NCBI GenBank assembly: GCA_964364285.1
Contig: CAYIKZ010000003.1
Span: forward strand, 2,491-66,490
Length of the DNA stretch: 64,000 nucleotides
Reading direction: 5' to 3'
Source: an uncultured Candidatus Saccharibacteria bacterium
GTDB lineage: Bacteria > Patescibacteriota > Doudnabacteria > UBA920 > VMFF01
In this document: positions 1 through 64,000 of the stretch, in pieces
Numbering within the stretch: the stretch's first letter is position 1
Layout: each line of letters starts with the position of its first letter
Program-made: the position numbers and the translations under genes
Notes under the pieces: model-generated
Database searches by the model: none
The model's input: only the letters and a program-made list of their open reading frames with translations
Told to the model about the DNA's origin: nothing

Positions 1-314
1 TAAGAGGATATGGTCAAAGAGATCCATTGGTTGAATACAAGCGTGAATCCTTTGATCTGTTTAAGCGCTTGCTAGTCCAGATTAATTCGCAGATTGTATA
101 TTCAATATACAAGGTAAGTCTGCAGCAACAACCAGTTTCAGAGCTTCAAGAACTTGCTAAGAATGCACAAGAAGTATCTTCAGAATCAGCAGAAGCAGAT
201 TCAGTAGAGAAAATAGGGAGAAATGATCCTTGTCCTTGCGGGTCAGGGAAGAAATATAAAAAATGTGGTCTGTTAAATACAGTTGAGCACCAGTCTAATA
301 TGGTAAAGAAATGA
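1..314 (+). CDS. secA: Preprotein translocase SecA, C-terminal fragment (5' end outside the window)
   Basis: The frame open from nt 3 translates to [20 protein letters not shown] and ends in the [13 protein letters not shown] zinc-binding tail typical of SecA. The stop is the TGA at 312-314. Confidence 0.85.
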
Positions 315-745
315 GCGATCTAACTCCCATTGCAAGTGTCGGCATAGTTGTGTTTGCAGAGGATTCGGTTCTTTTGGTAAGACACGAGGCTGGTGCAGAA
401 CATCTTATCAACACGTACGGTTTACCATCTGGTAGACTAGAAGAAGGTGAAACTTATGTAAGCGCGGCAAAGAGAGAACTAGCTGAGGAGACGGGATTGA
501 TTACAGCTGAAGAAGATTTGATGGAGTTGCCAGAAAAGTACACGGCTGAAATTCCGAGAAAAGATGGAACGACACGTTTGTTTTTTTGGATAGTGTTTTT
601 ATGCAAAGCTTTTTCCGGTGAACTTACTGTGAGTAACGAAACTTCTCCTGAATGGGTAAAGATGTCTGATATAAAAAAACATCAGCTATTGCCTAATATT
701 GAAAATGCGATTAGTCAGGCTTTGCGATTCAGGAAAGAAATATAA
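311..745 (+). CDS. NUDIX hydrolase
   Basis: Nudix box [23 protein letters not shown] (GX5EX7REUXEEXGU). The start overlaps the secA stop by 4 nt. Confidence 0.75.
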
Positions 746-853
746 AAAGTGTCATGGGAAATTTAAAATAGATAAACTATTCTGGACAGAAGAAGAGATA
801 AAAGATAAGGGTATTCAGATTATTTCTTTAGATTAAAATTAAGAAAGAAAACA

Positions 854-1147
854 ATGGCAAACGATTTTCAACAGAAACAACCAACTAAGAATGAACAGAT
901 GTTCTATGAGATTGCAATGCAGATGCATGATATAGATAAACGTGTTTGGTCAATTTCATCACACATGCTTGCTTTGGGTGTCGCTTTAAATATTGATGCA
1001 AAGAAAATGGCAGAAATCTTAACTGGCGATGATGCAAAGATTAAAGAATACGCTAAAAACATCAATGAAGAAATAAAGAAGATTGAAGATGCACGTCCTA
1101 AAGAAGAAAAGCACGATCATGAATATGATCACAACCATGAACACTAA
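854..1147 (+). CDS. Hypothetical small protein with a His-rich C-terminus (HDHEYDHNHEH)
   Basis: ORF of 97 aa in an intergenic-sized gap. The His-rich tail suggests metal binding. No family recognised. Confidence 0.4.
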   Translation: MANDFQQKQPTKNEQMFYEIAMQMHDIDKRVWSISSHMLALGVALNIDAKKMAEILTGDDAKIKEYAKNINEEIKKIEDARPKEEKHDHEYDHNHEH

Positions 1148-1163
1148 GATGGCTTAAATAAAA

Positions 1164-1892
1164 ATGCAAATCAACAAAGCAATAATTTTAGCTGGTGGCA
1201 AAGGAGTTCGTCTTAGACCTGTTACTCTCGAAACTCCCAAACCATTGATAACTGTTAAGCGCAAACCAATTTTGACCTGGCTTTGCGAACTCTTCATTTC
1301 CAATGATGTTAAAAATATCAGAATTATTGTAAATGAAAACGATCTAGAAGAGTTCAAGTGGTGGTTTAAAAGATTTAAGGTAACTCACAATGATCAAGAT
1401 TTTGATATAGATTTTTTTGTAGAGACTAAACCTTTAGGTACATTTGGTTTTGTTAAAACCAAAGAAGCTCGTGATTGGCTTAATAGAGAATCATTCTTTT
1501 TAAGTAATGGCGACGAGTTAAAAGCCATGAACTTAAAAGACATGGCTAAACAGCACTCAATCAATCATGAAAAAGGCGGTGTTGCAACTATTGCATTAGC
1601 TACCGTGGAAGACCCAGAGCATTATGGAGTTCCAATAGTTGAATCAGAGAGAATTATTTCGTTTTTAGAAAAACCGACTAACCCCCCAAGTAATAACATC
1701 TCTTCGGGGCTATACCTCCTAGATGCAGAATTCTTTAACTACCAAACAGATCAAGAATTTGAAATGATAGAGCTAATTTGGGATAGGGTCGCTAAGGATA
1801 ATAAGCTATACGCTTTTGATACTGGCGGAAAGTGGTATGACACAGGTACATTTGAGCGTTGGGAAAAGGCTATTAATGAATGGCCATATTAA
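1164..1892 (+). CDS. Sugar-phosphate nucleotidyltransferase (NTP_transferase family, G1P thymidylyl/uridylyltransferase-like)
   Basis: N-terminal AIILAGGKGVRLRPVTLETPKPLITV motif, G-x-G-x-R-L, typical of nucleotidyltransferases. Confidence 0.7.
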   Translation: MQINKAIILAGGKGVRLRPVTLETPKPLITVKRKPILTWLCELFISNDVKNIRIIVNENDLEEFKWWFKRFKVTHNDQDFDIDFFVETKPLGTFGFVKTKEARDWLNRESFFLSNGDELKAMNLKDMAKQHSINHEKGGVATIALATVEDPEHYGVPIVESERIISFLEKPTNPPSNNISSGLYLLDAEFFNYQTDQEFEMIELIWDRVAKDNKLYAFDTGGKWYDTGTFERWEKAINEWPY

Positions 1893-1986
1893 AAAACTAG
1901 ATAATAATATGCTAGTTGAAGCGCATAATAAAACCTGTTAAAATGTCAAAGTAATTGAATTAAGAAATTAAAGCTAAACAGAAACA

Positions 1987-3468
1987 ATGAGAAAAAATCT
2001 ACGGCTATATGTGACCTTTGTGTTTATCCTCCTCATTGCCGCAGCCGCGGTATATATAGATCACCCTAAGGGGAGCAAAATAGACCTTAAAAAGCTTAAA
2101 ATTGGCTTTACAAGAGAGTTTAAGCCACATTTGGGTTTAGACCTCCAAGGTGGTAGCCACCTTGAATATCAAGGTGATTTAAAAGAAGTTGGTCCTGATA
2201 AAAGAGCAGAGGCTATGGAATCCTTAAGATCAGCGATTGAACGCAGGGTTTTTTACTTTGGTGTTCAAGAACCATTGGTTGAATCAGCAGGTTCGGATCG
2301 AATCATTGTTGAACTTCCTGGTATTACGGATATTAACGAAGCCATTAAGGTTATTGGACAAACTCCATTCCTAGAATTCAGAGAAGTAAATGACCAACCC
2401 GCAACAGCAACTGTTGTAAACGGGGTTGCGACTGTTGATCCACTTTCTCAATGGAAAACAACTGGGTTAACCGGAAAAGACTTAGATACAGCAACTGTTG
2501 ATTTTAATACTCAAACAGGAAAGCCCCAGATCGTTTTACAGTTTAACTCAAATGGTGCAAAGCTTTTCTCCGAAATAACATCTAGAAACATTAGTAAGCC
2601 AGTTGCCATTTTCTTAGATGGTTCACCACTTTCTACTCCAACTGTTCAAAATGCAATAACAGACGGCAAAGCTATTATCACAGGACAGTTTACAGTTAAA
2701 GAAGCCAAGGAATTAGTTTCAAGATTAAATTCTGGAGCTTTGCCAGTTCCAATTCATTTGATCTCACAACAAAATGTTGGGGCAAGCTTAGGAAAAGATT
2801 CCATTCAAAAAAGCGTTGTTGCTGGTTTGATTGGTCTTTTGATGATTGCCTTTTTTATGATCGTTTACTACAGACTTCCTGGTTTACTCGCAGTCTTTGC
2901 TTTAGCAATCTACGCGCTATTAACATTCGCAATATTTAAGATTGGAATATCAGTAACAGCAGTTTTGCTTGTTGGAGTGTTCCTAATGCTGGCCCTTACT
3001 TCAAACTGGGGCTTTGGGATTGTTGGTGGAGCAATATATTTAATTCTAATGCTTTTGGGTGGGTTACACCCGGTTACTTTAACTCTTGCTGGTATTGCAG
3101 GTTTCATTCTCTCTATCGGTATGGCTGTTGATGCAAACATCCTTATCTTTGAACGCACCAAAGAAGAACTAAGATTGGGTAAAGATGTTAACAAAGCACT
3201 TGAAGACGGTTTTAATAGAGCATGGCTTTCAATTAGAGATTCAAACGCATCAAGTTTAATAACAACATTAATCTTGTATATTTTCGGAACTCCTGCAATA
3301 AAGAGCTTTGCTGAGACTCTAGCTATTGGTATTATCATCTCGTTATTCACAGCAATTACAGTTACAAAGACTTTCTTGCGCATGTTCATCGGACACAACA
3401 TCTTGTCGCATCCGTGGTTGTTTGGTGTAAGCAAAAAGAAAAAAGAATTAACCGCTGAAGGAAAGTAA
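1987..3468 (+). CDS. secD: Protein translocase subunit SecD
   Basis: N-terminal TM helix, periplasmic domain and C-terminal 6-TM region with the conserved GGxxYLILMLLGG / DANILIFER motifs. It is immediately followed by secF. A TTGAAG-17-TAAAAT promoter lies upstream (~1931-1960). Confidence 0.9.
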   Translation: MRKNLRLYVTFVFILLIAAAAVYIDHPKGSKIDLKKLKIGFTREFKPHLGLDLQGGSHLEYQGDLKEVGPDKRAEAMESLRSAIERRVFYFGVQEPLVESAGSDRIIVELPGITDINEAIKVIGQTPFLEFREVNDQPATATVVNGVATVDPLSQWKTTGLTGKDLDTATVDFNTQTGKPQIVLQFNSNGAKLFSEITSRNISKPVAIFLDGSPLSTPTVQNAITDGKAIITGQFTVKEAKELVSRLNSGALPVPIHLISQQNVGASLGKDSIQKSVVAGLIGLLMIAFFMIVYYRLPGLLAVFALAIYALLTFAIFKIGISVTAVLLVGVFLMLALTSNWGFGIVGGAIYLILMLLGGLHPVTLTLAGIAGFILSIGMAVDANILIFERTKEELRLGKDVNKALEDGFNRAWLSIRDSNASSLITTLILYIFGTPAIKSFAETLAIGIIISLFTAITVTKTFLRMFIGHNILSHPWLFGVSKKKKELTAEGK

Positions 3469-3471
3469 ATC

Positions 3472-4365
3472 ATGTTGAACATCATAAAGCACTACAAATT
3501 TTGGTTTTCAGTTTCTGCAATTCTTTTCATCGCAGCAATAATTTCTCTTTCAATGTATGGCTTAAGACCAGGGTTAGATTTCACAGGTGGTTCATTAGCC
3601 CAGATTTCTTTCAAGACCCAACCAAACATTCAAGCAATTAAAGACGAAGTTTCTAAAGTTGTTGAGAACGCAGCTGTTCAAACAGCAGGGGAGACTGATG
3701 TAATTATTAAAACCAAGGCTTTAGAAAAAGATCAGCTAGACAAGATATACGCAGGATTAAGAGCAACACAAGGCGAGTTTACTGAAAAGTCATACAATTT
3801 GATTGGTCCAATTGTTAGTAAAGAATTAGTCTGGAAAGCAATTTGGCAGTTAGTCTTAGTTTCCCTCGGTATTGTTTTCTATATTGCATACGCGTTTAGA
3901 AAGATTACAAAACCAATTACTTCATGGAAATTTGGTTGGGCGGCAATCATTGCTTTGCTTCATGATCTTGTAATTGTTCTTGGATTGTTTTCAATCTTAG
4001 GACACTTTGCACATGTTGAAGTAGACACAATGTTTGTTACAGCATTACTAACTGTCCTTGGTTTCTCAGTACATGACACAATAGTTGTCTTTGACAGAAT
4101 TAGAGAAAATTTAAGAATTGAAGCAGGTAAACCAATTGATGAGATTGTTAATCACAGCATAAACCAAACAATTGTTCGTTCGTTAAACACTTCTTTGACA
4201 GTTTTGTTTGTATTACTTTCTCTCTTGTTATTCGGTGGTGCAACAATCAAGTATTTTGTTCTAGCGCTTTTCGTAGGAGTCATAGCTGGAACATACTCCT
4301 CAATATTTATTGCCAGCCCTCTCCTGGTTATCTGGGAGAAGTGGCAACATAGAAGAGCGTCCTAA
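3472..4365 (+). CDS. secF: Protein translocase subunit SecF
   Basis: SecF-type membrane protein (LDFTGG ... HDTIVVFDRIREN) directly downstream of secD. Confidence 0.9.
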   Translation: MLNIIKHYKFWFSVSAILFIAAIISLSMYGLRPGLDFTGGSLAQISFKTQPNIQAIKDEVSKVVENAAVQTAGETDVIIKTKALEKDQLDKIYAGLRATQGEFTEKSYNLIGPIVSKELVWKAIWQLVLVSLGIVFYIAYAFRKITKPITSWKFGWAAIIALLHDLVIVLGLFSILGHFAHVEVDTMFVTALLTVLGFSVHDTIVVFDRIRENLRIEAGKPIDEIVNHSINQTIVRSLNTSLTVLFVLLSLLLFGGATIKYFVLALFVGVIAGTYSSIFIASPLLVIWEKWQHRRAS

Positions 4366-4380
4366 ACAGGACGTTTTTTT
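4358..4380 (+). terminator. Rho-independent terminator after secF (cgtcct-aaac-aggacg followed by T7)
   Basis: Perfect 6-bp GC-containing hairpin overlapping the secF stop codon, followed by TTTTTTT. Confidence 0.6.
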
Positions 4381-4385
4381 AATAT

Positions 4386-5279
4386 ATGAAAATAGATTTA
4401 CAAATACATACAACTTTTTCTGATGGAAAAAACTCTCCAGAAGAAATAATTAAGATGGCGGTTGAAAATAACGTCAAAGTCATTTCAGTTACAGACCATG
4501 ATACAATCAAAGGTGTTAGCGATATTATTAACCTCGGAAAAATGAACGGAGTTACAGTTATACCAGGAGTTGAGATAGCCACAGGTTACAAGAATAAGGC
4601 GCTCCATATTTTAGGCTACAACATAAATCCTCAAAACAAAGATTTACAAGAACTTTTTGATAGATCACGAAAAGAAAAAGTTGAACACTACATCAAAGAA
4701 CTTGAGGTCGTAAACGCAAACTTAAAAGCAGCAGGTAAAGACGAGCTTTCAGTTGAAATATACTCTGATGGAAAACATAGATACTCATACCCAGGTTTAA
4801 TGGCTTTTTTGGTTGAACAAAAAGCAGTTCCTGATATTAACGGCACTGAACAGTTCATGAAAGGTGTTAAGCATGTTGCACCTTCTGTGAGCCCAAGAGA
4901 AGCTTTTAAATTCATTCATGAGGCTGGGGGTCTAGCATATTTTTCACACCCATTATCTGCGGGTGGCATTTCTTTAAAAACTTTTTTAAATACACCAGAA
5001 GAATGGGAGGCTGTCATCGCTGAGTTTAAAACAGATGGTTTGGATGGTTTAGAGATATATCAGGGGTCTCACATAAAAGAAGATCGAGATTTCTTGCTAG
5101 ATATGGCATCTAAACACGATTTAAAGATTAGCGCTGGTAGTGATTGGCATGGTCCTGCTTCTATGCTTTCTAGATCGTTGCTGAAAACAACACCTAATTA
5201 CCCTGAGAAAATAGGGGATTTAGAGATTCCTGAGGACAAGGTGGTTTTAATCCTTCAGGGCCTTGGAATTACCGCGTGA
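4386..5279 (+). CDS. PHP-domain metal-dependent phosphoesterase
   Basis: N-terminal DLQIHTTFSDG ... VISVTDHDT motif, H-x-H ... D-H of the polymerase/histidinol-phosphatase family. Confidence 0.7.
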   Translation: MKIDLQIHTTFSDGKNSPEEIIKMAVENNVKVISVTDHDTIKGVSDIINLGKMNGVTVIPGVEIATGYKNKALHILGYNINPQNKDLQELFDRSRKEKVEHYIKELEVVNANLKAAGKDELSVEIYSDGKHRYSYPGLMAFLVEQKAVPDINGTEQFMKGVKHVAPSVSPREAFKFIHEAGGLAYFSHPLSAGGISLKTFLNTPEEWEAVIAEFKTDGLDGLEIYQGSHIKEDRDFLLDMASKHDLKISAGSDWHGPASMLSRSLLKTTPNYPEKIGDLEIPEDKVVLILQGLGITA

Positions 5280-5289
5280 TACTGTATTC

Positions 5290-5318
5290 TTGACACAATG
5301 TAAAGTTTATGATATATT
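5290..5318 (+). promoter_or_regulatory. Sigma-70-like promoter (TTGACA - 17 nt - TATATT) upstream of the 5347 gene
   Basis: Consensus -35, a 17-nt spacer and a near-consensus -10, about 28 nt before the ATG. Confidence 0.4.
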
Positions 5319-5346
5319 CTAGGCGTATAGAAAAATACGTCTTTTT

Positions 5347-6480
5347 ATGTCAGATTCAATAGAACAAGAGAAAAAAGCAATATCTGGGATTTTGGATAAA
5401 ATCATAGACAGCAAGCAAACTGTCTCTTTACAGAACTTTGAACCCGGCTTAGTAGCCGGTAAGATATTAAGCTTGCTTAAAGAAAGAGATCGCCAGATTC
5501 TTGCAAAACGTTTTGGTTTACTTGGTTTCCCAGCAAAAACCCTTGAAGCAATAGGCAAGGAACATAACTTAACAAGAGAACGTGTTAGACAGATTGAAAA
5601 GGACTCAATCAAGTTTTTGCGTTCTAAACTCGATCAAGAACAGCTTGCAGAATCTGTTAAGGTTTTAGCGCATATAATTTACGATTCTGGAAGAATCATT
5701 AAAGAACTTGAGTTAATAAAGCTTTTGAGTTTTGAGTCTACAGAAGAAGAAAAGCGCTCTGTTTTGTTTTTGTTACATATAGCAGAAGAATTGTTAGAAG
5801 TTAAAGAATCTGAGCTGTATCATGCAGCTTGGGCTTCAGTTACATACAATCACGAGTTTTTTGAAAATATAATCAAAACTGCACGCGAAATACTAAAAGC
5901 TGAAGGTAAACCGATAACTGAATTAAACCTCATTGAAAAACTCCAGCAAAGCGAATTTTACAAGAATAACCAGAAAGATTTAAACGAAAAGGTTCTAAAG
6001 ACATACATTGAGATTAGCAAAGAGATTGCTAGAAATCCTTTTGGTGAATATGGTTTGAAAGATTGGCGTGAGATTAAACCAAAAGATGTTGGTGACAAAG
6101 CATACATTGTTTTAAAGCATCATGCAAAACCATCCCACTATTCTGAAATTACAGAAATGATCAACAAACATGGTTTTGACAAGAGAACCGCAAACAAAGA
6201 AAGCGTGCATAACGAATTAATCAAAGACGGACGTTTTGTTTTGGTTGGTCGTGGTATTTATGCTTTAACTGAATGGGGTTACAAGAAAGGTGTTGTTGCT
6301 GATGTAATCATAGAAATACTTGAAAGATCAAATCAACCATTAAGCCGTGATGAAATAATTTCAGAAGTTATGAAAAAGCGCATGGTTAAAAGAAATACTG
6401 TTTTAGTAGCTCTTTCAAACAAGATCCTTTTCAACAAAGTTCAAAGAAACAAGTACGAGTTAGTAGCCAGAGCAAAATAA
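5347..6480 (+). CDS. Sigma-70 region-4 (HTH) domain protein with a C-terminal winged-helix (HARE-HTH-like) domain
   Basis: RDRQILAKRFGL...LEAIGKEHNLTRERVRQIEKDSIKFLR matches the sigma-70 region 4 HTH. No regions 2 or 3 are present. The C-terminal half resembles winged-helix DNA-binding modules. Confidence 0.5.
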   Translation: MSDSIEQEKKAISGILDKIIDSKQTVSLQNFEPGLVAGKILSLLKERDRQILAKRFGLLGFPAKTLEAIGKEHNLTRERVRQIEKDSIKFLRSKLDQEQLAESVKVLAHIIYDSGRIIKELELIKLLSFESTEEEKRSVLFLLHIAEELLEVKESELYHAAWASVTYNHEFFENIIKTAREILKAEGKPITELNLIEKLQQSEFYKNNQKDLNEKVLKTYIEISKEIARNPFGEYGLKDWREIKPKDVGDKAYIVLKHHAKPSHYSEITEMINKHGFDKRTANKESVHNELIKDGRFVLVGRGIYALTEWGYKKGVVADVIIEILERSNQPLSRDEIISEVMKKRMVKRNTVLVALSNKILFNKVQRNKYELVARAK

Positions 6481-6512
6481 TTTTTTTGCTTTTCTAAACC
6501 AAGAAACAAAAA

Positions 6513-7832
6513 ATGGGAATTTTTTCAACGATATCAGAAGGTTTTGGTTCAACCATCTCCACAGGGTGGTATTTGTTTGTACATTGGTATGGGTGGGTTT
6601 TGTTCGTCATCGCCGGTTTCTACATAGTCAGAAAGCTTTATCAGGATAAGATCATAGATGATTATGTTTTTTCTAACAAAAGAATTTTTTTGCATATTAA
6701 AATTGAAAAAGAGAATTTGCAGAGCACTCTTGCGGTTGAACAGATTTTTGCCAGTATGCACGCTATGCACCAGAACTTTACCTGGGCTGAACGATGGTTA
6801 GAGGGTTTAGTGAACCTTTGGTGGACAGCAGAAATGGTAAGTTTAGGCGGTAAAATCTCTTTCATCATTTCAGTTCCTGAAAAAGTAAGAGGTCTTGCTT
6901 TAAGTTCTTTTTACGCGTATTACCCAAACGCAGAAATTGCCGAGGTTGAGGATTACATGAAAAACCTCACTCATTTGGATGATAATTCTTCTTGGGATAT
7001 ATGGGGCACTGAATACAAATTTACTAGAGACTGGGCTTACCCAATCAGAACATGGAGAGAATTTGAACACCCAGCAGCAGAAGAACCAGTCATTGATCCA
7101 ATGGCAGGAGTTTTGGAAGCATTAAGTAGAGCAGAACCACACGAAATGCTTGCAATTCAAATTGTCATGCGTCCAATTGCTGACAAAGACTGGGCTCCTC
7201 ACTCAGAAGAAGTAGTTCAAGCATTAAAAGAAGAGGGTGATCACCATGTACCATTCTTAGAAAGGATTTTACCTTTCCTAGCTTGGGGTAGTAAAAAAAC
7301 AGTTTTAGAAGCAATACAAAAAGGTGGTGGTCAAGGCGCGCATGGAGAAGAACAAAAGCAACCAAAAGTAATGCGTATGACTGAGGGTGAAAGAAACACA
7401 GTTAAAGGAATTGAAACCAAAGCAACCAAACCTGCATTTCAAACAAAGATTCGCCACCTATACATTGCACCCAAAGACAAGTTTGACAAGAACAAGAAGA
7501 GCTTACTTGTCGGCGCTTACAGGCAATTTGGAGCGGTTAATTCAAACAATTTAAAACCAGATGTTAATGGAACTTGGACAAACTATAACTACGCGATGTT
7601 TGAAGCCTTAGAAAAACCTTTTGTGAAGTTTATGATAATGGAAAGAAAACATTTATTACTTCAAGGTTTTGTTAACAGAAGTAGATGGATTGGTATTGAT
7701 CCAATGATCATGAACATTGAAGAGCTAGCAACGTTGTACCACTTCCCATTAAATACAGCCTCAACTCCTCCTGTTGAAAGAATTGATATTAAAAAAGGTC
7801 AGCCACCAGCTAACCTTCCGGTTATGAGCTAA
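6513..7832 (+). CDS. Hypothetical membrane protein (N-terminal TM helix), partner of the downstream P-loop ATPase
   Basis: Hydrophobic N-terminus (WYLFVHWYGWVLFVIAGFYIV). The stop is 4 nt before the ATPase gene start, giving tight coupling. Confidence 0.45.
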   Translation: MGIFSTISEGFGSTISTGWYLFVHWYGWVLFVIAGFYIVRKLYQDKIIDDYVFSNKRIFLHIKIEKENLQSTLAVEQIFASMHAMHQNFTWAERWLEGLVNLWWTAEMVSLGGKISFIISVPEKVRGLALSSFYAYYPNAEIAEVEDYMKNLTHLDDNSSWDIWGTEYKFTRDWAYPIRTWREFEHPAAEEPVIDPMAGVLEALSRAEPHEMLAIQIVMRPIADKDWAPHSEEVVQALKEEGDHHVPFLERILPFLAWGSKKTVLEAIQKGGGQGAHGEEQKQPKVMRMTEGERNTVKGIETKATKPAFQTKIRHLYIAPKDKFDKNKKSLLVGAYRQFGAVNSNNLKPDVNGTWTNYNYAMFEALEKPFVKFMIMERKHLLLQGFVNRSRWIGIDPMIMNIEELATLYHFPLNTASTPPVERIDIKKGQPPANLPVMS

Positions 7833-7835
7833 ACT

Positions 7836-9521
7836 ATGCAAAACGAAAACGAAGTCACATTATTCGCCAAAACCAATTTCCGAAACAAGCAGGTGCCTTT
7901 TGGTATCAAGAGAGAAGATCGTAGAAAGCACATGTATGTCATCGGTAAAACTGGTATGGGCAAAACAACGATGATGGAAAACATGATCATCCAAGATATT
8001 GTTAATGACAATGGTCTTGCTTTTGTTGATCCGCACGGCGATTCAGTAGAAAAGATTCTAAACTACATACCAGCGAGAAGAATAAACGACGTGGTGTATT
8101 TCAACCCATCAGACATGGAATTTCCAATTGCTTTTAACATTCTTGAATCAGTTGATCCAAGATACAAGCATTTAGTCGCATCAGGATTAATGGGAGTGTT
8201 TACAAAGATATGGGCAAACCTTTGGTCTGCTCGTATGGAATATATTTTAAACAATGCTATCTTAGCTTTACTTGATTCACCAGGGAATACACTCCTTGGT
8301 ATTTCAAGAATGTTAATTGACAAGAAATACAGAAAACGGATCGTTGATAACGTAAAGGATCCGGTTGTTAGATCTTTCTGGCAAGATGAGTTTGCTAACT
8401 GGAACGAGAAATATAGAATGGAAGCAATTGCTCCAATCCAAAACAAAGTTGGACAGTTCCTTTCTTCAGGAATCATTAGAAATATTGTTGGTCAACCAAA
8501 ATCAACCGTTGATTTAAGAGATTTAATGGATAACAAAAAGATTCTTTTAATGAATCTTTCAAAAGGACGTGTTGGTGAAGACAATTCAGCGCTTCTTGGT
8601 GCCATGATCATTACCAAACTTCAATTAGCAGCTCTTTCTCGTGTTGATATCCCAGAAGAAGATCGTAATGACTTCTACCTATATGTAGATGAATTTCAAA
8701 ACTTTGCAACAGAATCATTTGCAACAATTCTTTCTGAAGCAAGAAAATACCGCCTTAATTTAATTATTGGTCACCAATACATTGGTCAGCTAGTTCAGGA
8801 AAACAACAACACAAAGGTTAGAGATGCTGTATTTGGAAACGTTGGAACAATAGTAACATTCAGAGTTGGTGCAGCTGATGCAGAGTTTTTGGAAAAGGAG
8901 TTCATGCCAATATTTACAGAAAACGACCTTGTAAATATTCCAAAACACACAGTTATATTAAAGTTAATGATAAACGGTGTTGCTTCAGATCCTTTCACTG
9001 CTGAGACACTTCCTCCTGGAACATATGAAAAAACAGATAATGGCGAAAAGATCATACGTGTTTCTAGAGAAAGATATGCAAACCCAGTAACTGATGTTGA
9101 AGATAAAATAACCAAATGGATGGGTCAGGAGTTCCACGAACAAGCTGCGTTGATAGCAGGAAATCAAGTTTTGGAGGGTGAAGAACAATTGGCTCCTCAA
9201 GCACCTATACAGCAAGAGGTACCAGCTCAACCAGAGATGGTAGAAGTTCCAAAAGTTATGGTTCTGCAACAAGCTGAGGCTATGGAAAAAAAAGAAACTC
9301 CTCCAAACCCTGAAAAGAAAAAGAAAAAGAAACCAGGTAATCCAAACAACAGGAGAGACGAAAATCCAATCTGGAATACAGTTGCCAAGATGACTGATCA
9401 AAAGATCAAAGAAACTGAAACTCCTGATGTCTTGTTAAAGACTCTAGAAACAGTTAAAGTATCTGAGAGTCCAAAAAAGGTTCTTAAACCAGGAGAATCA
9501 GTAAAGCTTGATGAAATCTAA
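7836..9521 (+). CDS. P-loop NTPase of the TraG/TraD/VirD4 (TrwB-like, DUF87/HerA-related) family with a Lys/Pro-rich disordered C-terminal tail
   Basis: Walker A VIGKTGMGKTT and Walker B LYVDEFQNFA. Overall layout resembles T4SS coupling-protein ATPase domains. The C-terminus is low complexity (KKKKKKPGNPNN). Confidence 0.5.
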   Translation: MQNENEVTLFAKTNFRNKQVPFGIKREDRRKHMYVIGKTGMGKTTMMENMIIQDIVNDNGLAFVDPHGDSVEKILNYIPARRINDVVYFNPSDMEFPIAFNILESVDPRYKHLVASGLMGVFTKIWANLWSARMEYILNNAILALLDSPGNTLLGISRMLIDKKYRKRIVDNVKDPVVRSFWQDEFANWNEKYRMEAIAPIQNKVGQFLSSGIIRNIVGQPKSTVDLRDLMDNKKILLMNLSKGRVGEDNSALLGAMIITKLQLAALSRVDIPEEDRNDFYLYVDEFQNFATESFATILSEARKYRLNLIIGHQYIGQLVQENNNTKVRDAVFGNVGTIVTFRVGAADAEFLEKEFMPIFTENDLVNIPKHTVILKLMINGVASDPFTAETLPPGTYEKTDNGEKIIRVSRERYANPVTDVEDKITKWMGQEFHEQAALIAGNQVLEGEEQLAPQAPIQQEVPAQPEMVEVPKVMVLQQAEAMEKKETPPNPEKKKKKKPGNPNNRRDENPIWNTVAKMTDQKIKETETPDVLLKTLETVKVSESPKKVLKPGESVKLDEI

Positions 9522-10584
9522 GAAGACTTTAAAACCAAAGAAAAAAGTATTAGTGGCGCTTTCAGGCGGAATTGATTCTGCGGTAAGCGCTGCTTTGTTG
9601 TTGCAACAAGGATATATTGTTGAAGCAGGGTTTATGAAAAACTGGAGTTCAACCGAAGGGCTATTACGTAATGAATGTCCTTGGCTAGATGACAGAAGAG
9701 AAGCTTTAAGAGTAGCCGCATTTTTAAATATTCCATTGCACACTTTTGATTTTGAAAAACAATATCAAGACAAAGTAATGCAGTATTTCTTTAAAGAATA
9801 CAAAGCAGGAAGAACTCCAAACCCTGATGTCATGTGTAACAAAGAGATCAAGTTTAAGCTCCTCTATGACAAAGCAATTAACATGGGTTTTGATTACATT
9901 GCTACAGGACATTATGCTCAGATTAAAAACAGCAAACTCATCAGATCAGTAGATGAGTTCAAAGACCAAACATACTTCATCTACAACCTGGAAAAAGAAC
10001 AACTCAAACATATTCTTTTTCCAATAGGGCACTTAAAGAAGACAAAGGTTCGACAACTTGCAAAAAAGCTTCATCTCCCAAACGCAGAGCGCAAAGAAAG
10101 CATGGGTCTTTGTTTTGTTGGAAAGATTCGTTTAGATCAGTTCCTTTCACAGAAATTAAAACCAAAACAAGGAAACATAGTCGATACAAAAGGCAATGTT
10201 ATTGGAAAACACAAAGGCACCTCTTTCTATACCCTAGGACAAAGACAAGGGTTAGGCATTGGCGGAACCGGTGGTCCTTACTATATCGCTAAAAAAGACG
10301 TTAAAAAGAATATTCTGGTAGTTACCGAAGATCCACATGACAAGCTTTTAGAGTTTAAAGAGATTCATCTTGCGGATGTTAATTGGATTAATGAACCTAA
10401 AAAATATCCAAGTTTTTGCAAGGGACGTTTTAGACACCAACAAGCGCTTCAGGAGTTGAATCTTCGCAAAGAAAAAACAGGGTATATTGTTAAGTTTAAG
10501 AAGAAACAATTTGCAATCGCTTCAGGACAGAGTCTTGTGTTGTACAAAGGAAAAGAATGTTTAGGTGGGGGAGTGATTGGATAA
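9508..10584 (+). CDS. mnmA: tRNA-specific 2-thiouridylase MnmA
   Basis: PP-loop VLVALSGGIDSAVSA and conserved MnmA central and C-terminal regions. The true start is probably a few codons downstream of the ORF-track start. Confidence 0.85.
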   Translation: MMKSKKTLKPKKKVLVALSGGIDSAVSAALLLQQGYIVEAGFMKNWSSTEGLLRNECPWLDDRREALRVAAFLNIPLHTFDFEKQYQDKVMQYFFKEYKAGRTPNPDVMCNKEIKFKLLYDKAINMGFDYIATGHYAQIKNSKLIRSVDEFKDQTYFIYNLEKEQLKHILFPIGHLKKTKVRQLAKKLHLPNAERKESMGLCFVGKIRLDQFLSQKLKPKQGNIVDTKGNVIGKHKGTSFYTLGQRQGLGIGGTGGPYYIAKKDVKKNILVVTEDPHDKLLEFKEIHLADVNWINEPKKYPSFCKGRFRHQQALQELNLRKEKTGYIVKFKKKQFAIASGQSLVLYKGKECLGGGVIG

Positions 10585-10608
10585 AATAACTGTACAACTA
10601 ATTGACAA

Positions 10609-10633
10609 ATACCACTAGCCGTGGTATTTTTTT
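10609..10633 (+). terminator. Rho-independent terminator after mnmA (ataccac-tagcc-gtggtat + T7)
   Basis: 7-bp hairpin followed by a T-run immediately after the mnmA stop. Confidence 0.6.
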
Positions 10634-10675
10634 ATGTTAGTTAGTTGTGCAGGAGGACCTTCACCCGAGGAGAGC

Positions 10676-10957
10676 ATGCGACAGAATGATCTGAGGAGTC
10701 TGCTTTGTGCAGCCGCCGTTGCTGGCAGCGTTACCGAAGCACGAGAGCTTCGCAAGAAGTTCGTGAATGCCATCGGCGCACTCGATGGCTGGGTCCAGTG
10801 CGTCATGCTGGATCTGTATGACGAGATGCTGCGCCAGTGCCCGGAAAGACTTCCGGATCAGTTCGTGTTCTACATGTCGTGCTGCCACAGCGAAGCGGGC
10901 ACGACAGAGCACGGTCTCGGTGCGCTGGAGCAGGCGCTACTCGCACAGTGCACCTAG
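10676..10957 (+). CDS. Hypothetical 93-aa protein encoded in a compositionally foreign high-GC island (alternative start at 10634)
   Basis: GAGGAG Shine-Dalgarno 5 nt before the ATG at 10676. GC3-rich, Proteobacteria-like codon usage (CTG, GCC, GGC, CGC) unlike the rest of the window. High-GC DNA gives long ORFs in several frames, so coding status is uncertain. Confidence 0.3.
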   Translation: MRQNDLRSLLCAAAVAGSVTEARELRKKFVNAIGALDGWVQCVMLDLYDEMLRQCPERLPDQFVFYMSCCHSEAGTTEHGLGALEQALLAQCT

Positions 10958-11024
10958 TTCCATTCGGGCAACAAAACAGGGGCGATCTCTTTGCTGAGAC
11001 CGTCCCTGTGTCACGTCTATTTAC

Positions 11025-13013
11025 CTAGTGTTTTATGAACTTAACCATCAACAACGCGACAATGTTAATAATTTTAATCATTGGGTTAATTGCAGGTCCT
11101 GCAGTATCCTTGTATGGATCACCAACAGTGTCTCCTGTAACTGCTGCTTGATGAGCAAAGGATTTCTTTCCACCATGATGACCTTCCTCAATGTATTTCT
11201 TTGCATTGTCCCATGCAGCACCACCGGTTGTCATGGATATACCAACAAACAAACCAGTGACTATGGAACCAACAATCAAGCCGCCAAGTGCTTTAGCACC
11301 AAGAGTTAAACCAACAACGATTGGAACAACTACTGGGATAAGGGCGGGAATAATCATTTCTTTAATTGCGGCTTTTGTGACAATATCTACAGCCTTTGTG
11401 TAGTCTGGTTTTGCTGTTCCTTCCATAATTCCTTTTATTTCCCTAAACTGTCTTCTAACTTCTTCTACAACAGCATGTGCTGCTTTTCCTACAGCTTGCA
11501 TTGCAATGGAAGCAAAGAGGTAAGGCAACAAACCTCCAATAAACAAACCAACCAAAACTTTTGGATCTGAAATATCAAAGCCAGTATTTATTCCTCTATT
11601 TGTTAATTCTTGTGAGAATGAAGCAAACAAAATGATTGCAGCAAGCCCAGCTGATGCAATTGCATAACCTTTTGTTACTGCTTTTGTTGTGTTTCCAACA
11701 GCATCTAAAGGATCAGTAATATCTCTTACCTCTTGAGGCATACCAGCCATTTCAGCAATACCACCAGCATTGTCAGTTATTGGTCCAAACGCATCAATAG
11801 CAACAACAATTCCTGTTAAAGACAACATGCTCATAACCGCCAACGCAACACCGTAAAGTCCTGCTTGATTGTGTGAAATTAAAATTGCAGCAACAATCGC
11901 TAATACAGGTAGTGCTGTTGATTGCATTGAAACAGCAAGACCAGTAATGATGTTTGTTCCGTGTCCAGTTGTTGAAGCTTGCGCAATGTCTTGTACAGGC
12001 TTAAAGCTTTTTGATGTGTAGTATTCTGTGATTAAAACAATAGCTGCGGTTACTACAAGACCCATTAAAGCAGAGGTATAAAGCTGCCAGAAAGTAAACT
12101 GAGTTTGTGCTGCCATCATGCTTTGGGTAATAGGGTAGAAGGCAACGGCTGAAAGAAGCCCTGAAACAATAAGGCCTTTGTAAAGCGCGCCCATGATACT
12201 TTTCTTAGAACCGAGTCTAACAAATAATGTTCCAATAATTGTTGTAATGATTGAAGCAGCCCCTAGGATTAAAGGATAGGTGATTGCTGCTTCAAAACCC
12301 TTAAAAGTTAAAGAACCAAGAAGCATTACTGCGATTGCTGAAACAACGTATGTTTCAAACAAGTCTGCTGCCATACCCGCGTCATCACCAACGTTGTCAC
12401 CAACGTTGTCTGCAATGACTGCTGGGTTTCTTGGATCATCTTCTGGAATACCGCTCTCAAGTTTACCAACTAAGTCAGCACCAACATCAGCACCTTTTGT
12501 AAAGATTCCACCACCTAGTCTTGCAAATACAGAAATTAAAGAAGCTCCGAAGCCAAGACCAATTAAAGCGCTTAAGTCTTTGTTAAAAGCGTAGAATCCT
12601 GCAACAGAAAGAAGTCCAAGACCTACTACAAACAAACCTGTCACTGTTCCGCCTTGAAAAGCAACAGAAAGAGCTTGTCCTAAACCTTTCCTTGCAGCCT
12701 CTGCTGTTCTGACGTTTGCTCTAACAGCAACATTCATTCCAATGTAACCTGCTAGTGCTGAAGCAACTGCTCCAATCAAAAAACCGATGATTGTGCCGGT
12801 GCTAAAATGAAAGACCCACATTAAAATTGCTAAAACTGCTGCTACTCCTGCAACAGTCTTGTACTGTCTGTTTAAGTATGCGTTTGCCCCCTGTTGTATA
12901 GCTTGCGCTATTTCCCTCATTTTCTCATTACCTTGCTCTTTTTTTAAAACATTGAAGATGAGTGCTGTACCGTAAATTAAAGAAAGCACAGCTGCTATGA
13001 TCGGAAAGGTCAT
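11025..13013 (-). CDS. hppA: K+/H+-translocating membrane pyrophosphatase (V-type H+-PPase)
   Basis: Multi-TM protein with the diagnostic [17 protein letters not shown] ... DNVGDNVGD motifs of H+-PPases. Confidence 0.9.
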
Positions 13014-13116
13014 ATCTTTGTTCTTTTTTCTTAATTAAAAGGTTAATTTTACTTGCTTATTATGCCAAAAAAGCCCAGGTTTTGCAAGACCTTAAGGCTT
13101 TTACTGTCAACACTAT

Positions 13117-13281
13117 TTATTTATGTCTTGATCTTTGAAAAATGATTGTAAAACCCCATATTCCAATGACCAAGTGTATCAGGAGGATATATGCCGGTAG
13201 ATCAAAGTATTCCTTAAAGGCAAACCCTAAAACACCGACTAAAATACCTCCAGTAGCACAAACTACAGCGTATAGTTTCAT
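13117..13281 (-). CDS. Possible small 2-TM membrane protein (54 aa, below the ORF-track length cutoff)
   Basis: Hand translation of the minus strand gives an ATG-to-TAA ORF of 54 aa, MKLYAVVCATGGILVGVLGFAFKEYFDLPAYILLIHLVIGIWGFTIIFQRSRHK, with two hydrophobic helices. Confidence 0.3.
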   Translation of the reverse strand: MKLYAVVCATGGILVGVLGFAFKEYFDLPAYILLIHLVIGIWGFTIIFQRSRHK

Positions 13282-13540
13282 TATTTTTTAATTAGGTTAT
13301 AGAAAGACTCAAGACGAGAATCTGTTCCACAATAGAAGATGCGTTCTGTCAGATTAACGCAATATTGCGGATTTTTATGGATATAGTTGTACTTTGGCAG
13401 GAACCAGTATAGAAATACTGCTGCTGCAAAGAACAAACCATATAGCACAAACTTTATAATTGATAGCATGATATAAGTATATCTGATCTTGTAAAAAGTG
13501 CCAATTTCTGGTATGGTAGAGAAGATTTTTAAAGGAATAT

Positions 13541-13615
13541 TGGGGTGTAGCCAAGTGGTAAGGCATGGGACTCTGAATCCCACATCCGTAGGTTCGATCC
13601 CTACCACCCCAGCCA
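13541..13615 (+). tRNA. tRNA-Gln (anticodon CUG)
   Basis: 75-nt cloverleaf. The acceptor stem is TGGGGTG/CACCCCA with U1:A72 as in bacterial tRNA-Gln. The 3-bp D-stem is GCC/GGC, the anticodon stem TGGGA/TCCCA with loop CTCTGAA (CUG), the T-arm GTAGG-TTCGATC-CCTAC, and CCA is encoded. It closely resembles E. coli tRNA-Gln. Confidence 0.85.
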
Positions 13616-13662
13616 AAAATGGACGAGAATAAAAATTTTTAGATAATTATAGAATTTTTTAT

Positions 13663-14481
13663 ATGAAATTACCAATAGACAATTTGGGTTATCCAGTAAA
13701 ATTGCAGATCGGAGAATTTTCTGGATCTGGTTTTATCATTAATCAAGTGAACCAACTTTATTTAGTAACAGCAAAGCATGTTATTTATCAGCAGGATCAG
13801 ATAACAAAGGTTTTTAATTTGCTAGATAAAAAAATGATAATGATTACTTACCCCATGATTTCATCAGAAAAAGTATCATCTAAGCCAAGAATTTTTGAGT
13901 TAAACCTAGAGTTGTTATCAGCTTCTGCAGACTTAAAAGCACACGAGCAGGCTGATATTGTGGTTATTAAATTGGGAGAGCTTCAGAAAAAAAACGAAAT
14001 TTTTTATATTGACTTTCCTGCATCGATAAAAACTATTCAGGAGTCTGAAGGTACAATCATAAATTATGACATGAAGGGATCAAGACGATTTGAACAGGTA
14101 CAAATAACAAACGATATATTTATTCTTGGTTACCCTGTATCTCTTAGTACACCTGAAATGAAACAGATAGATTACAATTCGCCATTAGTTAGGAAGGGAA
14201 TCATAGCTGGAAAAAATTATTTAAATAAGTCATTGATCCTTGATTGTCCTATATATGGTGGAAATAGTGGCGGCCTTGTTTTAGAGATGAATGAAACAGG
14301 AATAGGTAGTGGTAACATTCATCTTATTGGAGTAGTTGTGCAGTTTGTACCATTTCTAGATCAGTGGAGAAATGTTAAATTTCCTCAATTGTATAACACA
14401 AATTTACAAAATTCCGGTTATTCTGTAGCTTTGCCTGTTGATTACATTTTTGATCTTATTGGAGAAATTGAGTCAAATTAA
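13663..14481 (+). CDS. Trypsin-like (S1/chymotrypsin-fold) serine protease, cytoplasmic (no signal peptide)
   Basis: Catalytic triad context: His in VTAKHVI, Asp in QADIVVIKL, Ser in YGGNSGGLV (GDSGG-like). Confidence 0.6.
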   Translation: MKLPIDNLGYPVKLQIGEFSGSGFIINQVNQLYLVTAKHVIYQQDQITKVFNLLDKKMIMITYPMISSEKVSSKPRIFELNLELLSASADLKAHEQADIVVIKLGELQKKNEIFYIDFPASIKTIQESEGTIINYDMKGSRRFEQVQITNDIFILGYPVSLSTPEMKQIDYNSPLVRKGIIAGKNYLNKSLILDCPIYGGNSGGLVLEMNETGIGSGNIHLIGVVVQFVPFLDQWRNVKFPQLYNTNLQNSGYSVALPVDYIFDLIGEIESN

Positions 14482-14510
14482 AGTGTCATTTTGGTAAATT
14501 AACGATTTTA

Positions 14511-15476
14511 GTGAAAGGAACATTAAGTAAAACAAAACATATGTATATAAAAGAATTCAAAAAGCTTAATAAAAAGAGCGTTTCAGAAGCAGGAGGCAAA
14601 GGAGCTTCCCTGGGAGAAATGACCAACGCAAAAATGCCAGTTCCACCGGGGTTTGTTGTTCTTGCTTCTGCTTTCAATCGTTTCCTAGAAGAAACAGATT
14701 TAGATACTGAAATAGAGGCATTGTTTAAAAAGGTTAAACACAATGATATCAACTCTGTTGAAAAAGCTTCTGTTGAGATCAGAGAACTCATTGCAGAAGC
14801 AACAATGCCGAAAGATCTTCAACAAGATATCTTAAAATCCTTCAAAACGTTAAAAACAACATATGTTGCGGTAAGATCCTCTGCAACCGCGGAAGACTCT
14901 AAAACCGCTTCCTGGGCAGGGGAGTTAGAGACATATTTAAACGTTACTGAAAAAAACGTAATTGCAATGGTTAAAAAATGCTGGTCGTCTTTGTTTACTC
15001 CAAGGGCGATTTTTTATCGCTATGAAAAGAAATTAAACAAGAAGGTAGTTTCTGTTGCAGTTGTTGTTCAAACAATGGTTCAATCTGAAGTTTCTGGTAT
15101 TAGTTTTACAGTTCATCCTGTAACAAAAGATTACAACCAGATGGTCATTGAAGCAGGCTTTGGTTTAGGAGAAGCAATTGTTTCTGGATCTGTTACTCCT
15201 GATACATACGTTGTACACAAAAAAGACTTTTCAATACTGGATATAAACGTATCAGAACAATCAATGATGATTATAAAATCGGGAAACAAGAACTTGAACA
15301 AAAAACTTTCTAAAAAAGATGGTGGAAAACAGAAACTTTCAGGGAAACAAATCGTTGAGCTTGCAAAGATATGTAAGAACATTGAAAAACACTACAAACA
15401 CCCACAAGACATAGAGTGGGCATATACAAATAATAAGTTCTATATAACTCAATCAAGACCTATTACAACACTTTAA
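14511..15476 (+). CDS. Stand-alone PEP/pyruvate-binding ATP-grasp domain protein (PPDK_N, N-terminal nucleotide-binding module of PEP synthase / rifampin phosphotransferase). The likely true start is the ATG at 14541
   Basis: SVSEAGGKGASLGEMTNAKMPVPPGFVV near the N-terminus and DIEWAY...YITQSRPITT at the C-terminus are hallmarks of the PPDK_N domain. There is no attached His or TIM-barrel domain. Confidence 0.8.
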   Translation: MKGTLSKTKHMYIKEFKKLNKKSVSEAGGKGASLGEMTNAKMPVPPGFVVLASAFNRFLEETDLDTEIEALFKKVKHNDINSVEKASVEIRELIAEATMPKDLQQDILKSFKTLKTTYVAVRSSATAEDSKTASWAGELETYLNVTEKNVIAMVKKCWSSLFTPRAIFYRYEKKLNKKVVSVAVVVQTMVQSEVSGISFTVHPVTKDYNQMVIEAGFGLGEAIVSGSVTPDTYVVHKKDFSILDINVSEQSMMIIKSGNKNLNKKLSKKDGGKQKLSGKQIVELAKICKNIEKHYKHPQDIEWAYTNNKFYITQSRPITTL

Positions 15477-15480
15477 CAAC

Positions 15481-16788
15481 ATGCCAAAAGAGAAAAGCGC
15501 CAAACAGATTGAATTGGAGGTTTTAAAATACAAAGACTGGGAATGGTGGGCAGAGCGTCCTTTTGGTGCTTTTGTTATGTCACTCTTCAGAGAGGGGCAA
15601 AAAAGAGAATACATACGCAAACTTGGTGTTGACGCAGAGTGGCCAGTCTTACTCTTTCAAAAAGGGACTTTTTACAAAAGTGAAACAGTTTGGAATATCT
15701 TTGCAAAACAGTTAGAAAAATATTTAGCAAAAGGTGGAACGGTTTTTAGCATAACAAAATCATGTGAAAGATTCTTGATTGATAGCAAAAAGTTTGTAAG
15801 AGAGCTTAACAAATCAAAACTACCACCACAAAAGAAACTCCAAAAACTGCACGAACCATTAACATTAATCATGAGTTATGTTTGGTTAACTCATGGTTTT
15901 GAACATATTTACAAAAAGCGCCTTTACAAAGAAGTTCCGAAATATGTAAAAGGGGACATAGACAAATATATTGGTGATATTAGTTTTCCTATTAAAAAGA
16001 ATGCGCACCATCATTTAGAAAAAACTTTAAGAAGCAAACAGCCTTTGGAACAAATTCGAGAACGATGGGGCTGGATTAAAGCTCGAGATGGTTTTTCTGA
16101 TATATTCACAATCAAAGAATTAGCTTTAGAGCGTAAGAAACTAAAGGGAACAAAACACTCGACCTTTAAAAAAATAAGGGTTCCTAAAGCTTTACAATCA
16201 CTAGCAAAGGTATCCCAAGAGCTAGTGTATTTAAGAACGTTAAGAACTGACGTGCTTTATGAATTAATGTATTTAGCTCGTCCGACACTTAATGAGGTTG
16301 CAAAGCTATACAAAATTCCTTTCAAAAGCTTAAGAGACTACGCTGTTTGGGATTTGGTTCAAGGAAAACTTAAAAAATACCTATATACTCCTGATTTGTC
16401 AGCAATCAGTGTTGGTAAGGACTTTGTATTATTAGATCATCCGATATTGAAAGACAGATACGGGAAAATGGATTCCATAAAAGGGTTAATAGCAAACAAA
16501 GGATTTGCTGTCGGTAGAGCAAAGATAGTTAAGATTGCTCACGAGATAGGAAAGGTTAAAAAAGGGGATATACTATTTGCACCAACAACCTTCCCTTCCT
16601 TTATCATGGGAATGAAAAGAGCGGCAGCTTTTGTTACTGACGAAGGGGGTATTACATCACACGCAGCAATAGTTGCTAGAGAGTTAAACAAGCCATGTAT
16701 TATAGGGACGAAAATAGGAACAAAAGTTTTTAAAGACGGTGACTTAGTAGAAGTTGATGCTAACAAAGGTATAATTAAAAAGCTATGA
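15481..16788 (+). CDS. Paralog 1: variable N-terminal domain (~330 aa) + C-terminal PEP-utilizing-enzyme mobile (phospho-His swivel) domain
   Basis: C-terminal GDILFAPTTFPSFIMGMKRAAAFVTDEGGITSHAAIVARELNKPCIIGT...EVDANKGIIKKL is the swivel domain with the catalytic His in GGITSHAAI. Confidence 0.8.
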   Translation: MPKEKSAKQIELEVLKYKDWEWWAERPFGAFVMSLFREGQKREYIRKLGVDAEWPVLLFQKGTFYKSETVWNIFAKQLEKYLAKGGTVFSITKSCERFLIDSKKFVRELNKSKLPPQKKLQKLHEPLTLIMSYVWLTHGFEHIYKKRLYKEVPKYVKGDIDKYIGDISFPIKKNAHHHLEKTLRSKQPLEQIRERWGWIKARDGFSDIFTIKELALERKKLKGTKHSTFKKIRVPKALQSLAKVSQELVYLRTLRTDVLYELMYLARPTLNEVAKLYKIPFKSLRDYAVWDLVQGKLKKYLYTPDLSAISVGKDFVLLDHPILKDRYGKMDSIKGLIANKGFAVGRAKIVKIAHEIGKVKKGDILFAPTTFPSFIMGMKRAAAFVTDEGGITSHAAIVARELNKPCIIGTKIGTKVFKDGDLVEVDANKGIIKKL

Positions 16789-18266
16789 AGTTAAAATATA
16801 TAACTGACAAAGACCCATGGATGTTAGCTGAAGACATTCCAGATATTCATTTTCAATTTACTCAAATCTGGTCATCATCTTTTGTTAACGATTTATCGAG
16901 AACAGCAAAAAAACAATACAAAAAAATTCTTGTCGTATATCATGGTTTAAATCTAGTGTTTTATTATGGCGAAAAGGACTCTGATGATTTTGCTCAACAT
17001 CTTTTAAAGTTATTAAAAAACAATTCAAGTTTTGGTGACAAGATTAATTACAACATCAGAAAACACTCAGATGGGTTAAAGAAATTTAGTTCGCAGATCA
17101 ATCCTGAATTTCTGATGGGATTATCGAATAAAGAATTGGTCAATTTTTACACAAAACTAGATAGTATTCATACCGAGCTATATACATGGGGTTGGTTACC
17201 AAATGCAGTAGATATGTTCCACGGTAATCTAACAAATTATCTCAAATCGTTATTACGTTTGAAACTAGACGAAGATAAAGTTAATACAGCTTTAGTTACT
17301 TTAAGCACCCACCCAGAAAAAAGTATTCTTCAAAAAGAACATGAATCATTCCTTAATTTGGTAAGTTTAAAACAAAGAAAATCTAAAGAATTTGAAAATG
17401 CTTTGCAAAAGCATTTAAGCAGGTTTTTCTATCTCAAACATTTATGGATAGGAAAAGAAGGTGTATACGATAAAGCATATTATTTGACTGAGATAAAAAA
17501 GTTTTTGGCTTCAGGAGAAAATGCTAAAGTATTGCTTGACAAAGAAAATAAGATTTTTAAAAAGACTTTACAGGAACAGAAAACTCTTATTAAGAAGTTA
17601 AAACTAAATAAAAAGCAAAAACAGCTTTTTAATTCTTATGCGGAGTTCTCTGTTACAAAACTATATAGACGCGATGCGCAAATCTTTTGGTCTTACAAAA
17701 TGGATTATGTTTTTTTAGAATTATCGAAAAGATTTAAAATTAGTTTTTTGCAAGCAAGATGCATGCTACCGAATGAGGTGTATGATGGTTTAATTAAGAA
17801 TAAGCTTTCGGGATCGTTAAGAAATCAATTAAAACAACGCACAAAGTATTTTGTTTATTACGCTGAAAAGGGCTCAGACTTAATATTTTATGGCAAAAGA
17901 GCAAAAGTATTAGAAAATAAAATATCTAAGCTATCTCGACTTGATATTAACGAATTAAGCGGGCAAACTGCTTGTTTGGGTAAAGTTCAAGGAAAGGTAA
18001 AGATCGTTAATTCCATTTCTGACATGAAGAAAATGGAGAAAGGCGATATTCTTATTAGCATTGCTACTAATCCTGATGTAGTACCTGCAATGAGAACAGC
18101 TGGGGCGATAGTAACTGAACAAGGCGGTATTACATCACACGCAGCTATAGTTTCTAGAGAGTTGAATATTCCTTGCATAATTGGAACAAAGATAGCAACC
18201 CAAGTTTTTAAAGATGGTGATATGGTTGAAGTAGACGCGAACAAAGGAATTGTGAGGAAATTATGA
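16785..18266 (+). CDS. Paralog 2: divergent N-terminal domain (~390 aa) + C-terminal phospho-His swivel domain
   Basis: C-terminal GDILISIATNPDVVPAMRTAGAIVTEQGGITSHAAIVSRELNIPCIIGT...EVDANKGIVRKL. ATGA overlap with the upstream gene. Confidence 0.8.
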   Translation: MKLKYITDKDPWMLAEDIPDIHFQFTQIWSSSFVNDLSRTAKKQYKKILVVYHGLNLVFYYGEKDSDDFAQHLLKLLKNNSSFGDKINYNIRKHSDGLKKFSSQINPEFLMGLSNKELVNFYTKLDSIHTELYTWGWLPNAVDMFHGNLTNYLKSLLRLKLDEDKVNTALVTLSTHPEKSILQKEHESFLNLVSLKQRKSKEFENALQKHLSRFFYLKHLWIGKEGVYDKAYYLTEIKKFLASGENAKVLLDKENKIFKKTLQEQKTLIKKLKLNKKQKQLFNSYAEFSVTKLYRRDAQIFWSYKMDYVFLELSKRFKISFLQARCMLPNEVYDGLIKNKLSGSLRNQLKQRTKYFVYYAEKGSDLIFYGKRAKVLENKISKLSRLDINELSGQTACLGKVQGKVKIVNSISDMKKMEKGDILISIATNPDVVPAMRTAGAIVTEQGGITSHAAIVSRELNIPCIIGTKIATQVFKDGDMVEVDANKGIVRKL

Positions 18267-19231
18267 AAAAAATTGATCCAAAAGAATGGCAATTCTATTT
18301 AACCAGACCTTTTGATCTATTTGGTGCTTCACTTTGGCATGGTTGGTATGAATCAAAGTATATACAACACGCTTTGGGTTTTAAAATGGACGAAATAATC
18401 TGTGTTGAAATTAGTCCTCATTTGGTTAGTCAATACAGGGCTAAGGAACAGATGCGCTTACTAACCAAGCATATCCAAAAGCTCATATTTTTAACTCCTA
18501 AAAAATTTGAAAGGTTGCTAAAACATGGTCTTGCTTTAAGCAAGAAAGCAGATAGATATTTAGAAAAGCCACATAAATTTAAAAATTTGGATGACGCTTT
18601 AGAATTTTTCAATGAGTTAATTTTCTATACCACTGTCTTTTCTAACTTTCCAACATTTCTAGATCAAAACAAAAAATTACCAAACAAAGCCATTGGTATG
18701 ATTAGTCAACTTCGCAGTGCTTCTTACTATTCTCCTTTTTTGAAGAAAATAATTATGCCGCTTGCCAAGGCTCATCCCTTAGTCATACTTCAAAAGAAAA
18801 ATCACTCAAAGCGATTTATTTACACAAAGAGGCGCGGTAAAGAAGAAATTCAATGGGTTAAGAATACTAAAAACTTCGTCAAACAATTTGAAACCCATGT
18901 AATTAAATCAAAAGAGATAAAAGGGTTTGCCGCTTATCCAGGAAAAGTTAGAGGCAGGGTTCACTTGGTTCGCGATTTCACAAAACCTGGAAAAATGAAG
19001 GATGGTAGTATTCTAGTTTCAATAAACACTAACCCAAACTTGATGCCTTTAATTCGTAAGGCTTCAGCAATTGTTTCGGATGAAGGTGGTATAACAAGTC
19101 ATGCGGCTATAGTATCAAGAGAATTTAAAATTCCATGCGTCATAGGTACAAAGGTTGCCACCAAGGTACTTAAAAATAATGATTTAGTCGAAGTGGACGC
19201 AAACAAAGGAATTGTGCGAAAATTAAAATAA
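18263..19231 (+). CDS. Paralog 3: divergent N-terminal domain (~220 aa) + C-terminal phospho-His swivel domain
   Basis: C-terminal GSILVSINTNPNLMPLIRKASAIVSDEGGITSHAAIVSREFKIPCVIGT...EVDANKGIVRKL. ATGA overlap with the upstream gene. Confidence 0.8.
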   Translation: MKKIDPKEWQFYLTRPFDLFGASLWHGWYESKYIQHALGFKMDEIICVEISPHLVSQYRAKEQMRLLTKHIQKLIFLTPKKFERLLKHGLALSKKADRYLEKPHKFKNLDDALEFFNELIFYTTVFSNFPTFLDQNKKLPNKAIGMISQLRSASYYSPFLKKIIMPLAKAHPLVILQKKNHSKRFIYTKRRGKEEIQWVKNTKNFVKQFETHVIKSKEIKGFAAYPGKVRGRVHLVRDFTKPGKMKDGSILVSINTNPNLMPLIRKASAIVSDEGGITSHAAIVSREFKIPCVIGTKVATKVLKNNDLVEVDANKGIVRKLK

Positions 19232-19244
19232 TTAAGCAAAACAC

Positions 19245-20126
19245 ATGGAAACAAGAGAAACAGGGGCGGAAAGAAAAGAAACCCAGTCAGTTCCAAGAAT
19301 AAGGTTGGAGTTTTTTAGACATGATGAAAAGGCTAAAGCTTTAGCTGGTCAATCAGATAACGAAGTTCGTTTAAGTGAAAAAGGAAGAATAAACGCGGTA
19401 GAAATTGGCAAAACCAAAGATCCACACCCAGAAGTCGCTATTGCCCTCGGTTCTCCAAGAGAGCGTTCTACAGAGACTGCAATGCGCGAAATGTTGTCAA
19501 AAGAACCAGGCATTACACAAGAAGACACTCTTGAAGACATTCAAGAATTTGTTGCTGGTTCTTTAAAAGTTGGCAGAAAGAACATGGTAGACAAAAGATT
19601 AGATTTTGATTGGCACGGTGAATTTGGCGAAATTGCAGAAGATCGTTATTTAAACAAAAAGGATTATTTACAATTTGCTGTTGAAGAAAGCGATGAGGTA
19701 GTAAAAAGACTTAAAGACCGAACTTCAACAAGCTATACCAGACAAGCAGCAGGGATTGCTGAGATCATAAAGAAATACGTTGGTGTTCTCCCTAACTTTC
19801 AACAAGTTGTAGAACAGGATCCTGATAAATACACTTTGTATGACAACGAAATGCAAAGATTTTTGGGGACACACGCAGATGTAAGCGAATGCTTCCTTCT
19901 TAAGGTCATTGAAATAACAGAAGGGCGAGAAGCCTTAATGCAATTCCTTCAATCAGGTATTAACAAAAACGGTTTTAACTTTAGTGAAGGGTTTAGCGTT
20001 GAAATACTATCAGATGGAATCCTTGTTAGATACAAAGAACGAGAATGGAGCATAAAGCCGGAGCTACTAGATCAAATTATTAAGCAAAGAGACGAATTGG
20101 ATAAAAGTATTGATGAAAGCGATTAA
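19245..20126 (+). CDS. Histidine-phosphatase superfamily (phosphoglycerate-mutase-like) protein with a variant RHD(E) catalytic motif
   Basis: RIRLEFFRHDEKAK...LSEKGRINAVEIGK parallels the PGM block LVRHGESEWN...LSEKGxxEAxxxGK. SPRERSTETA matches the second Arg motif and THADV the distal His motif. Confidence 0.45.
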   Translation: METRETGAERKETQSVPRIRLEFFRHDEKAKALAGQSDNEVRLSEKGRINAVEIGKTKDPHPEVAIALGSPRERSTETAMREMLSKEPGITQEDTLEDIQEFVAGSLKVGRKNMVDKRLDFDWHGEFGEIAEDRYLNKKDYLQFAVEESDEVVKRLKDRTSTSYTRQAAGIAEIIKKYVGVLPNFQQVVEQDPDKYTLYDNEMQRFLGTHADVSECFLLKVIEITEGREALMQFLQSGINKNGFNFSEGFSVEILSDGILVRYKEREWSIKPELLDQIIKQRDELDKSIDESD

Positions 20127-21177
20127 TATACAAAAGTTCAAGCACGATGATTGGACAAAAATCTGGGATGGCGGCTGGAGCATTTTAAGTTGCTCTGATT
20201 TTGGTTATCAGTACACCAAAGGAATTAGATTTGGCAAAAGACCATTTGCTCCTAAATCTATAATCTTTGTTAATTCAGGGCGAAGCTCTGGCTGGATGAG
20301 GCAATCAGACAGAGACATTCTTGGCTCCTTTTTATCAAAGCAAGCGCTTAGATATCCTAAAAACATAATTCAAGTTTGCAGCGAGCTTAAAAAACAATCC
20401 AAAGATATCCTCTCCTTTATCAGAAAACACGGAGATACCGTTGCTAGCTTAAAACTATACGAAGAGTTTTTACATCGAATCTTAATATATTACAAACCAC
20501 ACATTAATGTTAAATATGTTGTTGACTATCTAGATCCCAAGTTCTTAAAGAAATCTTTACCTGTATTAGAAGAAGCTAGATTAACCGCTGAGCCTGTTTT
20601 TAAAAGAACAGAAGAGTTTCTCACTTCATTCGTAAAGATTTTGTCTAAAGAAACAAAGTACAACTACAAGTTAATCTTGTCTCTAACAAGTGATGAAGTA
20701 AGAGAATACTTTCTTAAGAACAAACTGCCAGCAAAAAAAGAATTAGAGCAAAGATACAAAGAATGTGTTTTTCTTCATGAAAACGGGGAATATATACTAT
20801 TAAGAAACAAGGCGGTTAATTCTGTTAAAAAAATAGTACAACCTAAGATTAATAAATCGGAGGTAAGGGGGTTCGCTGCTTTCAAAGGAAAAGTAAGAGG
20901 AGTTGCTCGTATAGTATTGGATCCTAACAAATCAAAAGCATTTAAAAACGGTGATATTTTAATTACTGGATCAACTAGACCTGAGTTTTTGCCAATCATG
21001 GCAAAAGCAAAAGCTTTTGTAACAGATTCCGGCGGTATATTATCCCACGCAGCTATTACAGCTAGAGAAATGAAAAAACCTTGCGTTATAGGTACACAGA
21101 TAGGAACAAAAGTTTTTAAAGATGGCGATTTGATAGAAGTTGATGCTAATAACGGGATTGTTAGAAAGGTGAAATAA
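20110..21177 (+). CDS. Paralog 4: divergent N-terminal domain (~250 aa) + C-terminal phospho-His swivel domain
   Basis: C-terminal GDILITGSTRPEFLPIMAKAKAFVTDSGGILSHAAITAREMKKPCVIGT...EVDANNGIVRKV. Confidence 0.8.
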   Translation: MMKAINIQKFKHDDWTKIWDGGWSILSCSDFGYQYTKGIRFGKRPFAPKSIIFVNSGRSSGWMRQSDRDILGSFLSKQALRYPKNIIQVCSELKKQSKDILSFIRKHGDTVASLKLYEEFLHRILIYYKPHINVKYVVDYLDPKFLKKSLPVLEEARLTAEPVFKRTEEFLTSFVKILSKETKYNYKLILSLTSDEVREYFLKNKLPAKKELEQRYKECVFLHENGEYILLRNKAVNSVKKIVQPKINKSEVRGFAAFKGKVRGVARIVLDPNKSKAFKNGDILITGSTRPEFLPIMAKAKAFVTDSGGILSHAAITAREMKKPCVIGTQIGTKVFKDGDLIEVDANNGIVRKVK

Positions 21178-21629
21178 TGACAATAACTCTTTGTGGTAGT
21201 ATTGCTTTCATTGATCAAATGTATGAGCTAAAAGAAAAGCTTGAGTCTTTAGGGTTTGATGTTTTAATTCCTCCTGACAAAGTTCCAAACAAAGAAGGGG
21301 AGATAGTTGATGCAAAAGATTACTATGCTTCTAAAAAGAGGGCAATGTCTGAGAATAACCATGCTTGGGTTACAGAGGGTAATCTAGATAACAGAATCAG
21401 GGATCACTTTGATAAGGTGACTAAAGGGGACGCAATCCTTGTTGCTAACTATGATAAAAACGGAATTAAATGGTATGTAGGTCCAAATACATTAGTTGAA
21501 ATGGGAGTTGCTTTTTACTTAAATAAAAAGATCTATCTATTAAACCCAGTTCCAGATGTTCCGTACAAAGAAGAGATTCTAGGAATGAAACCAGAAATAA
21601 TGGAAAATGATTTGAGTAAGATAAAATAA
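21177..21629 (+). CDS. Nucleoside 2-deoxyribosyltransferase-like protein (PF05014-like Rossmann fold)
   Basis: N-terminal ITLCGSIAF resembles the NDT YFAGGWF block. C-terminal GPNTLVEMGVAFYLNKKIYLL resembles the NDT catalytic block G-x-x-x-E-x-G-x-A. Confidence 0.5.
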   Translation: MTITLCGSIAFIDQMYELKEKLESLGFDVLIPPDKVPNKEGEIVDAKDYYASKKRAMSENNHAWVTEGNLDNRIRDHFDKVTKGDAILVANYDKNGIKWYVGPNTLVEMGVAFYLNKKIYLLNPVPDVPYKEEILGMKPEIMENDLSKIK

Positions 21630-21652
21630 AACCGCAGACACCTGCGGTTTTA
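21628..21652. terminator. Bidirectional rho-independent terminator (aaaccgcag-acacc-ctgcggttt + T-run), shared by the + cluster and the convergent minus-strand gene
   Basis: 9-bp stem, A-run upstream and T-run downstream. It lies between convergent stops at 21629 and 21670. Confidence 0.65.
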
Positions 21653-21669
21653 TTATCTTTAACCTTTAG

Positions 21670-22272
21670 TTATTGATTTGTTGTGCTTGTGCTAGGAGTT
21701 TTTGCAGAAGTATTTGTGTTGCATGCGGTTCTTGTTTTCTTTGCTGTATTTTCTGCAGTCTTGTTTGCAGCCTTAAATGTTGTTTCTGCTGCTTTAACAG
21801 CTGCTTTGAAATCTGCTTGAGCTTTTTTCATAGCAGTTTTCTTAGCTGCTTTTTCTACATCAGTTGTTTCAGGCATTTGTCTTACTGCTTGTAGTGCAGT
21901 TTCTCTTGCTGAGAAAGCGGTCTTAACAGTATTCATTCTTGCTTCTCTAGCATCTTTCTTTGCTTCTTCTTTAGTTTCTACTGTTCCTTTTATACAAGCT
22001 GTTTTTGTTTCCTCAATCTTTTTCTTTGCTTCGATTTTCTCTTTTCTTTCCTGTTCTTTCTTTTCCATCTCTGTTTTCTTTGCTTCTAACTTTAACTCTT
22101 GAGCTTTTTTCAAAGCTTCAAATTTTCTCTCTTGTTCGTTTTTTTTAATTTCCATCTGTTCAGCTTTTGAATTTGAAGATGAATCGTCATTCACGTCACT
22201 TGCATAGACTGGTGCTACTGTTAAAGCAAACATCACAGCTATGGAAGATCCTAATATTGCTAACTTACGCAT
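21670..22272 (-). CDS. Secreted Lys/Glu-rich coiled-coil protein (signal peptide, low complexity)
   Basis: N-terminal signal peptide MRKLAILGSSIAVMFALTVAPVYA, then KEAEKK-type repeats. No family recognised. Confidence 0.45.
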   Translation of the reverse strand: MRKLAILGSSIAVMFALTVAPVYASDVNDDSSSNSKAEQMEIKKNEQERKFEALKKAQELKLEAKKTEMEKKEQERKEKIEAKKKIEETKTACIKGTVETKEEAKKDAREARMNTVKTAFSARETALQAVRQMPETTDVEKAAKKTAMKKAQADFKAAVKAAETTFKAANKTAENTAKKTRTACNTNTSAKTPSTSTTNQ

Positions 22273-22344
22273 ATTTTTATGTTTCTTTGTATTAGTTAAT
22301 TAAACTAATATATAGTATACCATATTTTCTGATATACTGCTAAT

Positions 22345-22953
22345 ATGTTTTGGAAAATATCAAAATATTTAATATATTTAATAGCAATAGCAGGTGCTTT
22401 GTATATTGGAGCGCTCGTGTATGTATTAAGTTTTTCGATAAAGCCAAACATTCCAGAACATGCTGATGCTATCTTAATCCTCGGAGCAAAGGTTAATTTA
22501 GATAACAGTCCATCTGATCCATTGTATGAACGAACTAACGAAGCAGTAAAGCTTTATGCGCAAAACAAAGCTGACTACATCATTACAACCGGAGGGGTTG
22601 GTTTAGGTTCAGCTCCAGAAGCAAGCATCTCAGCATTGGTTGCTCAAGAAAAAGGGGTTCCTAAGGACAAGATACTAACAGACAAAAATTCTCACAACAC
22701 TTTTCAAAACGTTGATGAAGGAAAAAAGATTGCTAATGAATACAATATTAAATCAGTGATAGTTATAAGTGACAGATATCATGTTGCCAGAGGAGTCTTG
22801 TTTGCAAGACATCTTGGGTTTAATCCAGTGTATTGGGATTATCCAGACTTTGGATATTACAAAAAAGAACTTCTCATACAAAACTATGCAAGAGAAGCCT
22901 TAGCAATTCTTTTTTACTTACCTAAAATATATTTAACTAAAGCTTTGTATTAA
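22345..22953 (+). CDS. DUF218 (YdcF/SanA/ElyC-like) membrane-anchored protein
   Basis: N-terminal TM helix followed by ADAILILGAKVN ... ADYIITTGGVG, the conserved DUF218 core. Confidence 0.6.
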   Translation: MFWKISKYLIYLIAIAGALYIGALVYVLSFSIKPNIPEHADAILILGAKVNLDNSPSDPLYERTNEAVKLYAQNKADYIITTGGVGLGSAPEASISALVAQEKGVPKDKILTDKNSHNTFQNVDEGKKIANEYNIKSVIVISDRYHVARGVLFARHLGFNPVYWDYPDFGYYKKELLIQNYAREALAILFYLPKIYLTKALY

Positions 22954-23854
22954 CAAAATTTGGATAACCACGAACAAAGTCTGAGACCGACGTTGGATTT
23001 TTTCCTTCAAGCTGTAATTCTAAGAGCTCCAAACTCCCGTTAGCACAACCAACAAATATTTTGTCTTCTTGTTTAAAAACTATTCCAGGTTCAGTGCCTT
23101 TAATCTCAGATGCAAGGCACTTTTTAATCTTTAAAATTTTACCGTCAAAAGAAGTCCAAACTCCCGGCCATTGAATGAATGCTCGGTATTTATTATAAAT
23201 ATCTTTAACATCAGTATTCCAATCAATTTTGCCGTCTTCTTTAGTTATTGTCTGACAAAAACTTGCTTCAGAGTGATTTTGCTCAGTTGGTTTTAATTTG
23301 CCTTCTAAGAAATCATTGATTGTTGGAACAATCATTTCCTTTGCAAGAGAGCAAAGTTTTTGTTCAAGCTCCTTAAAAGTGTCTTCAGGCTGTATCTTAA
23401 CTGATTCCATTTTTAAAATCGGTCCATGATCCATCTTTTCATCCATCAGCATTATTGTTATGCCAGTTTCAGTTTCTCCAGAAAGGATTGCTGATTGAAT
23501 AGGGGAAGCACCACGAAACTTTGGTAATAACGAGCCGTGAATATTAATTGAGGTAGCTAAATCTAAAATCCCTCTGGGGATTATATGTCCGTACGCAACA
23601 ACAATAAAAGCGTCTGCTTTAGGTAGTGCTTTTAATTCATTGAAAGCTGATGGTTCTCTTAAGTTCTCTGGTTTAAATATTGGAACGTTTAGAGATCTTG
23701 CTTCTTTTGAAACAACGCTTTCAGTTATTTCTTGTTTTCTTCCAACTGGTCTATCTGGTTGTGTTACAACCGCAAGAATCTCAAAACTTTCTTTGAGTGT
23801 TTTTAAAATCTCTTTTGAGAACTCTGATGTACCAAAAAAAACTATTTTTTTCAT
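22937..23854 (-). CDS. fmt: Methionyl-tRNA formyltransferase
   Basis: N-terminal formyltransferase domain (IVFFGTSEFS, HGSLLPKFRGASPIQ) plus the C-terminal Fmt domain, located downstream of def. Confidence 0.85.
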   Translation of the reverse strand: MKKIVFFGTSEFSKEILKTLKESFEILAVVTQPDRPVGRKQEITESVVSKEARSLNVPIFKPENLREPSAFNELKALPKADAFIVVAYGHIIPRGILDLATSINIHGSLLPKFRGASPIQSAILSGETETGITIMLMDEKMDHGPILKMESVKIQPEDTFKELEQKLCSLAKEMIVPTINDFLEGKLKPTEQNHSEASFCQTITKEDGKIDWNTDVKDIYNKYRAFIQWPGVWTSFDGKILKIKKCLASEIKGTEPGIVFKQEDKIFVGCANGSLELLELQLEGKNPTSVSDFVRGYPNFVNTKL

Positions 23855-24391
23855 TTAATATCGTTTAACTAATTGTCTAAATATTTCAGCGTAGTATCTA
23901 CAGTTTTCTAAAGAGTCGCGTTCATTTTTTCTTTGCAGTTTAAAATATGAGCCAATGGTTTCAGCTGTTGGGATTTTCTTTAAATTCTGTTTTGAAAGAT
24001 ACATATATGCAAGAGTCCAAAGTTCAAGAACATGATAGTCATACTCGTACTCAATGCCTGCTCTTCTGAAAGATTCTCTTAAGAAATTAACGTTTATAAT
24101 ATTATGACTTGCTAATATTATATTGTAAGAAAACTTTTCTTTGAAAGCGTTTAAAACAACTTTAAGGTTTGGTGATTTAATTAAAACTTCTTTAGGAATA
24201 CCAAGTGCTTGAACAACCCTATCATTAGTCGTTTGTGAGAATGGATTCTTAACATAACTTGAAAAAGAACCTTTCTCAAGCAAGTTATCCTTATCAAGCA
24301 AAACCGCTGATATCTGTAGCGGAAAATCTTTCTCAACATTAATACCAGTTGTTTGCATATCTACTAATAGGATGTCTCTTGCAAACTTCAT
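23855..24391 (-). CDS. DEDD (DnaQ/RNase T-like) exonuclease-fold protein with substituted catalytic residues, probably inactive
   Basis: Motif I-like LLVDMQTTG has D-M-Q instead of D-x-E. Motif II-like HNIINVNFL has N where the conserved D of HNAxFD would sit. It lies between def and fmt. Confidence 0.4.
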   Translation of the reverse strand: MKFARDILLVDMQTTGINVEKDFPLQISAVLLDKDNLLEKGSFSSYVKNPFSQTTNDRVVQALGIPKEVLIKSPNLKVVLNAFKEKFSYNIILASHNIINVNFLRESFRRAGIEYEYDYHVLELWTLAYMYLSKQNLKKIPTAETIGSYFKLQRKNERDSLENCRYYAEIFRQLVKRY

Positions 24392-24870
24392 TATTTTAAA
24401 AGCTCCTTGCCTTGAGTATATTTTTTAATTTTGTCGATTATCAAAACACCGTTAATATGATCGATTTCGTGTTGAATTACTTTAGCAAGCATGCCGTCTA
24501 CTTTCGCACCAAACTTGTTACCATCAATATCTTGAGCTACAAATTCAATTTCTTCTGGTCTAGAAACCATTCCAAAGACACCAGGGATTGAAAGACAACC
24601 TTCTTCCATTTCATTTTTCTTTTTTGAAGCTTTCAAAACTTCTGGATTAAGCAAAACAAAAGGTTTAAACCCCATGCTTTCTAAGTTAATGACAACCACA
24701 GCAAAGCTTTGGTTAACTTGTGGCGCGGCTAAACCAATTCCATCTTCATGTTTAACTGTATCAAGCATATCCCTAATTAACTTGCGGGCAGCAGGGGATA
24801 ACGGAAATTTTAATTTCTTGGTTTTAGTTCTTAGTATTTTGTGAGGATGTAGAATAATGGGTAGATTCAT
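24391..24870 (-). CDS. def: Peptide deformylase
   Basis: Motifs GIGLAAPQV, EGCLSIPG and QHEIDHINGV. Confidence 0.85.
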   Translation of the reverse strand: MNLPIILHPHKILRTKTKKLKFPLSPAARKLIRDMLDTVKHEDGIGLAAPQVNQSFAVVVINLESMGFKPFVLLNPEVLKASKKKNEMEEGCLSIPGVFGMVSRPEEIEFVAQDIDGNKFGAKVDGMLAKVIQHEIDHINGVLIIDKIKKYTQGKELLK

Positions 24871-25136
24871 TTAATTGGATCTGAATGTTCTTTCTTAACT
24901 AAAAAGGCAAAAAGAGCTCCTGGTTTTTTTGCATTGCCTTCCAACACCTCTCCTGCAATTCTTCTTAAAACGCTGTGGTTATATTTTTGAGCCATTCTAA
25001 GGTAGAAACCAAAACGTTTTGGCTCATTAAGCTTTTTAGAAAGCTCATCTGCTAAAACATGGTTTGGAGAGTGAAGGTATTGAGATTTTTTGGGAGCTTC
25101 GGAAAACTTCTTCTTTAACTCCTGATTTATTTCCAT
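24867..25136 (-). CDS. Hypothetical small basic protein, first gene of the def-fmt operon
   Basis: ORF of 89 aa whose stop overlaps the def start by 4 nt. No recognisable motif. Confidence 0.35.
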   Translation of the reverse strand: MEINQELKKKFSEAPKKSQYLHSPNHVLADELSKKLNEPKRFGFYLRMAQKYNHSVLRRIAGEVLEGNAKKPGALFAFLVKKEHSDPIK

Positions 25137-25210
25137 AAATTTTCCTTTTGAATAGTATAGCGTAAATACTGGTTAATTTCCATATAAAATGATAAAATAC
25201 GGCAATAGAC

Positions 25211-26506
25211 ATGAATAAAATAAACGTTCTTGGAATACAAATAAATAACCAGAGCAAGGCAGTAATAATCAAGGAGCTAGAGCAAAGAATTCAATCAGGC
25301 TCTAAGACCTTTATTGTAACCCCGTATTCGGAGTTCATACATCGAACATTTTTAGATTATGATTTCAAACAACTTTTAAATAGCGCGGATTTTGCATTAC
25401 CTGATGGAGTAGCTATTCAATGGCTTTCATACCTTTTAAACATTCCATACTCTTTTAAAAACTTCTATCTTAAAATACTAGAAACATACTGGCAGGTCTT
25501 GTATTCTTGTCTTTCAATAATTTTCAATCCAAACAAACTAAAGAAGATTTTCCCAGAAAGGATTTCAGGAGTAGATTTTTTTTGGGACCTTGTTTCTTTG
25601 GCAGAAGAAAAAAACCTTTCCATCTATCTTCTTGGTAGTTATGGTAACACGCCTGATTTAGTAGCAAACAAAATTAAAGAAAAGTATCCTAGGGTTAAAA
25701 TCGCAGGATTTTCAAACAAGGGTCCTGGAAGCCAAGATATAATTTTTGAGATTAATAACTTAAAAGCTGACATGCTCTTCGTGGCATATGGTCCTGTTAA
25801 GCAAGAGGCTTGGATTAAAACACACCTTTCAGAACTTGATGTTAAGCTAGCTATTGGGCTTGGTGGTACTTTCGACTATATCTCTGGAAAAGTGCTCAGA
25901 GCGCCTCATTTTTTGCGTTCTGTGGGCTTAGAATGGCTATTCCGCCTCATTATGCAACCTAAACGCTTCAAAAGAATCTGGAATGGTACTGTTCGCTTAA
26001 TTATGGGTGCTTTTAGGTACAAGGTATTTATGTCTATGCCATACCGTCAAAATGTCGCCAGTGTTATACTAAACAAAGAAAATATGGTTTTTGTTGCTAA
26101 GCGAGGACGAGAAGCTGAAAAATATGGAAGCGTAATAGAAGACCATTGGCAGTTTCCACAAGGTGGTGTTGATAGTAAAGAAAATTTAGAAAAAGCAGTA
26201 TTACGGGAGGTCAGAGAAGAAACAAACATTACAGATCTTTCAGTTCTTGGTAAGTCTGAAAAAACGCACTCATACCTTTGGAATAGTACAATTAGAAAAC
26301 TTTGGTTTAATAGGTTAAAGTTTAAAGGTCAGGAACAAACCATCTTCTATCTTAAATATCACGGCAATGGTTCTGAGATTCAGCTAGATGATGAAGAGCT
26401 GACAGAATACAAATGGGTCAAACCATCAGAAGTTAAAACCGTTATTCACTCAGTTCGTTCTGGAATGACAGACATAGTCATTGAGGATTTAAATAAATAT
26501 ATATGA
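25211..26506 (+). CDS. Fusion protein: WecB/TagA/CpsF-family glycosyltransferase (N-term) + NUDIX hydrolase (C-term)
   Basis: The N-terminal ~250 aa show TagA-like features (INVLGIQINN ... LAIGLGGTFDYISGKVLRAP). The C-terminus carries the Nudix box GGVDSKENLEKAVLREVREETNI. Confidence 0.6.
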   Translation: MNKINVLGIQINNQSKAVIIKELEQRIQSGSKTFIVTPYSEFIHRTFLDYDFKQLLNSADFALPDGVAIQWLSYLLNIPYSFKNFYLKILETYWQVLYSCLSIIFNPNKLKKIFPERISGVDFFWDLVSLAEEKNLSIYLLGSYGNTPDLVANKIKEKYPRVKIAGFSNKGPGSQDIIFEINNLKADMLFVAYGPVKQEAWIKTHLSELDVKLAIGLGGTFDYISGKVLRAPHFLRSVGLEWLFRLIMQPKRFKRIWNGTVRLIMGAFRYKVFMSMPYRQNVASVILNKENMVFVAKRGREAEKYGSVIEDHWQFPQGGVDSKENLEKAVLREVREETNITDLSVLGKSEKTHSYLWNSTIRKLWFNRLKFKGQEQTIFYLKYHGNGSEIQLDDEELTEYKWVKPSEVKTVIHSVRSGMTDIVIEDLNKYI

Positions 26507-28032
26507 CAGAAAAAAAAGTAAGAACAAGATTTGCACCAAGCCCAACAGGATATTTGCATGTAGGTGGTTTAAGAACCGCGCTTTTTGCATACCTGTTTGC
26601 AAAACACAACAAAGGTGAATTTGTTTTAAGGATAGAAGACACTGATCAAGCTCGTTTCATAGAAGGAGCTATTGAAAAATTAATCAATGTCTTAAATGAT
26701 ATTGGTTTGAAATATGACGAAGGTCTTTTTGTAGAAGATGGAAAAATAGTTAGCAAAGGTGATCATGCTCCATACTTGCAATCTCAAAGAAAAGATTTAT
26801 ACAAAGAACATGCTAAAAAATTAGTTGTTCAAGGACATGCGTATTACTGTTTTTGTGATGAGAAAAGACTAGAAGAACTCCGTAAAGAACAGGAAGCATT
26901 AAAGCAACCAACTAGATATGACAGAAAATGTAGAAACCTATCAAAAGAAGAAGTAGGCGCAAACTTAGAAAAAAATGTTCCATACGTCGTTAGACAAGCA
27001 ATTCCTGTTGATGGACAAACTGTTGTTAAGGATTTAGTTTACAAAGATATTGTTTGGGAAAACAAATCTCTTGATGATCAAGTTTTAATGAAATCAGATG
27101 GTTTCCCAACATATCATCTTGCTGTGGTTGTTGATGACCACTTAATGGAAATTTCACACGTAATTCGTGGTGAAGAATGGATTCCTTCAACTCCAAAGCA
27201 CGCTTTGCTCTACAAAGCATTTGGTTGGGAATCACCAGAGTTTGCTCATTTGCCTTTGCTTTTGAACAAAGATCGCTCAAAGCTCTCAAAGCGACAGGGC
27301 GACGTTGCTGTTGAAGACTATCTTTCAAAAGGATATTTAAAACCAGCTTTGATTAATTTCATAGCATTACTTGGTTGGAATCCAAAAACAGACCAAGAAA
27401 TATTTACAATTGAAGAACTAATTAAACAATTTGATTTAGCAAAAGTGAATAAGTCAGGGTCAATCTTTGATATTGATAAATTGAACTGGTTGAATAACTT
27501 GTACATCAGAAAGATTCCAGTTCCTGAATTAGCAGTTTTGCTTTTACCGTATTTACAAGCAGCAGGACTTTTAACTGTAGATAGCAAAAACCTTGTTTCT
27601 AAAAACGGCAAACAAGTTCCAAAAGAGTTCTTAGAAGCAATCGCAAAAATAGAAAGTGAAAGATTAAATTCGCTGTCTGAGATAGGGGAGAGGGTAGGTT
27701 ACTTTTTTGAACAACCAAAATACTCTCCTGAAATATTGATCTGGAAAAAATCTGATCTAACTCAAACCAAAAACGCGCTGCAAAAAACTCTTGAGTTCAT
27801 ACAAACCCTTCCTGATAATGTATTTAAAGGTTCCGACTTAGAACCAAAGCTAAAAGAATTCATTACTTCTAGTGGTTTTGATAACGGATCAGTTCTTTGG
27901 CCACTTCGCGTTGCTCTTTCAGGGCTAGAAAAGTCACCAAGTCCTTTTGAGATTATCAACGTACTCTTCTTGGGTTACGGTAAGTTTGAAATATTACAAC
28001 GCTTAGAAGCAGCACTTAAAATGCTTGAGTAA
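26503..28032 (+). CDS. gltX: Glutamate--tRNA ligase
   Basis: HIGH-type motif PSPTGYLHVGG and KLSKRQ (KMSKS-like), class I GluRS architecture. Confidence 0.9.
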   Translation: MTEKKVRTRFAPSPTGYLHVGGLRTALFAYLFAKHNKGEFVLRIEDTDQARFIEGAIEKLINVLNDIGLKYDEGLFVEDGKIVSKGDHAPYLQSQRKDLYKEHAKKLVVQGHAYYCFCDEKRLEELRKEQEALKQPTRYDRKCRNLSKEEVGANLEKNVPYVVRQAIPVDGQTVVKDLVYKDIVWENKSLDDQVLMKSDGFPTYHLAVVVDDHLMEISHVIRGEEWIPSTPKHALLYKAFGWESPEFAHLPLLLNKDRSKLSKRQGDVAVEDYLSKGYLKPALINFIALLGWNPKTDQEIFTIEELIKQFDLAKVNKSGSIFDIDKLNWLNNLYIRKIPVPELAVLLLPYLQAAGLLTVDSKNLVSKNGKQVPKEFLEAIAKIESERLNSLSEIGERVGYFFEQPKYSPEILIWKKSDLTQTKNALQKTLEFIQTLPDNVFKGSDLEPKLKEFITSSGFDNGSVLWPLRVALSGLEKSPSPFEIINVLFLGYGKFEILQRLEAALKMLE

Positions 28033-28073
28033 ACAACTCGTAAAAATGCTCTTTTTGTGGTATACTAAGAGAA

Positions 28074-29360
28074 ATGAGTTACTTACGAAACAAAAATAAA
28101 ATAACAATAGCGGTACTGATTTTAACCTTGGGACTTTACACAGTCCCTTTTTCTGCTTTTGGAGCAACTATTTCAGAGATTGAAGTTCAAAAACAATCAA
28201 AACAAGCACTGCTTGAGCAGTTAAATAAGCAGATGCAAGAATATCAAAACCAGATTGCTCAAAAAAGGAAGCAATCTGCTTCCTTGTCTAATGAAATTGC
28301 TTTGTATGACATGGAAATACGAGCAACACAGATTCGTATTCAAGCAACTAGAACAAATGTTGAAAACACGCAGTTGCAGATTCAACAAACCCAGATACAA
28401 ATAACAGAAAAAACAGATCAGATTGAACAAGGGAAAAAACTTCTAGCGGAATTGATTATCACCTTAAACGAATATGACAACACATCTAATCTCCAGCTTG
28501 GTCTAGGTGCAAGTAACTTTTCAGCATTCATGGATCAGGTTCAGTATGCTCAATCACTTCAAAGCAGAATTTTTGGTTTGATTCAGCAAATTAAAGAAAT
28601 ACGAGCTAAACTACAGAAAGATGAAGAAGAGCTACAAATTAACTTAAACAAGCTAAATGATTTAAATGATCAGCTTTCTTTAACTCAAAAAGCTTTAAAC
28701 AACCAGAAAAGCTCTAGAGTTGTTTTGCTCCAACAAACAAAAGGACAAGAAAGTAAGTATCAGAAGCTTTTAACAACAACCCAAGAAGAACAAGCTAAGA
28801 TAAATAAAGAGATCTATGATTTAGATCAACAGATGCGTGGTAAAACAGGCTTCAACGCATTAAAAGCTGTGCACGGCATTTTGGCGTACCCGATGGACGG
28901 TGTGTTAACTCAAAAATATGGTAACACTGGTTTTACAAAACTTGGTTATGATTTTCATAACGGTATAGATTTAGCAGCACCCGCAGGAACATCTATATAC
29001 GCTGCTGGTGATGGCGTTGTATATTCTACAGGAACGGGTAAAACCGCATACGGTAACTGGGTAACTATTAAGCACACCGCAGGAGGTAAGCTAACCAAGG
29101 ATATTATTACCCTCTATTCCCATATGACAAAGTTTATTGTAGTTGCTGGGCAGCAAGTAAAACAAGGGGATTTAATCGGGTACGAAGGTAATACAGGTAA
29201 CACAACCCGCCTGCTCTATGGACCTGAAAGGGGATACCACCTGCATTTTGGGGTATATGACGCAGAAGGTTTTGGTATCAAAAACGGCGCATATCCAAAT
29301 ATTTATGGTCCTTACAGAATTCCATATGGATATACATACAATCCAATGGATTTCTTGTAA
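28074..29360 (+). CDS. M23/LytM-family metallopeptidase with an N-terminal signal/TM and a long coiled-coil (EnvC-like)
   Basis: C-terminal HNGIDLAAPAGTSIYAAGDGVV ... HLHFGV matches M23 zinc ligands. The N-terminal half is Gln-rich heptad repeats. An extended -10 (TGgTATACT) lies upstream at ~28058-28066. Confidence 0.8.
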   Translation: MSYLRNKNKITIAVLILTLGLYTVPFSAFGATISEIEVQKQSKQALLEQLNKQMQEYQNQIAQKRKQSASLSNEIALYDMEIRATQIRIQATRTNVENTQLQIQQTQIQITEKTDQIEQGKKLLAELIITLNEYDNTSNLQLGLGASNFSAFMDQVQYAQSLQSRIFGLIQQIKEIRAKLQKDEEELQINLNKLNDLNDQLSLTQKALNNQKSSRVVLLQQTKGQESKYQKLLTTTQEEQAKINKEIYDLDQQMRGKTGFNALKAVHGILAYPMDGVLTQKYGNTGFTKLGYDFHNGIDLAAPAGTSIYAAGDGVVYSTGTGKTAYGNWVTIKHTAGGKLTKDIITLYSHMTKFIVVAGQQVKQGDLIGYEGNTGNTTRLLYGPERGYHLHFGVYDAEGFGIKNGAYPNIYGPYRIPYGYTYNPMDFL

Positions 29361-29403
29361 TCTTCTCTAATATTTGATATTTTAATAGTGTTAAACAATC
29401 CTG

Positions 29404-30477
29404 ATGAAAGAAAAAACAAAACTAAGACTCAAGACCATAATACTAGCGCTAGCAGTTTTAAGTAGCGCCCCTTTTATTGTGCCACAGTTTGCACACGCTG
29501 ATGTTAACTCGTTATTAAGAGGCCAAATCTGTGAACCTGATATGGAAGGAGTTGATTCTGGTTTCAATGTTGGTAGGTGTATAAACAACATATACATCTT
29601 TGCAATTAGCATTGCTGGGTTTTTAGCTGTTTTAATGTTTGTTTTAGCGGGATATCAATATATCACAGGGACATCTGAATCAATCAGCGAAGCGAAGAAA
29701 ATAATGGGGTCAACAGTACTTGGTCTTGTTATTCTTTTTAGCACGTACATCATCTTAAACACCGTAGATCCAAACTTAACAAAAGTCCCAGCACTTGTTG
29801 CGCCGCAGGTGAATTGTAATCAGGTGTCCACGACAACAGGTAAAACAGAAAACATCTGCGCAGATTTACCAGACCAATTTCCATTTCCCTTAGATGCCAA
29901 TGGAAATCCAGTGGGTATGGATGGAGGAAAGATTGTTAATTCAGGATCCACAATTCAGCCACCACCAAGCAATAATAACTTACCAGCAGGAAGCAAAACA
30001 ATCCAACCATGCACAAACTGTATAGATCTCTTAACTGGCTTAAATATTATTGTTAAACGAGTAACTGATCCGAATAGAGTTAAGCAATACTACTTAAACA
30101 AGAACCTAGCTCAGAAACTAGTCAATTTGAATTACTATTTCGCAAACGAAAGAGCAGCGAATAGTGGTTTTACACCTGCAACTAAACTAAATTGGCGTGT
30201 TACTGAAGCTTGGCCTCCAACAGTTGCTCATAAGTCTGATTGTCATTTTGATGGCACCTGCGCTGATATAGCTATTGATAACAGAGACAAGTATACAAAG
30301 GGAGAGCTAATCCAAGGTATAAAAATACTGTGTACATCTGCAAAAAAAGCAGGTCTAGATATTTTAAACGAGTATTTTGAGTTCACACCCAAAGAATTAG
30401 CAGGCGACACAGGATCAAATTGTGGTGTACCTACTAAAACTGATTACAGCACTGTAGGACATCTTCATGTTAAATAA
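29404..30477 (+). CDS. Secreted/membrane protein: T4SS-pilin-like N-domain (signal peptide, Cys pair, 2 TM) + Gly/Pro-rich linker + C-terminal LAS-superfamily (peptidase M15-like) zinc-peptidase domain
   Basis: The N-terminus resembles TrbC/VirB2-type pilins. The C-terminal WRVTEAWPPTVAHKSDCHFDGTCADIAIDN ... STVGHLHV carries the H...D...HxH pattern of LAS (VanY/M15-like) peptidases. Confidence 0.45.
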   Translation: MKEKTKLRLKTIILALAVLSSAPFIVPQFAHADVNSLLRGQICEPDMEGVDSGFNVGRCINNIYIFAISIAGFLAVLMFVLAGYQYITGTSESISEAKKIMGSTVLGLVILFSTYIILNTVDPNLTKVPALVAPQVNCNQVSTTTGKTENICADLPDQFPFPLDANGNPVGMDGGKIVNSGSTIQPPPSNNNLPAGSKTIQPCTNCIDLLTGLNIIVKRVTDPNRVKQYYLNKNLAQKLVNLNYYFANERAANSGFTPATKLNWRVTEAWPPTVAHKSDCHFDGTCADIAIDNRDKYTKGELIQGIKILCTSAKKAGLDILNEYFEFTPKELAGDTGSNCGVPTKTDYSTVGHLHVK

Positions 30478-30991
30478 GCGGTACAATTTAAATTACAAAC
30501 AAGCCGGTACACTCATAGCATTCCTTGTACTGGCTATTTTTGTATTTAGATTCCTTAATACTCAAAAAAACGAACCAAAGCTCTTAAACAACAATCAAGA
30601 ATTTGAAATTGGTCTATGTCGAACCTGTGAAGTTATAAAAGACAAGGAATTAATAATTGATGAAGACCGTGGTGAATATCTAGATTCAAGTTTAATAAAA
30701 AAATTAGAGATACTAGCAGGGGATAATAAAGACTGGAGAATCACCGAAGCATATCCGCCAACCGTCCAACATATCAGCTTTTGTCATCAAAATGGCACCT
30801 GCGCTGATATAGCGCTTCAAAGGAATCTACTTAATGCTGATAGTTTGTCTGAACTCTGTAAGGATGCGCTTGCTGCTGGTTTAACTGTTGTTAATGAATA
30901 CAGTAATTTAAAATACTATTCTCAGAATTCTTTTTGTCCTAAACCAAACATATTTGAGACAACAACAGGTGGGCACTTACATGTGTTCTAG
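30467..30991 (+). CDS. Membrane-anchored LAS/M15-like zinc-peptidase domain protein (paralog of the C-terminal domain of the upstream gene)
   Basis: One N-terminal TM helix, then DWRITEAYPPTVQHISFCHQNGTCADIALQ ... TTGGHLHVF, the same conserved block as 29404..30477. Confidence 0.45.
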   Translation: MLNKRYNLNYKQAGTLIAFLVLAIFVFRFLNTQKNEPKLLNNNQEFEIGLCRTCEVIKDKELIIDEDRGEYLDSSLIKKLEILAGDNKDWRITEAYPPTVQHISFCHQNGTCADIALQRNLLNADSLSELCKDALAAGLTVVNEYSNLKYYSQNSFCPKPNIFETTTGGHLHVF

Positions 30992-31184
30992 TTGTTTCTT
31001 TATATCCTTTGTCGCATAAGCTACATTGTGCGACTAGGGTTATATGGCAAAGAGAGTAGTCCCCTATAGCTTTAGGCTCGCATGTTGACGAGTAGTAAAT
31101 AATGAAGTAATATTTTTATAGCACTTGTGGGGGCTTCGGCTCCCTCGCGGTTAATACATAAACCGCAGACGGGTGCTTTTTAAT
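30992..31184. ncRNA. Candidate structured RNA or complex terminator region in a convergent intergenic spacer (class unknown)
   Basis: GC-enriched relative to the flanks. It holds several perfect hairpins (gtcgca...tgcgac; ggggg-CUUCGG-ctccc with a UUCG-type loop; gcggtt...aaccgc) and ends in gggtgcTTTTT. Confidence 0.25.
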
Positions 31185-31679
31185 TTAGTCGGTTTCTGGA
31201 TCGCCAGTGTATAGTTTCTTGCTCTTTGACCCATCAGACTTGCGTTCTGTCTTCCAAGATGGATATATGCTATGAAAATTCTTTGATCCGTCTTCTACTT
31301 CTTTTACTATGACTTTTACCCTTAATTCCCCTATTATAGCCACAAACACATAGTATCTAACTAACTTAAGTAATTTATTCCAAGTTCCTTTAGATTTTCT
31401 ACGTATAAACAGTTTTCTTTCATCATATTCTTGTAAAGTGCCTGATTTCTTTATAACGCTCACTGCTAAGGGTAATAATCTAAACCTAACATATTGATCG
31501 GTACGGGATCGAGTTTTGTTCCATTCCTTGAACACGATATGTTCAAAACCATCAGAATTAAAATGAACCTCTTCGCCATTGAAATACGGACACTTAATTG
31601 AGGTGACAGACCTGTAATAACTGTCCGCCTCGGTTTTTCTTTGATTAAATTTTTGTTTTGGTATGTTTTCTTCATTCAT
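31185..31679 (-). CDS. Hypothetical protein (164 aa, basic, no recognised domain)
   Basis: ORF with its own upstream region separated from pepN by a strong terminator. No motif recognised. Confidence 0.4.
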   Translation of the reverse strand: MNEENIPKQKFNQRKTEADSYYRSVTSIKCPYFNGEEVHFNSDGFEHIVFKEWNKTRSRTDQYVRFRLLPLAVSVIKKSGTLQEYDERKLFIRRKSKGTWNKLLKLVRYYVFVAIIGELRVKVIVKEVEDGSKNFHSIYPSWKTERKSDGSKSKKLYTGDPETD

Positions 31680-31729
31680 GTGTACATCTTAAAATACTGA
31701 ACATGAATAATTTATAAAATCAAACTACA

Positions 31730-31758
31730 AAAACCCAGATATTAATGATCTGGGTTTT
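31730..31758. terminator. Bidirectional rho-independent terminator downstream of pepN (cccagat-attaat-atctggg flanked by A- and T-runs)
   Basis: Perfect 7-8 bp stem with an AAAA prefix and TTTT suffix directly after the pepN stop (minus-strand sense). Confidence 0.65.
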
Positions 31759-31763
31759 AAAAC

Positions 31764-34364
31764 TTATCTAACTATTTTTATATATCCCTTTATACTCTCA
31801 ACATCTTTGTTTCTCCACGCCACATTAGCTCGTATTTGTTCTAAGGACTGCTGTATAGCTCTTTCTGCTGCAGGAGCTAAGTTTTTCTTAAAAAACTCTG
31901 ATATATCATCCGCGTCTTTTGTGGTTGTAAAGAATTCTAGAGAACTTGCAATTCTAGAAAGTGAGTGTCCCCCATCTCCAAACTTGTTTAGCAAGTATTT
32001 CCAATTTTGCTTAACAAATTTCCATGCTAGATGTTTACTGTTTCTCGCTGAAAACGCAACTGCAAGGAATAGTGTTGTGTCTTGATTACGGACTTCTTTA
32101 GAAAGGAAAAACTTTAAAACATCTGCTACAATAGCTGGTTCTTTAAAAAGTGGTAATACTCTAGCAATACGATGCTTTTCCTCGTGTAATTTTGCGTGTT
32201 TGTAGATCTTTCGTAGTTGTTTGTATTCATCAAGCGCCCCATTTCCAGCAACAGCCGCATAAACAATTGATTTAATGTCAGGGTCTATGTGTTTTCCTTT
32301 AAGTAATGACTTAAACAACACCTTGCATTTTACAATTACCTTTTCATCTTTGTATTTAACTGCATTAGCTAGTATTAAAGACCTTAGGAGACCATCGGTA
32401 TGTGATTCTTTTGGTTTCTTGCTCCAATCAACTTTCTTAACCATTGGTGAAAAGATGTTTCTGCAATATGTTTCAAAATCTTTTCTGAATGGCTCATTCT
32501 CTAAAATCCTAGAAAGGTGAGAAAGACCTGATGATATCTCAACCCAAACATTATAGTTATCTTCGTTCTTGTAAGCTTCTAGAAGATGTAAAACATCTGT
32601 TGTGGGTATATATCCACCCTGAGCAAGCGCAAAAGCATTACTAATTAATCCTAAACGGTCTTTAGGATCAAGTTTCTTCTTCAAAACTGCGTCTTTAAGG
32701 TCTTCTAAGAATGCGTGTTGGTACTTAACACGATAAAAACCGGTTTCGTTAAGATTCAGTTTGAGCCACTCCCCTTTTTTCAAAGGCTTAATTACTGAAG
32801 ATGCTTTTTCAATTAAAATATTTTCTGTTTTATTATTACTTTTAAAAACTGAAGCAGGAACTTTCCAAAGTGTTTTTTTCTTGTTTGTTTTTCTTGAAAC
32901 TGGGCTTGAGAAAAAGCGCTCTTGAGACAAAGAAATATTTCCTTTAGCATCTTTTGTTTCAACAGAAAGCACCGGATATCCTGCTTGCCTGGTCCAAGTG
33001 CGCATCATTGGGGCGATTTTCTTTCCAGAAACTTTTTCAAAAGCACGCCACAGATCTTCAGTAATGGCATTACCATATGCGTGTTTCTTTAGATAGTGTC
33101 TTAAACCATCTCTAAAATCTTTTTCTCCCAAGTAATTTGCAAGCATACGGATAATGCTTGATCCTTTTGAATAACTGACAGTATCAAAAATCTCGTCAAT
33201 CTCCTTGGGATGATGTACTTCTATTTCAATTGGATGAGTGTTTTTTAGCGCATCAAGACTCAAAGCAAGCCCTAAGTCTCCAAAAACGAACTGATCCCAC
33301 ATTTTCCAAGAAGGAAATATATGATCTAGCGCAAGATATTCGATATATGAAGCAAAGCCTTCATTCAACCAAAGATCAGTCCACCAATCCATTGTTACTA
33401 AGTTTCCAAACCATTGATGCGCTAGTTCATGGGATATTGTTAACGCAACACGTTGTTTTGTTGAAAGTTCTGAATGATCCGAATCAATTAAAAGCGAAGT
33501 CTCTCTGTAAGTAACGGCACCCCAATTTTCCATGGCTCCTGCAGAAAAGTCTGGAAGAGCAATCATATCTAAAACAGGCAAAGGGTACTTAATATCAAAA
33601 TACTGCTCATAGAAATCAAGAGCTTTTATAGCAACGCTTAAAGCAAACTCAACTTGTTTCTTCTTGCCAGGTGTTACAAACACTCTTACCAAAACTTTGT
33701 TCTTAGTTTTACCTTCGATGAATTCAAAATTACCGACTATGAAAGCAAGTAAATATGTTGACATCTTAGGAGTTGGAGCGAACTTAACTATTTCCCAGCC
33801 TTGGTGTTCTTGTATGGATATTGGTAATGTATTTGATATTGCATGTAAACCTTTTTCAACCATCAAAGTAACATCAAAAATTGCTTTTGCTGATGGTTCA
33901 TCAAAACAAGGAAAAGCATTTCGCGCAAAAGTTGATTCAAATTGCGTAGTTGCAATGTGTTTTGTCTTACCCTCGTGTTCATAACTGCTTCTGTAAAAAC
34001 CATTCAAACGATCTTCTAACAAACCTTTAAACTTAATGCCAAGCTCTCCCCTGCCCTTTGGTAATTTTGTTCTGAACGAAAAAACCGCGGTCTCAGAAAC
34101 AATGTCATATTTAATCTTTGCTTTGTGTTTTTTCTTTAAATCAAAATATTCTACGGATTCAATAACCAAACCCTTAGAGTGAAGCACTATCTCACTGGTC
34201 GCTTTCAAAAGCATTAAAGAGATTGTTTCTTCTGCCTCATACTTAAAATCTTTTAAATCTGGTTTAATGAAAATTTTGTAACGTTCAGGTAGAACGCTTT
34301 TTGATAATCTTACTTTCTTGTTTTTCATATACCTTAGTTTAACAAAAACAACAAAGACCTGCAT
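31764..34364 (-). CDS. pepN: Aminopeptidase N (M1 family zinc metallopeptidase)
   Basis: GAMENWG exopeptidase motif and HELAHQWFGNLVT...x18...LWLNEGFA zincin signature. Confidence 0.9.
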   Translation of the reverse strand: MQVFVVFVKLRYMKNKKVRLSKSVLPERYKIFIKPDLKDFKYEAEETISLMLLKATSEIVLHSKGLVIESVEYFDLKKKHKAKIKYDIVSETAVFSFRTKLPKGRGELGIKFKGLLEDRLNGFYRSSYEHEGKTKHIATTQFESTFARNAFPCFDEPSAKAIFDVTLMVEKGLHAISNTLPISIQEHQGWEIVKFAPTPKMSTYLLAFIVGNFEFIEGKTKNKVLVRVFVTPGKKKQVEFALSVAIKALDFYEQYFDIKYPLPVLDMIALPDFSAGAMENWGAVTYRETSLLIDSDHSELSTKQRVALTISHELAHQWFGNLVTMDWWTDLWLNEGFASYIEYLALDHIFPSWKMWDQFVFGDLGLALSLDALKNTHPIEIEVHHPKEIDEIFDTVSYSKGSSIIRMLANYLGEKDFRDGLRHYLKKHAYGNAITEDLWRAFEKVSGKKIAPMMRTWTRQAGYPVLSVETKDAKGNISLSQERFFSSPVSRKTNKKKTLWKVPASVFKSNNKTENILIEKASSVIKPLKKGEWLKLNLNETGFYRVKYQHAFLEDLKDAVLKKKLDPKDRLGLISNAFALAQGGYIPTTDVLHLLEAYKNEDNYNVWVEISSGLSHLSRILENEPFRKDFETYCRNIFSPMVKKVDWSKKPKESHTDGLLRSLILANAVKYKDEKVIVKCKVLFKSLLKGKHIDPDIKSIVYAAVAGNGALDEYKQLRKIYKHAKLHEEKHRIARVLPLFKEPAIVADVLKFFLSKEVRNQDTTLFLAVAFSARNSKHLAWKFVKQNWKYLLNKFGDGGHSLSRIASSLEFFTTTKDADDISEFFKKNLAPAAERAIQQSLEQIRANVAWRNKDVESIKGYIKIVR

Positions 34365-34396
34365 CCCCCAAGGTACAGGTCTTATCTTTTGAAAGT

Positions 34397-35089
34397 CTAA
34401 TTCTCAACTATAGCTTGAATATGTTCTACGTATTTTCTAAAAATAGGGTCATCTTTCTGTCTTGGTCTCTTTAGATCAATAGTTATTTCCCGTCTGATTT
34501 TACCCTTGTCCATTATCACTACTCGGTCAGCCAAAAGCACTGCTTCCTCAATTGAATGAGAAACCATTAAAACCGTCAGTTTGTTTGTTCTCCAGAGCCC
34601 CAAAAGCAATGAATATAGCTCTTCAGCTATCTTTATGTCTAAAGCTGAAAAAGGCTCGTCTAAGAGCAATATTTTGCGTTTTACAGCCATTGCTCTAGCT
34701 ATACCAACCCTTTGTTTCTGACCCCCAGAAAGCTCCTTAGGATACTTGTTTTCAAAGGTCTTGATCCCAAGCTCAGAAAGGAGCTGCTCTATCTGCTGTT
34801 TTGGGGCATTTAACCCTTCAACCATAAAAGGAAAAGAAACATTTTGTTTTACAGTGAGCCAAGGAAGAAGTGCGCTATTCTGAAAAACCATCGCACTTTG
34901 ATCATCTGTATGTACAACACCTTTGCTTGGTTCTATCAATCCCGCCACAATTTTTAACAAAGTAGTTTTACCACTCCTCGATTCTCCCACAATACAAACA
35001 AACTCAGATGAATCAATATTTAAATCAACATCATTTAAAATCTCTGTCTCCCCGTAATATTTATATATGTTTTCAAGGATTATCTTCAT
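34397..35089 (-). CDS. ABC transporter ATP-binding protein (NitT/TauT-like)
   Basis: Walker A GESRSGKTT, signature LSGGQKQRVGIARA and Walker B ILLLDEP. Confidence 0.85.
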   Translation of the reverse strand: MKIILENIYKYYGETEILNDVDLNIDSSEFVCIVGESRSGKTTLLKIVAGLIEPSKGVVHTDDQSAMVFQNSALLPWLTVKQNVSFPFMVEGLNAPKQQIEQLLSELGIKTFENKYPKELSGGQKQRVGIARAMAVKRKILLLDEPFSALDIKIAEELYSLLLGLWRTNKLTVLMVSHSIEEAVLLADRVVIMDKGKIRREITIDLKRPRQKDDPIFRKYVEHIQAIVEN

Positions 35090-35882
35090 TCGAATTTAAA
35101 CCTTTCACCGTATTCAGTTAATCTATGCCAAACTAAACGGTCCACAATTAAAATCAAAGCAACTAAGACAAGGAGAGATGCGACGAACAAACCAATGTTG
35201 TACCCTGCTGAAACAGACAAAAGATTTCCTAACCCTGGCAAACTAATCTGAATGTTTCCGTAATTTATGTATTCAGAGATTATGATCACATTCCAACCTT
35301 CTCCGAAAGAAAGAATTGAACCTATTACAAGTTGTGGAAAAATTCCTGGAAGTATAACTTTAAAAACATTTGAATTCCTTTTGCATTGTAAACCCTTGCA
35401 GCATCAAAGATTTCTTCTGGGATTAAATGTAACCCTCCTAGAGCTCCAAACAGGATTGACCAGAACATGGCTATTACTAAAACAAGTTGTGCTGCTAGCT
35501 CTGCTAAATGTAGTTGCGCAAAAACAACAATTATTAAAGGAAAGAAAGCAAGGACAGGAACGCTTTGCAATATATCAAAGATTGGTACTAGGAAGTTTTC
35601 AACTTTTTTGTGTCTAGTAACAACAAAAACTGCTAGAAGCGCTAAAAATAAGGAAACAAAATATGCGGCACAAAGCCTTAAGAAAGTATACCCAGAATAC
35701 AGCAGTAATTGAGTTATTGACACATCTTTAAATATCAAAAAAAACTTTGATAAATCTATTGTCTTAAACCCGCTTTCTAGATATATAGCTAGAGTGGCAA
35801 TAATCAAAAAGCTGAGTATGTAAAAGAATACTCTGCCACCAAAAGTGTGCTTTCTAAGATGATATTTTGTATGCCTGAACAT
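35086..35882 (-). pseudogene. ABC transporter permease split by a -1 frameshift in an A5/T5 homopolymer (ORFs 35325..35882 and 35086..35289). Either a sequencing error or a pseudogene
   Basis: The upstream ORF ends ...EEIFDAARVYNAKGIQMFLKLYFQEFFHNL*. The other frame continues KVILPGIFPQLVIGS...ISEYINYG, which matches the conserved permease EAA-loop / F-x-K-V-x-LP block. One extra T in the run at 35362-35366 restores a ~260-aa permease. Confidence 0.6.
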
Positions 35883-35903
35883 TTTTGTTTTAAGGTCTTG
35901 TTT

Positions 35904-36176
35904 TTAAGGGTAGACCTGGGTACCGTCTTCTTCGTAAAGGTAAATCGCAAGTGTTGGGCAGCTTTGTGCCGCAAGCATCAAAGTATCGTCATCAACAGCG
36001 CTTACTTCAAGCATATCAACATCTGTTTTTCCAGAGTCTCTAATGCCGTCTTTTTTTAAAATCACAGCTTTGTTATCATCATCTAACTGAAAAACTTCTG
36101 GGTACAAAGCAACACAAGAAGCCGCGCCAATGCACAGTTCCCTATCAACCATCAGGTATTTAATCTTTCCCGCCAT
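35904..36176 (-). CDS. Small ferredoxin (mono-cluster 4Fe-4S/3Fe-4S type)
   Basis: The Cys pattern CIGAASC ... CP in a 90-aa acidic protein resembles Fer4_13/15-type ferredoxins. Confidence 0.5.
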   Translation of the reverse strand: MAGKIKYLMVDRELCIGAASCVALYPEVFQLDDDNKAVILKKDGIRDSGKTDVDMLEVSAVDDDTLMLAAQSCPTLAIYLYEEDGTQVYP

Positions 36177-36442
36177 TATTTCATCTCCACGTATTTAATA
36201 TTTTTTAAATTAGGGCAAGCTTCTTGGATGTATCTATTCAATATCTTTCCGTATGTAATAGGAGCCATAGGACAACCCGCGCAATGTCCTTTTAAAGCAA
36301 GAACAACCTCGTCCTCAGTTGCTTTAATGATCTCAACACCACCTTGATGCGCTTTAACAATCGGATCAATCTTAGCAATCTGTTCTCTTACAGCAGCAAG
36401 TATTGTCTTGTCCATTATTGAAATACCAAGATTTGAGTTCAT
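36176..36442 (-). CDS. NifU-like (Nfu) Fe-S cluster assembly/delivery protein
   Basis: GHCAGCP motif of the NifU C-terminal domain. Adjacent to cysteine desulfurase. Confidence 0.65.
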   Translation of the reverse strand: MNSNLGISIMDKTILAAVREQIAKIDPIVKAHQGGVEIIKATEDEVVLALKGHCAGCPMAPITYGKILNRYIQEACPNLKNIKYVEMK

Positions 36443-36451
36443 AACTAGATA

Positions 36452-37684
36452 TTAATGCTTTTTGTTTAAGGATTCAACTCTACGCAGTTCTTTGATTATT
36501 GACCCGCTTACTTTAACAAACTGATCAAGATCAAATTTTTTAGTAGCTCTTCCAAGAGTTATACGTACACTTGCCTTAGCGTCATACTTGTCCAAACCAA
36601 TTGCTAAAAGAACATGTGACGGATCAAGGCTCGTTGAAGCACAAGCAGAGCCAGTTGAAACAGCAAACCCTTGAGCATCAAGATACAAAAGCAACGCTTC
36701 TCCGTCTATACCAACAAATGAAAAATTAACATTATTTGGTAAACGCAAAATATTTTTCTCTGAATCTTTTTCAACAGAAGGACCATTTAATATTGAACCT
36801 GGAATTGTTTTTTGAATCCTTGAGATCAAATAGTTTCGCAGAATTCTTAATCTTTTGTTTTCTGACTTTTTCAAACGTTCAGCAATCTCTAATGCTTTTG
36901 CAAAACCAATAATCCCGGGGGTATTTTCTGTTCCCGAACGCAAACCTCTTTCCTGTCCCCCGCCATAGATCAAAGGCTTTAATTTAACCCCATTTCTTAT
37001 ATACAACAAACCAATTTGTTTTGGTCCATAAATCTTGCTTGCATTCAAAGTCATTAAATCAACACCTAGCTTGTTAACATTCAAATCCAAAGCACCTGCT
37101 GCTTGGCACGCATCAGTGTGCAAAAGAATCTTTTGTTCCCTATTTAAATTTTCTTTCCTAATTACTTTAGCTAACTCGTTTATTGGTTGAACAGTTCCAA
37201 TTTCGTTATTTGCATAAATCACACTAACTAAAACTGTATTCTTTTTAATTGCTTTAACAAGCTCTTTTGAATTAACAAAACCCTGATTATTAACTTTGAG
37301 TATTGTTAATTCAACGCCCTCACCTTTTAAAGCTTTTGCGCTTTCTAAAACAGCATGATGTTCAATTGCAGAAACTATGATGTGTGGTTTTTTGAATCCA
37401 GAAGAAATTGCTTGTCTTACAACCCCAAACAAAGCAAGGTTAACAGATTCAGTTCCACCACCTGCGAATATTATCTCGCCTTCTCTCGCTCCTAATATAT
37501 TTCCGATTGTTTTTCTTGCTGTATCAATATCAAACTTAGCTTCCATTCCAAGCTCATAAATACTAGAAGCATTACCAAACTTTTTTGATAGGTATGGTTG
37601 CATAGCACGAACAACCTCTTGATCTAGAGGTGTTGTCGCGGCATGATCTAGATATATTAACTTTCTCTTTTTATTCCCTAACAT
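36452..37684 (-). CDS. iscS: Cysteine desulfurase (NifS/IscS/SufS-like class V aminotransferase)
   Basis: The PLP-lysine region LMTLNASKIYGPKQIG matches the IscS consensus SGHKIYGPKGVG. The N-terminal LDHAATTP is also conserved. Confidence 0.85.
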   Translation of the reverse strand: MLGNKKRKLIYLDHAATTPLDQEVVRAMQPYLSKKFGNASSIYELGMEAKFDIDTARKTIGNILGAREGEIIFAGGGTESVNLALFGVVRQAISSGFKKPHIIVSAIEHHAVLESAKALKGEGVELTILKVNNQGFVNSKELVKAIKKNTVLVSVIYANNEIGTVQPINELAKVIRKENLNREQKILLHTDACQAAGALDLNVNKLGVDLMTLNASKIYGPKQIGLLYIRNGVKLKPLIYGGGQERGLRSGTENTPGIIGFAKALEIAERLKKSENKRLRILRNYLISRIQKTIPGSILNGPSVEKDSEKNILRLPNNVNFSFVGIDGEALLLYLDAQGFAVSTGSACASTSLDPSHVLLAIGLDKYDAKASVRITLGRATKKFDLDQFVKVSGSIIKELRRVESLNKKH

Positions 37685-37704
37685 ACAGCAAATTATCTCA
37701 TATT

Positions 37705-37732
37705 TGACCTATTTCTTCAATGTTCTAAAATT
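37705..37732 (+). promoter_or_regulatory. Sigma-70-like promoter (TTGACC - 16 nt - TAAAAT) driving the GC-rich structured element
   Basis: Near-consensus -35 and -10 with a 16-nt spacer. The predicted TSS at ~37739 coincides with the start of the GC-rich segment. Confidence 0.35.
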
Positions 37733-37738
37733 AAGTTG

Positions 37739-37995
37739 TTGACTAGCTCAGTCCTACCGGGAGGGTGGGCTGATCAACCCGGGCAAAGCTTGCCCAGGTA
37801 TCTCGCATGAACTCTTATGCAAACTGGGTAGGGAGCCAATCAATCCATCCTGCTTACCTACACAGGAGATATCTTAAGAGCGGAGTGTGCCCAGAGAAAT
37901 TGCGAGGAGTGAAAAGGATGGGGATGAGGCCAGAAGGCCTCTCGAAGGTTGTGCACGCCTATTTTGGCCTCTGCACAACCCTCTTCCCAATTGCT
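37739..37995 (+). ncRNA. GC-rich (~55%) highly structured element: candidate ncRNA or long structured 5' leader of the downstream methyltransferase gene (class unknown)
   Basis: Sharp GC jump in an AT-rich genome. Local hairpins include ccggg..cccgg, gcaa-agc-ttgc, gaggcc-AGAA-ggcctc and ttgtgca..tgcacaa. Long-range complementarities include cctacc/ggtagg and ccatcc/ggatgg. The only ORF in the segment (37807..37998, 63 aa) is likely spurious. Confidence 0.35.
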
Positions 37996-38030
37996 TGAAT
38001 GCTTTGATTACTGTAATATCTTAAGTACAT

Positions 38031-39308
38031 ATGCAATACGCATTCATCTTAGGGAGGGTGTATACATTATCAATTGCTGAACTTTTAGTTGTCCTCGAAG
38101 AGGAACTTGTTGAACATAGTATCCCTTTTAAAATCATAGCCGTTTCTATTGAAGCGCTAATCATTGAAACTGAAAAACAAATAGATCATGAAAAACTCCA
38201 ACGTCGCTTAGGTGGAGTTATTAAAATTGTAAAAATAGTTGACTCTGTAAAAAAGCGCCCTCAAGATTCCATAAACTTCGCGCTCCAAAATTACTTTAAA
38301 CCAAGCAAGTTAAAAAAAGACTTCCTTAAAGAATACTCCGGAAAAAAGCAATTCGGAGTAAGCGTGTACTTGCTTGATCCAACAATCAAGGGTTTTGGGG
38401 AACCAAAACGCCTTGGTATGTTCATCAAGAAAGGATTACAAGAGGAAGGCGCTTCAATTAGAGTTTGCTTACCCGACTACAATTCCCTTTCTCTTGCCTC
38501 TGTTGTTGTTACAAAAAATCTTTTACTTCAAAAAGGAGCTGAGATTGTTGTAATAGCTGGAATTGATAGGGTCTATGTTGGTAAAACTTTAATTGTCCAA
38601 GACTTTGAAGACTATGGTAGACGCGACTATCAACGACCAATACGAGATGACAAACAAGGCATGATTCCTCCAAAGGTTGCTCAAATTATGATTAACTTTG
38701 CGCGTTTACCAAAGAATGCAATTGTTTTAGATCCTTTTTGTGGTATTGGAACAATCATTCAAGAAGCAATTCTCCTTGGTTACAAAGGATATGGATCTGA
38801 TATTGCTAAGTTTGCAATATCTGGGAGTGAGAAAAACCTTGAATGGTTTAGAAACAGATATAAAATTCCTCCTGGTAAATACAAACTTGAGGTCGCAGAT
38901 GTTGCTGATGTGGCTACTACTTTCAAAGGAGAAAAGATAGCAGGAGTTGTAACAGAGGGATATTTAGGACCAATGTATGGCTCCTTCCCTAAAGATACAG
39001 ATATTCAAAAGAACTTTGAGGATCTTAAAAAACTATGGATATCTGCTTTCAAAGCTTTTAAAAACCTCATTCCTAAAGGGACTAGGGTTGTCATCTGTCT
39101 TCCTTGCTACAGAAAAGACGCTGATTCATATATCCCCTTTCCAAGCGTTGACTTCATCACTGATTTAGGCTACAATATTGAAGATCTATTTCCTCCTACT
39201 GCTAAAAAGTTGATGCCGTTTCTGAAGATTACAGAACGAAACTCAATGATCTATGATCGTAAAGATCAGGTTGTGGCAAGAGAAATTATCACGTTCATTA
39301 ATAATTAA
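38031..39308 (+). CDS. Class I SAM-dependent RNA methyltransferase (Trm11/RlmL/UPF0020-like, possibly N-terminal THUMP-like domain)
   Basis: Motif I LDPFCGIGTIIQEAILLGYKGYGSDI (DPFCGSGT-type) is typical of THUMP-associated m2G RNA methyltransferases. Confidence 0.55.
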   Translation: MQYAFILGRVYTLSIAELLVVLEEELVEHSIPFKIIAVSIEALIIETEKQIDHEKLQRRLGGVIKIVKIVDSVKKRPQDSINFALQNYFKPSKLKKDFLKEYSGKKQFGVSVYLLDPTIKGFGEPKRLGMFIKKGLQEEGASIRVCLPDYNSLSLASVVVTKNLLLQKGAEIVVIAGIDRVYVGKTLIVQDFEDYGRRDYQRPIRDDKQGMIPPKVAQIMINFARLPKNAIVLDPFCGIGTIIQEAILLGYKGYGSDIAKFAISGSEKNLEWFRNRYKIPPGKYKLEVADVADVATTFKGEKIAGVVTEGYLGPMYGSFPKDTDIQKNFEDLKKLWISAFKAFKNLIPKGTRVVICLPCYRKDADSYIPFPSVDFITDLGYNIEDLFPPTAKKLMPFLKITERNSMIYDRKDQVVAREIITFINN

Positions 39309-39318
39309 CAGCTAACAA

Positions 39319-39603
39319 ATGGCACATAAGAAAGCCGGAGGTAGTACCTCGTTAGGCCGCGATAGCGTTTCCAAACGTCTTGGAGTAAAAATATTCGGTG
39401 CACAGAAAGTCTCTGTCGGCAATGTAATTGTCCGACAACACGGTAGCAAATTCAGAGCAGGAAAAAATGTGCGAATGGGTGGCGATTGCACTTTGTATGC
39501 AACAGCCAACGGATTCGTAAAGTTCTCCAACAAGAAGGTTAAAAGGTTCAATGGAGCGCTAGCGAAGACACGTATCGTAAACGTTGTTCTAAACAAAGCT
39601 TAA
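39319..39603 (+). CDS. rpmA: 50S ribosomal protein L27
   Basis: [24 protein letters not shown]...[14 protein letters not shown] is the canonical L27 sequence. Confidence 0.9.
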
Positions 39604-39625
39604 CAATTACTTCTGAAGATATATT

Positions 39626-39650
39626 AAAACCCCTCAATCGAGGGGTTTTA
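39626..39650. terminator. Bidirectional rho-independent terminator between rpmA and pyrG (aaaacccctc-aatc-gaggggtttt)
   Basis: Perfect 6-bp GC stem with flanking A- and T-runs between convergent genes. Confidence 0.65.
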
Positions 39651-39656
39651 ATTATG

Positions 39657-41330
39657 CTACTTTTTCAGCTTAGCTACTGCTTTCATGAATCCTTCAAACA
39701 AAGGATGCGGTCTTAGTGGTCTTGATTTGAATTCTGGATGGAACTGGCTTCCCATAAAAAACGGGTGTCCTGGGAGTTCAATTATTTCTGCTAATTTCCC
39801 ATCAGGAGATGTTCCTGAGAAAACCAAACCTGCTTTTTCTAACACACCTCTGTACTTGTTGTTAACCTCGTATCTATGTCTGTGTCTTTCAGAAATTCTT
39901 CTTTGCTTGTACAAGGATTCTGCTTGGCTTCCTTTTCTTAAAACACAATCCCAAGCGCCAAGTCTCATAGAAGCACCATAGTCTCTAACAAGAAGTTTCT
40001 TTTCTTGATCAGGCATAATATGAATTACAGGATGTTTTGTCTCATCATCAACCTCTGTTGTATTTGCATTCTTTAGCCTAGCAACGTTCCTTGCGTATTC
40101 AATTGTTGCCATCTGCATTCCATAACACAAACCTAAGTACGGAATTTTGTTTTTTCTAGCATACTCAATAGCTTGAATCATTCCTTCAGTTCCTCTTTTT
40201 CCAAATCCTCCTGGAACAACTATTCCATCAAAACCAGCAAGAATCTTTTTAGCACCTTCGTTTTCTACTTTTAATGCGTCAATCCATATTAATTTTGGAT
40301 TAACTTTGTTTGACCATGCAGCGTGTTTCAAGGATTCAATTACTGAAACATATGAATCAGCGAGCTCAAACTTTCCTGTTCCAAAGTATTTTCCTACAAT
40401 AGCAATGTTTAAATCTCTCTTTACACTCTTAATCTTCTTAACAAAGTTGCGCCATTCTTTCATGTCTCTTTTTCTTGGTCTCATTTTCAACTTCTCAAGG
40501 ATTATATCGCCTGCGTTTTGTTCTTCTAAAATTACAGGGACTTCATAGATTGATTTAACATCAGGGTTTGAAAGCACTGCTTTTTTGTCTACATTACAAA
40601 ACAAAGCGATTCTTTCTTTTCTCTTGTCATCAATAACGGTTTCAGCACGACCAACAATAATGTCAGGTTCAATACCCATTGAATTAAGCATTCTAACTGA
40701 TTGCTGAACTGGTTTAGACTTCATTTCCCCAAGGTATGAAGGAACTGGTAAGTAAGCAACATGGATATGCAAGATATCATCAGGGTGTTTCAATTTCATG
40801 ATACGGGTAGCTTCAAAGAAAATGGCGTTTTGGTATTCACCGACTGTTCCACCTAACTCAATTAAAACAATATCAGCGTTTTTAGAAGCCATCATGAACC
40901 TTCTGATGATTTCATCAGTAACATGCGGGATTGCTTCTACATCTTCGCCTTCATATTCAAAAGCGCGTTCTTTTCTTAAAACCTCACCGTAAATCTGACC
41001 CGTGGTAATGTAGTTTATCTTGTTCAGTGGTTTATCAATGAAACGTTCATAATGACCAAGATCTTGGTCTGTTTCCATACCATCGTCAGTGACAAAGACT
41101 TCACCGTGCTCTTGTGGTCTGATTGTTCCCGCATCTTGGTTTAAATACATATCAACTTTAACCGGAGAAATATTTAAACCTCTTGATTGCAAGATTGCAC
41201 CAATTGATGCAGAGGTAATCCCTTTTCCAATCCCTGAAATGACACCTCCTGAGATGAAGATAAATTTAGGATGTTTCTTTAGCTTCTTGACCTTTGCTCT
41301 AGTTGTTTTGCTTTTTGCTGTCATTTTCAT
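39657..41330 (-). CDS. pyrG: CTP synthase
   Basis: N-terminal FIFISGGVISGIGKGITSASIG and a C-terminal glutamine amidotransferase domain (GLCYGMQ). Confidence 0.9.
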   Translation of the reverse strand: MKMTAKSKTTRAKVKKLKKHPKFIFISGGVISGIGKGITSASIGAILQSRGLNISPVKVDMYLNQDAGTIRPQEHGEVFVTDDGMETDQDLGHYERFIDKPLNKINYITTGQIYGEVLRKERAFEYEGEDVEAIPHVTDEIIRRFMMASKNADIVLIELGGTVGEYQNAIFFEATRIMKLKHPDDILHIHVAYLPVPSYLGEMKSKPVQQSVRMLNSMGIEPDIIVGRAETVIDDKRKERIALFCNVDKKAVLSNPDVKSIYEVPVILEEQNAGDIILEKLKMRPRKRDMKEWRNFVKKIKSVKRDLNIAIVGKYFGTGKFELADSYVSVIESLKHAAWSNKVNPKLIWIDALKVENEGAKKILAGFDGIVVPGGFGKRGTEGMIQAIEYARKNKIPYLGLCYGMQMATIEYARNVARLKNANTTEVDDETKHPVIHIMPDQEKKLLVRDYGASMRLGAWDCVLRKGSQAESLYKQRRISERHRHRYEVNNKYRGVLEKAGLVFSGTSPDGKLAEIIELPGHPFFMGSQFHPEFKSRPLRPHPLFEGFMKAVAKLKK

Positions 41331-41766
41331 TGATTAGCTTAATTTTAGATTTTGCTGTAATGCCATTGGTTAACTTAATTTCAAACTCATACTCTCCTAG
41401 CTCTTTAATCTTTGGTAAAGTGATCTGGTTTTTCTCAAGTTCAACTTTCATCTTCTCCTTTATTCTTCCCAACACATCTTTCTCATGAACTGAACCGAAT
41501 ATGTGTCCTTTGTCTCCAACTTTAACTGCTAGTGTGAAAGTTCTGTTTGCAAAATCATCTTTCAGTTTTTGTGCTTGCTCTGTTTCTTTTCTCTTCTTAG
41601 CATCTGCTTGAGCTTTTTCATTCTGTATCTTGCTTATGATCTGAATTGTCGCAGGGACTGCATACCCTTTAGAGATTAAGAAGTTGCGGGCATAACCGTC
41701 ATTAAACTCTTTGACTTCTCCTTTTTTTCCTGTTCCTGACAGTTCTTTGATGAATACAACTTGCAT
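41299..41766 (-). CDS. rplI: 50S ribosomal protein L9
   Basis: MQVVFIKELSGTGKKGEVKEFNDGYARNFLI matches the L9 N-terminal domain. Confidence 0.85.
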   Translation of the reverse strand: MQVVFIKELSGTGKKGEVKEFNDGYARNFLISKGYAVPATIQIISKIQNEKAQADAKKRKETEQAQKLKDDFANRTFTLAVKVGDKGHIFGSVHEKDVLGRIKEKMKVELEKNQITLPKIKELGEYEFEIKLTNGITAKSKIKLINENDSKKQNN

Positions 41767-41856
41767 GCGGGGAATGTATAAAAAATAAAAGCCTCTCCGT
41801 GGGAGAGGTTTTGGCTCTTTTCTAGTATAGGGTATCTTTCAAAAAAGCTCAAGCCC

Positions 41857-42768
41857 TTAAATTCTCAAGTACCTTCGTATAGCTATGGTGCTTGATATGA
41901 TGCCCAAAATCAGAGCTGTAACAAGCTGAATTGCGAATATGACCCAAAGGTTAAAGCCCCAGGTATCATTTGTTAGGTTCGTACCAAGATATGTGTCTAG
42001 GCGTGGCAAAAGATAGTTAAATATTGGTATTGTTAAGAGAATGGTGATTATACTTGCAGCCAAAGCATACATGATGCTTTCAATTATGAAAGGCCAACGA
42101 ATATACCAATTAGTAGCACCAACCAGTTTCATAATCTCAACTTCTTCCCTTCTGTTAAAGATTGTTAAACGAATGGTATTGAATATAACTAGGATGGCGA
42201 TAAAGCAGAAAACAGCTGCCATACTTATACCAAAACGTTTAACTGCAGAAAGAATTCTTGAGAGACGTTCAATTACGCTTCTATTGTCCTGAAAATTAAC
42301 TTTGTCTATGAAAGCAGAATACTCAACTTTGGAAAGCTCTTCGGCAATCTTTGGATAGTCATTTAAGTTCTTTGCTTTAACTTGCAGTGTTGGTGGCAAA
42401 GGATTGTCTGTTAACTGTCCCAATGAATCTTGGATCAATTGATTGTCTGAGTGTTTTTCTTTGAACGAAGCAAGGGCGTCAGCTGCAGAAACATATTTAA
42501 CAGCAGCAATTTCAGGAAGCTTTTGTAGCTCTCCCTGTATATCTAATATCTGTTGTTCTGAAACCTGTGTTTTAAAGTAAACGCTGATATCAACTCTTTC
42601 TTGAATGTTTTGAATGGCGACTCTTGTAATATTAAAAGAAACAAGGGTTAAAGTTAGTATCGCAAGAGTCACAATCATTATTAAAGTCGCTGTTGCAGAA
42701 AGCCAGAAGTTTCTGTAAAAGTTAGTCATTCCTGTTCTAATAACTCGGAAGAGTGTGATTGATTCCAT
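41857..42768 (-). CDS. ftsX: Cell division permease FtsX
   Basis: FtsX-like topology: an N-terminal TM, a periplasmic domain and three C-terminal TM helices. It lies downstream of ftsE. Confidence 0.8.
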   Translation of the reverse strand: MESITLFRVIRTGMTNFYRNFWLSATATLIMIVTLAILTLTLVSFNITRVAIQNIQERVDISVYFKTQVSEQQILDIQGELQKLPEIAAVKYVSAADALASFKEKHSDNQLIQDSLGQLTDNPLPPTLQVKAKNLNDYPKIAEELSKVEYSAFIDKVNFQDNRSVIERLSRILSAVKRFGISMAAVFCFIAILVIFNTIRLTIFNRREEVEIMKLVGATNWYIRWPFIIESIMYALAASIITILLTIPIFNYLLPRLDTYLGTNLTNDTWGFNLWVIFAIQLVTALILGIISSTIAIRRYLRI

Positions 42769-42773
42769 ATATT

Positions 42774-43469
42774 TTAAAGTTTGTAATGTCCCTTTGCTTG
42801 TTCCATGGAGATTCTTCCTTTATCCATGGTAATGACACGCTTTTGAATTTTGTTAACAAGATCTCTGGCGTGGGTTGCTAGTAAAACAGTTGTTCCGAGT
42901 TGATTTATCTTTTGTAAGAGGTCTAATATTTCGAAGCTATTTACTTCATCTAAGTTTCCAGTTGGCTCATCAGCAATCAAAAGAACTGGTTTATGTGCTA
43001 AAGCGCGAGCAATTGCAACCCTTTGTTTTTCTCCACCAGACATTTCATCAGGAAAATTATGTGTTTTCTCTTTAAGACCCACAATATCTAAGATCCTTGC
43101 TACATCATGTGCAATTTTTTCTCTAGGGTATCCAGCAACTTCCATAGCAAAAGCAACGTTTTCAAATGCAGTTTTTTTAGGTAGTAATTTCATATCCTGA
43201 AAAACAATACCAATCTTTCTTCTGAGATACGGTATATCCTCTTCTTCTAGAGAAGCAATATCAATATCATCAATGTAAAGTTTTCCTTCATCAACTTTTT
43301 CTTCGCCAAAAATAAGCTTCAGGAGGGTTGATTTACCTGCTCCTGATACTCCGACTATTGAGACAAACTCTCCGTTCTTTATCTCTAAGTCAATGTTTTC
43401 TACTGCTTTTTTGTCTTTGTAAGTTTTTGTTACCTTTTCGAAACGAATCATATTTAAATTATACCACAA
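42774..43469 (-). CDS. ftsE: Cell division ATP-binding protein FtsE
   Basis: ABC ATPase with Walker A GVSGAGKST, signature MSGGEKQRVAIARA and Walker B LLIADEPTGNLD. Confidence 0.85.
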   Translation of the reverse strand: MWYNLNMIRFEKVTKTYKDKKAVENIDLEIKNGEFVSIVGVSGAGKSTLLKLIFGEEKVDEGKLYIDDIDIASLEEEDIPYLRRKIGIVFQDMKLLPKKTAFENVAFAMEVAGYPREKIAHDVARILDIVGLKEKTHNFPDEMSGGEKQRVAIARALAHKPVLLIADEPTGNLDEVNSFEILDLLQKINQLGTTVLLATHARDLVNKIQKRVITMDKGRISMEQAKGHYKL

Positions 43470-43476
43470 TATTTAA

Positions 43477-44575
43477 TTAGACAGTAGTTTCTAAATATTT
43501 TTCAATGAAATCATCTAAATCCCCGTTTAAAACAGCGCTTGGATCTGTTGATTCATACCCAGTCCTGTGATCTTTAACTAGTTTGTAAGGATGCAAGACA
43601 TAGCTTCTGATTTGATTACCCCATTCAGCGCTTTTAAACTCACCACGCATTTCTTTCTTTTGTTTCATTCTACGTTCTTCCTCTAAAATATTTAATCTGG
43701 ATTGTAATATCTCCATGGCTTTTCCTCTGTTTTGAGATTGAGAACGTTCATTTTGAATTGATACTTTAACTCCTGTAGGGATGTGAGTAATTCTAACAGC
43801 AGAGTATGTTGTATTAACACTTTGACCACCATGTCCTGATGCAGTGGTTGTTTCAATCTTCAAATCTTTTGGATCTATAGTTATACCCTCTTGGTGCTCT
43901 AACAAAGGTAAGACTTCCACTAAAGCAAAGGATGTTTCTCTGGTGTGTGCTGGATTAAACTCTGAAAGTCTAACAACTCGATGAACTCCAGCTTCGCATC
44001 TTAAGAAACCATAAGCGTTGTGTCCTGATATTTCCAAAAGCACGCTTTTAATCCCTGCTTCTGATCCTTTTGATAGCTCAAGTGTTTCAACTTTAAAACC
44101 ATGCTTTTCACAAAAACGCATGAACATTCTTAACAACATTTCAGCCCAGTCTTGCGCATCAGACCCACCAGCCCCAGCATGAATGGCTAGTATAGCTCCA
44201 TGATCATCATATTTCTTTGAAAAGAAAGCCTGAATCCTTGCTTTTAAAAACTTTTCTCTTGCTTGCTCTAGTTGTTTTTCTATATCCCCTTTATCAGTAG
44301 ATTCAACTGTTCCGCTTTTGAAAAGTTCAGATGAAATTACAAAAAGATCTTCAACGTCTTTTTGAAGCTTGTTCCAGAAATCAAACTCTGTTTTCAATGC
44401 ATTGTATTGTTCTGATTTGGTTTTTGCTGTTTGTTGATCAGCCCAAAAACCACCAGCTTGCATTTCTTCTTCTAACTTTTGGATTTTTTGTTTCTTTGTA
44501 TCAAGGTCAAAGACGCTCCTTCAGGCTCTGTATTTCAGAAAGTAAACCTTGAATATTTTTTAATAGTTCGTGCAT
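43477..44575 (-). CDS. prfB: Peptide chain release factor 2, requiring a +1 programmed ribosomal frameshift: complement(join(43477..44508,44510..44575))
   Basis: Frame-0 reads MHELLKNIQGLLSEIQSLKERL then TGA within the AAGGAG-CGU-CUU-UGA-C context. The +1 frame continues DLDTKKQKIQKLEEEMQAGGFWADQQ... through the GGQ motif (SGHGGQSVNTT). The total is 365 aa. Confidence 0.9.
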
Positions 44576-44986
44576 TTATAAATTGTTTAATACTTCTTTA
44601 ACGTAATGATCTAATCCAGCAAGAGCTTTTATCTCTTCCAAGGAAAGCCATTTAAACGAATCATGCTCTGTGTCCAGTACTGGTTCACCTTCAATACTAG
44701 CAATATATGTAAGCCTGACAACATGCTTATCATTCTTCAAAATATCTTGTGCTGCAATTAATTTTGGTGTATCTATTAAAACTAGCTTTGTTTCTTCAAG
44801 GATCTCTCGCTTTAAGTTATCAAGCAAAGAAGTCCCAGGATCAATTCTTCCACCAACAATATCCCACGGATTATTAACTTCAGGATATGCTTCCATATTT
44901 CTGTGCAGCATTAAATACTTCCCTTCTTTATTCTGAAGCAGTGCTTTGACTCCGACTTGTAACGGTTTTGTGTTTGTTTCTTCCAT
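44576..44986 (-). CDS. NUDIX hydrolase
   Basis: Nudix box GGRIDPGTSLLDNLKREILEETKL. Confidence 0.7.
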   Translation of the reverse strand: MEETNTKPLQVGVKALLQNKEGKYLMLHRNMEAYPEVNNPWDIVGGRIDPGTSLLDNLKREILEETKLVLIDTPKLIAAQDILKNDKHVVRLTYIASIEGEPVLDTEHDSFKWLSLEEIKALAGLDHYVKEVLNNL

Positions 44987-45579
44987 TATTTCCCTGCGTC
45001 AGGAATCCTGTTCCATTTATTTGTTTCCATGTGCCAAGAATCTACATCAACTTCATTTAAAGAATCCCAAAGTTTTTTAGCAGACTCAGTGTAAAGCTTT
45101 TCGTTTCTAACCAAAGCTCTATTCTCCATCCATTTGGAAGGAAGCTTAGAACCCTTTTGTTCTAGTTCCCGCATTTCTAAATCAACATCCAAGTTATCAG
45201 CGTCTTTAACTATCTTTGCTTCAATGCATTGTCTTTCTTCATATTCTTTTAGTGTGTCTGTGTTTAAATCTTCAAAGCTTGTTCCAGCAAACAAATCATT
45301 GGCAGCTGAATGTTCATCTGCTTGAACATATACTTTCTGAACATAGCTGTGATCTGAAACTCTTGTTTCTGCCATGTCATGCACTAAAGCCATCTTGATA
45401 ATCTTCTCTTCATTCTTAACACCTTCCATGCGTGCTATTAACATAGCAAGCCAAACAACGCGAACTGTGTGCTCCAAATCATTAGCAACGTCCATTCCGA
45501 AGTGTTGTCTCCAACCTCTTTGGATGTTTCTTAATGAACCAAGCTCGTACAAAAATTCTATGTCTCTTTTTTTCGGCAT
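44986..45579 (-). CDS. HD-domain phosphohydrolase (YfbR-like 5'-deoxynucleotidase family)
   Basis: H...HD...D metal-binding pattern (LEHTVRV ... ALVHDMAETRVSD). Confidence 0.7.
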   Translation of the reverse strand: MPKKRDIEFLYELGSLRNIQRGWRQHFGMDVANDLEHTVRVVWLAMLIARMEGVKNEEKIIKMALVHDMAETRVSDHSYVQKVYVQADEHSAANDLFAGTSFEDLNTDTLKEYEERQCIEAKIVKDADNLDVDLEMRELEQKGSKLPSKWMENRALVRNEKLYTESAKKLWDSLNEVDVDSWHMETNKWNRIPDAGK

Positions 45580-45580
45580 G

Positions 45581-46297
45581 TTATTTCTTGTTTAAAACTA
45601 ATCTTCTAACTAAGTTCCAAATCTTGTTATGTATCTGCTCTTCAGGAAGAATCTTACCATCTTCAACACATTCAACATATTTTGTGTTTGGAAACAGTTC
45701 CGCTATTTGTAAAAAAACCATTTCTGCTTTTTGAAGATGCTCTAGATCATTTTCTAGATGATCTCTTTTTTTACCTTTAACATATTCTCTCTGTTTCTCG
45801 CTTTTCTTATCAACCATTTTCTGAGCAATCCTTGCTGGAACATGCAAGATTAAGTTTAAGTCAGGCTTTGGTAATTGAAACAAAGTGTATTCTAAGTTAT
45901 CCAACCATTTAAAAAACCTTATTCTTTCAGCGTTGCTTTCTATCCTACTTCCTTGATGCCCGGCATTAGCTGTAACATATCTGTTGGATATGACTATTTT
46001 ACCATCATCAAGTTGTTCTCTGATCCAAAAACTAGCATCATATCGATCTACAGCAAAAAGTAATGAAGTAATGTATGGGTTTGATTTACCATATTTTTCA
46101 TTCAAATACTCTTCTAAAGGTCCGGCTGATTTTTTACCATACTGAGGAAAATCTGCAATAGCAACATCAAAGCCTTCTTTTTTAAGTGTTTCAGCAAGAA
46201 GCTTTGTCTGGGTTGCTTTACCAGAGCCATCAATTCCATCAATGACTATGAACTTACCCTTTTCTTTTTTAACTTTAGATTTAAGCCCGAATTTCAT
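45581..46297 (-). CDS. tmk: Thymidylate kinase
   Basis: P-loop FIVIDGIDGSGKATQ and the DRY motif (AVDRYDAS). Confidence 0.8.
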   Translation of the reverse strand: MKFGLKSKVKKEKGKFIVIDGIDGSGKATQTKLLAETLKKEGFDVAIADFPQYGKKSAGPLEEYLNEKYGKSNPYITSLLFAVDRYDASFWIREQLDDGKIVISNRYVTANAGHQGSRIESNAERIRFFKWLDNLEYTLFQLPKPDLNLILHVPARIAQKMVDKKSEKQREYVKGKKRDHLENDLEHLQKAEMVFLQIAELFPNTKYVECVEDGKILPEEQIHNKIWNLVRRLVLNKK

Positions 46298-46835
46298 GTT
46301 GTTCTAATATCTTATCAATCTGCCTAAACAACTGTTCCTTAGAACCATTGTTCAGCAGTTTATATTCGCATTTTTTGCCTAATTCTGCAATATGCACCTC
46401 TGTTTCCTTAGTCATTTCAATTTCAACAAATTCGTCAAAGCTCATCGTGCTATCACCTGAATACTGATTATCCTCTAACTGCCATTTGTATCTTTTCTCA
46501 ATTGGAGCATCAATGTATATGAGGATACTACCTGGATATTTTCTGATGTTCTCAAACTCATTTTTAAAACGAATTCCTGTGATCACCTCTAGCTCTGAGT
46601 TATCTTCCTTAATCTTTTTGTTAATAGCATTAATCAAAATATCCTCGCCAAAAACCTTTCTTAATCCTACCATCTTGATTACATTGTCTCGGGTATTTTC
46701 AACACCCAACAAATTTAGAAACTGAACAAAAATTTCAGAATGAGCATGACGCTTTGCCCCATATTTCTTTTCAATATATTCAGCAGTAGTATCTTTGCCT
46801 GATCTTTTAGGACCAACTAGGCCTATAATTTTCAT
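46281..46835 (-). CDS. Small P-loop nucleotide/nucleoside kinase (dNMP-kinase-like)
   Basis: Walker A IIGLVGPKRSGKDT at the N-terminus in a 184-aa protein. Tandem with a paralog. Confidence 0.5.
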   Translation of the reverse strand: MKIIGLVGPKRSGKDTTAEYIEKKYGAKRHAHSEIFVQFLNLLGVENTRDNVIKMVGLRKVFGEDILINAINKKIKEDNSELEVITGIRFKNEFENIRKYPGSILIYIDAPIEKRYKWQLEDNQYSGDSTMSFDEFVEIEMTKETEVHIAELGKKCEYKLLNNGSKEQLFRQIDKILEQHEIRA

Positions 46836-47383
46836 ATTTTTTCTAAAACCTCAGTTAATTGTTTTTTAAAGGTCTCTATATTGCCTGTATTTTCAATTTT
46901 AAAATCAGAAAGGTTCATTAACAGTTCCAATTTATTTTCTGCTGGGTGGTTTTCCGCTTGTTTAAATGATTCTAAGGAAATAGACTCTTCGCCCTTTTTT
47001 TCTGTTCTTTGCAAAACCCTTTGGTATCTCAATTCTTCTGGAGCTGAAATGTATATTAATTTAAAGTTAGGAAGTTTTTTAAAAGCTTCTAGCTCTTCAA
47101 CAGCTCGTATACCACCAAAAACTAATATGCCAGCGCTTGATTTTTCAGAAGCTTTAATCAACGCATTAGCTAAAACATCTCTCCCGTATTCTTTCCTTAA
47201 AAACTCTGCCAGATTTTGATAGTTGTTTCTAATTAATGGAAGATTAAGTAAGTGAAGAAGCTTCCCTAAAAGCACAGAAAATTCAAAAAACTCTGCTTTA
47301 AAGCTTTCCACCAAGAACTGAGCTGATGTTGATTTACCAGCCAGGATTTGACCTGATATTCCAATGTATTTCTTGTCAGCCAT
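46832..47383 (-). CDS. Small P-loop nucleotide/nucleoside kinase (paralog of 46281..46835)
   Basis: Walker A IGISGQILAGKST. 183 aa. ATGA-type overlap with the downstream paralog. Confidence 0.5.
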   Translation of the reverse strand: MADKKYIGISGQILAGKSTSAQFLVESFKAEFFEFSVLLGKLLHLLNLPLIRNNYQNLAEFLRKEYGRDVLANALIKASEKSSAGILVFGGIRAVEELEAFKKLPNFKLIYISAPEELRYQRVLQRTEKKGEESISLESFKQAENHPAENKLELLMNLSDFKIENTGNIETFKKQLTEVLEKI

Positions 47384-47462
47384 ATTACCAAAAGTATATC
47401 AAAATATCGATATTAAGGCATATGATATAATTAAGGAAATTAGGGGTTTTGAAAGGACCAAA

Positions 47463-48143
47463 ATGGATAAAAACACATACGAGATTGAGCTAAAGAGCTT
47501 ACTAGGAAGCGCCTCCAATGCAGAAAAACTAGTTTCAAAGATGCAAGGCCTGGACCCTAAAATGGTTGCAAAAGGCTCTCACAAGCAACTTAATCATTAC
47601 TTTAAAGACGGCAATCTACAAAGTTTGTATGAAAAACTTGGTGACAAGGTCCAACCCGAAAAAAAAGACCTGTTCAAGGAAGTCGTAGAAAAAGCAAAGA
47701 CATTCTCAGTTAGAACTCGCTGGGCTGATGCCAAAATAATTTTAGTAATAAAAGCGTCGGTTGATGAAACAACAAGTTCAAATGGAACAGCTCGTCTAGA
47801 GTTTGAATCCTTGATGAATATGTCTTTAGAAGAACTGGATAGCGAAGTTTTAGCTTCTGGTTTTAACTATCAAGCAAAATGGTCTAGAGAAAGAACTGAC
47901 TATACTTACAAAGACACATCAGTAAGCATCGACAAAAATGCTGGATATGGATATTTAGCTGAATTTGAAAAAATAGAAACAGAATTGGAAAATGTAGAGC
48001 CAACAAAAACACTTCTCAGAGATATGCTCAAAGAACTAAACATCCAAGAATTACCACAAGATCGTTTAGAAAGAATGTTTGCTTTCTACAATGACAACTG
48101 GCAGGACTATTACGGAACAGAGAAAACTTTCAATATTGAATAA
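47463..48143 (+). CDS. CYTH-like (triphosphate tunnel metalloenzyme) domain protein. The ORF track starts at 47364 but that would overlap the divergent gene
   Basis: N-terminal YEIELKSLL (ExExK), then HYF, RTRW, K-rich strands and ARLEFE are consistent with the CYTH acidic/basic strand pattern. Confidence 0.4.
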   Translation: MDKNTYEIELKSLLGSASNAEKLVSKMQGLDPKMVAKGSHKQLNHYFKDGNLQSLYEKLGDKVQPEKKDLFKEVVEKAKTFSVRTRWADAKIILVIKASVDETTSSNGTARLEFESLMNMSLEELDSEVLASGFNYQAKWSRERTDYTYKDTSVSIDKNAGYGYLAEFEKIETELENVEPTKTLLRDMLKELNIQELPQDRLERMFAFYNDNWQDYYGTEKTFNIE

Positions 48144-48184
48144 CAATTATCGCTGCGGCTAAACCAAAGCGGAAAGGCAATGTT

Positions 48185-49165
48185 ATGGATATCCAACATC
48201 CAGAACAACAATACTTAGGACTCTTAAGAGACATTCTAGCGAATGGCTCAGAAAAGAAAGACCACAATACAGGCATGGGTCTAAAAAGCGTTTTTGGAAG
48301 ACAAATTCGCTTTGATCTCTCAAAAGGGTTTCCTCTTCTAACAACAAAACGCGTTTACTGGAAAGGCGTTTTACACGAACTGCTTTGGTTTCTTTCCGGA
48401 AGCTCAAATATTAAATACTTGGTTGATAACGAAGTTCATATTTGGGATGATTACCCATACAAGTCTTACAAAAAAATTGCTGACAAAGGAGGAATCCCCT
48501 CTTTAACTCAACAAGAATTCATTCAAAAGATAAAAGAAGATTCTTCGTTTGCAGAAAAATGGGGAGATCTTCCAAGGATTTATGGTGAACTATGGAGAAG
48601 ATGGCCTGCTAAAAATGGTAGAACAGTAGATCAGATCTCTTGGATCATCGGAGAATTAAAAGCATATCCTCAAAGAAAGCATCATGTTTTCTCAGTCTGG
48701 AACCCTGAATACCTCTACTCTATGGCACTTCCAGGAGAAGCATTAAGCTTCCCTCTTTGTCATATTCTCGTTCACTTTAATGTTAATGACAACAAACTTT
48801 CATGTCAGCTTTACCAAAGAAGCGCTGACATGTTCTTGGGCGTTCCTTTTAACATTGGAAGTTACGCCTTGCTAACTCAAATAATTGCGCATGTTTGCGG
48901 TTATGAGGTTGGTGAATTTGTTCACACATTTGGTGATGCGCATATCTATGCAAACCACTTTGAACAAGTGAATGAACAACTAACCAGAGAACCAAAACAA
49001 TTCCCTACTCTAAGCATTGATCCAAGTATAAGAGATATTGATAGCATAAAACCAGAACACTTTAAGCTTGAAGGTTATGATCCTCATCCAACCCTAAAAG
49101 CTGACTTAACTGTTGCTGGTGGATTTAATGAGGATGATAGAATTGATTTTACTAAGAAAAACTAA
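48185..49165 (+). CDS. thyA: Thymidylate synthase (ThyA, folate-dependent)
   Basis: Active-site LPLCHILVHFNV (PCH motif), the YQRSADMFLGVPFNI block and the C-terminal dUMP-binding region. Confidence 0.9.
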   Translation: MDIQHPEQQYLGLLRDILANGSEKKDHNTGMGLKSVFGRQIRFDLSKGFPLLTTKRVYWKGVLHELLWFLSGSSNIKYLVDNEVHIWDDYPYKSYKKIADKGGIPSLTQQEFIQKIKEDSSFAEKWGDLPRIYGELWRRWPAKNGRTVDQISWIIGELKAYPQRKHHVFSVWNPEYLYSMALPGEALSFPLCHILVHFNVNDNKLSCQLYQRSADMFLGVPFNIGSYALLTQIIAHVCGYEVGEFVHTFGDAHIYANHFEQVNEQLTREPKQFPTLSIDPSIRDIDSIKPEHFKLEGYDPHPTLKADLTVAGGFNEDDRIDFTKKN

Positions 49166-49648
49166 ATGATTAGCTTAATTGCAGCAATTTCCGAAAACAG
49201 AGTCATAGGAAAAGACAATGACCTCATATGGAAAATCTCTAAAGACCAGAAACGCTTTAGAGATATAACAAAAGGGCATCCTGTGATCATGGGAAGAAAT
49301 ACGTATAAATCAATTGGTAAAGCTTTGCCAAATAGATTTAACATTGTAATAACCAGAAACATGGATTACACACTTCCAGACGCAGCAGTTGCGCACACTC
49401 TAGAGGAAGCAATACGTCTGGCAAAGGATTCAGGCGTTGGCTCTGAAGAAGTTTTTGTGATTGGAGGCGCTCAAGTATACGCAGAAGCATTGCCTTTTGC
49501 CGACAAGATATACATAACCATTGTGCATAAAACAGCTGAAGGTGATACTTACTTCCCTGCTTATGAAAACATCTTCAAAAAAGTTGTGTTTGAAGAAACT
49601 GATGAAGAAAATGGAATTAAGTTTACGTTTAAAGATTTGGTGAAATAA
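49166..49648 (+). CDS. folA: Dihydrofolate reductase
   Basis: MISLIAAISENRVIGKDNDLIWK ... VIMGRNTYKSIG are canonical DHFR motifs. Immediately follows thyA. Confidence 0.85.
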   Translation: MISLIAAISENRVIGKDNDLIWKISKDQKRFRDITKGHPVIMGRNTYKSIGKALPNRFNIVITRNMDYTLPDAAVAHTLEEAIRLAKDSGVGSEEVFVIGGAQVYAEALPFADKIYITIVHKTAEGDTYFPAYENIFKKVVFEETDEENGIKFTFKDLVK

Positions 49649-49650
49649 CA

Positions 49651-49675
49651 AAAACCCCGGGAGTTCCGGGGTTTT
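49651..49675. terminator. Bidirectional rho-independent terminator between folA and dcd (aaaaccccgg-gagtt-ccggggtttt)
   Basis: Perfect GC stem with flanking A- and T-runs between convergent stops. Confidence 0.65.
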
Positions 49676-49678
49676 AAA

Positions 49679-50305
49679 TTATCTTCGTTTTTTCTTTAGG
49701 GCTTTCTTTAATTTAACAGGTTTCTTAACAGCCCCTCTTACTTCGTCATGTAGCTTAGATGCAAGTGGACTTTTTTGTCCCGCGTACTTATTGTTCTTCT
49801 TGTTTGCATACGGAACATCAACTTTGCTTGTAAGCTCTTCGAATGTAAAAGCACAAATTCTCATTCCCGGATACAAAGCAATTGGCATTGTTCCTAGGTT
49901 ACCTAGTTCCATTGTTGGCTTTCCGTTCCATCCTGCGTCAAAAATCGAGGCTGTACCGTGAACAATGATACCAAGGCGACCAAGAGAGCTTCTTCCTTCA
50001 ATGCGACCTAATAGGTCATGAGGGAGCTCTAGGTTCTCAACCGTTGTTACTAGAGCAAAGTCGCCAGGTTGCATTATAAATGCCTCGCTTTTCTTAACAA
50101 CAATCTCTTCCATTATTTCCTTAATGTCTACAGGACCTTTTAGGTCAATATATGGGTAGCTTGTTTTTTTGAAGACTCTGAATCTGTTTCCTAAATGTAA
50201 GTCTATGGAGCAAGAACCGAGCTGAACTTCAAAGTCTGGTGCCGGCGTTATCTTTATTCTTCCAGAGTTAATTGCCTTTTTAATATCTCTGTCAGAGAGA
50301 ATCAT
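49679..50305 (-). CDS. dcd: dCTP deaminase (possibly the bifunctional dUMP-forming type)
   Basis: MILSDRDIKKAINSGRIKI N-terminus and the jelly-roll dUTPase-like core. Extended Lys-rich C-terminus. Confidence 0.85.
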   Translation of the reverse strand: MILSDRDIKKAINSGRIKITPAPDFEVQLGSCSIDLHLGNRFRVFKKTSYPYIDLKGPVDIKEIMEEIVVKKSEAFIMQPGDFALVTTVENLELPHDLLGRIEGRSSLGRLGIIVHGTASIFDAGWNGKPTMELGNLGTMPIALYPGMRICAFTFEELTSKVDVPYANKKNNKYAGQKSPLASKLHDEVRGAVKKPVKLKKALKKKRR

Positions 50306-50309
50306 ATGT

Positions 50310-50993
50310 TTATATCTTTACTTTAATACCAGGTCCCATTGATGCGTTAACAACAATGTTTGTAATAAATACTTTCTTAACAGTACTTGGCTTAGAAGCA
50401 TTCAATGCATCAATGAAAGTTTTTAAGTTAGTAACAAGTTTCTCTGAATCAAAGTCAGTCTTTCCGATTATCTGATGAACATTTCCTGAATCATCGTTTT
50501 TGAAGTCAATCTTTCCTGCATTGATTTCTTTAATGATCCCTGCAATGTTTTCTGTAACTGTTCCTGTCTTTGGGTTAGGCATTAAACCACGTTGACCCAA
50601 GATCTTTGCAATGGGGGCCATTAATTTCATCATAGCTGGTTCTGCAACTGCCATATCAAAGTCTGTTTTTTCTGTTTCCTTTATTTTCTTGATTAAATCA
50701 GCACCACCAACCAAGATTGCGCCTGCTTCTTTTGCTTCTTTTTCTTTAGTTTCAGTTACAAAAGCAGCAACACGCTTTGTTTTACCAGTACCAAATGGAA
50801 GAGAAATTGAACCTCTAACACCCTGATCTGTTTTCTTAGGATCAATACCAAGTCTTACGTGTACCTCAACAGTACCTTTAAACTTTGTGTTTGCTGTTTG
50901 CTTTACTAGTTCAATAGCTTCAGTAGCAGAATACACTTTTGTGCGGTCTACCTTTAATATATTCGCCTTTTGGCGTTTAGAAATACTTGTCAT
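50310..50993 (-). CDS. rplA: 50S ribosomal protein L1
   Basis: Conserved L1 sequence (KRQKANILKVDRTKVY ... GKTDFD). Confidence 0.9.
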   Translation of the reverse strand: MTSISKRQKANILKVDRTKVYSATEAIELVKQTANTKFKGTVEVHVRLGIDPKKTDQGVRGSISLPFGTGKTKRVAAFVTETKEKEAKEAGAILVGGADLIKKIKETEKTDFDMAVAEPAMMKLMAPIAKILGQRGLMPNPKTGTVTENIAGIIKEINAGKIDFKNDDSGNVHQIIGKTDFDSEKLVTNLKTFIDALNASKPSTVKKVFITNIVVNASMGPGIKVKI

Positions 50994-51056
50994 ACTCGTC
51001 CTTTCGACTTAGTGGTTTACGCGAAATGTTTCGCTCCCACGAATTAATTAATCTAT

Positions 51057-51407
51057 TTAAGTTTCTTTTCTAGCTAGTTTCCAGTGATAGTAGAAGACTG
51101 GGACACCAACTATGATCATTGCTAGAGATTGTGCGATGTCTCTCTTTCTTTGTTGTTGCTGGTTCTTTTTTTCTGCTTCTTGCTGCTTTGCCTGATAGTT
51201 AGAGTCACACTCGGTTGGTTTAACCGCAGCACCTCTTTCAGCAGGTATTGCTTCACAATTTGTAGCCATCATTGGGTATGCATAGTATTCTTCTGCGTTA
51301 AGCAAAATCTTTAAACCCATGTTAAGCAAGGTTATTGCTCCAACCATGATTATGATTAAGGAAACCAGAGATACAACGTAGAGATATGCTTTTTTTATCC
51401 AAGTCAT
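51057..51407 (-). CDS. Hypothetical membrane protein inserted between rplK and rplA
   Basis: Two hydrophobic helices and a Gln/Lys-rich middle. No family recognised. Confidence 0.4.
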   Translation of the reverse strand: MTWIKKAYLYVVSLVSLIIIMVGAITLLNMGLKILLNAEEYYAYPMMATNCEAIPAERGAAVKPTECDSNYQAKQQEAEKKNQQQQRKRDIAQSLAMIIVGVPVFYYHWKLARKET

Positions 51408-51438
51408 ATATTTTTTGTTTAATTGTTTAATTAAAACT

Positions 51439-51918
51439 TTAATCTATAACTTCAACACCCATAGAGCGAGCTGTACCTGCAACAATCTTTTCTGCTGCCT
51501 CTAAATCATTTGCATTTAGGTCAGGCATTTTCTTTTCCGCTATTTCTCTTACCTGAGCTCTTGTGATCTTACCAACTTTGTTTTTCAAAGGATTTGCAGA
51601 CCCTTTCTCTAGTCCTATTGCTTTTCTAATCAAGACAGAAGCAGGAGGAGTTTTTAAAATGAAAGTAAAAGAACGATCTTCATAAATGGTAACTTCAGCT
51701 GGAATGATTAAGTCTCCCATTGGAGCTGTTTTCTCATTAAACTGCTTGGTAAACTCACCGATATTAATACCGTGGGGACCAAGTGCAGTACCAACTGGTG
51801 GTGCTGGGGTTGCTTTTCCAGCTACAAGTTGGAGTTTTACCATTGTCTTTATCTTCTTTGCCATTCTTCTTTGTGGTAACAGTTTTTTAAGCTGCGAGAC
51901 GGTTATTTCGCCAACCAC
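51439..51918 (-). CDS. rplK: 50S ribosomal protein L11
   Basis: [34 protein letters not shown] is canonical L11. Confidence 0.9.
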
Positions 51919-51953
51919 CCTTTCTTTGCCAGAAACCTGGCTTAATTAGTATA

Positions 51954-52499
51954 TTATATCTTCTTTACCTGAAGGAAATCCAGTTCAACAGGAGTTTCTC
52001 TACCGAAGATTGAAACCAAGACTTTAACTTTACCCTTAGCTTCATCTACTTCAGCAACCTTGCCTTCGTAGTCCTTGAATGGACCATCCATCATTCTAAC
52101 TAAATCACCAACAACAAAATCAACCTTAAACTTTGGTTCTTCAACACCCATACGTTTCTGCAAGGACTTAATCTCATCATCTGAAATCGGTGTTGGAATT
52201 GTTCCACTTCCTACGAATCCTGTTACGTTAGGTGTATTTCTAACAACATACCAAGAATCATCTGTAACAATCATTTCAACAAGAACATAACCTGGGAAAA
52301 TCTTTTCCTCAACAGTTGTTCTTCTTCCATCCTTAATCTTTATCTTCTTTTCTTTTGGAACTATTACGTCAAAAATCTTGTCTTCCATTCCCATTGATTC
52401 AATACGTTGTTTCAAATTGAAAGCAACGCTATCTTCATAACCGGAATATGTATGTAAAACGTACCAATGTTTTTCGCCTGTAACTTGTTGTCGTGACAT
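51954..52499 (-). CDS. nusG: Transcription termination/antitermination factor NusG
   Basis: The NGN domain (KHWYVLHTYSGYE) and a C-terminal KOW domain (GDLVRMMDGPFKDYEGKV). Confidence 0.9.
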   Translation of the reverse strand: MSRQQVTGEKHWYVLHTYSGYEDSVAFNLKQRIESMGMEDKIFDVIVPKEKKIKIKDGRRTTVEEKIFPGYVLVEMIVTDDSWYVVRNTPNVTGFVGSGTIPTPISDDEIKSLQKRMGVEEPKFKVDFVVGDLVRMMDGPFKDYEGKVAEVDEAKGKVKVLVSIFGRETPVELDFLQVKKI

Positions 52500-52503
52500 A
52501 TCT

Positions 52504-53049
52504 CTAAAACAAAACTATTAATGCTAGAACTATTATTAAAATTTCAATGAAACCACTCAAACCCCTATACTCATCAACTGCTACCCAAAACCAATATTTC
52601 CAGAAGCTTTCACTTTGTCTGTGTTTAAACTGATATCTTCTCTTGTAGAAAGACTCAGAAAAAGGAAAGAATCTTTTAGCTGCTGGCCAAAGCCACATAA
52701 TCCCCCACTCTGAATCAAGAATTAGGTGGGACCATGCGCTTAACCAAACAACTAAGCCAATAACTTTTCCAAAATCAGTACTTGCAACAAAAAAGATTAT
52801 TAATCCAATAACCAGCCAAAAAATTGGCGTGTGAGTGAACAACTTTCTATGATTTACTGCCTCGCTATCTATCCTTAATCTCTTTATCTTTGCAAAAGCA
52901 AAGAAAAAATCTAGATCAGGTATAAATGCGATGATTGCACCGATTAATGATATTTCATTTACCTGGGTTGCAGTTAAATTGTAATGTAAGGAGCTGGTCA
53001 GGATTTTTGCAGTTAAATACCCTGCTGCAATGTGTCCTGGAGGTAACAT
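52504..53049 (-). CDS. Membrane protein, DUF457-like (membrane-bound metal-dependent hydrolase fold) inserted between secE and nusG
   Basis: N-terminal PPGHIAAGYL and multiple TM helices with conserved His/Asp residues (HLILDSEW), typical of DUF457/YdjM-like proteins. Confidence 0.4.
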   Translation of the reverse strand: MLPPGHIAAGYLTAKILTSSLHYNLTATQVNEISLIGAIIAFIPDLDFFFAFAKIKRLRIDSEAVNHRKLFTHTPIFWLVIGLIIFFVASTDFGKVIGLVVWLSAWSHLILDSEWGIMWLWPAAKRFFPFSESFYKRRYQFKHRQSESFWKYWFWVAVDEYRGLSGFIEILIIVLALIVLF

Positions 53050-53054
53050 ACGAG

Positions 53055-53240
53055 CTATCTCTCAATGAGCTTTTCCAAGCCTTTAATCAAACCATAGTCA
53101 GCTGTAGCCAAAACCACTGCTACTAAAACTGAGAATAGAATGACAACGCCTGTATATCTAAGGGTTTGCTGTTTGGTTGGCCAAACAACTTTGCTTAGTT
53201 CGCTCTTAACCTCTGAGAAAAATTGTATTACTTTCATCAT
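53055..53240 (-). CDS. secE: Protein translocase subunit SecE
   Basis: 61-aa single-TM protein (VKSELSKVVWPTKQQTL...VVILFSVLVAVVLA) upstream of nusG. Confidence 0.75.
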   Translation of the reverse strand: MMKVIQFFSEVKSELSKVVWPTKQQTLRYTGVVILFSVLVAVVLATADYGLIKGLEKLIER

Positions 53241-53256
53241 ATTTTTTGAGCTTTTT

Positions 53257-53277
53257 TAAAAGGCCTTCGGGCCTTTT
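53257..53277. terminator. Bidirectional rho-independent terminator downstream of gyrB (aaaa-ggcc-ttcg-ggcc-tttt)
   Basis: GGCC stem with a UUCG tetraloop, flanked by A- and T-runs, just past the gyrB stop on the minus strand. Confidence 0.6.
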
Positions 53278-53331
53278 GATATATCGATTATATCATAAAG
53301 GTCTTGAATTATGCAAATCAAGGCCAGAACA

Positions 53332-55386
<2,055 letters not shown>

Positions 55387-55389
55387 TTA

Positions 55390-57777
55390 CTACCGTATTT
55401 CAGCTCCTAATTTAGTCTTTAACTCTACCTTTATTTTATCATAAATTGGCATAATTTCCGAGTCCTTTAAAGTCCTGTCTTTTGCCTGAAAAACAAGGTG
55501 GAAAGCAAGGTTTTTAACCCCCTTTAAACCTAGCTCTTTGTGGAACCTAGGTAATGATCCTTTGGCATACAAATATCCAGCCTCAAAAACCTCAACAGAC
55601 TTTAACAAATCACTACCATTTTTCCACACCAAGTTTTCAATCTCTGCCCACTTAACACTTTCTTTAACAACTAAGGAAATATCTAACACTTTGGAAGGTA
55701 GCTTGCTGTAAGGAATCATTTTCTTTTGAGTCTTAGAAGCAAGCAAAGGATGCAAATCCAAGGTTACATAGACTAAATCCCCCGTAACATCAAAGTTATT
55801 CAACACAAGTCTATTCACCAACCCAAAGTTACCAAGCTCTTTACCAAGCAAACTAATTAAAGATTGTTCTGTGTTCTCTTGTTTGTATTCTACTTTGTGA
55901 TTTGTATATTCAGAAACTACTGCTTCCAAAACTCCTTTTACTTCAGAAAGCAATCCTTGAGCGGTTTTTTCTTTGTTAAAGATTACAAAAGTAACTAAAT
56001 CTCTTTCGTCTCCAAAAGCATGGTATGCTTTACCGATTTCAAAAAGTTTGAAAGCATCAAAGTTTTTACTATTCAAAGAAACATTCTTTAACAAATGAAC
56101 CAAAAGGTTTCGTTTGAGATATCCTTGATCCCCGCTTAGAGGATTTTTAATCTTTAAATGATCTGTCACTTTAGATTTTCCAAAGCCTGAGATGTCTTTT
56201 TCTGAAATGAAAGAATAGTTCTGCGCTTCAATAAAACCAAGATCAGACATTTTCTCTTTGAAACCATTAAATGCCTTATCTGCATCAATCTGACTTGTTA
56301 ATTTCTGCACACTCAAAGATTTTTTTGACAGCTCATTAAATCCAACTGTCTTTAATATTTCATCAGCAATATCCGCATAGTTAACCATGTCCTGTCTGTA
56401 CCAAGGTATTTCTTTGTCTAAGTTTAATCTTGTTAAAACCTTTTGGATTTCTCCATCACTAAATTCAGAACCTAATAATCCGTTAATTTGTTCTACTTCA
56501 AACTTTATCTTTCTATTCTCTCTTTCAACGTCCCCCACTTCAGCATATGACAAAACTTCAGCCCCGGCATGTTCTTTTAACAAATCAATTGCTCTGGCAA
56601 CAGCAATCTTTGCCTGGTATGGATGTAATCCCTTTTCCCAGAATCCAGAGCTGTCACTTCTCAAACCAAGTTTTTTAGAAGTCTTTCTAATCTGACTTGG
56701 TTCAAAGTTTGCAGCTTCAAGTATAATCTCGGTTGTATTTTCATTAACCTCTGAATCAAAACCACCCATAACCCCAGCTATTGCCAATGCCTTTTCTTTG
56801 TCAGCAATTACTAACATTGAATCATCCAAAGCACGCTCTCTGTGATCAATGGTTGTTAATACTTCACCGTTTTTTGCGTTTCTAACAACAATACCGCCTG
56901 AAACCTTGCTTGCATCAAAAGCATGCATTGGTTCACCCATTTCATACATAACATAGTTTGTAATATCCACCACGTTATTTATGGACCTTAATCCCAAACC
57001 GTGCAATCTTTTCTTTAATGCAATAGGAGAAGCCCCGACTTTAACTTTTAACTTTGCTCCAATGTATACAGGACAAGCCTTTTTTTCTTTGATGCTTATA
57101 TCTAATTTTGAAACACCTTTGTGATTAAAAGACAGTTCTTGTATTTCTTTAATCCAATTCTTTGTCTTTATGCCCAATATTCCTGAAATTTCTCTAGCAA
57201 TCCCTAAATGAGAATACAAATCAGGTCTGTTAGCTGGTAAAGAAACGTCAAACACAGCACCGGCTTCTTTTGCTTGCGCTTTCAAATGTTTTGCTAAATC
57301 CTCTCCCAACCTTATTCCTTTTTCTAGTATTAAAATCTCTGGTTTTTCTTCAGGCCTTTCACTTAAACCAAGCTCAAAAGAAGAACAAATCATTCCCTGT
57401 GATTCAACACCTCGAATTACTGCTTTTTCTAGAGTAAAGGACTCGTGTTCTTCTGAATGAATGTTCTGGGGTATAACTGCGCCAGTAAGTGCTAGTGCGA
57501 TTAAATCCCCCACCTCAAAGTTATTAGCTCCGCAAACTACAGGTTCAATAACCTTGTTACCAACATCTAATTTAACAACCCGTAAACGATCTGCATTTGG
57601 GTGCTTTTCATAATGTAATACCTTTGCAACAATGACATTAGAAAAACCGTAATTCTGTTCTCCTCCCAAAACCTTTTCAACTTCAAAACAATGCTCAGAG
57701 ATTTGCTGAGCCAATTGCTGTGGATTCTGTTTTTGTATTTCTAGGAAATCTTCTAGCCAGTTTAAGGAAATCTTCAT
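55390..57777 (-). CDS. pheT: Phenylalanine--tRNA ligase beta subunit
   Basis: N-terminal tRNA-binding domain (MKISLNWLEDFL) and the B3/B4, B5 and catalytic-like C-terminal domains typical of PheT. Confidence 0.9.
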   Translation of the reverse strand: MKISLNWLEDFLEIQKQNPQQLAQQISEHCFEVEKVLGGEQNYGFSNVIVAKVLHYEKHPNADRLRVVKLDVGNKVIEPVVCGANNFEVGDLIALALTGAVIPQNIHSEEHESFTLEKAVIRGVESQGMICSSFELGLSERPEEKPEILILEKGIRLGEDLAKHLKAQAKEAGAVFDVSLPANRPDLYSHLGIAREISGILGIKTKNWIKEIQELSFNHKGVSKLDISIKEKKACPVYIGAKLKVKVGASPIALKKRLHGLGLRSINNVVDITNYVMYEMGEPMHAFDASKVSGGIVVRNAKNGEVLTTIDHRERALDDSMLVIADKEKALAIAGVMGGFDSEVNENTTEIILEAANFEPSQIRKTSKKLGLRSDSSGFWEKGLHPYQAKIAVARAIDLLKEHAGAEVLSYAEVGDVERENRKIKFEVEQINGLLGSEFSDGEIQKVLTRLNLDKEIPWYRQDMVNYADIADEILKTVGFNELSKKSLSVQKLTSQIDADKAFNGFKEKMSDLGFIEAQNYSFISEKDISGFGKSKVTDHLKIKNPLSGDQGYLKRNLLVHLLKNVSLNSKNFDAFKLFEIGKAYHAFGDERDLVTFVIFNKEKTAQGLLSEVKGVLEAVVSEYTNHKVEYKQENTEQSLISLLGKELGNFGLVNRLVLNNFDVTGDLVYVTLDLHPLLASKTQKKMIPYSKLPSKVLDISLVVKESVKWAEIENLVWKNGSDLLKSVEVFEAGYLYAKGSLPRFHKELGLKGVKNLAFHLVFQAKDRTLKDSEIMPIYDKIKVELKTKLGAEIR

Positions 57778-57786
57778 AATTATTCT

Positions 57787-59292
57787 TTAGTAATATTCAC
57801 AGGAAGTTGCAGTACAAACATAACCCTTTTTACCAGCTGGTGGGTTTTCTAAAATTGTTTGAAGCGCAAAATCAGTTGAATCAGTTGATATTGAATACTC
57901 ATAGTCTTTTTTCGTTGATGGATCTGTTGGTATCACAGTGATGTAATCAGGAGCAATTGCTTTTTTCCAGTTTGCTTGAGATGGGAACAGGTGAACATCA
58001 GGAGAAGATGGACTAGTATTTTCATTAGCATATAGCTCTAAAGCGCTAGAGATTGAATCAAGGTCTGCTTTTCTTTGAGTATCTCTCTGGCTAATCATTT
58101 CCGCGTTGTTAGCAACTTGTGCTTCTTTTTCACTCATTGAAATTAACTGATTCTGTGTTTCTGAAAAATATGTAAGCTTGAAATCAACCCCTTTATTAAC
58201 AGAGGCGTATCCATAGACATACGGGATTACATTTGTTGGATCTGTTGTGTTTATGGCTTTAGCCGTTAACAACGGTTTAATGCTTTTTAACATGTCACCA
58301 AAAACATTTGTGTCAGGATACTTAGAGTTTGCTTGCTTGTATTTTAATAGCGCGAAAGAGAGTTGTTTGATTGTATCTGATCTCTGGGTATCACGATCAA
58401 GCGCGCCTGGTTTAAGACTGGGATTTTGGCTTGAAGAGCCAGGGGTCTGAGCGTAGTTTGTATAGAAGTCGACAACTATTTGACCAACTGTTGCAATTGT
58501 TGGGCTATGCAAACCATAGGTTACAATATTTTTTGCTATTGTTGTTAACTCTAAATCATTGAATGCTCTTTTTTGTTTTGCATTCCAATGTGCTTTAACT
58601 TCAGCAGCGTCTAGATATTTTGAATCGCCTGATGTATTTCCATTTGTAGGATCTAATGCAAACAAATGCACTTCATCACCATCAGCTATTCCATCAGCGT
58701 CGCTATCCCCGTTATTAGGATCTGTCTGGGATAAGTACTCATCAAGATTAATTAAACCATCATGATCTGGATCTGCAGCATCTCCACAATTATCTAGGTT
58801 AGTACAAACTGCTGCACCAAAATATTTTAATCTCCAACCATCAGGAATTTGAGTTGAAACAACTTCTTTTGGTGTTTGAACAACTGGGGTCTGAACTTGT
58901 GTGCTATCTGTTGTGTCCTTTGGTTTAAAAACAAGGAACAAAACAAGTGCGATGATTAACAACAAAGCAGCGCCTGATGCGTACATCAAAGGTTTAGTCA
59001 TATGAAAACTTCTTTTTTTTGGAATATCAGAAAGTAAGGTTGGGCTTGGTGCTTGTGCTGGCATTGGTTTTAGCTCAGCAGAGAAAGATCCTGGTACTGG
59101 AGGTTTTGGAGGTTCTGGCATAACAGGCTTTGGGGCTGGTATTGGCTGTGTTGGAACTGGAACTTCTTTTGCTAATGGAGTTGGTACAGACATTGGCTGA
59201 GAACCAGGTCTTGGCATTGTTTTGTAAATCAAATCATCCAGGCTTTGCCCTGGTTGTGGAGTTGGTGTTGTTGGTTGTTGTATTGGATCCAT
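57787..59292 (-). CDS. Pro-rich membrane-anchored extracytoplasmic protein with thrombospondin-type-3/dockerin-like Ca-binding Asp repeats, inserted between pheS and pheT
   Basis: Pro-rich N-terminus, a single TM (AALLLIIALVLFLVF) and DPDHDGLINLDEY...DSDADGIADGDE (DxDxDG repeats). Confidence 0.5.
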   Translation of the reverse strand: MDPIQQPTTPTPQPGQSLDDLIYKTMPRPGSQPMSVPTPLAKEVPVPTQPIPAPKPVMPEPPKPPVPGSFSAELKPMPAQAPSPTLLSDIPKKRSFHMTKPLMYASGAALLLIIALVLFLVFKPKDTTDSTQVQTPVVQTPKEVVSTQIPDGWRLKYFGAAVCTNLDNCGDAADPDHDGLINLDEYLSQTDPNNGDSDADGIADGDEVHLFALDPTNGNTSGDSKYLDAAEVKAHWNAKQKRAFNDLELTTIAKNIVTYGLHSPTIATVGQIVVDFYTNYAQTPGSSSQNPSLKPGALDRDTQRSDTIKQLSFALLKYKQANSKYPDTNVFGDMLKSIKPLLTAKAINTTDPTNVIPYVYGYASVNKGVDFKLTYFSETQNQLISMSEKEAQVANNAEMISQRDTQRKADLDSISSALELYANENTSPSSPDVHLFPSQANWKKAIAPDYITVIPTDPSTKKDYEYSISTDSTDFALQTILENPPAGKKGYVCTATSCEYY

Positions 59293-59306
59293 ATTTTTGT
59301 TTTAAT

Positions 59307-60338
59307 TTAAAATTGTTTTAAAAATCTCAAATCATTCTCAGCAAACAAACGAATATCTGGAATGCCATATTTCATCATCGCAAGACGGCTTAAACCAAAA
59401 CCAAAAGCAAATCCTTGATACTCGCCTTGCTTGTATCCAGCATATTCAAAGACTTTCTGGTGAATCATTCCACAACCAAGTATTTCAACCCAGCCGGTTT
59501 GTTTACAGACAGAACAACCTTTTCCTTTACAGATCAAACAAGATATTGCCATTTCAGCACCTGGTTCAACGAAAGGAAAATATGAAGGGAGGAGTTTGGT
59601 TGTAACATCTTGTCCGAATATTTCTTTCATAACGTAATCAAGGGTCCAAGCCATATTTGCATATGTAATGTCTTTGCCAACTACAAAACCTTCCATGTAT
59701 TGATACGTATGTTCATGTGATGAATCAAGCGCTTCGTTTCTAAAAACCCTACCTGGTAAAACAACAGCATACGGCGGTTTATGCTCTTTCATATATCTAA
59801 CCTGCATATTGGAAATATGGGTCCTGAGTAAAACACTCTTTCCTGGTTGATTCTTTGGAAGACTCATATCAAGATAAAAAGTATCTTGCATGTCTCTTGC
59901 AGGGTGAAACTCAGGAATATTTAAAGCTTCAAAGTTGTAAAAATCAGAATCAATTTCCGGTCCCAACTCAATATCAAAACCAAGACCCCAGAAAATTTTC
60001 TCAATTTCTTTTTGAATCAAAGTAATTGGATGCAAGTGTCCGTTTAAAGCATTTTCTCCTTGAACTGAAAAATCAATAGAAGAGTTTTGAGAAACGCCAA
60101 ATTCTTTTTCTTTTTCAGAAACAGATGCTTCTGCAAACTTTTTAAGTTCATTTAAAGGTGCTCCAAATTCTTTTTTCTTTTGAAGATCCCAATTCTTTAA
60201 ATCATCAAAAAGTTTGGTAATAATCCCTTCTTTTCTACCAAGGTATTTAACCTTAGCTTTTAAAAGAGATTCAGCATCTGAAACAGTGCTTAAATCTTTT
60301 GATATTTCTTTTTGTATATTTTCAAATTGCTGTAACAT
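59307..60338 (-). CDS. pheS: Phenylalanine--tRNA ligase alpha subunit
   Basis: Class II aaRS motifs (FRNEALD..., GFAFGFGLSRLAM). Located upstream of pheT. Confidence 0.9.
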   Translation of the reverse strand: MLQQFENIQKEISKDLSTVSDAESLLKAKVKYLGRKEGIITKLFDDLKNWDLQKKKEFGAPLNELKKFAEASVSEKEKEFGVSQNSSIDFSVQGENALNGHLHPITLIQKEIEKIFWGLGFDIELGPEIDSDFYNFEALNIPEFHPARDMQDTFYLDMSLPKNQPGKSVLLRTHISNMQVRYMKEHKPPYAVVLPGRVFRNEALDSSHEHTYQYMEGFVVGKDITYANMAWTLDYVMKEIFGQDVTTKLLPSYFPFVEPGAEMAISCLICKGKGCSVCKQTGWVEILGCGMIHQKVFEYAGYKQGEYQGFAFGFGLSRLAMMKYGIPDIRLFAENDLRFLKQF

Positions 60339-60344
60339 TTGTTT

Positions 60345-60716
60345 CTAATTAGAAAGGAAGAATCCTTCAATAAAGACGAGGGTGATGATTAAAACTAAGC
60401 CTAACCACCAAAACAATAACTGATGTGAAGAAAGAACAAGGAATACAATAATCAAAAGAGTTAACAGAAAAGCTTGTCTTAAAGAAACATTCATTATCTC
60501 CGTATACAAGCGTTCTGGCTTTCTGCCTCTATATGAGTACAAAGCAAAGGTGAAAAAACTCATTAAGAAAGCCGAAAGAGAAACATAGAACAAGAATAGC
60601 AACGCCTTGTTAATAGTGTTAGGATCTGTAAGAAAAACTATGCACAAAGTGCCAATTAAAAAAATTGCACTTAAAATCAACAAGGATTGAGATTGTTTTT
60701 TTGTGTTTTCGAACAT
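60345..60716 (-). CDS. Small membrane protein (3-4 TM helices)
   Basis: Highly hydrophobic 123-aa ORF. No family recognised. Confidence 0.4.
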   Translation of the reverse strand: MFENTKKQSQSLLILSAIFLIGTLCIVFLTDPNTINKALLFLFYVSLSAFLMSFFTFALYSYRGRKPERLYTEIMNVSLRQAFLLTLLIIVFLVLSSHQLLFWWLGLVLIITLVFIEGFFLSN

Positions 60717-60749
60717 TTAACCTTCCCAAATTATACCATAATTCCCCTG

Positions 60750-63659
60750 TTATTCTAAATCCGCAAAGTCACAGCGGTGTTCCCTAACCTTTTCGTGCAG
60801 CTGTTTAAATGAATCCGCCTTTATGGCACTATGTATTTCGTCTATTGTTCCTAAGAGATATTCTTTCATGTGTTCTAGTTCTTCCTTAGAAGCAATAATG
60901 TCTTCAGAAAGCTCGTTGTCCTTTAAAAACCAATAGTTTAACTTTGAAACCCCATGTTTAAAGTACTCTTCAGCAGCCCATTGATATATGTAGAGCTGGT
61001 ATCTGTTTTCTTTGTCGTCTTTAAACTTTTCTCCGGTTTTGTAATCAATGATCTGCAGTTTACCATCTGGCAACAAATCAGCGCGGTCTATTTTCCCTGT
61101 AAACGTGTATTCACCAAGCTTTAAGACAAACCTTTCTTCAATGTATTTAGGAACAAACTTTAGTTTTTCAAAAGAATCGTAAAAACTACGAAGCATTCTA
61201 CGTCCTCGTTCTCTGTATTCTTCTTTGTCTTTCTTAGTTGGATACCACTCATCAATCCAGTATGATTCATACATTTTCTGTAAGGCTTCAAATGCAGGAA
61301 GTTTGCTCTTTTCTTTTTCAGAACCAAACAAATCAAGCTGCTTTTCTTCTAAGTTTGCTTTGTACTGCTTTAAAAATCTTTCAAAGGTTGTATGAATGGT
61401 GTTACCAAAGGAAAGATGTTTGCTGCCTTTAGTTGGAAGATGCAACAAATATTTGTACTTGTAACCCAAAGGGCACTTCTTAAATTCATTTATTGCTGTG
61501 TAGTTAAAAGAAGTTGGTAATTCAAAGCTTAATTTCTTTGGAAGTTTCTTTTCTTCAAACTTTGTCCGTTTTAATATCTCAACACTTTTTTCAGGCTTTG
61601 CAACAAGACCAATATCAATTAAAAACTGGGATGGTTTTCTTGCTCTTTGTCCACCATAATCAGAAGCATAACTAAAATACAAATTTTGTTTTGCGCGAGT
61701 CATCGCAACATAGAACAAACGTCGTTCTTCTTGTAAATGTATATCCCCTTCCGGCAATATTTCCTTAACCAACTCTTTTGGAATTTCAATTGCTTCTTTT
61801 CGATCTCTGCTTGGAAAACGCTGATCAACCATGTTAACCACAAAAACATTTTTAAACTCCAAGCCCTTTGCTGAGTGTATGGTCATAATCTTGATGCTTT
61901 CAGGGCCTTGGTTTGGATCAAAATCAAGCTTTCCTTCATCACCAGCCTCTTGTTCAAACTCAATGAAAGCAAGGAAATTCCTCACTGTTTTGTCAGTGTT
62001 TTCAACTTCAAATGCTTCAATCTTCTTGTAGAATTGGTTTATGAAATCAGCTTCTCCTGGTTCTCCCTCCCCTTTTTCAATACGTTCATCAAGCTTTAAT
62101 CCATAGATGCCGTTTACAAAAACCTCAGCTATACTTTTTGTTTTAGTTTCGTCTGCTTGTTTTTTAAGGAAAGCAATTAACTGGTTAATCTTTGTTATGC
62201 TGTCATTTTTAAGAGTTGGCAAGAGTGCCACCTGTTCTAAGCTCTCATACAAAGAAAGAGTTTTCTTTTGAGCGTGTTGCAATATCTCAACCATATCACG
62301 ATGATCAAATCTAAACTGCTCCATGTTCATAACCCTAAACAAAGCGTTTGTGTCATGAAAATTAACAAGTAACCTCAAATATGCGATTAGATCAACAATG
62401 ATTGGTTTCTTGTAGAGCCCTTTGTTAGCAACAAAAGTATACGCGAAATTAAGAGATGCAAACTTTGCTATGAATGGCTCTGCCGTGTCATTTGAACGAA
62501 CTAAGATCGCAAAGTCATTCCATGTGGTTTCCTTTTGTTTTTTCAACTCTAAGATCTTTTTAACAACCAGATCAACTTCATCAGAAAGAGTTTGTCCTGA
62601 CAAAACAGCAATTTCTCCTTTTTCTTTTTTCGCAGAAACAAGTTTTTTATTAATCTTTAGTTTTGGCTCTAGTCTTTCAGGGTTGTTTAGCTGAATGAAG
62701 TTGTATGCAGTGTCTAATATTTCCTGAGTTGATCTATAATTCTCTGTTAAGGTAATTTCTTGTGCTTTAGGAAAATCTTTTTTAAAGCGCATAATATTAG
62801 AAACAGAGGCGCCTCTAAACTTGTAAATACTTTGATCATCATCACCAACAACCGTTAAATTGTTCTTTGGTTCAGCCAACAGCTTTATTAACTCATACTG
62901 TGCGTAGTTAGTGTCCTGAAACTCATCAACCAAAATATATTTAAATTTGCTTCTGTAAAAGTTTAAGATCTTTGGACGAGTTCTAAAAAGCTTCAGAGCA
63001 TAATTAATTAAATCACCGAAGTCCAAAGAATCATTAGTAAGCAACAATCTTTGATATATATGGTAAGCTCTTGCAACCTCGTTTAAACGAACGATTTCTT
63101 CTTCAGTGTCGTATTCTGGATTGCTTTTGTCTAGTTTAGTGTTTTTAGCAAACTCTAAATACTCTTCAGGAGAGATCTCTTCATCCTTAAGCTTGCTGAA
63201 GTGCTTTAAGAGCGCCTTTATGAACTTTGTTGGGTTTCCCAGTGTTCTATAGTATTCAAGCTCAAATTGGTCCAAATTTTGACGCACAAGCAACCACTGA
63301 CCAACCTCTTCAAGCATTTTAAAGTCATTTGAAATACCAATGTCTAAGGCGTGCTGTTGTAAAACTCTTTGGCAAAATCCGTGAAAGGTGTGAATCCAAA
63401 GATCGTGATATCCATACGGAAGCAATATATCAACTCTTTGTTCCATTTCAGTTGCTGCTTTTTCAGTAAATGTTAAAGCAAGAATTTCTTCTGGTTTAAC
63501 ACCTGATTCAATGAGCTGAGCAATTCTTCTAGTTATGACTGTTGTTTTTCCTGTCCCAGCTCCGGCAATGATGAGCAGTGGACCAACACCATAGCTAACT
63601 GCGCTCTGCTGTGCAGTATTTAAATCTGAAAGGAGTTTTTCTTTTTTTGCTTTAACCAT
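60750..63659 (-). CDS. UvrD/PcrA-family SF1 helicase fused to a C-terminal PD-(D/E)XK (RecB/AddA/Cas4-like) nuclease domain
   Basis: N-terminal LNTAQQSAVS...IIAGAGTGKTTV (Walker A), a DEFQD Walker B and UvrD motifs. The C-terminus has GKIDRAD...QIIDYKTG (PD-(D/E)XK block). Confidence 0.65.
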   Translation of the reverse strand: MVKAKKEKLLSDLNTAQQSAVSYGVGPLLIIAGAGTGKTTVITRRIAQLIESGVKPEEILALTFTEKAATEMEQRVDILLPYGYHDLWIHTFHGFCQRVLQQHALDIGISNDFKMLEEVGQWLLVRQNLDQFELEYYRTLGNPTKFIKALLKHFSKLKDEEISPEEYLEFAKNTKLDKSNPEYDTEEEIVRLNEVARAYHIYQRLLLTNDSLDFGDLINYALKLFRTRPKILNFYRSKFKYILVDEFQDTNYAQYELIKLLAEPKNNLTVVGDDDQSIYKFRGASVSNIMRFKKDFPKAQEITLTENYRSTQEILDTAYNFIQLNNPERLEPKLKINKKLVSAKKEKGEIAVLSGQTLSDEVDLVVKKILELKKQKETTWNDFAILVRSNDTAEPFIAKFASLNFAYTFVANKGLYKKPIIVDLIAYLRLLVNFHDTNALFRVMNMEQFRFDHRDMVEILQHAQKKTLSLYESLEQVALLPTLKNDSITKINQLIAFLKKQADETKTKSIAEVFVNGIYGLKLDERIEKGEGEPGEADFINQFYKKIEAFEVENTDKTVRNFLAFIEFEQEAGDEGKLDFDPNQGPESIKIMTIHSAKGLEFKNVFVVNMVDQRFPSRDRKEAIEIPKELVKEILPEGDIHLQEERRLFYVAMTRAKQNLYFSYASDYGGQRARKPSQFLIDIGLVAKPEKSVEILKRTKFEEKKLPKKLSFELPTSFNYTAINEFKKCPLGYKYKYLLHLPTKGSKHLSFGNTIHTTFERFLKQYKANLEEKQLDLFGSEKEKSKLPAFEALQKMYESYWIDEWYPTKKDKEEYRERGRRMLRSFYDSFEKLKFVPKYIEERFVLKLGEYTFTGKIDRADLLPDGKLQIIDYKTGEKFKDDKENRYQLYIYQWAAEEYFKHGVSKLNYWFLKDNELSEDIIASKEELEHMKEYLLGTIDEIHSAIKADSFKQLHEKVREHRCDFADLE

Positions 63660-64000
63660 TAACGTATTTTCCTTACTATTCCATGATTAGCATCTACCTC
63701 AACGAAATCTCCGTCTTTAAAAACTTTAGTTGAAATCTTTGTCCCTATTATACACGGCTTATTCATTTCTCTGGAAACAATAGAAGCATGTGATGTAATA
63801 CCACCCTCATCTGTAACAAAAGCACCTGCTTTCTGCATTATGGGAACAAAATCCACAGATGTTGCTTTTGTTACGAGGATATCCCCTGGTTTCATTTTTT
63901 TGAAGTCAGCGGTCGAAAGAATAATTTTAACAGTTCCTTGAATCGTACCCCTGCAGGCCGTAAATCCCTTAACTGACAACTGTTTTGAAACATCATCTAT
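63659..64000 (-). CDS. Sixth PEP-utilizing-enzyme mobile (phospho-His swivel) domain protein, 3' part only (N-terminus beyond the window end)
   Basis: PGDILVTKATSVDFVPIMQKAGAFVTDEGGITSHASIVSREMNKPCIIGT...EVDANHGIVRKI. The reading frame stays open to the window edge. Confidence 0.75.
   Translation of the reverse strand: MDDVSKQLSVKGFTACRGTIQGTVKIILSTADFKKMKPGDILVTKATSVDFVPIMQKAGAFVTDEGGITSHASIVSREMNKPCIIGTKISTKVFKDGDFVEVDANHGIVRKIR

Follow-up and report, generated by a model that had tools for sequence, protein, structure and literature searches.

A GC-rich island between mnmA and hppA in a subclade of Candidatus Doudnabacteria holds an orphan protein gene of probable foreign origin

The 64-kb stretch of Candidatus Doudnabacteria DNA analysed here, referred to below as the window, contains between mnmA and the convergent hppA a short segment that is very different in composition from the genes on either side (Table 1). 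The first-pass annotation described it as a high-GC island of about 390 bp, and such it proves to be: positions 10640-11010 have a GC content of 58.5% (0.585), against 36.4% (0.364) for the window as a whole. Over segments of 150 nt, the window averages 0.364 with a standard deviation of 0.044, and the island reaches 0.62; no other island of such GC content occurs in the 64 kb, the second-ranked (37738-37995) standing at 0.54. The best open reading frame, of 93 aa with GAGGAG upstream, is present as originally described. So are overlapping ORFs in further frames, which are to be expected because the DNA is GC-rich.

Table 1. Features at the junction of mnmA and hppA, with positions in the window
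Feature	Positions	Strand	Basis and remarks
mnmA (tRNA 2-thiouridylase), upstream neighbour	9508..10584	+	Pfam tRNA_Me_trans on identical gene in L001/L003; GC3 0.33
Promoter-like site	10602..10630	+	-35 TTGACA at 10602-10607, 17-nt spacer, TG-extended -10 TATTTT at 10625-10630
mnmA intrinsic terminator hairpin	10607..10629	+	Terminator scan; stem is the promoter spacer, T-run is the -10 box
5'-UTR purine box GCAGGAGGA (in one lineage GTAGGAGGA)	10649..10657	+	About 20 nt upstream of the start
Candidate long-range helix, 5' arm	10665..10675	+	Covers the Shine-Dalgarno sequence up to the base before the ATG; RNAalifold, 8 sequences
Shine-Dalgarno sequence GAGGAG	10667..10672	+	3 nt 5' of the ATG
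Small protein gene	10676..10957	+	93 aa, stop included; only frame open in 8/8 lineages; annotated hypothetical protein
Candidate long-range helix, 3' arm	10957..10967	+	Last base of the stop codon and start of the 3' UTR
Shared GC-rich hairpin	10976..11010		hppA intrinsic terminator on minus; T-run is 10970-10977 read on minus
hppA (membrane H+-pyrophosphatase), convergent neighbour	11025..13013	-	ORF; Pfam H_PPase; GC3 0.27

The foreign-looking codon usage remarked on at the outset is equally real. In a codon comparison with the host genes, the GC3 of the ORF is 0.69 vs. 0.27-0.33 for mnmA and hppA, and its preferred codons (CTG, CGC, GGC, GCC, TTC, ATC, TGC, AAG and CAG) invert the host pattern. 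Throughout the lineages described below the small gene has GC1, GC2 and GC3 of about 0.65, 0.39 and 0.68 (the GC3 ranging from 0.59 to 0.76 in the eight of them) and an overall GC of 56-60%; for mnmA and hppA together the corresponding values are 0.45-0.53, 0.30-0.43 and 0.27-0.33. The amino acid composition follows suit, rich in R, A and C and poor in K, N and I, with an Arg:Lys ratio of 45:15 vs. 53:130 in the host genes. The C-ending two-fold codons are unevenly retained (TTC 0.94, ATC 0.85, TGC 0.88 and GAC 0.45), and codons made up of A and U alone are almost missing (TTT 0.06, ATT 0.10, ATA 0.05, TTA 0.00), with GAT and CAT tolerated.

Relatives were sought by scanning GTDB species genomes with MnmA, which places the organism in Candidatus Doudnabacteria (Patescibacteria). 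Three of its closest relatives, with MnmA 93, 91 and 84% identical to that of the window (L008, L009 and L011, respectively), have an island of 56-61% GC between mnmA and a convergent hppA; the islands show 69-72% DNA identity, and each has kept the same frame open over 90-97 aa, with recognisably conserved residues. A profile search of 5.8 billion proteins put the family at eight clusters in total, and the four further clusters that were traced to contigs all lie between mnmA and hppA. The gene order, mnmA followed by the small gene in the same direction and then by hppA in the opposite one, is the same in all eight lineages, the window included, all of them Candidatus Doudnabacteria; their pairwise nucleotide identity is 60-74%, except for one close pair at 91% (L088/L093). 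Within the clade, the small gene is present in every locus that reaches the junction. Outside it, six-frame searches found no homologue beside 76 other mnmA loci or beside 80 hppA loci (with up to 75% identity), and no GC island follows any of the 15 nearest out-clade hppA loci checked. An hmmsearch run exhaustively against 1.84 billion cluster representatives returned one cluster only, the family itself, and the IMG/VR viral contigs hold no member. The small protein gene is thus a lineage-restricted orphan, confined to one subclade of the ultra-small groundwater bacteria Doudnabacteria and without detectable relatives elsewhere.

The eight-way comparison makes it almost certain that positions 10676-10957 are a real protein-coding gene. 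Frame +0 has no internal stops in any of the eight lineages, and all the other frames are interrupted by stops in most lineages; a single sequence of such composition would be stop-free by chance with a probability of about 0.02-0.05. Among 89 ungapped codon columns, the invariant ones number 34, 48 and 13 at codon positions 1, 2 and 3, with entropies of 0.61, 0.47 and 1.09. Nei-Gojobori dN/dS lies between 0.19 and 0.28 in six pairs, with dN up to 0.42, and dS is at least 1 between most pairs of the eight, and synonymous sites are near saturation. The sole internal indel in the ORF is one whole codon, and the ATG is preceded in all eight, at 3-4 nt, by a G-rich Shine-Dalgarno (SD) sequence. 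Taken together, the open frame, the codon periodicity and the low dN/dS argue for a gene under purifying selection, though for a fast-evolving protein. Two further kinds of ORF were considered and set aside: a longer one in the same frame (10634-10957, 107 aa), whose extra N-terminus begins inside the promoter, is unconserved and is never a recorded called gene, and antisense ORFs of 83-130 aa, which are disrupted in L011 and other lineages.

The apparent expression signals around the ORF are far more conserved than the ORF itself; this applies to the combined promoter and terminator hairpin, the AGGAGGA of the purine box, the SD and the 3' hairpin. The promoter scan gave 10 of 12 matches plus the TG extension at 10602-10630, TTGACA and GTGGTATTTTTT being invariant or nearly so across the eight lineages, and this site would be expected to act as a near-consensus sigma-70-type promoter of the small gene. 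Its -35 and -10 boxes straddle the hairpin of the mnmA terminator, so that terminator and promoter occupy the same DNA. In that hairpin the stem is kept (RNAalifold retains the pairs in all eight sequences) and the loop is variable (TAGCC, CGAAA, GGAAA, TTGAC, TTTAC or TTTTT). Further downstream, AGGAGGA (10651-10657) within the purine box is invariant in the eight-way alignment, and the SD position holds a G-rich box in every lineage (GAGGAG, GAGGAA, GGGGG, GGAGG or GAGGG). At the other end, the first-pass annotation had noted a minus-strand hairpin and T-run that would terminate hppA; the minus-strand terminator scan does find such an element, with its core at 11002-10983, and it is almost invariant in the relatives, where AAACAGGGGCGATCTC...GAGA..G.CCCTG is invariant in all eight lineages and all pairs are retained. 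Nothing else resembling a terminator is found where the small gene ends, and on the plus strand no U-run follows this hairpin; since its U-run lies on the minus strand, the hairpin is primarily a terminator for hppA.

Read in this way, the island would be a small self-contained transcription unit for a cytoplasmic orphan protein of about 90 aa. Transcription would most likely start some 7 nt past the promoter built into the mnmA terminator hairpin and give a transcript with a 5' UTR of about 38 nt, containing the purine box and the SD, followed by the 93-codon ORF, and its most likely end point would be the strong hairpin that the convergent hppA also uses as a terminator. The purine box calls to mind the STAB-SD of Agaisse and Lereclus (1996; cited in PMC7509114), an SD-like 5'-UTR element which reportedly stabilises mRNA without starting translation. 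AGGAGGA is invariant, its distance from the predicted 5' end is about 12 nt, and no conserved start codon comes after it (by reading of the sequences, no ATG, GTG or TTG is found at SD distance 3' of the box in most lineages). By this analogy, the box might be a STAB-SD-like element or a standby site, which we offer as a lead.

The sister lineages place the gain of the gene. In the sister Doudnabacteria L012 and L013, whose MnmA is 73 and 70% identical, mnmA is followed by a gene for a soluble inorganic pyrophosphatase (ppa), and past it by a gene for a membrane protein of 52-58 aa and then by a 62-aa gene; the window counterparts of the last two lie at 13120-13287 and 13284-13469, and no ppa was found within the 64 kb. 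With ppa next to mnmA in the sisters and the following genes syntenic, the small gene and hppA evidently sit where ppa is, and since the sister clade is missing the small gene, its gain can be dated to one older branch, the one on which hppA took the place of ppa. The small protein bears no relation to the displaced Ppa by hhalign, and the small gene did not arrive with hppA from any sampled relative. Vertical inheritance at a single site, with the gain on the ppa-to-hppA branch, is a highly probable reading of this synteny.

The product itself resembles nothing in the collections searched: Pfam, NCBIfam, PHROGs, PADLOC and a PDB sequence search gave no significant match, the best PADLOC E-value being 0.039, in one of the eight members, and the PHROG matches having E>0.1. 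An AlphaFold2 model built on the eight-sequence alignment has four helices and ends in a disordered C-terminus (pLDDT 61), and a Foldseek search of that model against PDB found no match at E<=0.001 (best E 2.0, probability 0.25). The protein is thus predicted to be small, acidic and helical. Its invariant residues are W39, Q41, C42, D46, Y48, D49, E50, P60, Q62, F65, M67 and G75-T-T-E-H-G80, and its segments include DLYDEMLR and GTTEHGLGALEQ. The conserved surface would comprise a single invariant Cys, a cluster of Asp and Glu residues and the GTTEHG loop, which suggests that binding, of a partner or of a metal, is the most likely mode of action and that the protein may perhaps be metal- or thiol-dependent. 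A small protein with an invariant Cys, encoded beside mnmA, brings to mind the TusA-type sulfur carriers that serve MnmA. A carrier of this kind was considered and rejected: the Pfam and NCBIfam searches gave no match, the Cys-Pro at residues 55-56 is lost in five of the eight aligned sequences (SP, CS, SQ and SR), and the model, though of low confidence, is all-helical rather than alpha/beta. The sister lineages, moreover, keep mnmA without the small gene, and because of this the phyletic pattern points to hppA over mnmA as the partner. A functional link to the H+-pyrophosphatase gained on the same branch is the best available guess, though a doubtful one.

Several other explanations of the island have been weighed. 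That it is an assembly chimera, a contaminant or a vector fragment, as the abruptness of the compositional jump might suggest, can for practical purposes be excluded and has next to no probability left. Seven independent assemblies, differing in sample and pipeline, match the window at 100% over 601 nt that take in both junctions (10500-11100). They were located by exact-sequence look-up of the hppA protein and the 93-aa product, and comprise one ENA assembly of Hainich groundwater, the NCBI MAG GCA_038054795.1, where the small gene already carries the label hypothetical protein, and Logan assemblies of five different runs. Diverged orthologues stand at the same junction in other species, and blastn (word size 11) found no match among E. 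coli genomes (5,426), plasmids (72,556) or phage records (50,697).

The proposal that the island is instead a GC-rich structured or housekeeping RNA (RNase P, tmRNA, SRP, 6S or some new large RNA), with the ORF incidental, starts from a sound premise, in that GC-rich islands in AT-rich genomes usually are RNAs. A GC-rich stretch of about 390 nt between protein genes, with its own promoter and terminator, does look like RNase P RNA, tmRNA or the large RNAs found in screens on GC content and intergenic length, and the window copy folds better than shuffled sequences on both strands (MFE z about -3.1). That stability is not upheld in the relatives. The covariation term of RNAalifold is positive, which is unfavourable (+1.19 with four sequences, +1.83 with eight), many predicted pairs are broken, and what is retained amounts to the terminator hairpin on either flank plus a single short long-range helix. 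When synonymous codons are shuffled within the individual ORFs, the z-scores range over the family from +1.0 to -4.0, an inconsistency that argues against any consistently selected fold within the ORF. At gathering thresholds, Rfam 15 finds in the whole window only a tRNA-Gln (13541-13612), and ARAGORN likewise reports that tRNA and no tmRNA; a permissive Rfam scan of 10450-11150 (E<=10) adds just one match, of 18.9 bits to BTnc005, which overlies the mnmA terminator and is due to chance. Unlike such RNAs, the island lacks a covariance-model match and a conserved fold, its substitutions are codon-periodic, and its frame is maintained through 60-74% nucleotide identity. The second GC-rich spacer of the window behaves otherwise, with all 86 predicted pairs kept in a comparison of two sequences. 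That an RNA accounts for the island is, in our estimation, extremely improbable.

This second spacer (37735-38000) merits description in its own right, as it behaves in the way expected of a structured RNA. It has no Rfam match and is preceded by a promoter-like site at 37704-37731. Relative to its homologue in L174, the other member of the two-sequence comparison, the indels are not multiples of three, and seven of the 86 conserved pairs show compensatory changes. In more distant relatives the corresponding gap is occupied by a small membrane-protein gene.

The long-range helix retained by RNAalifold would join the SD region of the small-gene mRNA to the first bases of its 3' UTR. Over the eight sequences 81% of its cells are paired vs. 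72% in shuffles (a level reached in 3 of 500), controls slid along the sequence reaching at most 58%, and eight cells show double changes (0 of 500 shuffles). It appears in both the MFE and the centroid folds of the window sequence, and has strong partition-function support in only three of the eight transcripts. Comparable pairings are on record: in the icaR mRNA of Staphylococcus aureus a UCCCCUG in the 3' UTR pairs with the SD (PMC3868564), and the hbs mRNA of B. subtilis has a 5'/3'-UTR interaction (PMC5737220). The candidate helix resembles these in its location and in showing some compensatory changes; it differs in that only about 20 nt of 3' UTR, a very short stretch, precede the terminator and in that the pairing is predicted in 3/8 homologues only. 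The possible SD-3'UTR pairing is therefore best treated as an equivocal lead.

The first-pass annotation also raised the possibility of a very recent horizontal acquisition, of the kind of small selfish or defence cargo that settles at convergent-terminator junctions. The foreign-looking codon usage and the position between two convergent genes would fit such an event, but recency is contradicted by the sharing of the gene among eight lineages, at one fixed position, with the dS values given above. Nor does the cargo interpretation hold up: the gene has no PADLOC or PHROG match and no relative among the viral contigs; it stands alone between housekeeping genes, with no integrase or partner gene and with no mobility genes seen to flank the segment; and the search for direct or inverted repeats as insertion scars gave chance short matches only. 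We regard this explanation as very improbable. The broader suggestion of foreign acquisition fares better in part, composition and codon usage being indeed atypical, while no donor or mobile-element homologue was found.

A somewhat better case can be made for an origin of the gene de novo within the clade. Its source would then be GC-rich non-coding DNA, such as a decayed structured RNA or a fragment of carrier DNA, that was brought in or generated in the course of the ppa-to-hppA rearrangement. No search, however sensitive, found a homologue beyond the clade; the gene is young and short and evolves fast, with dN as high as noted above; its AlphaFold2 model is of low confidence; and long open frames do arise by chance in GC-rich DNA. 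Against this stand the clear purifying selection and 25 invariant residues, which include a well-defined set of motifs. There is also no observed non-coding precursor, since the sister lineages hold ppa at the site, and to Ppa the protein is unrelated. On this evidence such an origin appears quite improbable.

We return, then, to foreign descent. In the concept of Lawrence and Ochman, ORFan genes of atypical composition are usually read as horizontally acquired DNA in the course of amelioration. The small gene resembles these ORFans in its deviant base and codon composition, in its lack of homologues, in being short and fast-evolving, and in appearing on a single branch alongside a local gene replacement. 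It differs from the typical case in not being strain-specific, since at least eight diverged lineages have it fixed at a single site, still with about 57% GC, and in being a single gene under clear purifying selection with conserved expression signals, without an island, mobility genes or repeats. It is an ORFan of probable foreign origin and of a familiar kind, with one unusual trait, namely that its high GC content has persisted through deep divergence. Because no donor or distant homologue was found, the argument for that origin is one from composition only.

Why the GC content has stayed so high is the point on which the two best-surviving readings part. We lean modestly towards a decaying legacy of an old, foreign, high-GC acquisition, in preference to active maintenance. 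In such a legacy, purifying selection on the protein would hold GC1 and GC2, and synonymous sites would decay slowly toward the AT-rich equilibrium of the host. Per-lineage decay factors from the four-fold sites of hppA (0.41-0.53) predict a GC4 of 0.53-0.62 from a fully GC ancestor, and the observed GC4 of the small gene, about 0.5-0.74, is close to this. In the sole unsaturated pair, L088/L093 (91% identical and polarised by L091), there are 13 S->W changes vs. 2 W->S, with both lineages contributing. Controls on the flanking genes indicate that parsimony over-infers common-to-rare changes, so that the excess, when set against what this artefact would produce, is only marginal (p about 0.045). 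Three observations count against amelioration: with the noisier mnmA-based rates, neutral decay predicts a GC4 already below about 0.47; between the window and L008, dS is 1.04 for the small gene vs. 0.40 for mnmA and 0.20 for hppA; and the uneven retention of C-ending codons is not what a uniform decay predicts.

The competing possibility is that the GC content is not a donor legacy, and that either selection acting on the nucleic acid or GC-biased gene conversion actively sustains it. One example would be a nuclease-resistant, long-lived and translationally gated mRNA with few AU-rich tracts and with its SD masked by the 3' UTR; such a hardened message, in an AT-rich and RNase-exposed cell, would also involve an SD-like stabiliser at its 5' end and a strong hairpin at its 3' end. 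In favour of maintenance are the GC3 of 0.59-0.76 in all eight lineages despite near-saturated synonymous sites, the shortfall of the mnmA-based prediction relative to the GC observed, the near absence of all-A/U codons with GAT and CAT tolerated, the unequal fate of the C-ending two-fold codons, the strong conservation of the promoter and UTR elements, and the polarised counts for the window and L008, which are balanced at 23:24. The SD-3'UTR helix has some covariation support, and the icaR and hbs mRNAs provide precedents for pairing between 5' and 3' UTRs. On the other side, the comparisons that yield the balanced counts are saturated ones, where decay in parallel looks like W->S change, and the closest pair shows a net loss of GC at 13:2. 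The ORF has no conserved structure (the covariation term of +1.2 to +1.8, the many broken pairs and the inconsistent synonymous-shuffle scores all apply here), and the helix is strongly predicted in a minority of transcripts, three in eight. Maintenance thus seems rather unlikely, though if true it would represent an unusual case of nucleotide-level selection shaping a protein gene in Patescibacteria.

The account as a whole, an orphan gene unit inherited vertically and carrying an ameliorating foreign legacy, we consider reasonably probable. It clears up a false lead, in that a striking GC island in the AT-rich genome of a member of the candidate phyla radiation is an ordinary orphan protein gene. 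With about 57% GC and a GC3 of about 0.68 in a genome of 36% GC, and in at least eight lineages, the small gene offers a natural test case for amelioration versus selection in reduced genomes. It also sits exactly where an H+-pyrophosphatase replaced a soluble pyrophosphatase, which provides a concrete candidate partner for this uncharacterised family.

In the window, the membrane H+-pyrophosphatase gene hppA, on the minus strand, has replaced the soluble pyrophosphatase gene ppa in situ. Locus comparison matches window positions 10585-13470 with 5039-6005 of L012 and 5075-6006 of L013, sister Doudnabacteria in which ppa (172 aa, plus strand) follows mnmA; ppa was looked for across the 64-kb window and was not found. 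A gene for a membrane protein of 54/58 aa adjoins the ppa/hppA site, and its orientation is inverted between the window and these two relatives.

The predicted promoter of the small GC-rich gene that lies between mnmA and hppA is nested in the mnmA terminator: a -35 box is followed by the terminator stem-loop, which would serve as the 17-nt spacer, and by the T-run, which would serve as the -10 box. Across the eight lineages carrying the small gene, the loop of this terminator is variable and its stem is conserved. Between the window and its close relative L008, the dS of the small gene (10676-10957) is 1.04, which is 2.6 times that of mnmA (9508-10584) and 5 times that of hppA (11025-13013); this elevation may mean that the small gene mutates faster, that it has recombined with diverged alleles, or that the codons of its two neighbours are constrained. 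CAG makes up 71% of the glutamine codons in the small gene vs. 27% in neighbouring host genes, and the window encodes a tRNA-Gln whose anticodon reads CAG by direct match.

On the other side of mnmA, a coupling-protein-like gene of the TraD/TrwB type shares its last 14 nt with the start of mnmA. The C-terminal region of its product is of low complexity, which accounts for the moderately GC-rich stretch directly 5' of mnmA in many related loci.

Features of the window and of related Doudnabacteria loci
Feature	Locus	Position	Strand	Remarks
TraD/TrwB-type coupling-protein-like gene	window	7836-9521	+	561 aa; Pfam matches of the identical product: TrwB_AAD_bind, TraG-D_C
Small-gene promoter (predicted)	window	10602-10630		nested in mnmA terminator
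tRNA-Gln	window	13541-13615	+	anticodon CTG
Promoter-like site of second GC-rich spacer	window	37704-37731	+	
Second GC-rich spacer	window	37735-38000	+	~53% GC
Membrane-anchored protein gene, second-spacer site	L175	1131-1500	-	ORF without gene call
Membrane-anchored protein gene, second-spacer site	L176	1156-1476	-	Pfam ArfC (PF27542) match
Membrane-anchored protein gene, second-spacer site	L177	1037-1465	-	Pfam ArfC (PF27542) match

The second GC-rich spacer, flanked by genes for a cysteine-desulfurase-like protein and a Trm11-like methyltransferase, is probably an unannotated structured RNA of ~260 nt. It has no Rfam match at E<=1; its folding gives MFE z-scores of -3.2 (plus strand) and -4.0 (minus strand), and the indels separating it from the homologous spacer of the relative L174 are non-triplet. 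RNAalifold on these two sequences keeps 86 of 86 pairs, seven of them with compensatory changes, and returns a covariation term of -6.

At this site the window clade has GC-rich non-coding sequence, and the more distant L175, L176 and L177 have a gene for a membrane-anchored protein of 104-142 aa. The site is a second case, within the window clade, of GC-rich DNA taking the place of a gene.

Follow-up and report, generated by a model that had tools for sequence, protein, structure and literature searches.

The window, i.e. the whole stretch of 64,000 nucleotides that was analysed, contains eight co-directional open reading frames on the + strand downstream of a tRNA-Gln gene, and a further swivel-domain gene at its far end:

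13541-13615, + strand: tRNA-Gln (CTG), found with ARAGORN; left edge of the strain-variable segment
13663-14481, + strand: trypsin-like (S1, Trypsin_2) serine protease, 272 aa, assigned by Pfam Trypsin_2
14511-15476, + strand: ppdkN, stand-alone ATP-grasp subunit ('I'-type), 321 aa, PF01326
15481-16788, + strand: sw1, 'H'-type, 435 aa, a 330-aa helical N-domain followed by a C-terminal phospho-His swivel (His394)
16785-18266, + strand: sw2, H-type, 493 aa, a 388-aa N-domain and a swivel, PF00391
18263-19231, + strand: sw3, short-form H-type, 322 aa, a 217-aa N-domain and a swivel, PF00391
19245-20126, + strand: hisP, histidine-phosphatase-superfamily protein inside the array, 293 aa
20110-21177, + strand: sw4, short-form H-type, 355 aa, a 250-aa N-domain and a swivel, PF00391
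21177-21629, + strand: NDT-like protein (weak resemblance, PF05014), 150 aa, last gene of the operon
21625-21654, no strand assigned: bidirectional hairpin resembling an intrinsic terminator, between convergent genes
63662-64000, - strand: 3' end of a fifth swivel-domain gene (GGITSHASIV), of which the end of the window cuts off the rest

All genes were found where an earlier sequence-only reading of this DNA had placed them. That reading described a tight block with 4-nt ATGA overlaps, but these are present only at the sw1/sw2 and sw2/sw3 junctions; ppdkN and sw1 are 4 nt apart, sw3 and hisP 13 nt, hisP overlaps sw4 by 14-17 nt, and sw4 and the ndt gene share 1 nt (TAATG). The terminator predicted at the end of the block has a 13-pair stem with a CCGCAG/CTGCGG core and A and T runs on either side. 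A dispersed copy reported near 63659 is indeed a swivel gene, although the fifth and not the sixth; its swivel domain is 57-66% identical to the other swivel domains of the window (tblastn) and matches PF00391 with an E value of 7.4e-25. This gene lies just upstream of an AddA/UvrD-PDDEXK helicase-nuclease gene.

Pfam assigned residues 26-320 of the 321-aa ppdkN product to PPDK_N (PF01326, E 1.7e-101) and detected no other domain, confirming that the ATP-grasp module is encoded by a gene of its own. In NCBIfam the product aligns best with the N-terminal third of PEP synthase (NF005057, E 1.7e-104) and that of rifampin phosphotransferase (RPH; E 4.4e-84). The protein is 97% identical to a 311-aa protein of the sister strain L085, and as homology with this strain begins at 14540, translation likely starts at ATG 14541, giving 311 aa as well.

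Each of the four paralogues carries PF00391 at its C-terminus (E 1.5e-22 to 7.9e-26; sw2 1.1e-24, sw3 4.9e-24, sw4 1.5e-22), and all of them have the catalytic His, within the motif GGITSHAAIV in sw1, sw2 and sw3 and GGILSHAAIT in sw4, whose start, following the gene callers, is likely ATG 20113 (354 aa). The proposal of four tandem genes, each with a C-terminal swivel, therefore holds, but the swivels are 53-66% identical at the protein level rather than near-identical. At position -2 from the His they keep the Thr typical of PEP synthase, in place of which RPH and HpeH carry Met, and both the swivel and the ATP-grasp sequences resemble genuine PEP synthase more closely than RPH.

Names given in databases, for example 'phosphoenolpyruvate synthase' or 'pyruvate, water dikinase', together with the NCBIfam PEP-synthase matches of the ATP-grasp and swivel parts, might suggest that frameshifts or misassembly have broken up one or two PEP synthase or RPH genes, an objection that the sequence-only reading had raised against itself. 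However, every paralogue has many full-length homologues of constant length in CPR bacteria and DPANN archaea (30-65% identity), the block holds four catalytic His motifs where one gene would supply one, and an identical sw2 in the same gene order occurs on four independently assembled contigs from different samples. Moreover, the N-domains are unlike PEP synthase, and the PEP/pyruvate-binding TIM-barrel domain (PF02896, PEP-utilizers_C) is absent from all block proteins in Pfam. The conserved full-length families, the four His motifs and the four-contig gene order refute an origin by frameshift, and we consider the probability of broken genes negligible.

The N-domains are strongly diverged compared with the conserved swivel, sharing less than 20% identity, and at the sequence level they matched neither RPH nor PpsA/PRK08296 nor any family in Pfam or NCBIfam. 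Profile comparisons with hhalign nevertheless connected sw1 with sw2 (98.1%, E 7e-14), sw2 with sw4 (97.3%, E 1.9e-11) and sw3 with sw1 (probability 94.4%, E 9e-8), and 198 of 238 N-domains fall into one single-linkage cluster. Thus, what had been taken for different N-terminal domains are homologous, diverged forms of a single RPH-like fold. When an AF2 model of sw1 (pLDDT 92) was searched against the PDB with Foldseek, RPH accounted for all six top matches, whose alignments span the whole protein (E 3.7e-14 to 3e-10) and have TM scores of 0.29-0.47, four of the six being at 0.42-0.47, as compared to about 0.21 for swivel-only matches. The predicted structure of sw1, from which we draw the link between the N-domains and RPH, hence appears to match the rifampin-binding and His domains of RPH, with a modest global TM. 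At the profile level sw1 aligns to RPH residues 712-882, reaching about 60 residues upstream of the swivel, and no other PDB match of the sw1 profile extends that far upstream. Proteins of the sw1 type share 44-65% identity, a constant length and an N-domain with invariant Arg, Lys and His across CPR and DPANN; an exhaustive phmmer search with the sw2 N-domain returned 640 cluster representatives, some of them fused to PPDK_N, and sw3 is a member of a short-form family that is conserved in CPR and DPANN with lengths of 320-370 aa.

As RPH is the only solved structure that matches the whole H component, the array could be a diversified battery for the inactivation of xenobiotics or antibiotics, one toxic molecule per module, which would protect an episymbiont exposed to metabolites of its host or community. 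This explanation, a sub-case of the dikinase mechanism set out below, agrees with the low identity of the N-domains next to a conserved swivel, with the variation in array content between strains whose flanks are 92-94% identical, and with 'rph-like' resistance matches reported in CPR genomes (PMC8651080). Yet the conservation of the sw1-type proteins and their invariant Arg, Lys and His make a housekeeping enzyme with a polar or anionic substrate more likely than a hydrophobic drug pocket, the embedded phosphatases would reverse the inactivation, the arrays sit amid housekeeping genes, and the NCBIfam RPH models score only 35-65 bits with the swivel proteins and 206-283 bits with the PPDK_N protein, far below their cut-offs of 999-1700. 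We therefore regard both the battery and its protective role as unlikely.

The locus, which comes from an ultra-small (CPR) bacterium, is one case of a large array family in CPR bacteria and DPANN archaea, in which comparable arrays of 2-10 carrier genes recur. The 81 related loci contain 290 swivel modules versus 35 PPDK_N genes, none of their arrays has two PPDK_N genes, and in 14 of the 41 loci with the array inside the locus at least two swivel modules accompany exactly one PPDK_N. Single open reading frames of the form PPDK_N-(N-domain-swivel)n, with n from 2 to 8, combine the components in cis; they contain no Ns, and their modules are 28-65% identical and all retain the His motif. The order is PPDK_N-N-domain-swivel in P0309 and N-domain-swivel-PPDK_N in P0426, P0378 and P0367. 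The single-PPDK_N loci and the fusions fit the idea that one ATP module serves several carriers. Ten multi-module arrays inside their locus have no PPDK_N within up to 10 kb on either side of the match, so their partner may be encoded elsewhere or differ. The split architecture, which had been thought undescribed, is known from PpsAB, CreHI and HpeHI, whereas we found no published description of one-to-many ATP-grasp/swivel arrays; the novelty thus appears to lie in the one-to-many ratio and not in the split.

Homology with L085 (about 92% identity) extends up to 13618 and then breaks. At the position of the protease, L085 carries a 231-aa ORF together with two NUDIX genes and a further swivel gene, and its sw1 is joined to the 3' end of sw4, as it lost sw2, sw3, hisP and most of sw4 via recombination at the His codon. 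Arrays gain and lose modules by recombination between conserved swivel-coding segments, while the flanking DNA of strains differing in array content remains 92-94% identical. The family may accordingly be called expanding or contracting, as had been suggested in part, whereas mobility has no support: neither an integrase nor a flanking repeat is present at the locus, housekeeping genes (H+-PPase, fmt, def) surround it in conserved synteny, and viral contigs gave swivel-domain matches only. The tRNA-Gln marks a boundary and has no functional role in the dikinase system.

The protease was confirmed by a Trypsin_2 match above the gathering score (E 6.4e-8) and by its TAKHV and GGNSGG motifs, but it lies within the strain-variable segment and does not recur as a partner, its homologues among the loci fetched being confined to contigs of the same strain; it is probably strain-specific cargo outside the dikinase system. 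The NDT-like assignment is weak, PF05014 (Nuc_deoxyrib_tr) matching below the Pfam threshold (E 6.3e-4) and a search among solved-structure sequences giving no match. The gene directly follows the last swivel gene in the sister strains L085-L087 and was not found in other arrays among the loci fetched, so that it is conserved only in close relatives. NDT-like domains are found in some defence effectors, and the protease has weak PADLOC matches (PDC-S45, 9.4e-11; LmuA; RT-Protease). One could thus envisage a tRNA-adjacent anti-phage defence or mobile island, varying between strains immediately after the tRNA-Gln, with these two proteins as effectors and the dikinase modules as sensors or modifiers. 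This is highly improbable, as the other seven block proteins have no PADLOC match, neither putative effector recurs with arrays elsewhere, and the lack of an integrase or flanking repeat, the flanks and the viral contigs described above argue against an island; the protease gene by itself could nevertheless serve in defence.

The His_Phos_1 match of hisP is below the Pfam threshold (E 0.0034), but family and fold confirm the suggested embedded histidine phosphatase as a true member of this fold. Phosphohydrolase genes (hisP, HD, HAD, LMW-PTP) occur in or adjoining 21 of 58 arrays, at a density of 1.61 per 10 kb in arrays versus 0.23 outside, a comparison that is biased, as it was close to arrays that these phosphatase families had initially been noticed. 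Members of the swivel family are also fused to HD (P0361) and NUDIX (P0146) domains. A few genes near arrays hint at nucleotide or flavin metabolism (NUDIX, HD, NDT-like, RibH, flavokinase), which may reflect shared ancestry of the loci.

VadK of M. tuberculosis, a PPDK-derived protein, phosphorylates itself on His and controls enzymes by interacting with them (PMC13400623). With this precedent and a swivel sequence of the PEP-synthase/EI type, the paralogues might be regulatory phospho-His proteins that are phosphorylated by the ATP-grasp subunit and bind and regulate target proteins, in a phosphorelay like that of VadK or the PTS, hisP acting as SixA-type phosphatase. We consider this quite improbable, since the N-domain has its match in the acceptor-binding domain of a dikinase for small molecules, up to 8-10 regulators would seem excessive for genomes of about 1 Mb, and the NUDIX and HD fusions suggest small phosphorylated molecules.

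Taken together, the block at 14511-21177 probably encodes a multi-acceptor two-component ATP-dependent dikinase of the RPH/PpsAB/HpeHI type. The single PPDK_N-only protein would bind ATP and present it to the swivel of each of the four H proteins, whose conserved His would be (pyro)phosphorylated, the γ-phosphate leaving as Pi. The swivel would then swing onto its own helical N-domain, similar to the rifampin-binding domain of RPH, and pass the β-phosphate to the acceptor bound there (net: ATP + X + H2O -> AMP + Pi + X-P). We infer this chemistry, as well as a shared ATP-grasp subunit and diverse acceptors; it is gene order and the fusions that point to phosphotransfer from the ppdkN product to any or all of the paralogues, and as each has its own diverged N-domain, each presumably has its own acceptor. 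HisP might remove the phosphate from a product or intermediate, or reset the phospho-His. Our guess, which we hold weakly, is that the acceptors are scavenged small molecules (nucleosides, nucleotides, cofactors) trapped or activated by phosphorylation, although for simple trapping an operon that combines kinase genes with an embedded phosphatase would seem futile.

Among known systems, RPH (5HV1, 5FBT; PMC4844700) follows the same domain logic of ATP-grasp, acceptor-binding domain and His swivel, but in one chain of about 865 aa instead of split genes. P0309 has exactly this order in a single chain. The sequence similarity of the proteins studied here to RPH beyond the swivel is limited to the about 60 residues just upstream. 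PigC/RedH and YvkC are single-chain relatives of RPH. PEP synthase/PPDK are the closest sequence relatives of the ATP-grasp subunit (NF005057) and the swivels (8a8e, E 2e-25), sharing the GGxT[SC]HAAI motif with the latter; unlike in these enzymes, the acceptor domain is located N-terminal to the swivel, has a different helical fold and the components are encoded by separate genes. Glucan, water dikinase (GWD), which acts on starch, contains carbohydrate-binding modules, none of which were detected here, but its order of acceptor domain, His domain and nucleotide-binding domain resembles that of P0426, P0378 and P0367.

The nearest counterparts are PpsAB (phenylphosphate synthase), CreHI and HpeHI, two-component RPH homologues in which a separate ATP-grasp 'I' subunit works with an 'H' subunit that combines an RPH-like binding domain with a swivel; the H581Q variant of HpeH has no activity, and the complex is transient (PMC12167813). 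Our locus shares with them the pairing of a PPDK_N protein with a second protein in which an RPH-like acceptor domain precedes a C-terminal His swivel, the adjacent, co-directional genes and the expected conversion of ATP to AMP, Pi and a phospho-acceptor through phospho-His. It differs in that the H proteins are shorter (322-493 aa versus about 600-640 aa), their N-domains lack sequence similarity to PpsA/HpeH, NCBIfam PRK08296 matching the swivel only, their swivel is PEP-synthase-like (Thr at -2) where HpeH has Met, phosphohydrolase genes are embedded, and the hosts are CPR and DPANN instead of degraders of aromatic compounds. Above all, the ratio of the components is 1:1 in HpeHI, CreHI and PpsAB, whereas here one ATP-grasp protein accompanies four H proteins, and related loci have up to about 10, or up to 8 fused in cis.

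Gene calling downstream of tRNA-Gln yielded eight open reading frames on the + strand, from the protease gene through ndt. The features of this block, together with a further swivel-domain gene at the window end, are as follows.

Features of the gene block and of the fifth swivel-domain gene
13541-13615, + strand: tRNA-Gln(CTG), found by ARAGORN, the sole tRNA of the window
13663-14481, + strand: protease, Pfam Trypsin_2, E 6.4e-8
14511-15476, + strand: ppdkN, stand-alone ATP-grasp gene; Pfam PPDK_N, E 1.7e-101, spanning the entire 321-aa protein
15481-16788, + strand: sw1, swivel paralogue; C-terminal PF00391, His motif GGITSHAAIV
16785-18266, + strand: sw2, swivel paralogue; C-terminal PF00391, His motif GGITSHAAIV
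18263-19231, + strand: sw3, swivel paralogue; C-terminal PF00391, His motif GGITSHAAIV
19245-20126, + strand: hisP, histidine-phosphatase-like gene; His_Phos_1, E 0.0034, below the Pfam threshold
20110-21177, + strand: sw4, swivel paralogue; C-terminal PF00391, His motif GGILSHAAIT
21177-21629, + strand: ndt, nucleoside 2-deoxyribosyltransferase-like gene; Nuc_deoxyrib_tr, E 6e-4, below the Pfam threshold
63662-64000, - strand: fifth swivel-domain gene, cut by the window end

HMMER/Pfam bore out the PPDK_N, PEP-utilizers and Trypsin_2 domains proposed by the sequence-only reading, His_Phos_1 and Nuc_deoxyrib_tr being reached only below threshold; ndt scored 20.3 bits against PF05014 (cut-off 28.8) and a sequence search of solved structures gave no match for it. 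All four paralogues contain the PF00391 swivel (E 1e-22 to 1e-26) with the conserved His in its motif, as had been proposed, but the swivel domains, described as near-identical, share 53-66% identity, and the 4-nt ATGA overlaps assumed throughout the block are present at two junctions only. ppdkN ends 4 nt before the start of sw1, and the true starts of ppdkN and sw4 are probably ATG 14541 and ATG 20113, respectively. The block is closed by a 13-pair hairpin with A and T runs on both sides, flanked by convergent genes. Converging on this terminator is a gene (21670-22272, - strand) for a 200-aa protein rich in Lys, Glu and Ala, which begins with a signal-peptide-like stretch, gave no Pfam match and has a conserved 196-aa counterpart in the sister strain. 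Upstream of a gene (60750-63659, - strand) for a 969-aa helicase of the UvrD/AddA type that carries a PD-(D/E)XK nuclease domain, and overlapping its start, lies the fifth swivel gene; the context is housekeeping, with PheRS and GyrB genes downstream.

We also asked if the block consists of gene fragments, i.e. of a ppsA or RPH (rifampin phosphotransferase) gene broken by frameshifts, the alternative that the sequence-only reading had set against itself. The sw2 protein is identical, and the gene order the same, on four contigs that were assembled independently of each other from metagenomes of Hainich groundwater. The sw1 family (~430 aa) is conserved over its full length with 44-65% identity in Patescibacteria and DPANN archaea, and the same holds for the distribution of the conserved sw3 family (320-370 aa). 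All four swivel proteins stop within 5-6 residues of the swivel domain, and Pfam searches found no PEP-utilizers_C match, the PEP/pyruvate-binding TIM barrel, in any of the eight block proteins. The independent assemblies, the full-length homologues and the lack of a PEP/pyruvate-binding domain in the block refute the fragment reading, and frameshifted PEP synthase was rejected.

The N-domains of the four paralogues gave nothing significant when compared with each other by pairwise BLASTP and phmmer, and they match no Pfam, NCBIfam or PADLOC family. Comparison of N-domain family profiles with hhalign, however, related sw1 to sw2 (probability 98.1%, E 7e-14), sw2 to sw4 (97.3%, E 1.9e-11) and sw3 to sw1 (94.4%, E 9e-8), indicating that the four N-domains are homologous, a relationship visible only with family profiles. 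The earlier claim that each paralogue has a different N-terminal domain was thus overturned; the short-form paralogues are trimmed versions of the long forms. One of 100 N-domain sequences (alignment A3) has an ArsR/SmtB-type HTH match (E 1.4e-7), suggesting from sequence that an occasional swivel protein may be fused to a DNA-binding domain.

The AlphaFold2 model of sw1, built with 49 homologues, has a pLDDT of 92 and a pTM of 0.85. Its six best Foldseek matches in the PDB are all RPH, aligned over the whole query with E 3.7e-14 to 3e-10 and query-normalised TM scores of 0.29-0.47 (0.42-0.47 in four of the six), swivel-only matches to PPDK, enzyme I and pyruvate kinase reaching ~0.21. PDB sequence searches with the paralogues matched the swivel only, with the sole exception of the sw1 family profile, which extends ~60 residues into RPH upstream of the swivel, as it does in no other PDB match. 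Judged from the model, the swivel proteins have the predicted makeup of the 'H' component of a two-component dikinase, an RPH rifampin-binding-like domain followed by a C-terminal swivel with the catalytic His. The family alignment shows invariant Arg, Lys and His residues in the sw1 N-domain; the invariant positions of sw1 include R26, H138, K172, R202, R252, R255 and D257, and its swivel His is His394. The closest sequence relative of both the ATP-grasp and the swivel is genuine PEP synthase, and the PEP-synthase Thr at position -2 from the swivel His is retained.

One genome per species was scanned with the sw1 alignment, giving 79 loci, mostly labelled CPR or DPANN, and open reading frames called at the retrieved loci were searched with the domains of the window. 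Loci L015, L016, L021, L026, L029, L040, L045, L051 and L060 carry the label 'Gammaproteobacteria', L027, L053 and L084 'Methanosarcinales', and L009 and L073 'Planctomycetota'; these are automated MAG labels on contigs like the rest and are possibly wrong. The number of tandem swivel genes per locus ranges from 2 to 10, with the maximum in L069 (10), and L064 and L030 have nine swivel genes and one PPDK_N each. In total, 81 loci hold 290 swivel modules versus 35 PPDK_N domains. Among the 41 arrays lying inside their locus, 14 combine at least two swivel modules with exactly one PPDK_N and none has two, and in 10 there is no PPDK_N within the DNA examined (up to 10 kb per side). In L005, L021, L022 and the sister-strain locus L085, as in the window, ppdkN is directly followed by a gene with an N-domain of the sw1 type.

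The entire array is a single open reading frame in several genomes from CPR and DPANN (L036, L019, L053, L066, L051, L054, L068). L036 (2-10978, + strand) encodes PPDK_N and then eight N-domain-swivel modules in 3,658 aa, its N-terminus being cut by the locus end, and L019 (4154-12289, + strand) PPDK_N and then five modules in 2,711 aa; L053 has three fused modules, and L051, L054 and L068 two each. Closer inspection of L036 and L019 showed that they contain no Ns, that their modules are 28-65% identical to one another and that the His motif is intact in every module. An exhaustive phmmer search of 1.84 billion cluster representatives (50% identity) with the sw2 N-domain gave 640 relatives, 193 of them at E <1e-10. 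These homologous proteins include a single-chain PPDK_N-N-domain-swivel protein (P0309), proteins of the reverse order N-domain-swivel-PPDK_N that are glucan-water-dikinase-like (P0426, P0378, P0367), a multi-swivel protein (P0335) and one ending in swivel-PPDK_N-HD (P0361). No other result here speaks as strongly as these fusions for a partnership between the stand-alone ATP-grasp and the swivel paralogues, more than one of which it would serve.

The sister-strain contig L085 (325 kb, same aquifer) has flanks, including tRNA-Gln and the NDT-like gene, that are 92-94% identical to those of the window, and differs between them. Directly downstream of tRNA-Gln a strain-variable segment carries the protease in the window (13619-14539), and in its place L085 (5460-9059) has a 231-aa open reading frame, two NUDIX genes and a different 481-aa swivel gene. 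L085 also lacks window 16783-21011, which holds sw2, sw3, hisP and the greater part of sw4, and its 'sw1' is chimeric, resembling window sw1 as far as the His codon motif TCACACGCAGC and window sw4 beyond it (junction regions at window 16560-16800 and 20950-21190 and at L085 11080-11320). The chimera indicates that this stretch was lost when swivel-coding repeats recombined, which in turn implies that the family expands and contracts and that the swivel halves are interchangeable. Of the proposal of a mobile or expanding family, the deletion supports expansion and contraction; of mobility no sign emerged, there being no integrase and the flanks being housekeeping genes. No integrase or repeat was seen in the strain-variable segment, and a scan of viral contigs found swivel-only relatives and no N-domain homologues, so that a tRNA-borne mobile island was rejected.

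Homologues of the protease and of the NDT-like protein were absent from the other arrays in the loci searched. As its segment is also replaced in L085, the protease was rejected as a component of the system. It has weak PADLOC matches. Against the rival view that the block is a defence island, no other protein of the block matched PADLOC, and the models matched by the protease are partial ones or cover a single gene.

For hisP, 67 homologues (290-315 aa) were found; where a source is named it is Patescibacteria, with a single exception labelled Planctomycetes. R25, H26, H210 and E215 are invariant in the family. His_Phos_1 is matched by eight of nine homologues from the loci, and the AlphaFold2 model has a pLDDT of 94.4. 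With its RH(G) His, the partner Arg/His and an alpha/beta phosphoglycerate-mutase-like fold, hisP belongs to the histidine phosphatase superfamily; it sits between swivel genes in 7/9 loci. HD, HAD, LMW-PTP and two further RHG-type proteins also recur in or beside arrays, at least one such phosphohydrolase gene being found in 21 of 58 multi-gene arrays, and per 10 kb there are 1.61 phosphohydrolase genes within arrays versus 0.23 outside, a comparison biased by how the families were found. Hydrolase domains are also fused to the modules (P0146, short N-domain-swivel-NUDIX; P0361, with its HD domain). A ~178-aa family without Pfam match and with an N-terminal 'VTHGSK' motif, which might be a degenerate RHG phosphatase, has swivel genes on both sides and runs opposite to them in 6/8 occurrences. 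Lumazine synthase, flavokinase and a cytidylyltransferase-like gene, which may encode FMN adenylyltransferase, adjoin arrays in 4-5 loci each, from several lineages.

Recurrent neighbours of arrays in the related loci
Lumazine synthase (RibH) beside arrays: L026 279; L083 8517; L062 6165; L052 3603; L010 12314
Other flavin-related genes beside arrays: L005 14160-15290; L013 6857; L024 4597; L018 5504; L044 323
VTHGSK family (~178 aa), - strand: L029 8699; L071 8713; L020 11737; L035 11975; L052 13508; others

Taken together, the block is best read as a multi-acceptor two-component dikinase, its chemistry and the shared use of one ATP-grasp being inferred. One ATP-grasp subunit would charge the swivel His of every H paralogue, and each charged paralogue would phosphorylate the acceptor held by its own N-domain, the reaction predicted by analogy with two-component dikinases being ATP + acceptor -> AMP + Pi + phospho-acceptor via phospho-His. 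The embedded phosphohydrolases may process the products or return the phospho-His to its free state. Polar, nucleotide-like or cofactor-like acceptors are weakly favoured by the invariant Arg, Lys and His of the sw1 N-domain taken together with the nearby NUDIX, HD, NDT-like and flavin genes, and would fit salvage in organisms with reduced biosynthesis. A battery for drug or xenobiotic inactivation is a rival that has the identical mechanism and differs in role, and a VadK-like regulatory phospho-His system (PMC13400623) is another.

Extending the dikinase reading, it is possible, though rather doubtful, that a hitherto unrecognised platform found across CPR and DPANN uses one ATP-grasp module to charge 2-10 interchangeable swivel modules as general phosphorylation machinery for scavenged metabolites, coupled to phosphohydrolases and evolving via recombination at the His codon. 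If so, the metabolites would be nucleosides, nucleotides and cofactors, each swivel would be joined to a diverged acceptor-binding domain, some concatenated into 2,700-3,700 aa, and the platform would replace dedicated kinases that reduced genomes may lack. CPR and DPANN organisms have a poorly understood metabolism and depend on scavenged building blocks, and knowledge of the acceptors could uncover a layer of salvage or detoxification chemistry so far missed in ultra-small symbionts. The family is large, with 640 cluster representatives from one N-domain, and concentrated in these lineages. The current names 'PEP synthase' and 'PEP-utilizing enzyme' may mislead metabolic reconstructions, e.g. 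by implying gluconeogenesis, as well as antibiotic-resistance surveys counting 'rph-like' genes; one paper counts such genes in CPR genomes (PMC8651080). Module swapping at the His codon suggests a natural route to engineered dikinase specificity.

No description of the arrays or polyproteins was found in the full-text literature searched, whose coverage misses most subscription journals so that absence is not proof. The principle of the two-component RPH-like dikinase is already known; what appears new is its extension, lineage-wide in CPR and DPANN, to one ATP module with many diversified acceptor/carrier modules. If true, a kinase in which a battery of acceptor modules draws on one ATP-loading subunit would be organised in a new way, and so would one polypeptide with a single ATP-grasp and as many as eight swivel domains with a catalytic His.

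RPH converts ATP and rifampin to AMP, Pi and phospho-rifampin via the swivel His (PMC4844700); it unites ATP-grasp, RIF-binding and His domains in a single chain, whereas these are separate proteins in the window, and the RPH model NF041857 (cut-off 999) gives ppdkN 283 bits and the swivel proteins 47-65 bits. PEP synthase and PPDK differ by their C-terminal TIM barrel (PEP-utilizers_C), which was not detected in any protein of the block. Dexter et al. 2025 (PMC12167813) place HpeHI, CreHI and PpsAB together in one subfamily, the two-component small-molecule dikinases, so that the split as such, which the sequence-only reading took to be undescribed, is known. In these enzymes 'I' is the ATP-grasp and 'H' an RPH-like binding domain plus swivel, the His is essential, H by itself can move phosphate from one acceptor to another, and H and I associate transiently (PMC12167813). 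The window resembles them in that its ATP-grasp, PPDK_N only, is a separate protein adjoining the His-domain protein, and that its H component is modelled as an RPH-like domain followed by the C-terminal swivel with the His. By sequence, the H components of the window are not members of the PpsA/HpeH family (~600-640 aa, PRK08296 group): PRK08296 models match only the last 100-120 residues of the swivel proteins, with 52-103 bits versus cut-offs of 578-730, and PRK08296-type models matched none of 100 N-domains. Two-component dikinases have been recognised only recently, for the breakdown of phenolic compounds and so far with one I per H, whereas the ratio in the window is 1:4.

Follow-up and report, generated by a model that had tools for sequence, protein, structure and literature searches.

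The 64,000-nucleotide stretch of DNA analyzed here (the window) encodes a protein, labeled HP, whose predicted structure identifies it as a divergent member of the histidine-phosphatase fold, and whose gene lies within an operon of predicted dikinase subunits. The same kind of linkage recurs in other CPR genomes. We favor, with about even confidence, a model in which HP works with a two-component dikinase and most likely hydrolyzes the phosphate ester made by one swivel subunit, SW4, or a derivative of that ester. The pairing of HP with a dikinase array is uncharacterized, and it does not amount to a new kind of biology.

Fold and active site of HP

The HP open reading frame runs from an ATG to a TAA codon, and the conservation of the METR... 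N-terminus among homologues indicates that the start codon is correct. All of the motif blocks on which the original prediction rested were found in the 293-aa product, namely FFRHDE (residues 23-28), LSEKGRINAVEIGK (43-56), SPRERSTETA (70-79) and THADV (209-213). The replacement of RHG by RHD in the first block, also part of that prediction, was confirmed and is the majority form of the family: in the homologue alignment the third residue is D in 44 sequences, A in 9, S in 8, G in 5 and E in 1. RHD is thus the family norm and no one-off, and the Gly is dispensable in this family.

When HP alone was compared with Pfam His_Phos_1 (PF00300), the match had an E value of 0.0034 and 17.5 bits, below the gathering score of 21.7 bits. 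At the level of the family the His_Phos_1 relationship is clearer: 20 of 30 members matched at E<=0.01 (best E 5.7e-10), and five of six members that were rechecked exceeded the cut-off, with up to 39.6 bits. A profile of the HP family matched PhoE/YhfR (PhoE at 4e-5), dPGMs, CobC and SixA in the PDB. The AF2 model of HP (pLDDT 93, pTM 0.90) has an alpha/beta phosphoglycerate-mutase-like fold, and all 50 PDB matches listed by Foldseek belong to the histidine-phosphatase superfamily (probability 1.00, best E 5.9e-6), among them the SixA structure 2rfl (E 1.6e-5). TM-scores by target ranged from 0.35 to 0.66 among the matches listed, the highest being that of RosC. The fold expected from the motifs was thus borne out by structure prediction, and the family Pfam matches, the modeled fold and the conserved core residues together place the single-sequence Pfam match beyond chance.

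Sequence profiles, PDB sequences included, align just the first ~80 residues of HP, the N-terminal third containing the RH...R block, with canonical enzymes. An hhalign comparison with E. coli GpmA covered residues 20-83 only (probability 18%), and a SixA-sized His_Phos_1 protein encoded at another HP locus (L003) aligned with HP within the same block. The only NCBIfam models that HP matched were TIGR03899 and, equally weakly supported, PRK13462, and SixA models were absent at E<=1; a glycolytic dPGM was rejected, no GpmA/dPGM equivalog in NCBIfam being matched. The HP homologues form 67 clusters, every one from CPR-type MAGs, and the clade comprises ~245 clusters at 50% identity. Six longer family members carry C-terminal extensions that are unrelated to one another and gave no clue to function.

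The catalytic core that had been predicted is conserved among the homologues as an Arg/His/Arg/His set: R25 (67/67), H26 (67/67), R74 (67/68) and H210 (68/68). In the AF2 model R25-H26 is situated where strand beta-1 (residues 18-25) ends, and it aligns with the RHG of PhoE, GpmA and the SixA-sized His_Phos_1 protein. R74 begins helix 73-83 and corresponds in PhoE to the S..R..(E/Q)T block, while H210 directly follows strand 202-209; the N-terminus of a helix and the C-terminus of a strand are the positions expected for these residues in the histidine-phosphatase fold. Since the sequence profiles cover only the N-terminal part of HP, H210 was assigned from fold topology and invariance.

In branch 1 of the superfamily the general acid is a Glu after strand beta-3, and in branch 2 it is the Asp of an HD motif. 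After strand 113-115 HP reads L119-[N/D]120-F121, apparently where dPGM has its catalytic Glu, and the residue after H210 is Q, A or G in the family. A canonical general-acid Glu is not recognizable in the HP sequences, and the acid catalyst seems to be non-canonical. The invariant residues D150 and E215 are candidates for this role, and D150 might instead bind substrate. D150 lies in a helical insertion of ~100 residues (about 84-200) that also carries the invariant S149 and Y178, and a sheet/helix extension of ~50 aa (about 240-293) makes up the C-terminus.

HP family members fused to FGase (3e-29), Peptidase_M20 (5e-37) and a TPMT/TehB-type methyltransferase were each observed once, in metagenome-derived sequence. 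These fusions suggest small-molecule chemistry for HP. No fusion to a swivel or ATP-grasp domain was seen among the family members examined.

The predicted dikinase operon surrounding HP

The genes are packed or overlapping across positions 14511-21629, and a single terminator-like hairpin closes the run (Table 1). Pfam identified four PF00391 genes and one PPDK_N gene, in agreement with the original description of HP as embedded among phospho-His swivel paralogs. The PPDK_N gene lacks a swivel domain, and no other domain was found in it using Pfam; in NCBIfam, the match of its protein to the PEP synthase and RPH models is confined to their first ~330 residues. SW3 directly precedes HP, 13 nt separating the two genes, the start of SW4 overlaps the stop of HP, and the start of the nucleoside-2-deoxyribosyltransferase-like (NDT-like) ORF overlaps the stop of SW4.

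Table 1. Features of the HP operon (window positions)
Feature	Position	Strand	Basis
Stand-alone ATP-grasp (PPDK_N) subunit	14511..15476	+	PF01326 E 1.7e-101
SW1, 435 aa, variable N-domain and C-terminal phospho-His swivel (GGITSH)	15481..16788	+	PF00391 E 7.9e-26
SW2, 493 aa, variable N-domain and swivel (GGITSH)	16785..18266	+	PF00391 E 1.1e-24
SW3, 322 aa, variable N-domain and swivel (GGITSH)	18263..19231	+	PF00391 E 4.9e-24
HP, divergent histidine-phosphatase-superfamily (branch 1-like) protein, 293 aa	19245..20126	+	ORF, Pfam, AF2/Foldseek, homologues
R25-H26 codons of the RHD motif; H26, predicted phospho-accepting nucleophile	19317..19322	+	Conservation, AF2
R74 codon (SPRERSTETA), predicted second phosphate-binding Arg	19464..19466	+	Conservation, alignment, AF2
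S149-D150 codons (ESD), helical insertion	19689..19694	+	Invariant, 68/68 each
H210 codon (GTHADV), predicted second catalytic His	19872..19874	+	Conservation, AF2 topology
SW4, 355 aa, substrate-binding and swivel subunit (GGILSH)	20110..21177	+	PF00391 E 1.5e-22, AF2
Nucleoside-2-deoxyribosyltransferase-like ORF, 150 aa, final operon gene	21177..21629	+	PF05014 E 6e-4, below threshold
13-bp-stem hairpin, terminator-like	21625..21654		Closes the + strand operon and a convergent - strand gene

The GGxxSH catalytic loop is kept in all four swivel proteins, whose swivel domains are 54-61% identical and whose N-domains are 22-28% identical. The AF2 model of SW4 (pLDDT 94) had as its best PDB matches in Foldseek the rifampin phosphotransferase (RPH) structures 5fbu/5fbt (E 5.5e-13), and the alignment of ~265 columns far exceeds the swivel domain of ~110 aa. 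SW4 carries TDSGGILSH, which fits the swivel histidine motif T/SxxGGxxxH; its swivel His is H313. A stand-alone PPDK_N subunit together with an RPH-like SW4 points to a small-molecule dikinase made of two components, as in HpeHI/PpsAB, which would convert ATP to AMP.

Several other interpretations of the region were rejected. The NDT-like gene was found beside the array in no other locus and was set aside as a core component, and it is doubtful that it is part of the dikinase system. An upstream trypsin-like protease was likewise set aside, as it did not recur in other loci. HP, PPDK_N and the swivel proteins gave no PADLOC match, and a defense system was discarded.

Linkage of HP and swivel genes in CPR genomes

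HP loci were identified by a genome scan using an alignment narrower than the 30-sequence family set. A swivel gene was located <=400 bp from HP in 15 of 19 independent HP-seeded loci, the HP proteins being 35-81% identical, while flanking genes other than swivel genes were not conserved; a stand-alone PPDK_N gene was present in seven of the 19. The N-domain cluster orthologous to SW4 adjoins HP in eight of these loci, and where an array contains at least three swivel genes the single SW4-type paralogue adjoins HP in six of seven cases. By a rough estimate, the chance of HP-SW4 adjacency under random placement is ~1e-3. One locus (L085) encodes PPDK_N, a swivel protein and SW4 fused in one frame and followed by HP, and in another (L001) SW4 is flanked by two HP paralogues. 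In some CPR bacteria an array of 7-16 kb combines a single ATP-grasp gene with 4-10 swivel paralogues. The recurrence of the association in 15 of 19 loci makes a functional kinase/phosphatase coupling of HP and the dikinase array well founded. Our literature search found nothing relevant joining PEP-utilizers or PPDK_N with a histidine phosphatase or with Patescibacteria.

We also examined the linkage from the side of SW4. HP was present in nine of 80 SW4-seeded loci, and in 10 of the 80 the SW4-type gene was followed by a gene of a second phosphatase-like family, HP2, which has the pattern RH[DAT]...R...GHQWD and some members of which match PF00300. In the 45 SW4-seeded loci that extend 1.2 kb or more in each direction from SW4, HP was adjacent in five and HP2 in three, with neither nearby in the rest. 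As most SW4-seeded loci have neither gene nearby, the phosphatase is accessory.

It is very improbable, in our judgment, that HP is an unrelated house-keeping phosphatase whose position near swivel genes reflects inherited synteny without functional coupling. The absence of HP near most SW4-type genes would be in line with this, as would three of the 19 HP-seeded loci (L003, L005 and L016) that have no swivel gene in the 6-10 kb on either side of HP, and the L005 genome, which encodes both HP and SW4-type genes far apart. However, the adjacency holds at 35-60% HP identity and across several CPR lineages while the other neighbors change, the HP stop and SW4 start codons overlap, and HP2, an independent phosphatase-like family, takes the same position after SW4-type genes.

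Role of HP and comparison with known systems

In our favored model, one ATP-grasp subunit would phosphorylate the conserved His of the interchangeable subunits SW1-SW4, and each of these, having its own substrate-binding N-domain, would hand the phosphate on to a small molecule particular to it (overall, ATP -> AMP + Pi + substrate-phosphate). HP, which fold and conservation predict to be a catalytically competent, if divergent, histidine phosphatase, would be translationally coupled to the SW4-type subunit and would remove the phosphate from the SW4 product, or from a derivative arising after further steps. As is usual for enzymes of this fold, His26 would attack the phosphorus of a phosphate gripped by R25, R74 and H210, and hydrolysis of the phospho-His26 enzyme would follow. 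If HP later removes the phosphate, phosphorylation would trap, activate or protect the molecule for a time only and would not be a terminal modification. We infer this direction of phosphate flow. That HP acts on a small molecule is suggested by the ~100-residue helical insertion with its invariant polar residues, which is unlike the minimal SixA, by the linkage of HP to one substrate-binding paralogue and not to the shared swivel module, and by the fusion of relatives to small-molecule enzymes.

The operon has no conserved enzyme that would act after the kinase and before the phosphatase. This counts against the favored model, since a directly opposed kinase/phosphatase pair would resemble a futile cycle, and it would befit a regulator, such as an eraser that takes the phosphate off the swivel His in SW4 or in every paralogue and so resets or throttles the dikinase. 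SixA and PGAM5 demonstrate that the histidine-phosphatase fold is able to act on phospho-His, and SixA dephosphorylates NPr and the catalytic phospho-His intermediate of Ndk (PMC6282199, PMC7948535, PMC12934123). The location of HP among phospho-His carriers, its overlap with the start of SW4 and the apparent absence of the canonical Glu are all compatible with such an activity, for which the GGILSH loop of SW4-type proteins, as opposed to the GGITSH of the other paralogues, could be a recognition feature. We nevertheless consider it unlikely, because the 293-aa HP, with its insertion and C-terminal extension, is much larger than SixA and matches no SixA model in NCBIfam at E<=1, its linkage is to one substrate-specific paralogue and not to PPDK_N or the swivel module that all paralogues share, and its fusion partners are small-molecule enzymes and never swivel or ATP-grasp domains. 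Furthermore, where HP lies outside an array, in L003, its neighbors are another His_Phos_1 gene and NUDIX, Ham1 and inositol-monophosphatase genes, a context of nucleotide and sugar-phosphate house-cleaning. We are similarly doubtful that HP and an independently recruited HP2 are both dedicated phospho-His phosphatases acting on the SW4-type swivel histidine. The original prediction of an eraser acting on either the phospho-His or the phosphorylated product holds as to coupling with the array, and the evidence leans to the product and not to the phospho-His.

Cofactor-dependent mutases of the superfamily act through a phospho-His enzyme, and His26 might similarly accept a phosphoryl group, supplied either by the SW4 product or by phospho-His SW4, and pass it on to a different position or acceptor, and not to water, as dPGM does. 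The two HP paralogues on either side of SW4 in L001 would suit such a mutase or relay, and HpeH alone catalyzes phosphotransfer between substrates (PMC12167813), a case of phosphoryl shuttling in the same type of system. This remains improbable, as the similarity of HP to dPGM is confined to the N-terminal RH...R block, the mutase-type Glu and substrate-binding residues are unrecognizable in HP, and most characterized members of the fold outside dPGM/BPGM are hydrolases.

The CPR/Patescibacteria have tiny genomes and a metabolism that is largely unknown, yet some of them give over 7-16 kb to such an array. If the arrays act as modular kinases that trap or activate scavenged small molecules, the phosphatase linked to them would mark the exit step and provide a handle for finding the substrates. 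This work defines an uncharacterized histidine-phosphatase clade and flags HP2 as a second clade in the same genomic position, and PPDK_N, SW4 and HP constitute a directly testable three-protein system. Should the phospho-His intermediate prove to be the substrate, the recently recognized SixA-type control of enzyme intermediates would extend to the dikinase family, HP and HP2 would be the first intermediate erasers for the PEP-utilizer swivel family, and CPR bacteria would possess a switch gating an ATP-consuming scavenging kinase.

Among known enzymes, HP has the alpha/beta fold in common with branch 1 of the histidine phosphatases (PF00300), which includes PhoE/YhfR, dPGM, CobC, RosC, the phosphoserine phosphatase PspA and Rv2419c (GpgP). 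The likeness extends to an RHx where beta-1 ends, another Arg that opens a helix and another His that follows a later strand. HP differs in having RHD and not RHG, sequence similarity limited to the first ~80 residues, a large helical insertion, a C-terminal extension and no recognizable general-acid Glu, and in being confined to CPR-type genomes. With SixA it shares the superfamily and the RH nucleophile; SixA has ~160 aa and an open site with no cap, whereas HP is about twice the size, contains insertions and matches no SixA-specific model. We know of no linkage of SixA to PPDK_N/swivel dikinases.

RPH, the best structural match of SW4 over part of its RIF-binding domain and the swivel, has an ATP-grasp domain that is matched by PPDK_N. 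It is a single polypeptide of ~865 aa with no associated phosphatase, while the HP array is split and has one, and the likeness of SW4 to RPH carries no evidence for an antibiotic substrate in the HP array. HpeHI, PpsAB and CreHI, characterized dikinases of split architecture (PMC12167813), have like the HP array a separate ATP-grasp subunit and an RPH-like substrate-binding/His-swivel subunit. The swivel subunits of the HP array, at 322-493 aa, are much smaller than HpeH (71 kDa), there are 4-10 of them per ATP-grasp gene with no carboxylase or oxidase genes alongside, and the hosts are CPR bacteria and not, as for HpeHI-type systems, degraders of aromatic compounds. In the Hpe pathway the dikinase acts first, and removal of the phosphate at a later stage falls to a dedicated phosphatase, HpeD, which is a HAD/NagD enzyme and not a histidine phosphatase (PMC9618137); HpeD thus gives no direct family precedent for the phosphatase type of the HP array as a pathway phosphatase. 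By analogy with these systems, a pathway kinase with a later phosphatase, as in HpeHI and HpeD, would fit the HP array equally well as a writer/eraser regulatory pair.

Family, fold and active site of HP

The HP gene encodes a 293 amino acid histidine-phosphatase-like protein, from ATG to TAA, in which all of the blocks quoted in the original prediction were found: FFRHDE (23-28), LSEKGRINAVEIGK (43-56), SPRERSTETA (70-79) and THADV (209-213). As a single sequence HP gave a borderline match to Pfam His_Phos_1 (E 0.0034; 17.5 bits, below the 21.7-bit cut-off; residues 24-133) and no specific match to the NCBIfam models, and the tests were therefore moved to the levels of family and structure. 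The His_Phos_1 match, borderline for HP alone, was found in 20 of 30 aligned family members (best E 5.7e-10). PDB matches of the family profile, which span the first ~80 residues only, were PhoE/YhfR (4e-5), several dPGMs, CobC, phosphoserine phosphatase and a SixA.

Across 5.8 billion proteins, homologues of HP fell into 67 clusters, near full length and 36-92% identical, most of them annotated as hypothetical. All 67 come from metagenome-assembled CPR/Patescibacteria-type bacteria, among them Doudnabacteria (the closest named, 78-81%), Moranbacteria, Azambacteria and Paceibacterota. When 1.84 billion cluster representatives were searched exhaustively with a profile, 245 matched at E<=1e-30 and 491 at E<=1e-3. 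The family is genuine, though of modest size, and forms an uncharacterised clade restricted to the CPR; we found no description in the literature of this clade or of its pairing with dikinase arrays.

An AF2 model built from the family alignment (pLDDT 93, pTM 0.90) was compared with the PDB using Foldseek, and every one of the 50 matches listed is a structure of the histidine-phosphatase superfamily. Among these are Francisella acid phosphatase, B. anthracis PGM, mycobacterial hydrolases, GpgP, SixA, PGAM5, the F26BPase domain and RosC, which had the best target-normalised TM among the matches listed (0.66). An alignment of 68 sequences revealed a near-invariant core of R25 (67/67), H26 (67/67), R74 (67/68) and H210 (68/68), with K112, S149, D150, R205, E215 and F217 also essentially invariant. 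In the model, strand beta-1 ends at R25-H26, a helix begins at R74 and H210 follows a strand, a predicted placement that matches the topology of a canonical Arg/His/Arg/His phosphate pocket. Modelled fold and core residues place HP in the histidine-phosphatase superfamily, as had been proposed. By the tests run it is neither a dPGM nor a SixA; a glycolytic-PGM reading of HP, a defence-system reading of its array and an antibiotic-kinase reading were without specific support.

The RHD triplet that had been pointed out in place of RHG is present and is the norm for the clade, since the residue after RH is D in 44 of the aligned sequences and otherwise A (9), S (8), G (5) or E (1). Gly is therefore dispensable, and D27 is unlikely, judging from the alignment, to be catalytic. 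HP differs from textbook histidine phosphatases in an inserted helical stretch of roughly 100 residues (about 84-200) and in a C-terminal extension of beta-sheet and helix (about 240-293), both seen in the AF2 model, and in an apparently non-canonical acid site. The catalytic Glu of dPGM lies in L-N-E, and the equivalent place in the HP family appears to read L-[N/D]-F, which leaves D150 or E215 as candidates for the general acid.

Linkage to swivel genes and a second phosphatase-like family

HP-seeded loci were drawn from GTDB species genomes and a protein collection, and all of their ORFs were scanned with profiles for HP, the phospho-His swivel domain, the SW4 N-domain and PPDK_N, the stand-alone ATP-grasp protein. 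A swivel gene lay within 400 bp of HP in 15 of 19 distinct loci, and in a 16th (L017) the HP gene is fragmented, with swivel genes at a distance of about 250 bp. The linked loci cover Doudnabacteria, Kuenenbacteria, Uhrbacteria, Taylorbacteria, Paceibacterota and Peribacteria, with HP identity down to 35-40%, and the largest arrays hold 8 (L006) and 10 (L007) swivel genes. Conservation does not extend to the rest of the flanking genes, whose commonest families occur in at most four loci. Linkage is absent, over the 6-10 kb covered on each side of HP, from L003, where HP neighbours a second His_Phos_1 gene, NUDIX, Ham1 and inositol monophosphatase; from L005, whose contig encodes an SW4-type protein elsewhere; and from L016. 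Mere synteny is a less likely explanation of the position of HP beside swivel genes.

By N-domain clustering, the preferred neighbour of HP is the ~350 amino acid SW4-type paralogue, which adjoins it in 8 HP-seeded loci; of the 7 arrays with at least three swivel genes, 6 show this adjacency. A rough hand estimate, over loci that are not phylogenetically independent, puts chance adjacency at about 1e-3. The reverse association is weak, with HP in only 9 of 80 SW4-seeded metagenome loci, where many SW4-type genes are solitary. Where SW4 has at least 1.2 kb of sequence on either side (45 of these loci), HP is adjacent in 5 and a second family, HP2, in 3. Solitary SW4-type genes repeatedly have a TrmB-type (sugar-specific) transcriptional regulator nearby, encoded on the opposite strand (L091 and seven other SW4-seeded loci), a possible hint at the substrate class.

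HP2, of ~310 amino acids, is encoded directly downstream of SW4 in 10 of the 80 SW4-seeded loci. Its invariant motifs are RH[D/A/T], SDQxR..QT (Arg) and GHQWDLD (His); six of nine members had weak His_Phos_1 matches, and hhalign placed its RH...R block in register with that of HP (E 1e-3). Of its 50 clusters in a large database, five carry PF00300, and JGI labels some PhoE or SixA. HP2 would probably be a separate histidine-phosphatase-like protein that partners the SW4-type dikinase subunit independently of HP. Two different, divergent families of phosphatase-like proteins thus share one position beside SW4-type subunits.

Coordinates of features in the window and in other loci (L); the HP2 genes lie directly or closely behind SW4-type genes
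Feature	Location	Strand
Trypsin-like serine protease	window 13663-14481	+
Seven-gene operon	window 14511-21629	+
PPDK_N	window 14511-15476	+
HP	window 19245-20126	+
SW4	window 20110-21177	+
150-aa ORF	window 21177-21629	+
Hairpin	window 21625-21654	
Further swivel ORF	window 63662-64000	-
Flavin-type flanking gene	L001:1853-2670	
Flavin-type flanking gene	L006:16833-18005	
Flavin-type flanking gene	L009:6634-7071	
Flavin-type flanking gene	L018:12529-12924	
Flavin-type flanking gene	L020:6689-7105	
PNPOx-like gene	L003:9502-9921	
HP-methyltransferase fusion	L013:6896-8554	
Fused dikinase frame	L085:1-2517	
HP	L085:2516-3412	
TrmB-type regulator	L091:8045-8869	
HP2	L098:2293-3336	
HP2	L079:2686-3657	
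HP2	L084:2448-3404	
HP2	L078:11064-12029	
HP2	L066:12487-13479	
HP2	L072:12485-13381	
HP2	L077:2924-3919	
HP2	L070:1261-2157	
HP2	L027:2783-3805	
HP2	L099:5729-6259	

The substrate of HP

HP had been proposed to erase either the phospho-His intermediate or the phosphorylated product. Three observations lead us to favour a small-molecule phosphate, the SW4 product or a derivative. HP is linked to the substrate-specific subunit rather than to the swivel module that all the paralogues have in common or to the ATP-grasp gene. Its large insertion bears invariant polar residues, like that of capped small-molecule members, whereas SixA, a protein phospho-His phosphatase, is a minimal core. Finally, the independent HP fusions are all to small-molecule enzymes, namely N-formylglutamate-amidohydrolase (FGase; P0198, 629 aa, E 3e-29), Peptidase_M20 (P0286, 756 aa, E 5e-37) and a TPMT/TehB-type SAM methyltransferase (L013), each a single case in metagenome-derived sequence; fusions with a swivel or ATP-grasp domain were looked for and none was seen. 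Against a product phosphatase, the canonical acid appears to be missing in HP, and no enzyme for an intermediate step between kinase and phosphatase is conserved in HP operons. SixA removes phosphate from NPr and from the phospho-His catalytic intermediate of Ndk (PMC6282199, PMC7948535, PMC12934123), and removal of phospho-His by HP therefore stays a live rival, albeit a rather improbable one. A mutase or phosphoryl-relay role for HP is a less likely reading.

A small CTP_transf_like (FMN-adenylyltransferase-type) and/or flavokinase gene flanks the array in five related loci, often with an EamA transporter, and L003 has a gene for an FMN-binding PNPOx-like protein ahead of HP. RosC, the best fold match by target-normalised TM, is a flavin-phosphate phosphatase. 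The flavin genes and the RosC match may point to a flavin link; no CTP_transf_like, flavokinase or PNPOx-like gene is present next to the window array.

The operon and its dikinase relatives

HP does lie among phospho-His swivel proteins, with four PEP-utilizers genes (SW1-SW4) and PPDK_N in one tight operon of seven genes, separated by at most 13 nt or overlapping and closed by a single strong hairpin. The first gene encodes the stand-alone ATP-grasp protein (PPDK_N E 1.7e-101), which has no swivel domain. SW1-SW4 each carry the swivel domain at the C-terminal end, with the catalytic GGxxSH loop, and are 54-61% identical in pairs across this domain but only 22-28% across their N-terminal domains. 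The SW4 start overlaps the HP stop. SW1-SW3 read GGITSH, with a Thr at the second position ahead of the catalytic His, as in PEP synthase and PPDK, whose regulatory phosphorylation site it is; the SW4-type proteins (alignment A3) invariably read GGILSH, without this Thr.

The serine protease gene (PF13365) just upstream of the array also matches the PADLOC models PDC-S45, LmuA and RT-Protease, and is not conserved beside the array in other loci. The last gene ahead of the hairpin, whose start overlaps the SW4 stop, has a sub-threshold nucleoside 2-deoxyribosyltransferase-like match and was not found in other loci. A further swivel ORF (E 9e-52 to the window swivel profile) is cut by the window end, giving at least five such paralogues in the genome.

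The SW4 model (pLDDT 94) best matched rifampin phosphotransferase in the PDB (5fbu/5fbt; E about 5e-13, ~265 columns), running roughly 150 columns past the swivel into the RIF-binding domain. In L085 one open frame runs from the C-terminal tail of a PPDK_N protein through a complete swivel protein and on through one of the SW4 type, with HP directly after it; this apparent natural fusion supports the view that these parts work together. PPDK_N, SW4 and HP make a clean three-protein system for experiment, and the HP-dikinase pairing, which is no categorically new mechanism, offers a useful starting point for studying CPR metabolism.

The two-component small-molecule dikinases HpeHI, CreHI and PpsAB pair an ATP-grasp protein with an RPH-like substrate-binding/His-swivel protein (PMC12167813). 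The genes neighbouring HP share that architecture, as a miniaturised, multi-paralogue version of the HpeHI/PpsAB type. In the Hpe pathway the dikinase is followed later by a phosphatase (PMC9618137), an order that would serve as a model for HP, although the Hpe phosphatase is of the HAD/NagD type, unlike HP.

Follow-up and report, generated by a model that had tools for sequence, protein, structure and literature searches.

What occupies the GC-rich intergenic stretch between an iscS gene and a methyltransferase gene in this Doudnabacteria DNA, and does it act on its own or as the leader of the methyltransferase mRNA? The stretch (hereafter the element) lies within the window, i.e. the whole 64,000-nt stretch of DNA that was analysed. 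It is flanked on the left by iscS, encoding a class-V aminotransferase of the IscS/NifS type (36452-37684, minus strand), and on the right by a gene for a 425-aa methyltransferase (38031-39308, plus strand), of which the ATG at 38031, named in an earlier, sequence-only reading of the locus, is the true start. Matches of the methyltransferase to UPF0020/N6_N4_Mtase were weak. Its nearest relatives (95-60% identity) were found in Candidatus Doudnabacteria and other Patescibacteria assemblies, and many of them carry the JGI label 'tRNA G10 N-methylase Trm11'. The gene neighbours comprise iscS, nifU, ferredoxin, ABC transporter, methyltransferase, L27 and CTP synthase genes. GC content per 100 nt rises from 0.27 (37650-37749) to 0.55 (37750-37849), which places the jump described earlier at ~37740; it remains at 0.47-0.53 up to ~38000 and then declines to 0.34-0.40, in a window that has an overall GC content of 0.364 and only one other stretch above 0.49. 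Across its copies, the element has a GC content of 0.53-0.59, as compared with 0.36-0.38 for the genome and 0.57 for the tRNA in the window.

Homologues were searched for in 80 methyltransferase-relative loci taken from GTDB species representatives (92 further reported loci were left out), using nhmmer with the element alone and then with a five-sequence profile. Among these 80 loci, the element was detected only in the 4 closest genomes (L001, L002, L003 and L010), whose methyltransferases are 86-97% identical to that of the window and in which it occupies the same position. A scan of JGI metagenome contigs with one three-block, 23-base pattern yielded 7 stretches, including 3 true homologues, each located between iscS and the methyltransferase gene, and five more contigs were obtained via 88%-identical methyltransferases (ENA, Logan and NCBI assemblies). 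The final set comprised 13 contigs with 8 distinct sequences, which share 72-96% identity with the copy in the window. In 13 of 13 contigs, all from close relatives, iscS is followed by the element and then by the methyltransferase gene. Since these contigs stem from independent assemblies (NCBI, ENA, JGI and Logan), the element is no assembly artefact. A covariance model built from the element family (CM R1; match in the window at 37738-37985) retrieved nothing beyond the known copies from 790 kb of Doudnabacteria DNA. Within the searched sets, the element is confined to one narrow Doudnabacteria clade.

The features annotated at the locus were as follows (coordinates in the window, strand, description):

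37704-37709 and 37726-37731, plus strand: sigma-70-type promoter, TTGACC and TAAAAT with a 16-nt spacer; 10/12 consensus match, hexamers invariant
37738-37985, plus strand: structured RNA core, ~248 nt, GC 0.53; from the CM R1 match span, covariation and the strand test
37738-37755 with 37763-37778, plus strand: P2, 5' hairpin of 15 pairs; 99% paired
37779-37894, plus strand: P3, rod closing a three-way junction, with sub-helices P3a, P3b and P3c
37779-37784 with 37889-37894, plus strand: P3a; two-sided change present
37788-37791 with 37878-37881, plus strand: P3b; two-sided change present
37796-37804 with 37866-37874, plus strand: P3c; two-sided change present
37805-37810 with 37815-37820, plus strand: P4, short junction hairpin; 100% paired
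37824-37832 with 37857-37865, plus strand: P5, large-loop hairpin; 4/8 pairs with two-sided change
37845-37851 with 37915-37921, plus strand: pseudoknot of 7 pairs, P5 loop CCAUCCU with AGGAUGG; 100% paired
37926-37931 with 37936-37941, plus strand: P6, hairpin GAGGCC-AGAA-GGCCUC; outer pair covarying (A-U vs G-C)
37944-37959 with 37966-37983, plus strand: P7, 3' hairpin of 12+3 pairs; 3 pairs with two-sided change
37991-37996 and 38014-38019, plus strand: putative promoter of the methyltransferase gene itself, TTGCTT and TAATAT separated by 17 nt; inferred from conserved blocks

Covariation in homologous regions, which the sequence-only reading had named as a way of checking its proposal, was assessed with a model of ten helices (76 pairs, including one pseudoknot) that was tested on 7 and then on 8 distinct sequences. 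With 8 sequences, standard pairs made up 97.2% of 607 cells, and 16 of the 76 pairs showed a two-sided (compensatory) change; the figures for 7 sequences were equivalent. None of 500 column shuffles matched these pairing values; as this control ignores relatedness and the model was derived from the same sequences, the figures are generous. When the 3' partners were slid by 1-3 columns, pairing dropped to 40-50% and the number of compensatory pairs to 1-4. All helices except the smallest contain at least one compensatory pair, with many helix positions never varying among the 8 sequences, which represent one narrow clade. A selected fold is the only reasonable reading of these data, because single positions occur as three different pair types and because the slid controls lose both pairing and compensation. 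The strand was resolved by the same pairs. Minimum free energy z-scores were -3.2 and -3.8 (two runs) for the plus strand and -4.0 for the minus strand, so that both strands fold better than shuffled sequences. The proportion of paired cells, by contrast, was 96.9% for the plus strand vs 87.2% for the minus strand, with 54 G·U vs 4 A·C combinations, from which it follows that the RNA is the plus strand, the one served by the promoter.

These alignments also bear on the idea that a small protein is encoded here, or else that the element is GC-rich DNA without any function. A 63-aa ORF does exist (37807-37998), and long stop-free frames arise by chance in GC-rich DNA. However, its ATG is changed to ACG in 5 of 7 sequences and stops or frameshifts occur in several homologues, leaving it broken in most of them; variable columns are distributed 35/35/39 over its three codon positions, with no periodicity. 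The earlier impression that there is no convincing ORF was thus well founded and, as 16 compensatory pairs are unexpected for neutral DNA, both versions of this idea can practically be dismissed.

Helix by helix, P2 shows one compensatory change from C-G to U-A as well as changes from U·G to C-G. The three parts of the P3 rod are each 96-100% paired, with at least one pair in each changed on both sides. A local hairpin, GGGCAAAGCUUGCCC (GGGC/GCCC), is perfect in the window and competes with P3a and P3b; in L002, this local pairing is broken, whereas the long-range P3a pair is retained. Together with a double change from U·G to G-C in P3b, this break indicates that selection maintains the long-range rod. 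In P4, a C-G pair is replaced by U-A in 2 sequences, and a single P5 pair occurs as G-C, C-G and U-A. The pseudoknot contains 3 compensatory pairs (CCAUCC/GGAUGG, CCGUCC/GGACGG and CCGCUC/GAGCGG). Invariant segments of the RNA include GCCCAGGUA, GGAGrUAUCUU, GAAAAG and the whole GGCC-AGAA-GGCC hairpin, i.e. the inner stem (GGCC/GGCC) and the AGAA loop of P6; much of P3c is likewise unchanged. Since the inner stem of P6 and much of P3c do not vary while the neighbouring helices covary, these parts may be recognized by their sequence, with a protein as the simplest candidate. Overall, the RNA diverges at about the pace of the adjoining genes, and its pairings are maintained.

Two of the hairpins pointed out in the sequence-only reading (gaggcc-AGAA-ggcctc and ttgtgca/tgcacaa) are backed by covariation, whereas the third (ccggg/cccgg) is not: its bases are split between two helices, and its first copy is not conserved. 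Three further candidates were rejected. The first, a closing helix ('P1') that RNAalifold drew between 37734-37738 and 37988-37992, lacks compensatory changes; the likely transcription start is downstream of its 5' strand, and its 3' strand corresponds to the conserved, -35-like ATTGC block. A crossing P3/P7 topology like that of group I introns, suggested by the first five-sequence analysis, was ruled out by the refined model, which contains a single loop-to-3' pseudoknot, and by the lack of an Rfam intron match. The tRNA-like appearance of the 5' end (UAGCUCAGU) was discounted, as this segment pairs inside P2 and varies (it reads GAGUUCAGU in L010).

Transcription of the fold appears to be driven by a promoter of its own. 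The near-consensus promoter previously noticed at the GC boundary has the same two hexamers in every homologue, with a varying 16-nt spacer between them. Promoter-like matches are not enriched in the genome (46 observed vs 55 expected), so the weight rests on conservation and position rather than on the match alone. Spacing from the -10 hexamer, which ends at 37731, predicts a start of the RNA close to G37738, with which P2 begins. This promoter overlaps, back-to-back, a promoter-like site for iscS on the minus strand (TTGAAG-17-GATAAT with TG, 37720 down to 37692; joint span 37692-37731). As the -35 element of the RNA promoter sits between the two iscS hexamers, the RNA and iscS units may compete or share regulation.

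The 3' boundary is less sharply marked. In agreement with the previous remark that no obvious terminator precedes the downstream ATG, no terminator-like site was called in 37400-38400; canonical terminators are present elsewhere in the 64-kb window. P7 is followed by a pyrimidine-rich tail without a U-run, and because no terminator lies behind it, read-through into the methyltransferase mRNA is possible. Downstream of the fold, the blocks ATTGC and TTACTGTAAwAT are kept in all homologues while the 17 nt between them vary (consensus TTGCyy-17-TAAwAT). Its -35-like hexamer, TTGCTT, is weak, with a match of only 3/6, which is why the promoter scan left the pair TTGCTT/TAATAT unlisted. The conservation of these blocks suggests that the methyltransferase gene keeps its own promoter and that the RNA would form a separate unit. 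The last ~20 nt before the methyltransferase ATG resemble the same region of relatives without the element and are therefore ancestral.

The main rival to a separate RNA gene is a recently acquired 5' leader of the mRNA for the Trm11-like, SAM-dependent methyltransferase, riboswitch-like or otherwise cis-regulatory, with transcription proceeding from 37738 through the fold into the gene and its elongation, stability or translation being controlled on the way. Like SAM-I (RF00162) and other riboswitch leaders, the element precedes a gene that it shares its orientation with, has a promoter upstream and combines a junction with a pseudoknot; as in the case of SAM-I, the downstream gene is SAM-dependent. 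Moreover, the fold and the ATG at 38031 are only ~45 nt apart, with no terminator in between, and the element adjoins the methyltransferase gene in 13/13 contigs, an adjacency that is uninformative because all carriers are close relatives. On the other hand, the architecture, in which a rod ends in a three-way junction and two more hairpins follow on the 3' side, differs from the four-way junction of SAM-I, and no match to RF00162 was obtained at E<=10 in a 551-nt slice, so that the faint resemblance to the SAM-I core seen by the earlier reading did not hold up; nor was any other riboswitch family matched. The element also differs from riboswitch leaders in lacking an expression platform: neither a terminator/antiterminator arrangement nor an alternative structure sequestering the Shine-Dalgarno region was found, and no conserved pairing of the element to the methyltransferase start region was detected. 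An exact 10-nt direct repeat, ATATCTTAAG, is present at 37869-37878 (P3c/P3b) and at 38016-38025, just before the ATG. It was considered as a switch sequestering the start region and rejected, as it is not conserved in homologues; it is probably a chance occurrence in AT-rich sequence.

Comparison with orthologous loci weighs further against a leader. The order conserved in Doudnabacteria consists of nifU-iscS on one strand, a small gene on the same strand and then the divergent methyltransferase gene. The small gene encodes a membrane protein of ~100-150 aa, with a hydrophobic stretch at the N-terminus and the motif YHxPGxxxY...AGFR at the C-terminus. In nearly all of at least 75 other Doudnabacteria loci, 0-120 nt separate the small gene from the methyltransferase gene. 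The nearest outgroups (L081, L083 and L084; methyltransferases 76-77% identical) have the small gene, 33-45 nt from iscS, and are devoid of the element, whereas tblastn found nothing of the small gene in the window. On this comparative evidence, the element is taken to have replaced the small, divergent membrane-protein gene in the clade of the window. Because the orthologous methyltransferase gene elsewhere has a gap of 0-120 nt and no element, the latter is best viewed as a lineage-specific replacement and not as a conserved or ancestral leader. The gene works leaderless in all other lineages examined, and the separately conserved TTGCyy-17-TAAwAT pair between the last helix and the ATG further disfavours a leader. 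The riboswitch- or attenuator-like leader put forward in the sequence-only reading is thus considered unlikely.

Several smaller observations concern the lost gene. The minus strand beside the methyltransferase ATG (38008-38030) reads M-Y-L..., comparable to MxPYL in L081 and L084; by this weak similarity, it is a possible relic of the first codons of the small gene. A promoter-like sequence, TTGATA-16-TAAGAT, is located inside the start of the methyltransferase coding region (38046-38073, minus strand) and could once have served the lost gene. The small gene of L084 bore the Pfam label 'ArfC', but a new search of Pfam did not reproduce this label and a literature search was uninformative, so that the identification was abandoned.

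The element belongs to no described RNA family. It had no match in Rfam 15 at gathering scores, and cmscan with permissive filters, the search proposed at the outset, returned no family at E<=10 for the 551-nt slice. ARAGORN reported only a tRNA-Gln at 13541 and nothing in the element. The previous failure to assign the sequence by eye to RNase P, tmRNA, SRP, 6S or the SAM/TPP riboswitches therefore agrees with both Rfam and ARAGORN. A very diverged housekeeping RNA (RNase P, SRP, 6S or tmRNA) that the Rfam models miss was nevertheless considered. The element shares with these RNAs a strong promoter, apparent independent transcription and a stable, GC-rich fold within the size range of 100-400 nt, and CPR genomes are known for atypical RNA genes. 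Yet universal motifs are missing from the element (the P4 sequences of RNase P, the SRP domain IV loop and the tRNA-like end of tmRNA), and its helix order is unlike that of any of these RNAs. In particular, it lacks the CR-I/CR-V regions of the RNase P RNA P4 helix and has no match to RF00010, RF00011 or RF00373; it has no tRNA-like acceptor/T-arm domain by ARAGORN and Rfam; and it is multi-branched with a pseudoknot, in contrast to SRP RNA with its domain IV motif and to 6S RNA with its long rod and bubble. A housekeeping RNA should, furthermore, recur in related Doudnabacteria, whereas the element is not conserved across the phylum and CM R1 recovered none in the 790 kb searched. Such an origin is thus very improbable.

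Examination of the same slot in other Doudnabacteria showed that the space between the small gene and iscS measures 200-700 nt in many other lineages, and that these slots fold with z-scores from -3 to -11 on one or both strands (30 shuffles). Slot sequences show no similarity between lineages, and homology of the element with other iscS-proximal gaps was rejected after blastn, tblastx, nhmmer and the covariance model had all given negative results. On the iscS strand, several gaps contain, in order, a small-gene terminator, a promoter, a structured stretch, a canonical terminator and a TGnTATAAT iscS promoter. A helix of RAAGGAGGA (5') with UCCUCCUU (3'), whose outer pairs covary, is shared by 13 gaps (L013, L030, L044, L045, L050, L052, L057, L061, L062, L067, L068, L071 and L076; examples of units at L076:3149-3454 and L052:3201-3577), with L044 and L061 appearing to hold two such helices each. 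These units, which have no consistent ORF and no Rfam match, constitute a candidate Doudnabacteria RNA family. They resemble the element in being structured, outside Rfam and located in the slot beside the iscS promoter. They differ from it in lying on the iscS strand and in having canonical terminators and an SD-like/anti-SD-like helix. Neither the RAAGGAGGA/UCCUCCUU motif nor a terminator was found in 37700-38030, and CM R1 matched none of the SD-helix units. The element, which lacks both features and lies on the other strand, was therefore kept outside this group.

In the nearest outgroup, L082, the space between iscS and the small gene holds a different GC-rich structured stretch of ~330 nt (minus strand of the locus, L082:5350-5690), which has a z-score of about -5 to -8, a canonical terminator at its end and no Rfam match. 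Homology with the element was rejected, given that CM R1 with filters off gave noise and that this stretch, in contrast to the element, carries a terminator and is read from the opposite strand. In L004 (L004:2246-2859, plus strand), the slot is occupied by an ORF of ~130 aa that is GC-rich (0.57-0.61) and has GGAGG as its Shine-Dalgarno sequence as well as a canonical terminator, which shows that the slot accepts protein genes too. The recurrence of structured units at this site could mean that insertions are tolerated here, or that the units are functionally connected with the iscS promoter region.

The contents of the slot vary, from structured units that are unrelated to one another to the GC-rich ORF of L004, and this raises the alternative that the element descends from foreign or mobile DNA, as a relic or in domesticated form (e.g. 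a guide, bridge, retron-type or phage-borne RNA), and that its partner gene was lost. This would fit its GC content, which is far above that of the genome, the replacement of a resident gene and the narrow distribution. The genes nearby are, however, housekeeping genes, with no transposase, reverse transcriptase, Cas, IscB/TnpB or integrase among them, and the element differs from omega, bridge and retron guide RNAs in the lack of an adjacent TnpB/IscB, IS110 recombinase or reverse transcriptase and of terminal repeats. Transposon-like ends were looked for and rejected, as no terminal inverted repeats or target duplications surround the element. A phage or plasmid origin was likewise discarded: nothing was found in IMG/VR pattern scans, INPHARED or PLSDB (blastn), and CM R1 did not match the viral pattern hits. 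Ongoing compensatory evolution, in addition, argues for a present function, and a mobile relic is accordingly rated as improbable, and as less likely than a leader.

The reading that best accommodates these results, held with about even confidence, is that the element is a stand-alone, lineage-specific gene for a structured ncRNA of a new family that probably acts in trans. The stable ncRNA offered as one of two options by the sequence-only reading fits best, as the element is preceded by a promoter, GC-rich and structured, and contains no conserved ORF. According to this proposal, the element has a strong promoter of its own, arranged back-to-back with that of iscS, from which an RNA of ~250 nt would be made in the rightward direction. 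This RNA would adopt a compact fold consisting of the P2 hairpin, the P3a-c rod, the P4/P5 three-way junction, the pseudoknot, which would join the P5 loop to a downstream purine-rich segment, and the P6 and P7 hairpins. The folded RNA would act in trans and not as a cis-acting switch. Judging from the invariant stem sequences, its most likely role would be that of a binding partner or scaffold for a protein, which would recognize the invariant hairpin P6 and nucleotides of the junction. The RNA would have arisen or been acquired in one narrow Doudnabacteria lineage, displacing the small membrane-protein gene.

Orphan structured bacterial ncRNAs such as raiA motif RNA, OLE, ROOL, GOLLD and HEARO are known as GC-rich intergenic regions of AT-rich genomes. 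Similar to RNAs of the raiA and OLE type, the element forms a GC-rich island within a long intergenic region of a low-GC genome and has a covarying, multi-helix, pseudoknotted fold; they likewise have no assigned biochemical function. Its length of ~250 nt is far below that of OLE, ROOL or GOLLD. The element differs from raiA, OLE, ROOL, GOLLD and HEARO in giving no cmscan match and in being represented by 8 variants from one CPR clade, and from orphan ncRNAs in showing no association with phages or mobile elements. To our knowledge, hardly any CPR-specific ncRNAs have been described so far, and a literature search on ncRNAs of CPR bacteria or Doudnabacteria retrieved nothing relevant. GC-rich islands in long intergenic regions are what the GC/IGR-length discovery approach uses, as outlined in one account of it (PMC8632094).

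In a tiny CPR genome with little non-coding DNA, a pseudoknotted RNA of ten helices and 250 nt that is maintained probably has a function. Should it turn out to be an independent RNA that binds a protein or has a chemical activity, it would represent a new family among the few bacterial orphan RNAs with complex folds, and its small size makes it a tractable example for structure probing. The narrow distribution limits its generality; the unrelated structured units in the same slot of many Doudnabacteria nevertheless suggest a broader, uncatalogued phenomenon. Somewhat more tentatively, the element may be the first of an undescribed CPR/Patescibacteria class of compact, pseudoknotted, trans-acting ncRNAs (RNP components, possibly catalytic or ligand-binding) that was gained by a genome-reduced lineage and whose structure is under purifying selection, with the slot serving as a nursery of fast-evolving RNA genes.

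Two further observations were made in the window. Its sole other GC-rich island, at 10600-11000, reaches a GC content of 0.61 vs 0.36 for the genome and contains an ORF (10634-10957, plus strand, 107 aa) with a TTGACA-like promoter upstream and no match in a Pfam search; the island looks like foreign or fast-evolving DNA. Closer to the element, an ORF for an ABC permease (BPD_transp_1; 35086-35882, minus strand) comprises 185 aa, with a separate 67-aa ORF just downstream, whereas the orthologous permeases of L081-L083 measure 267-279 aa; this split may reflect a frameshift, a pseudogene or an assembly error.
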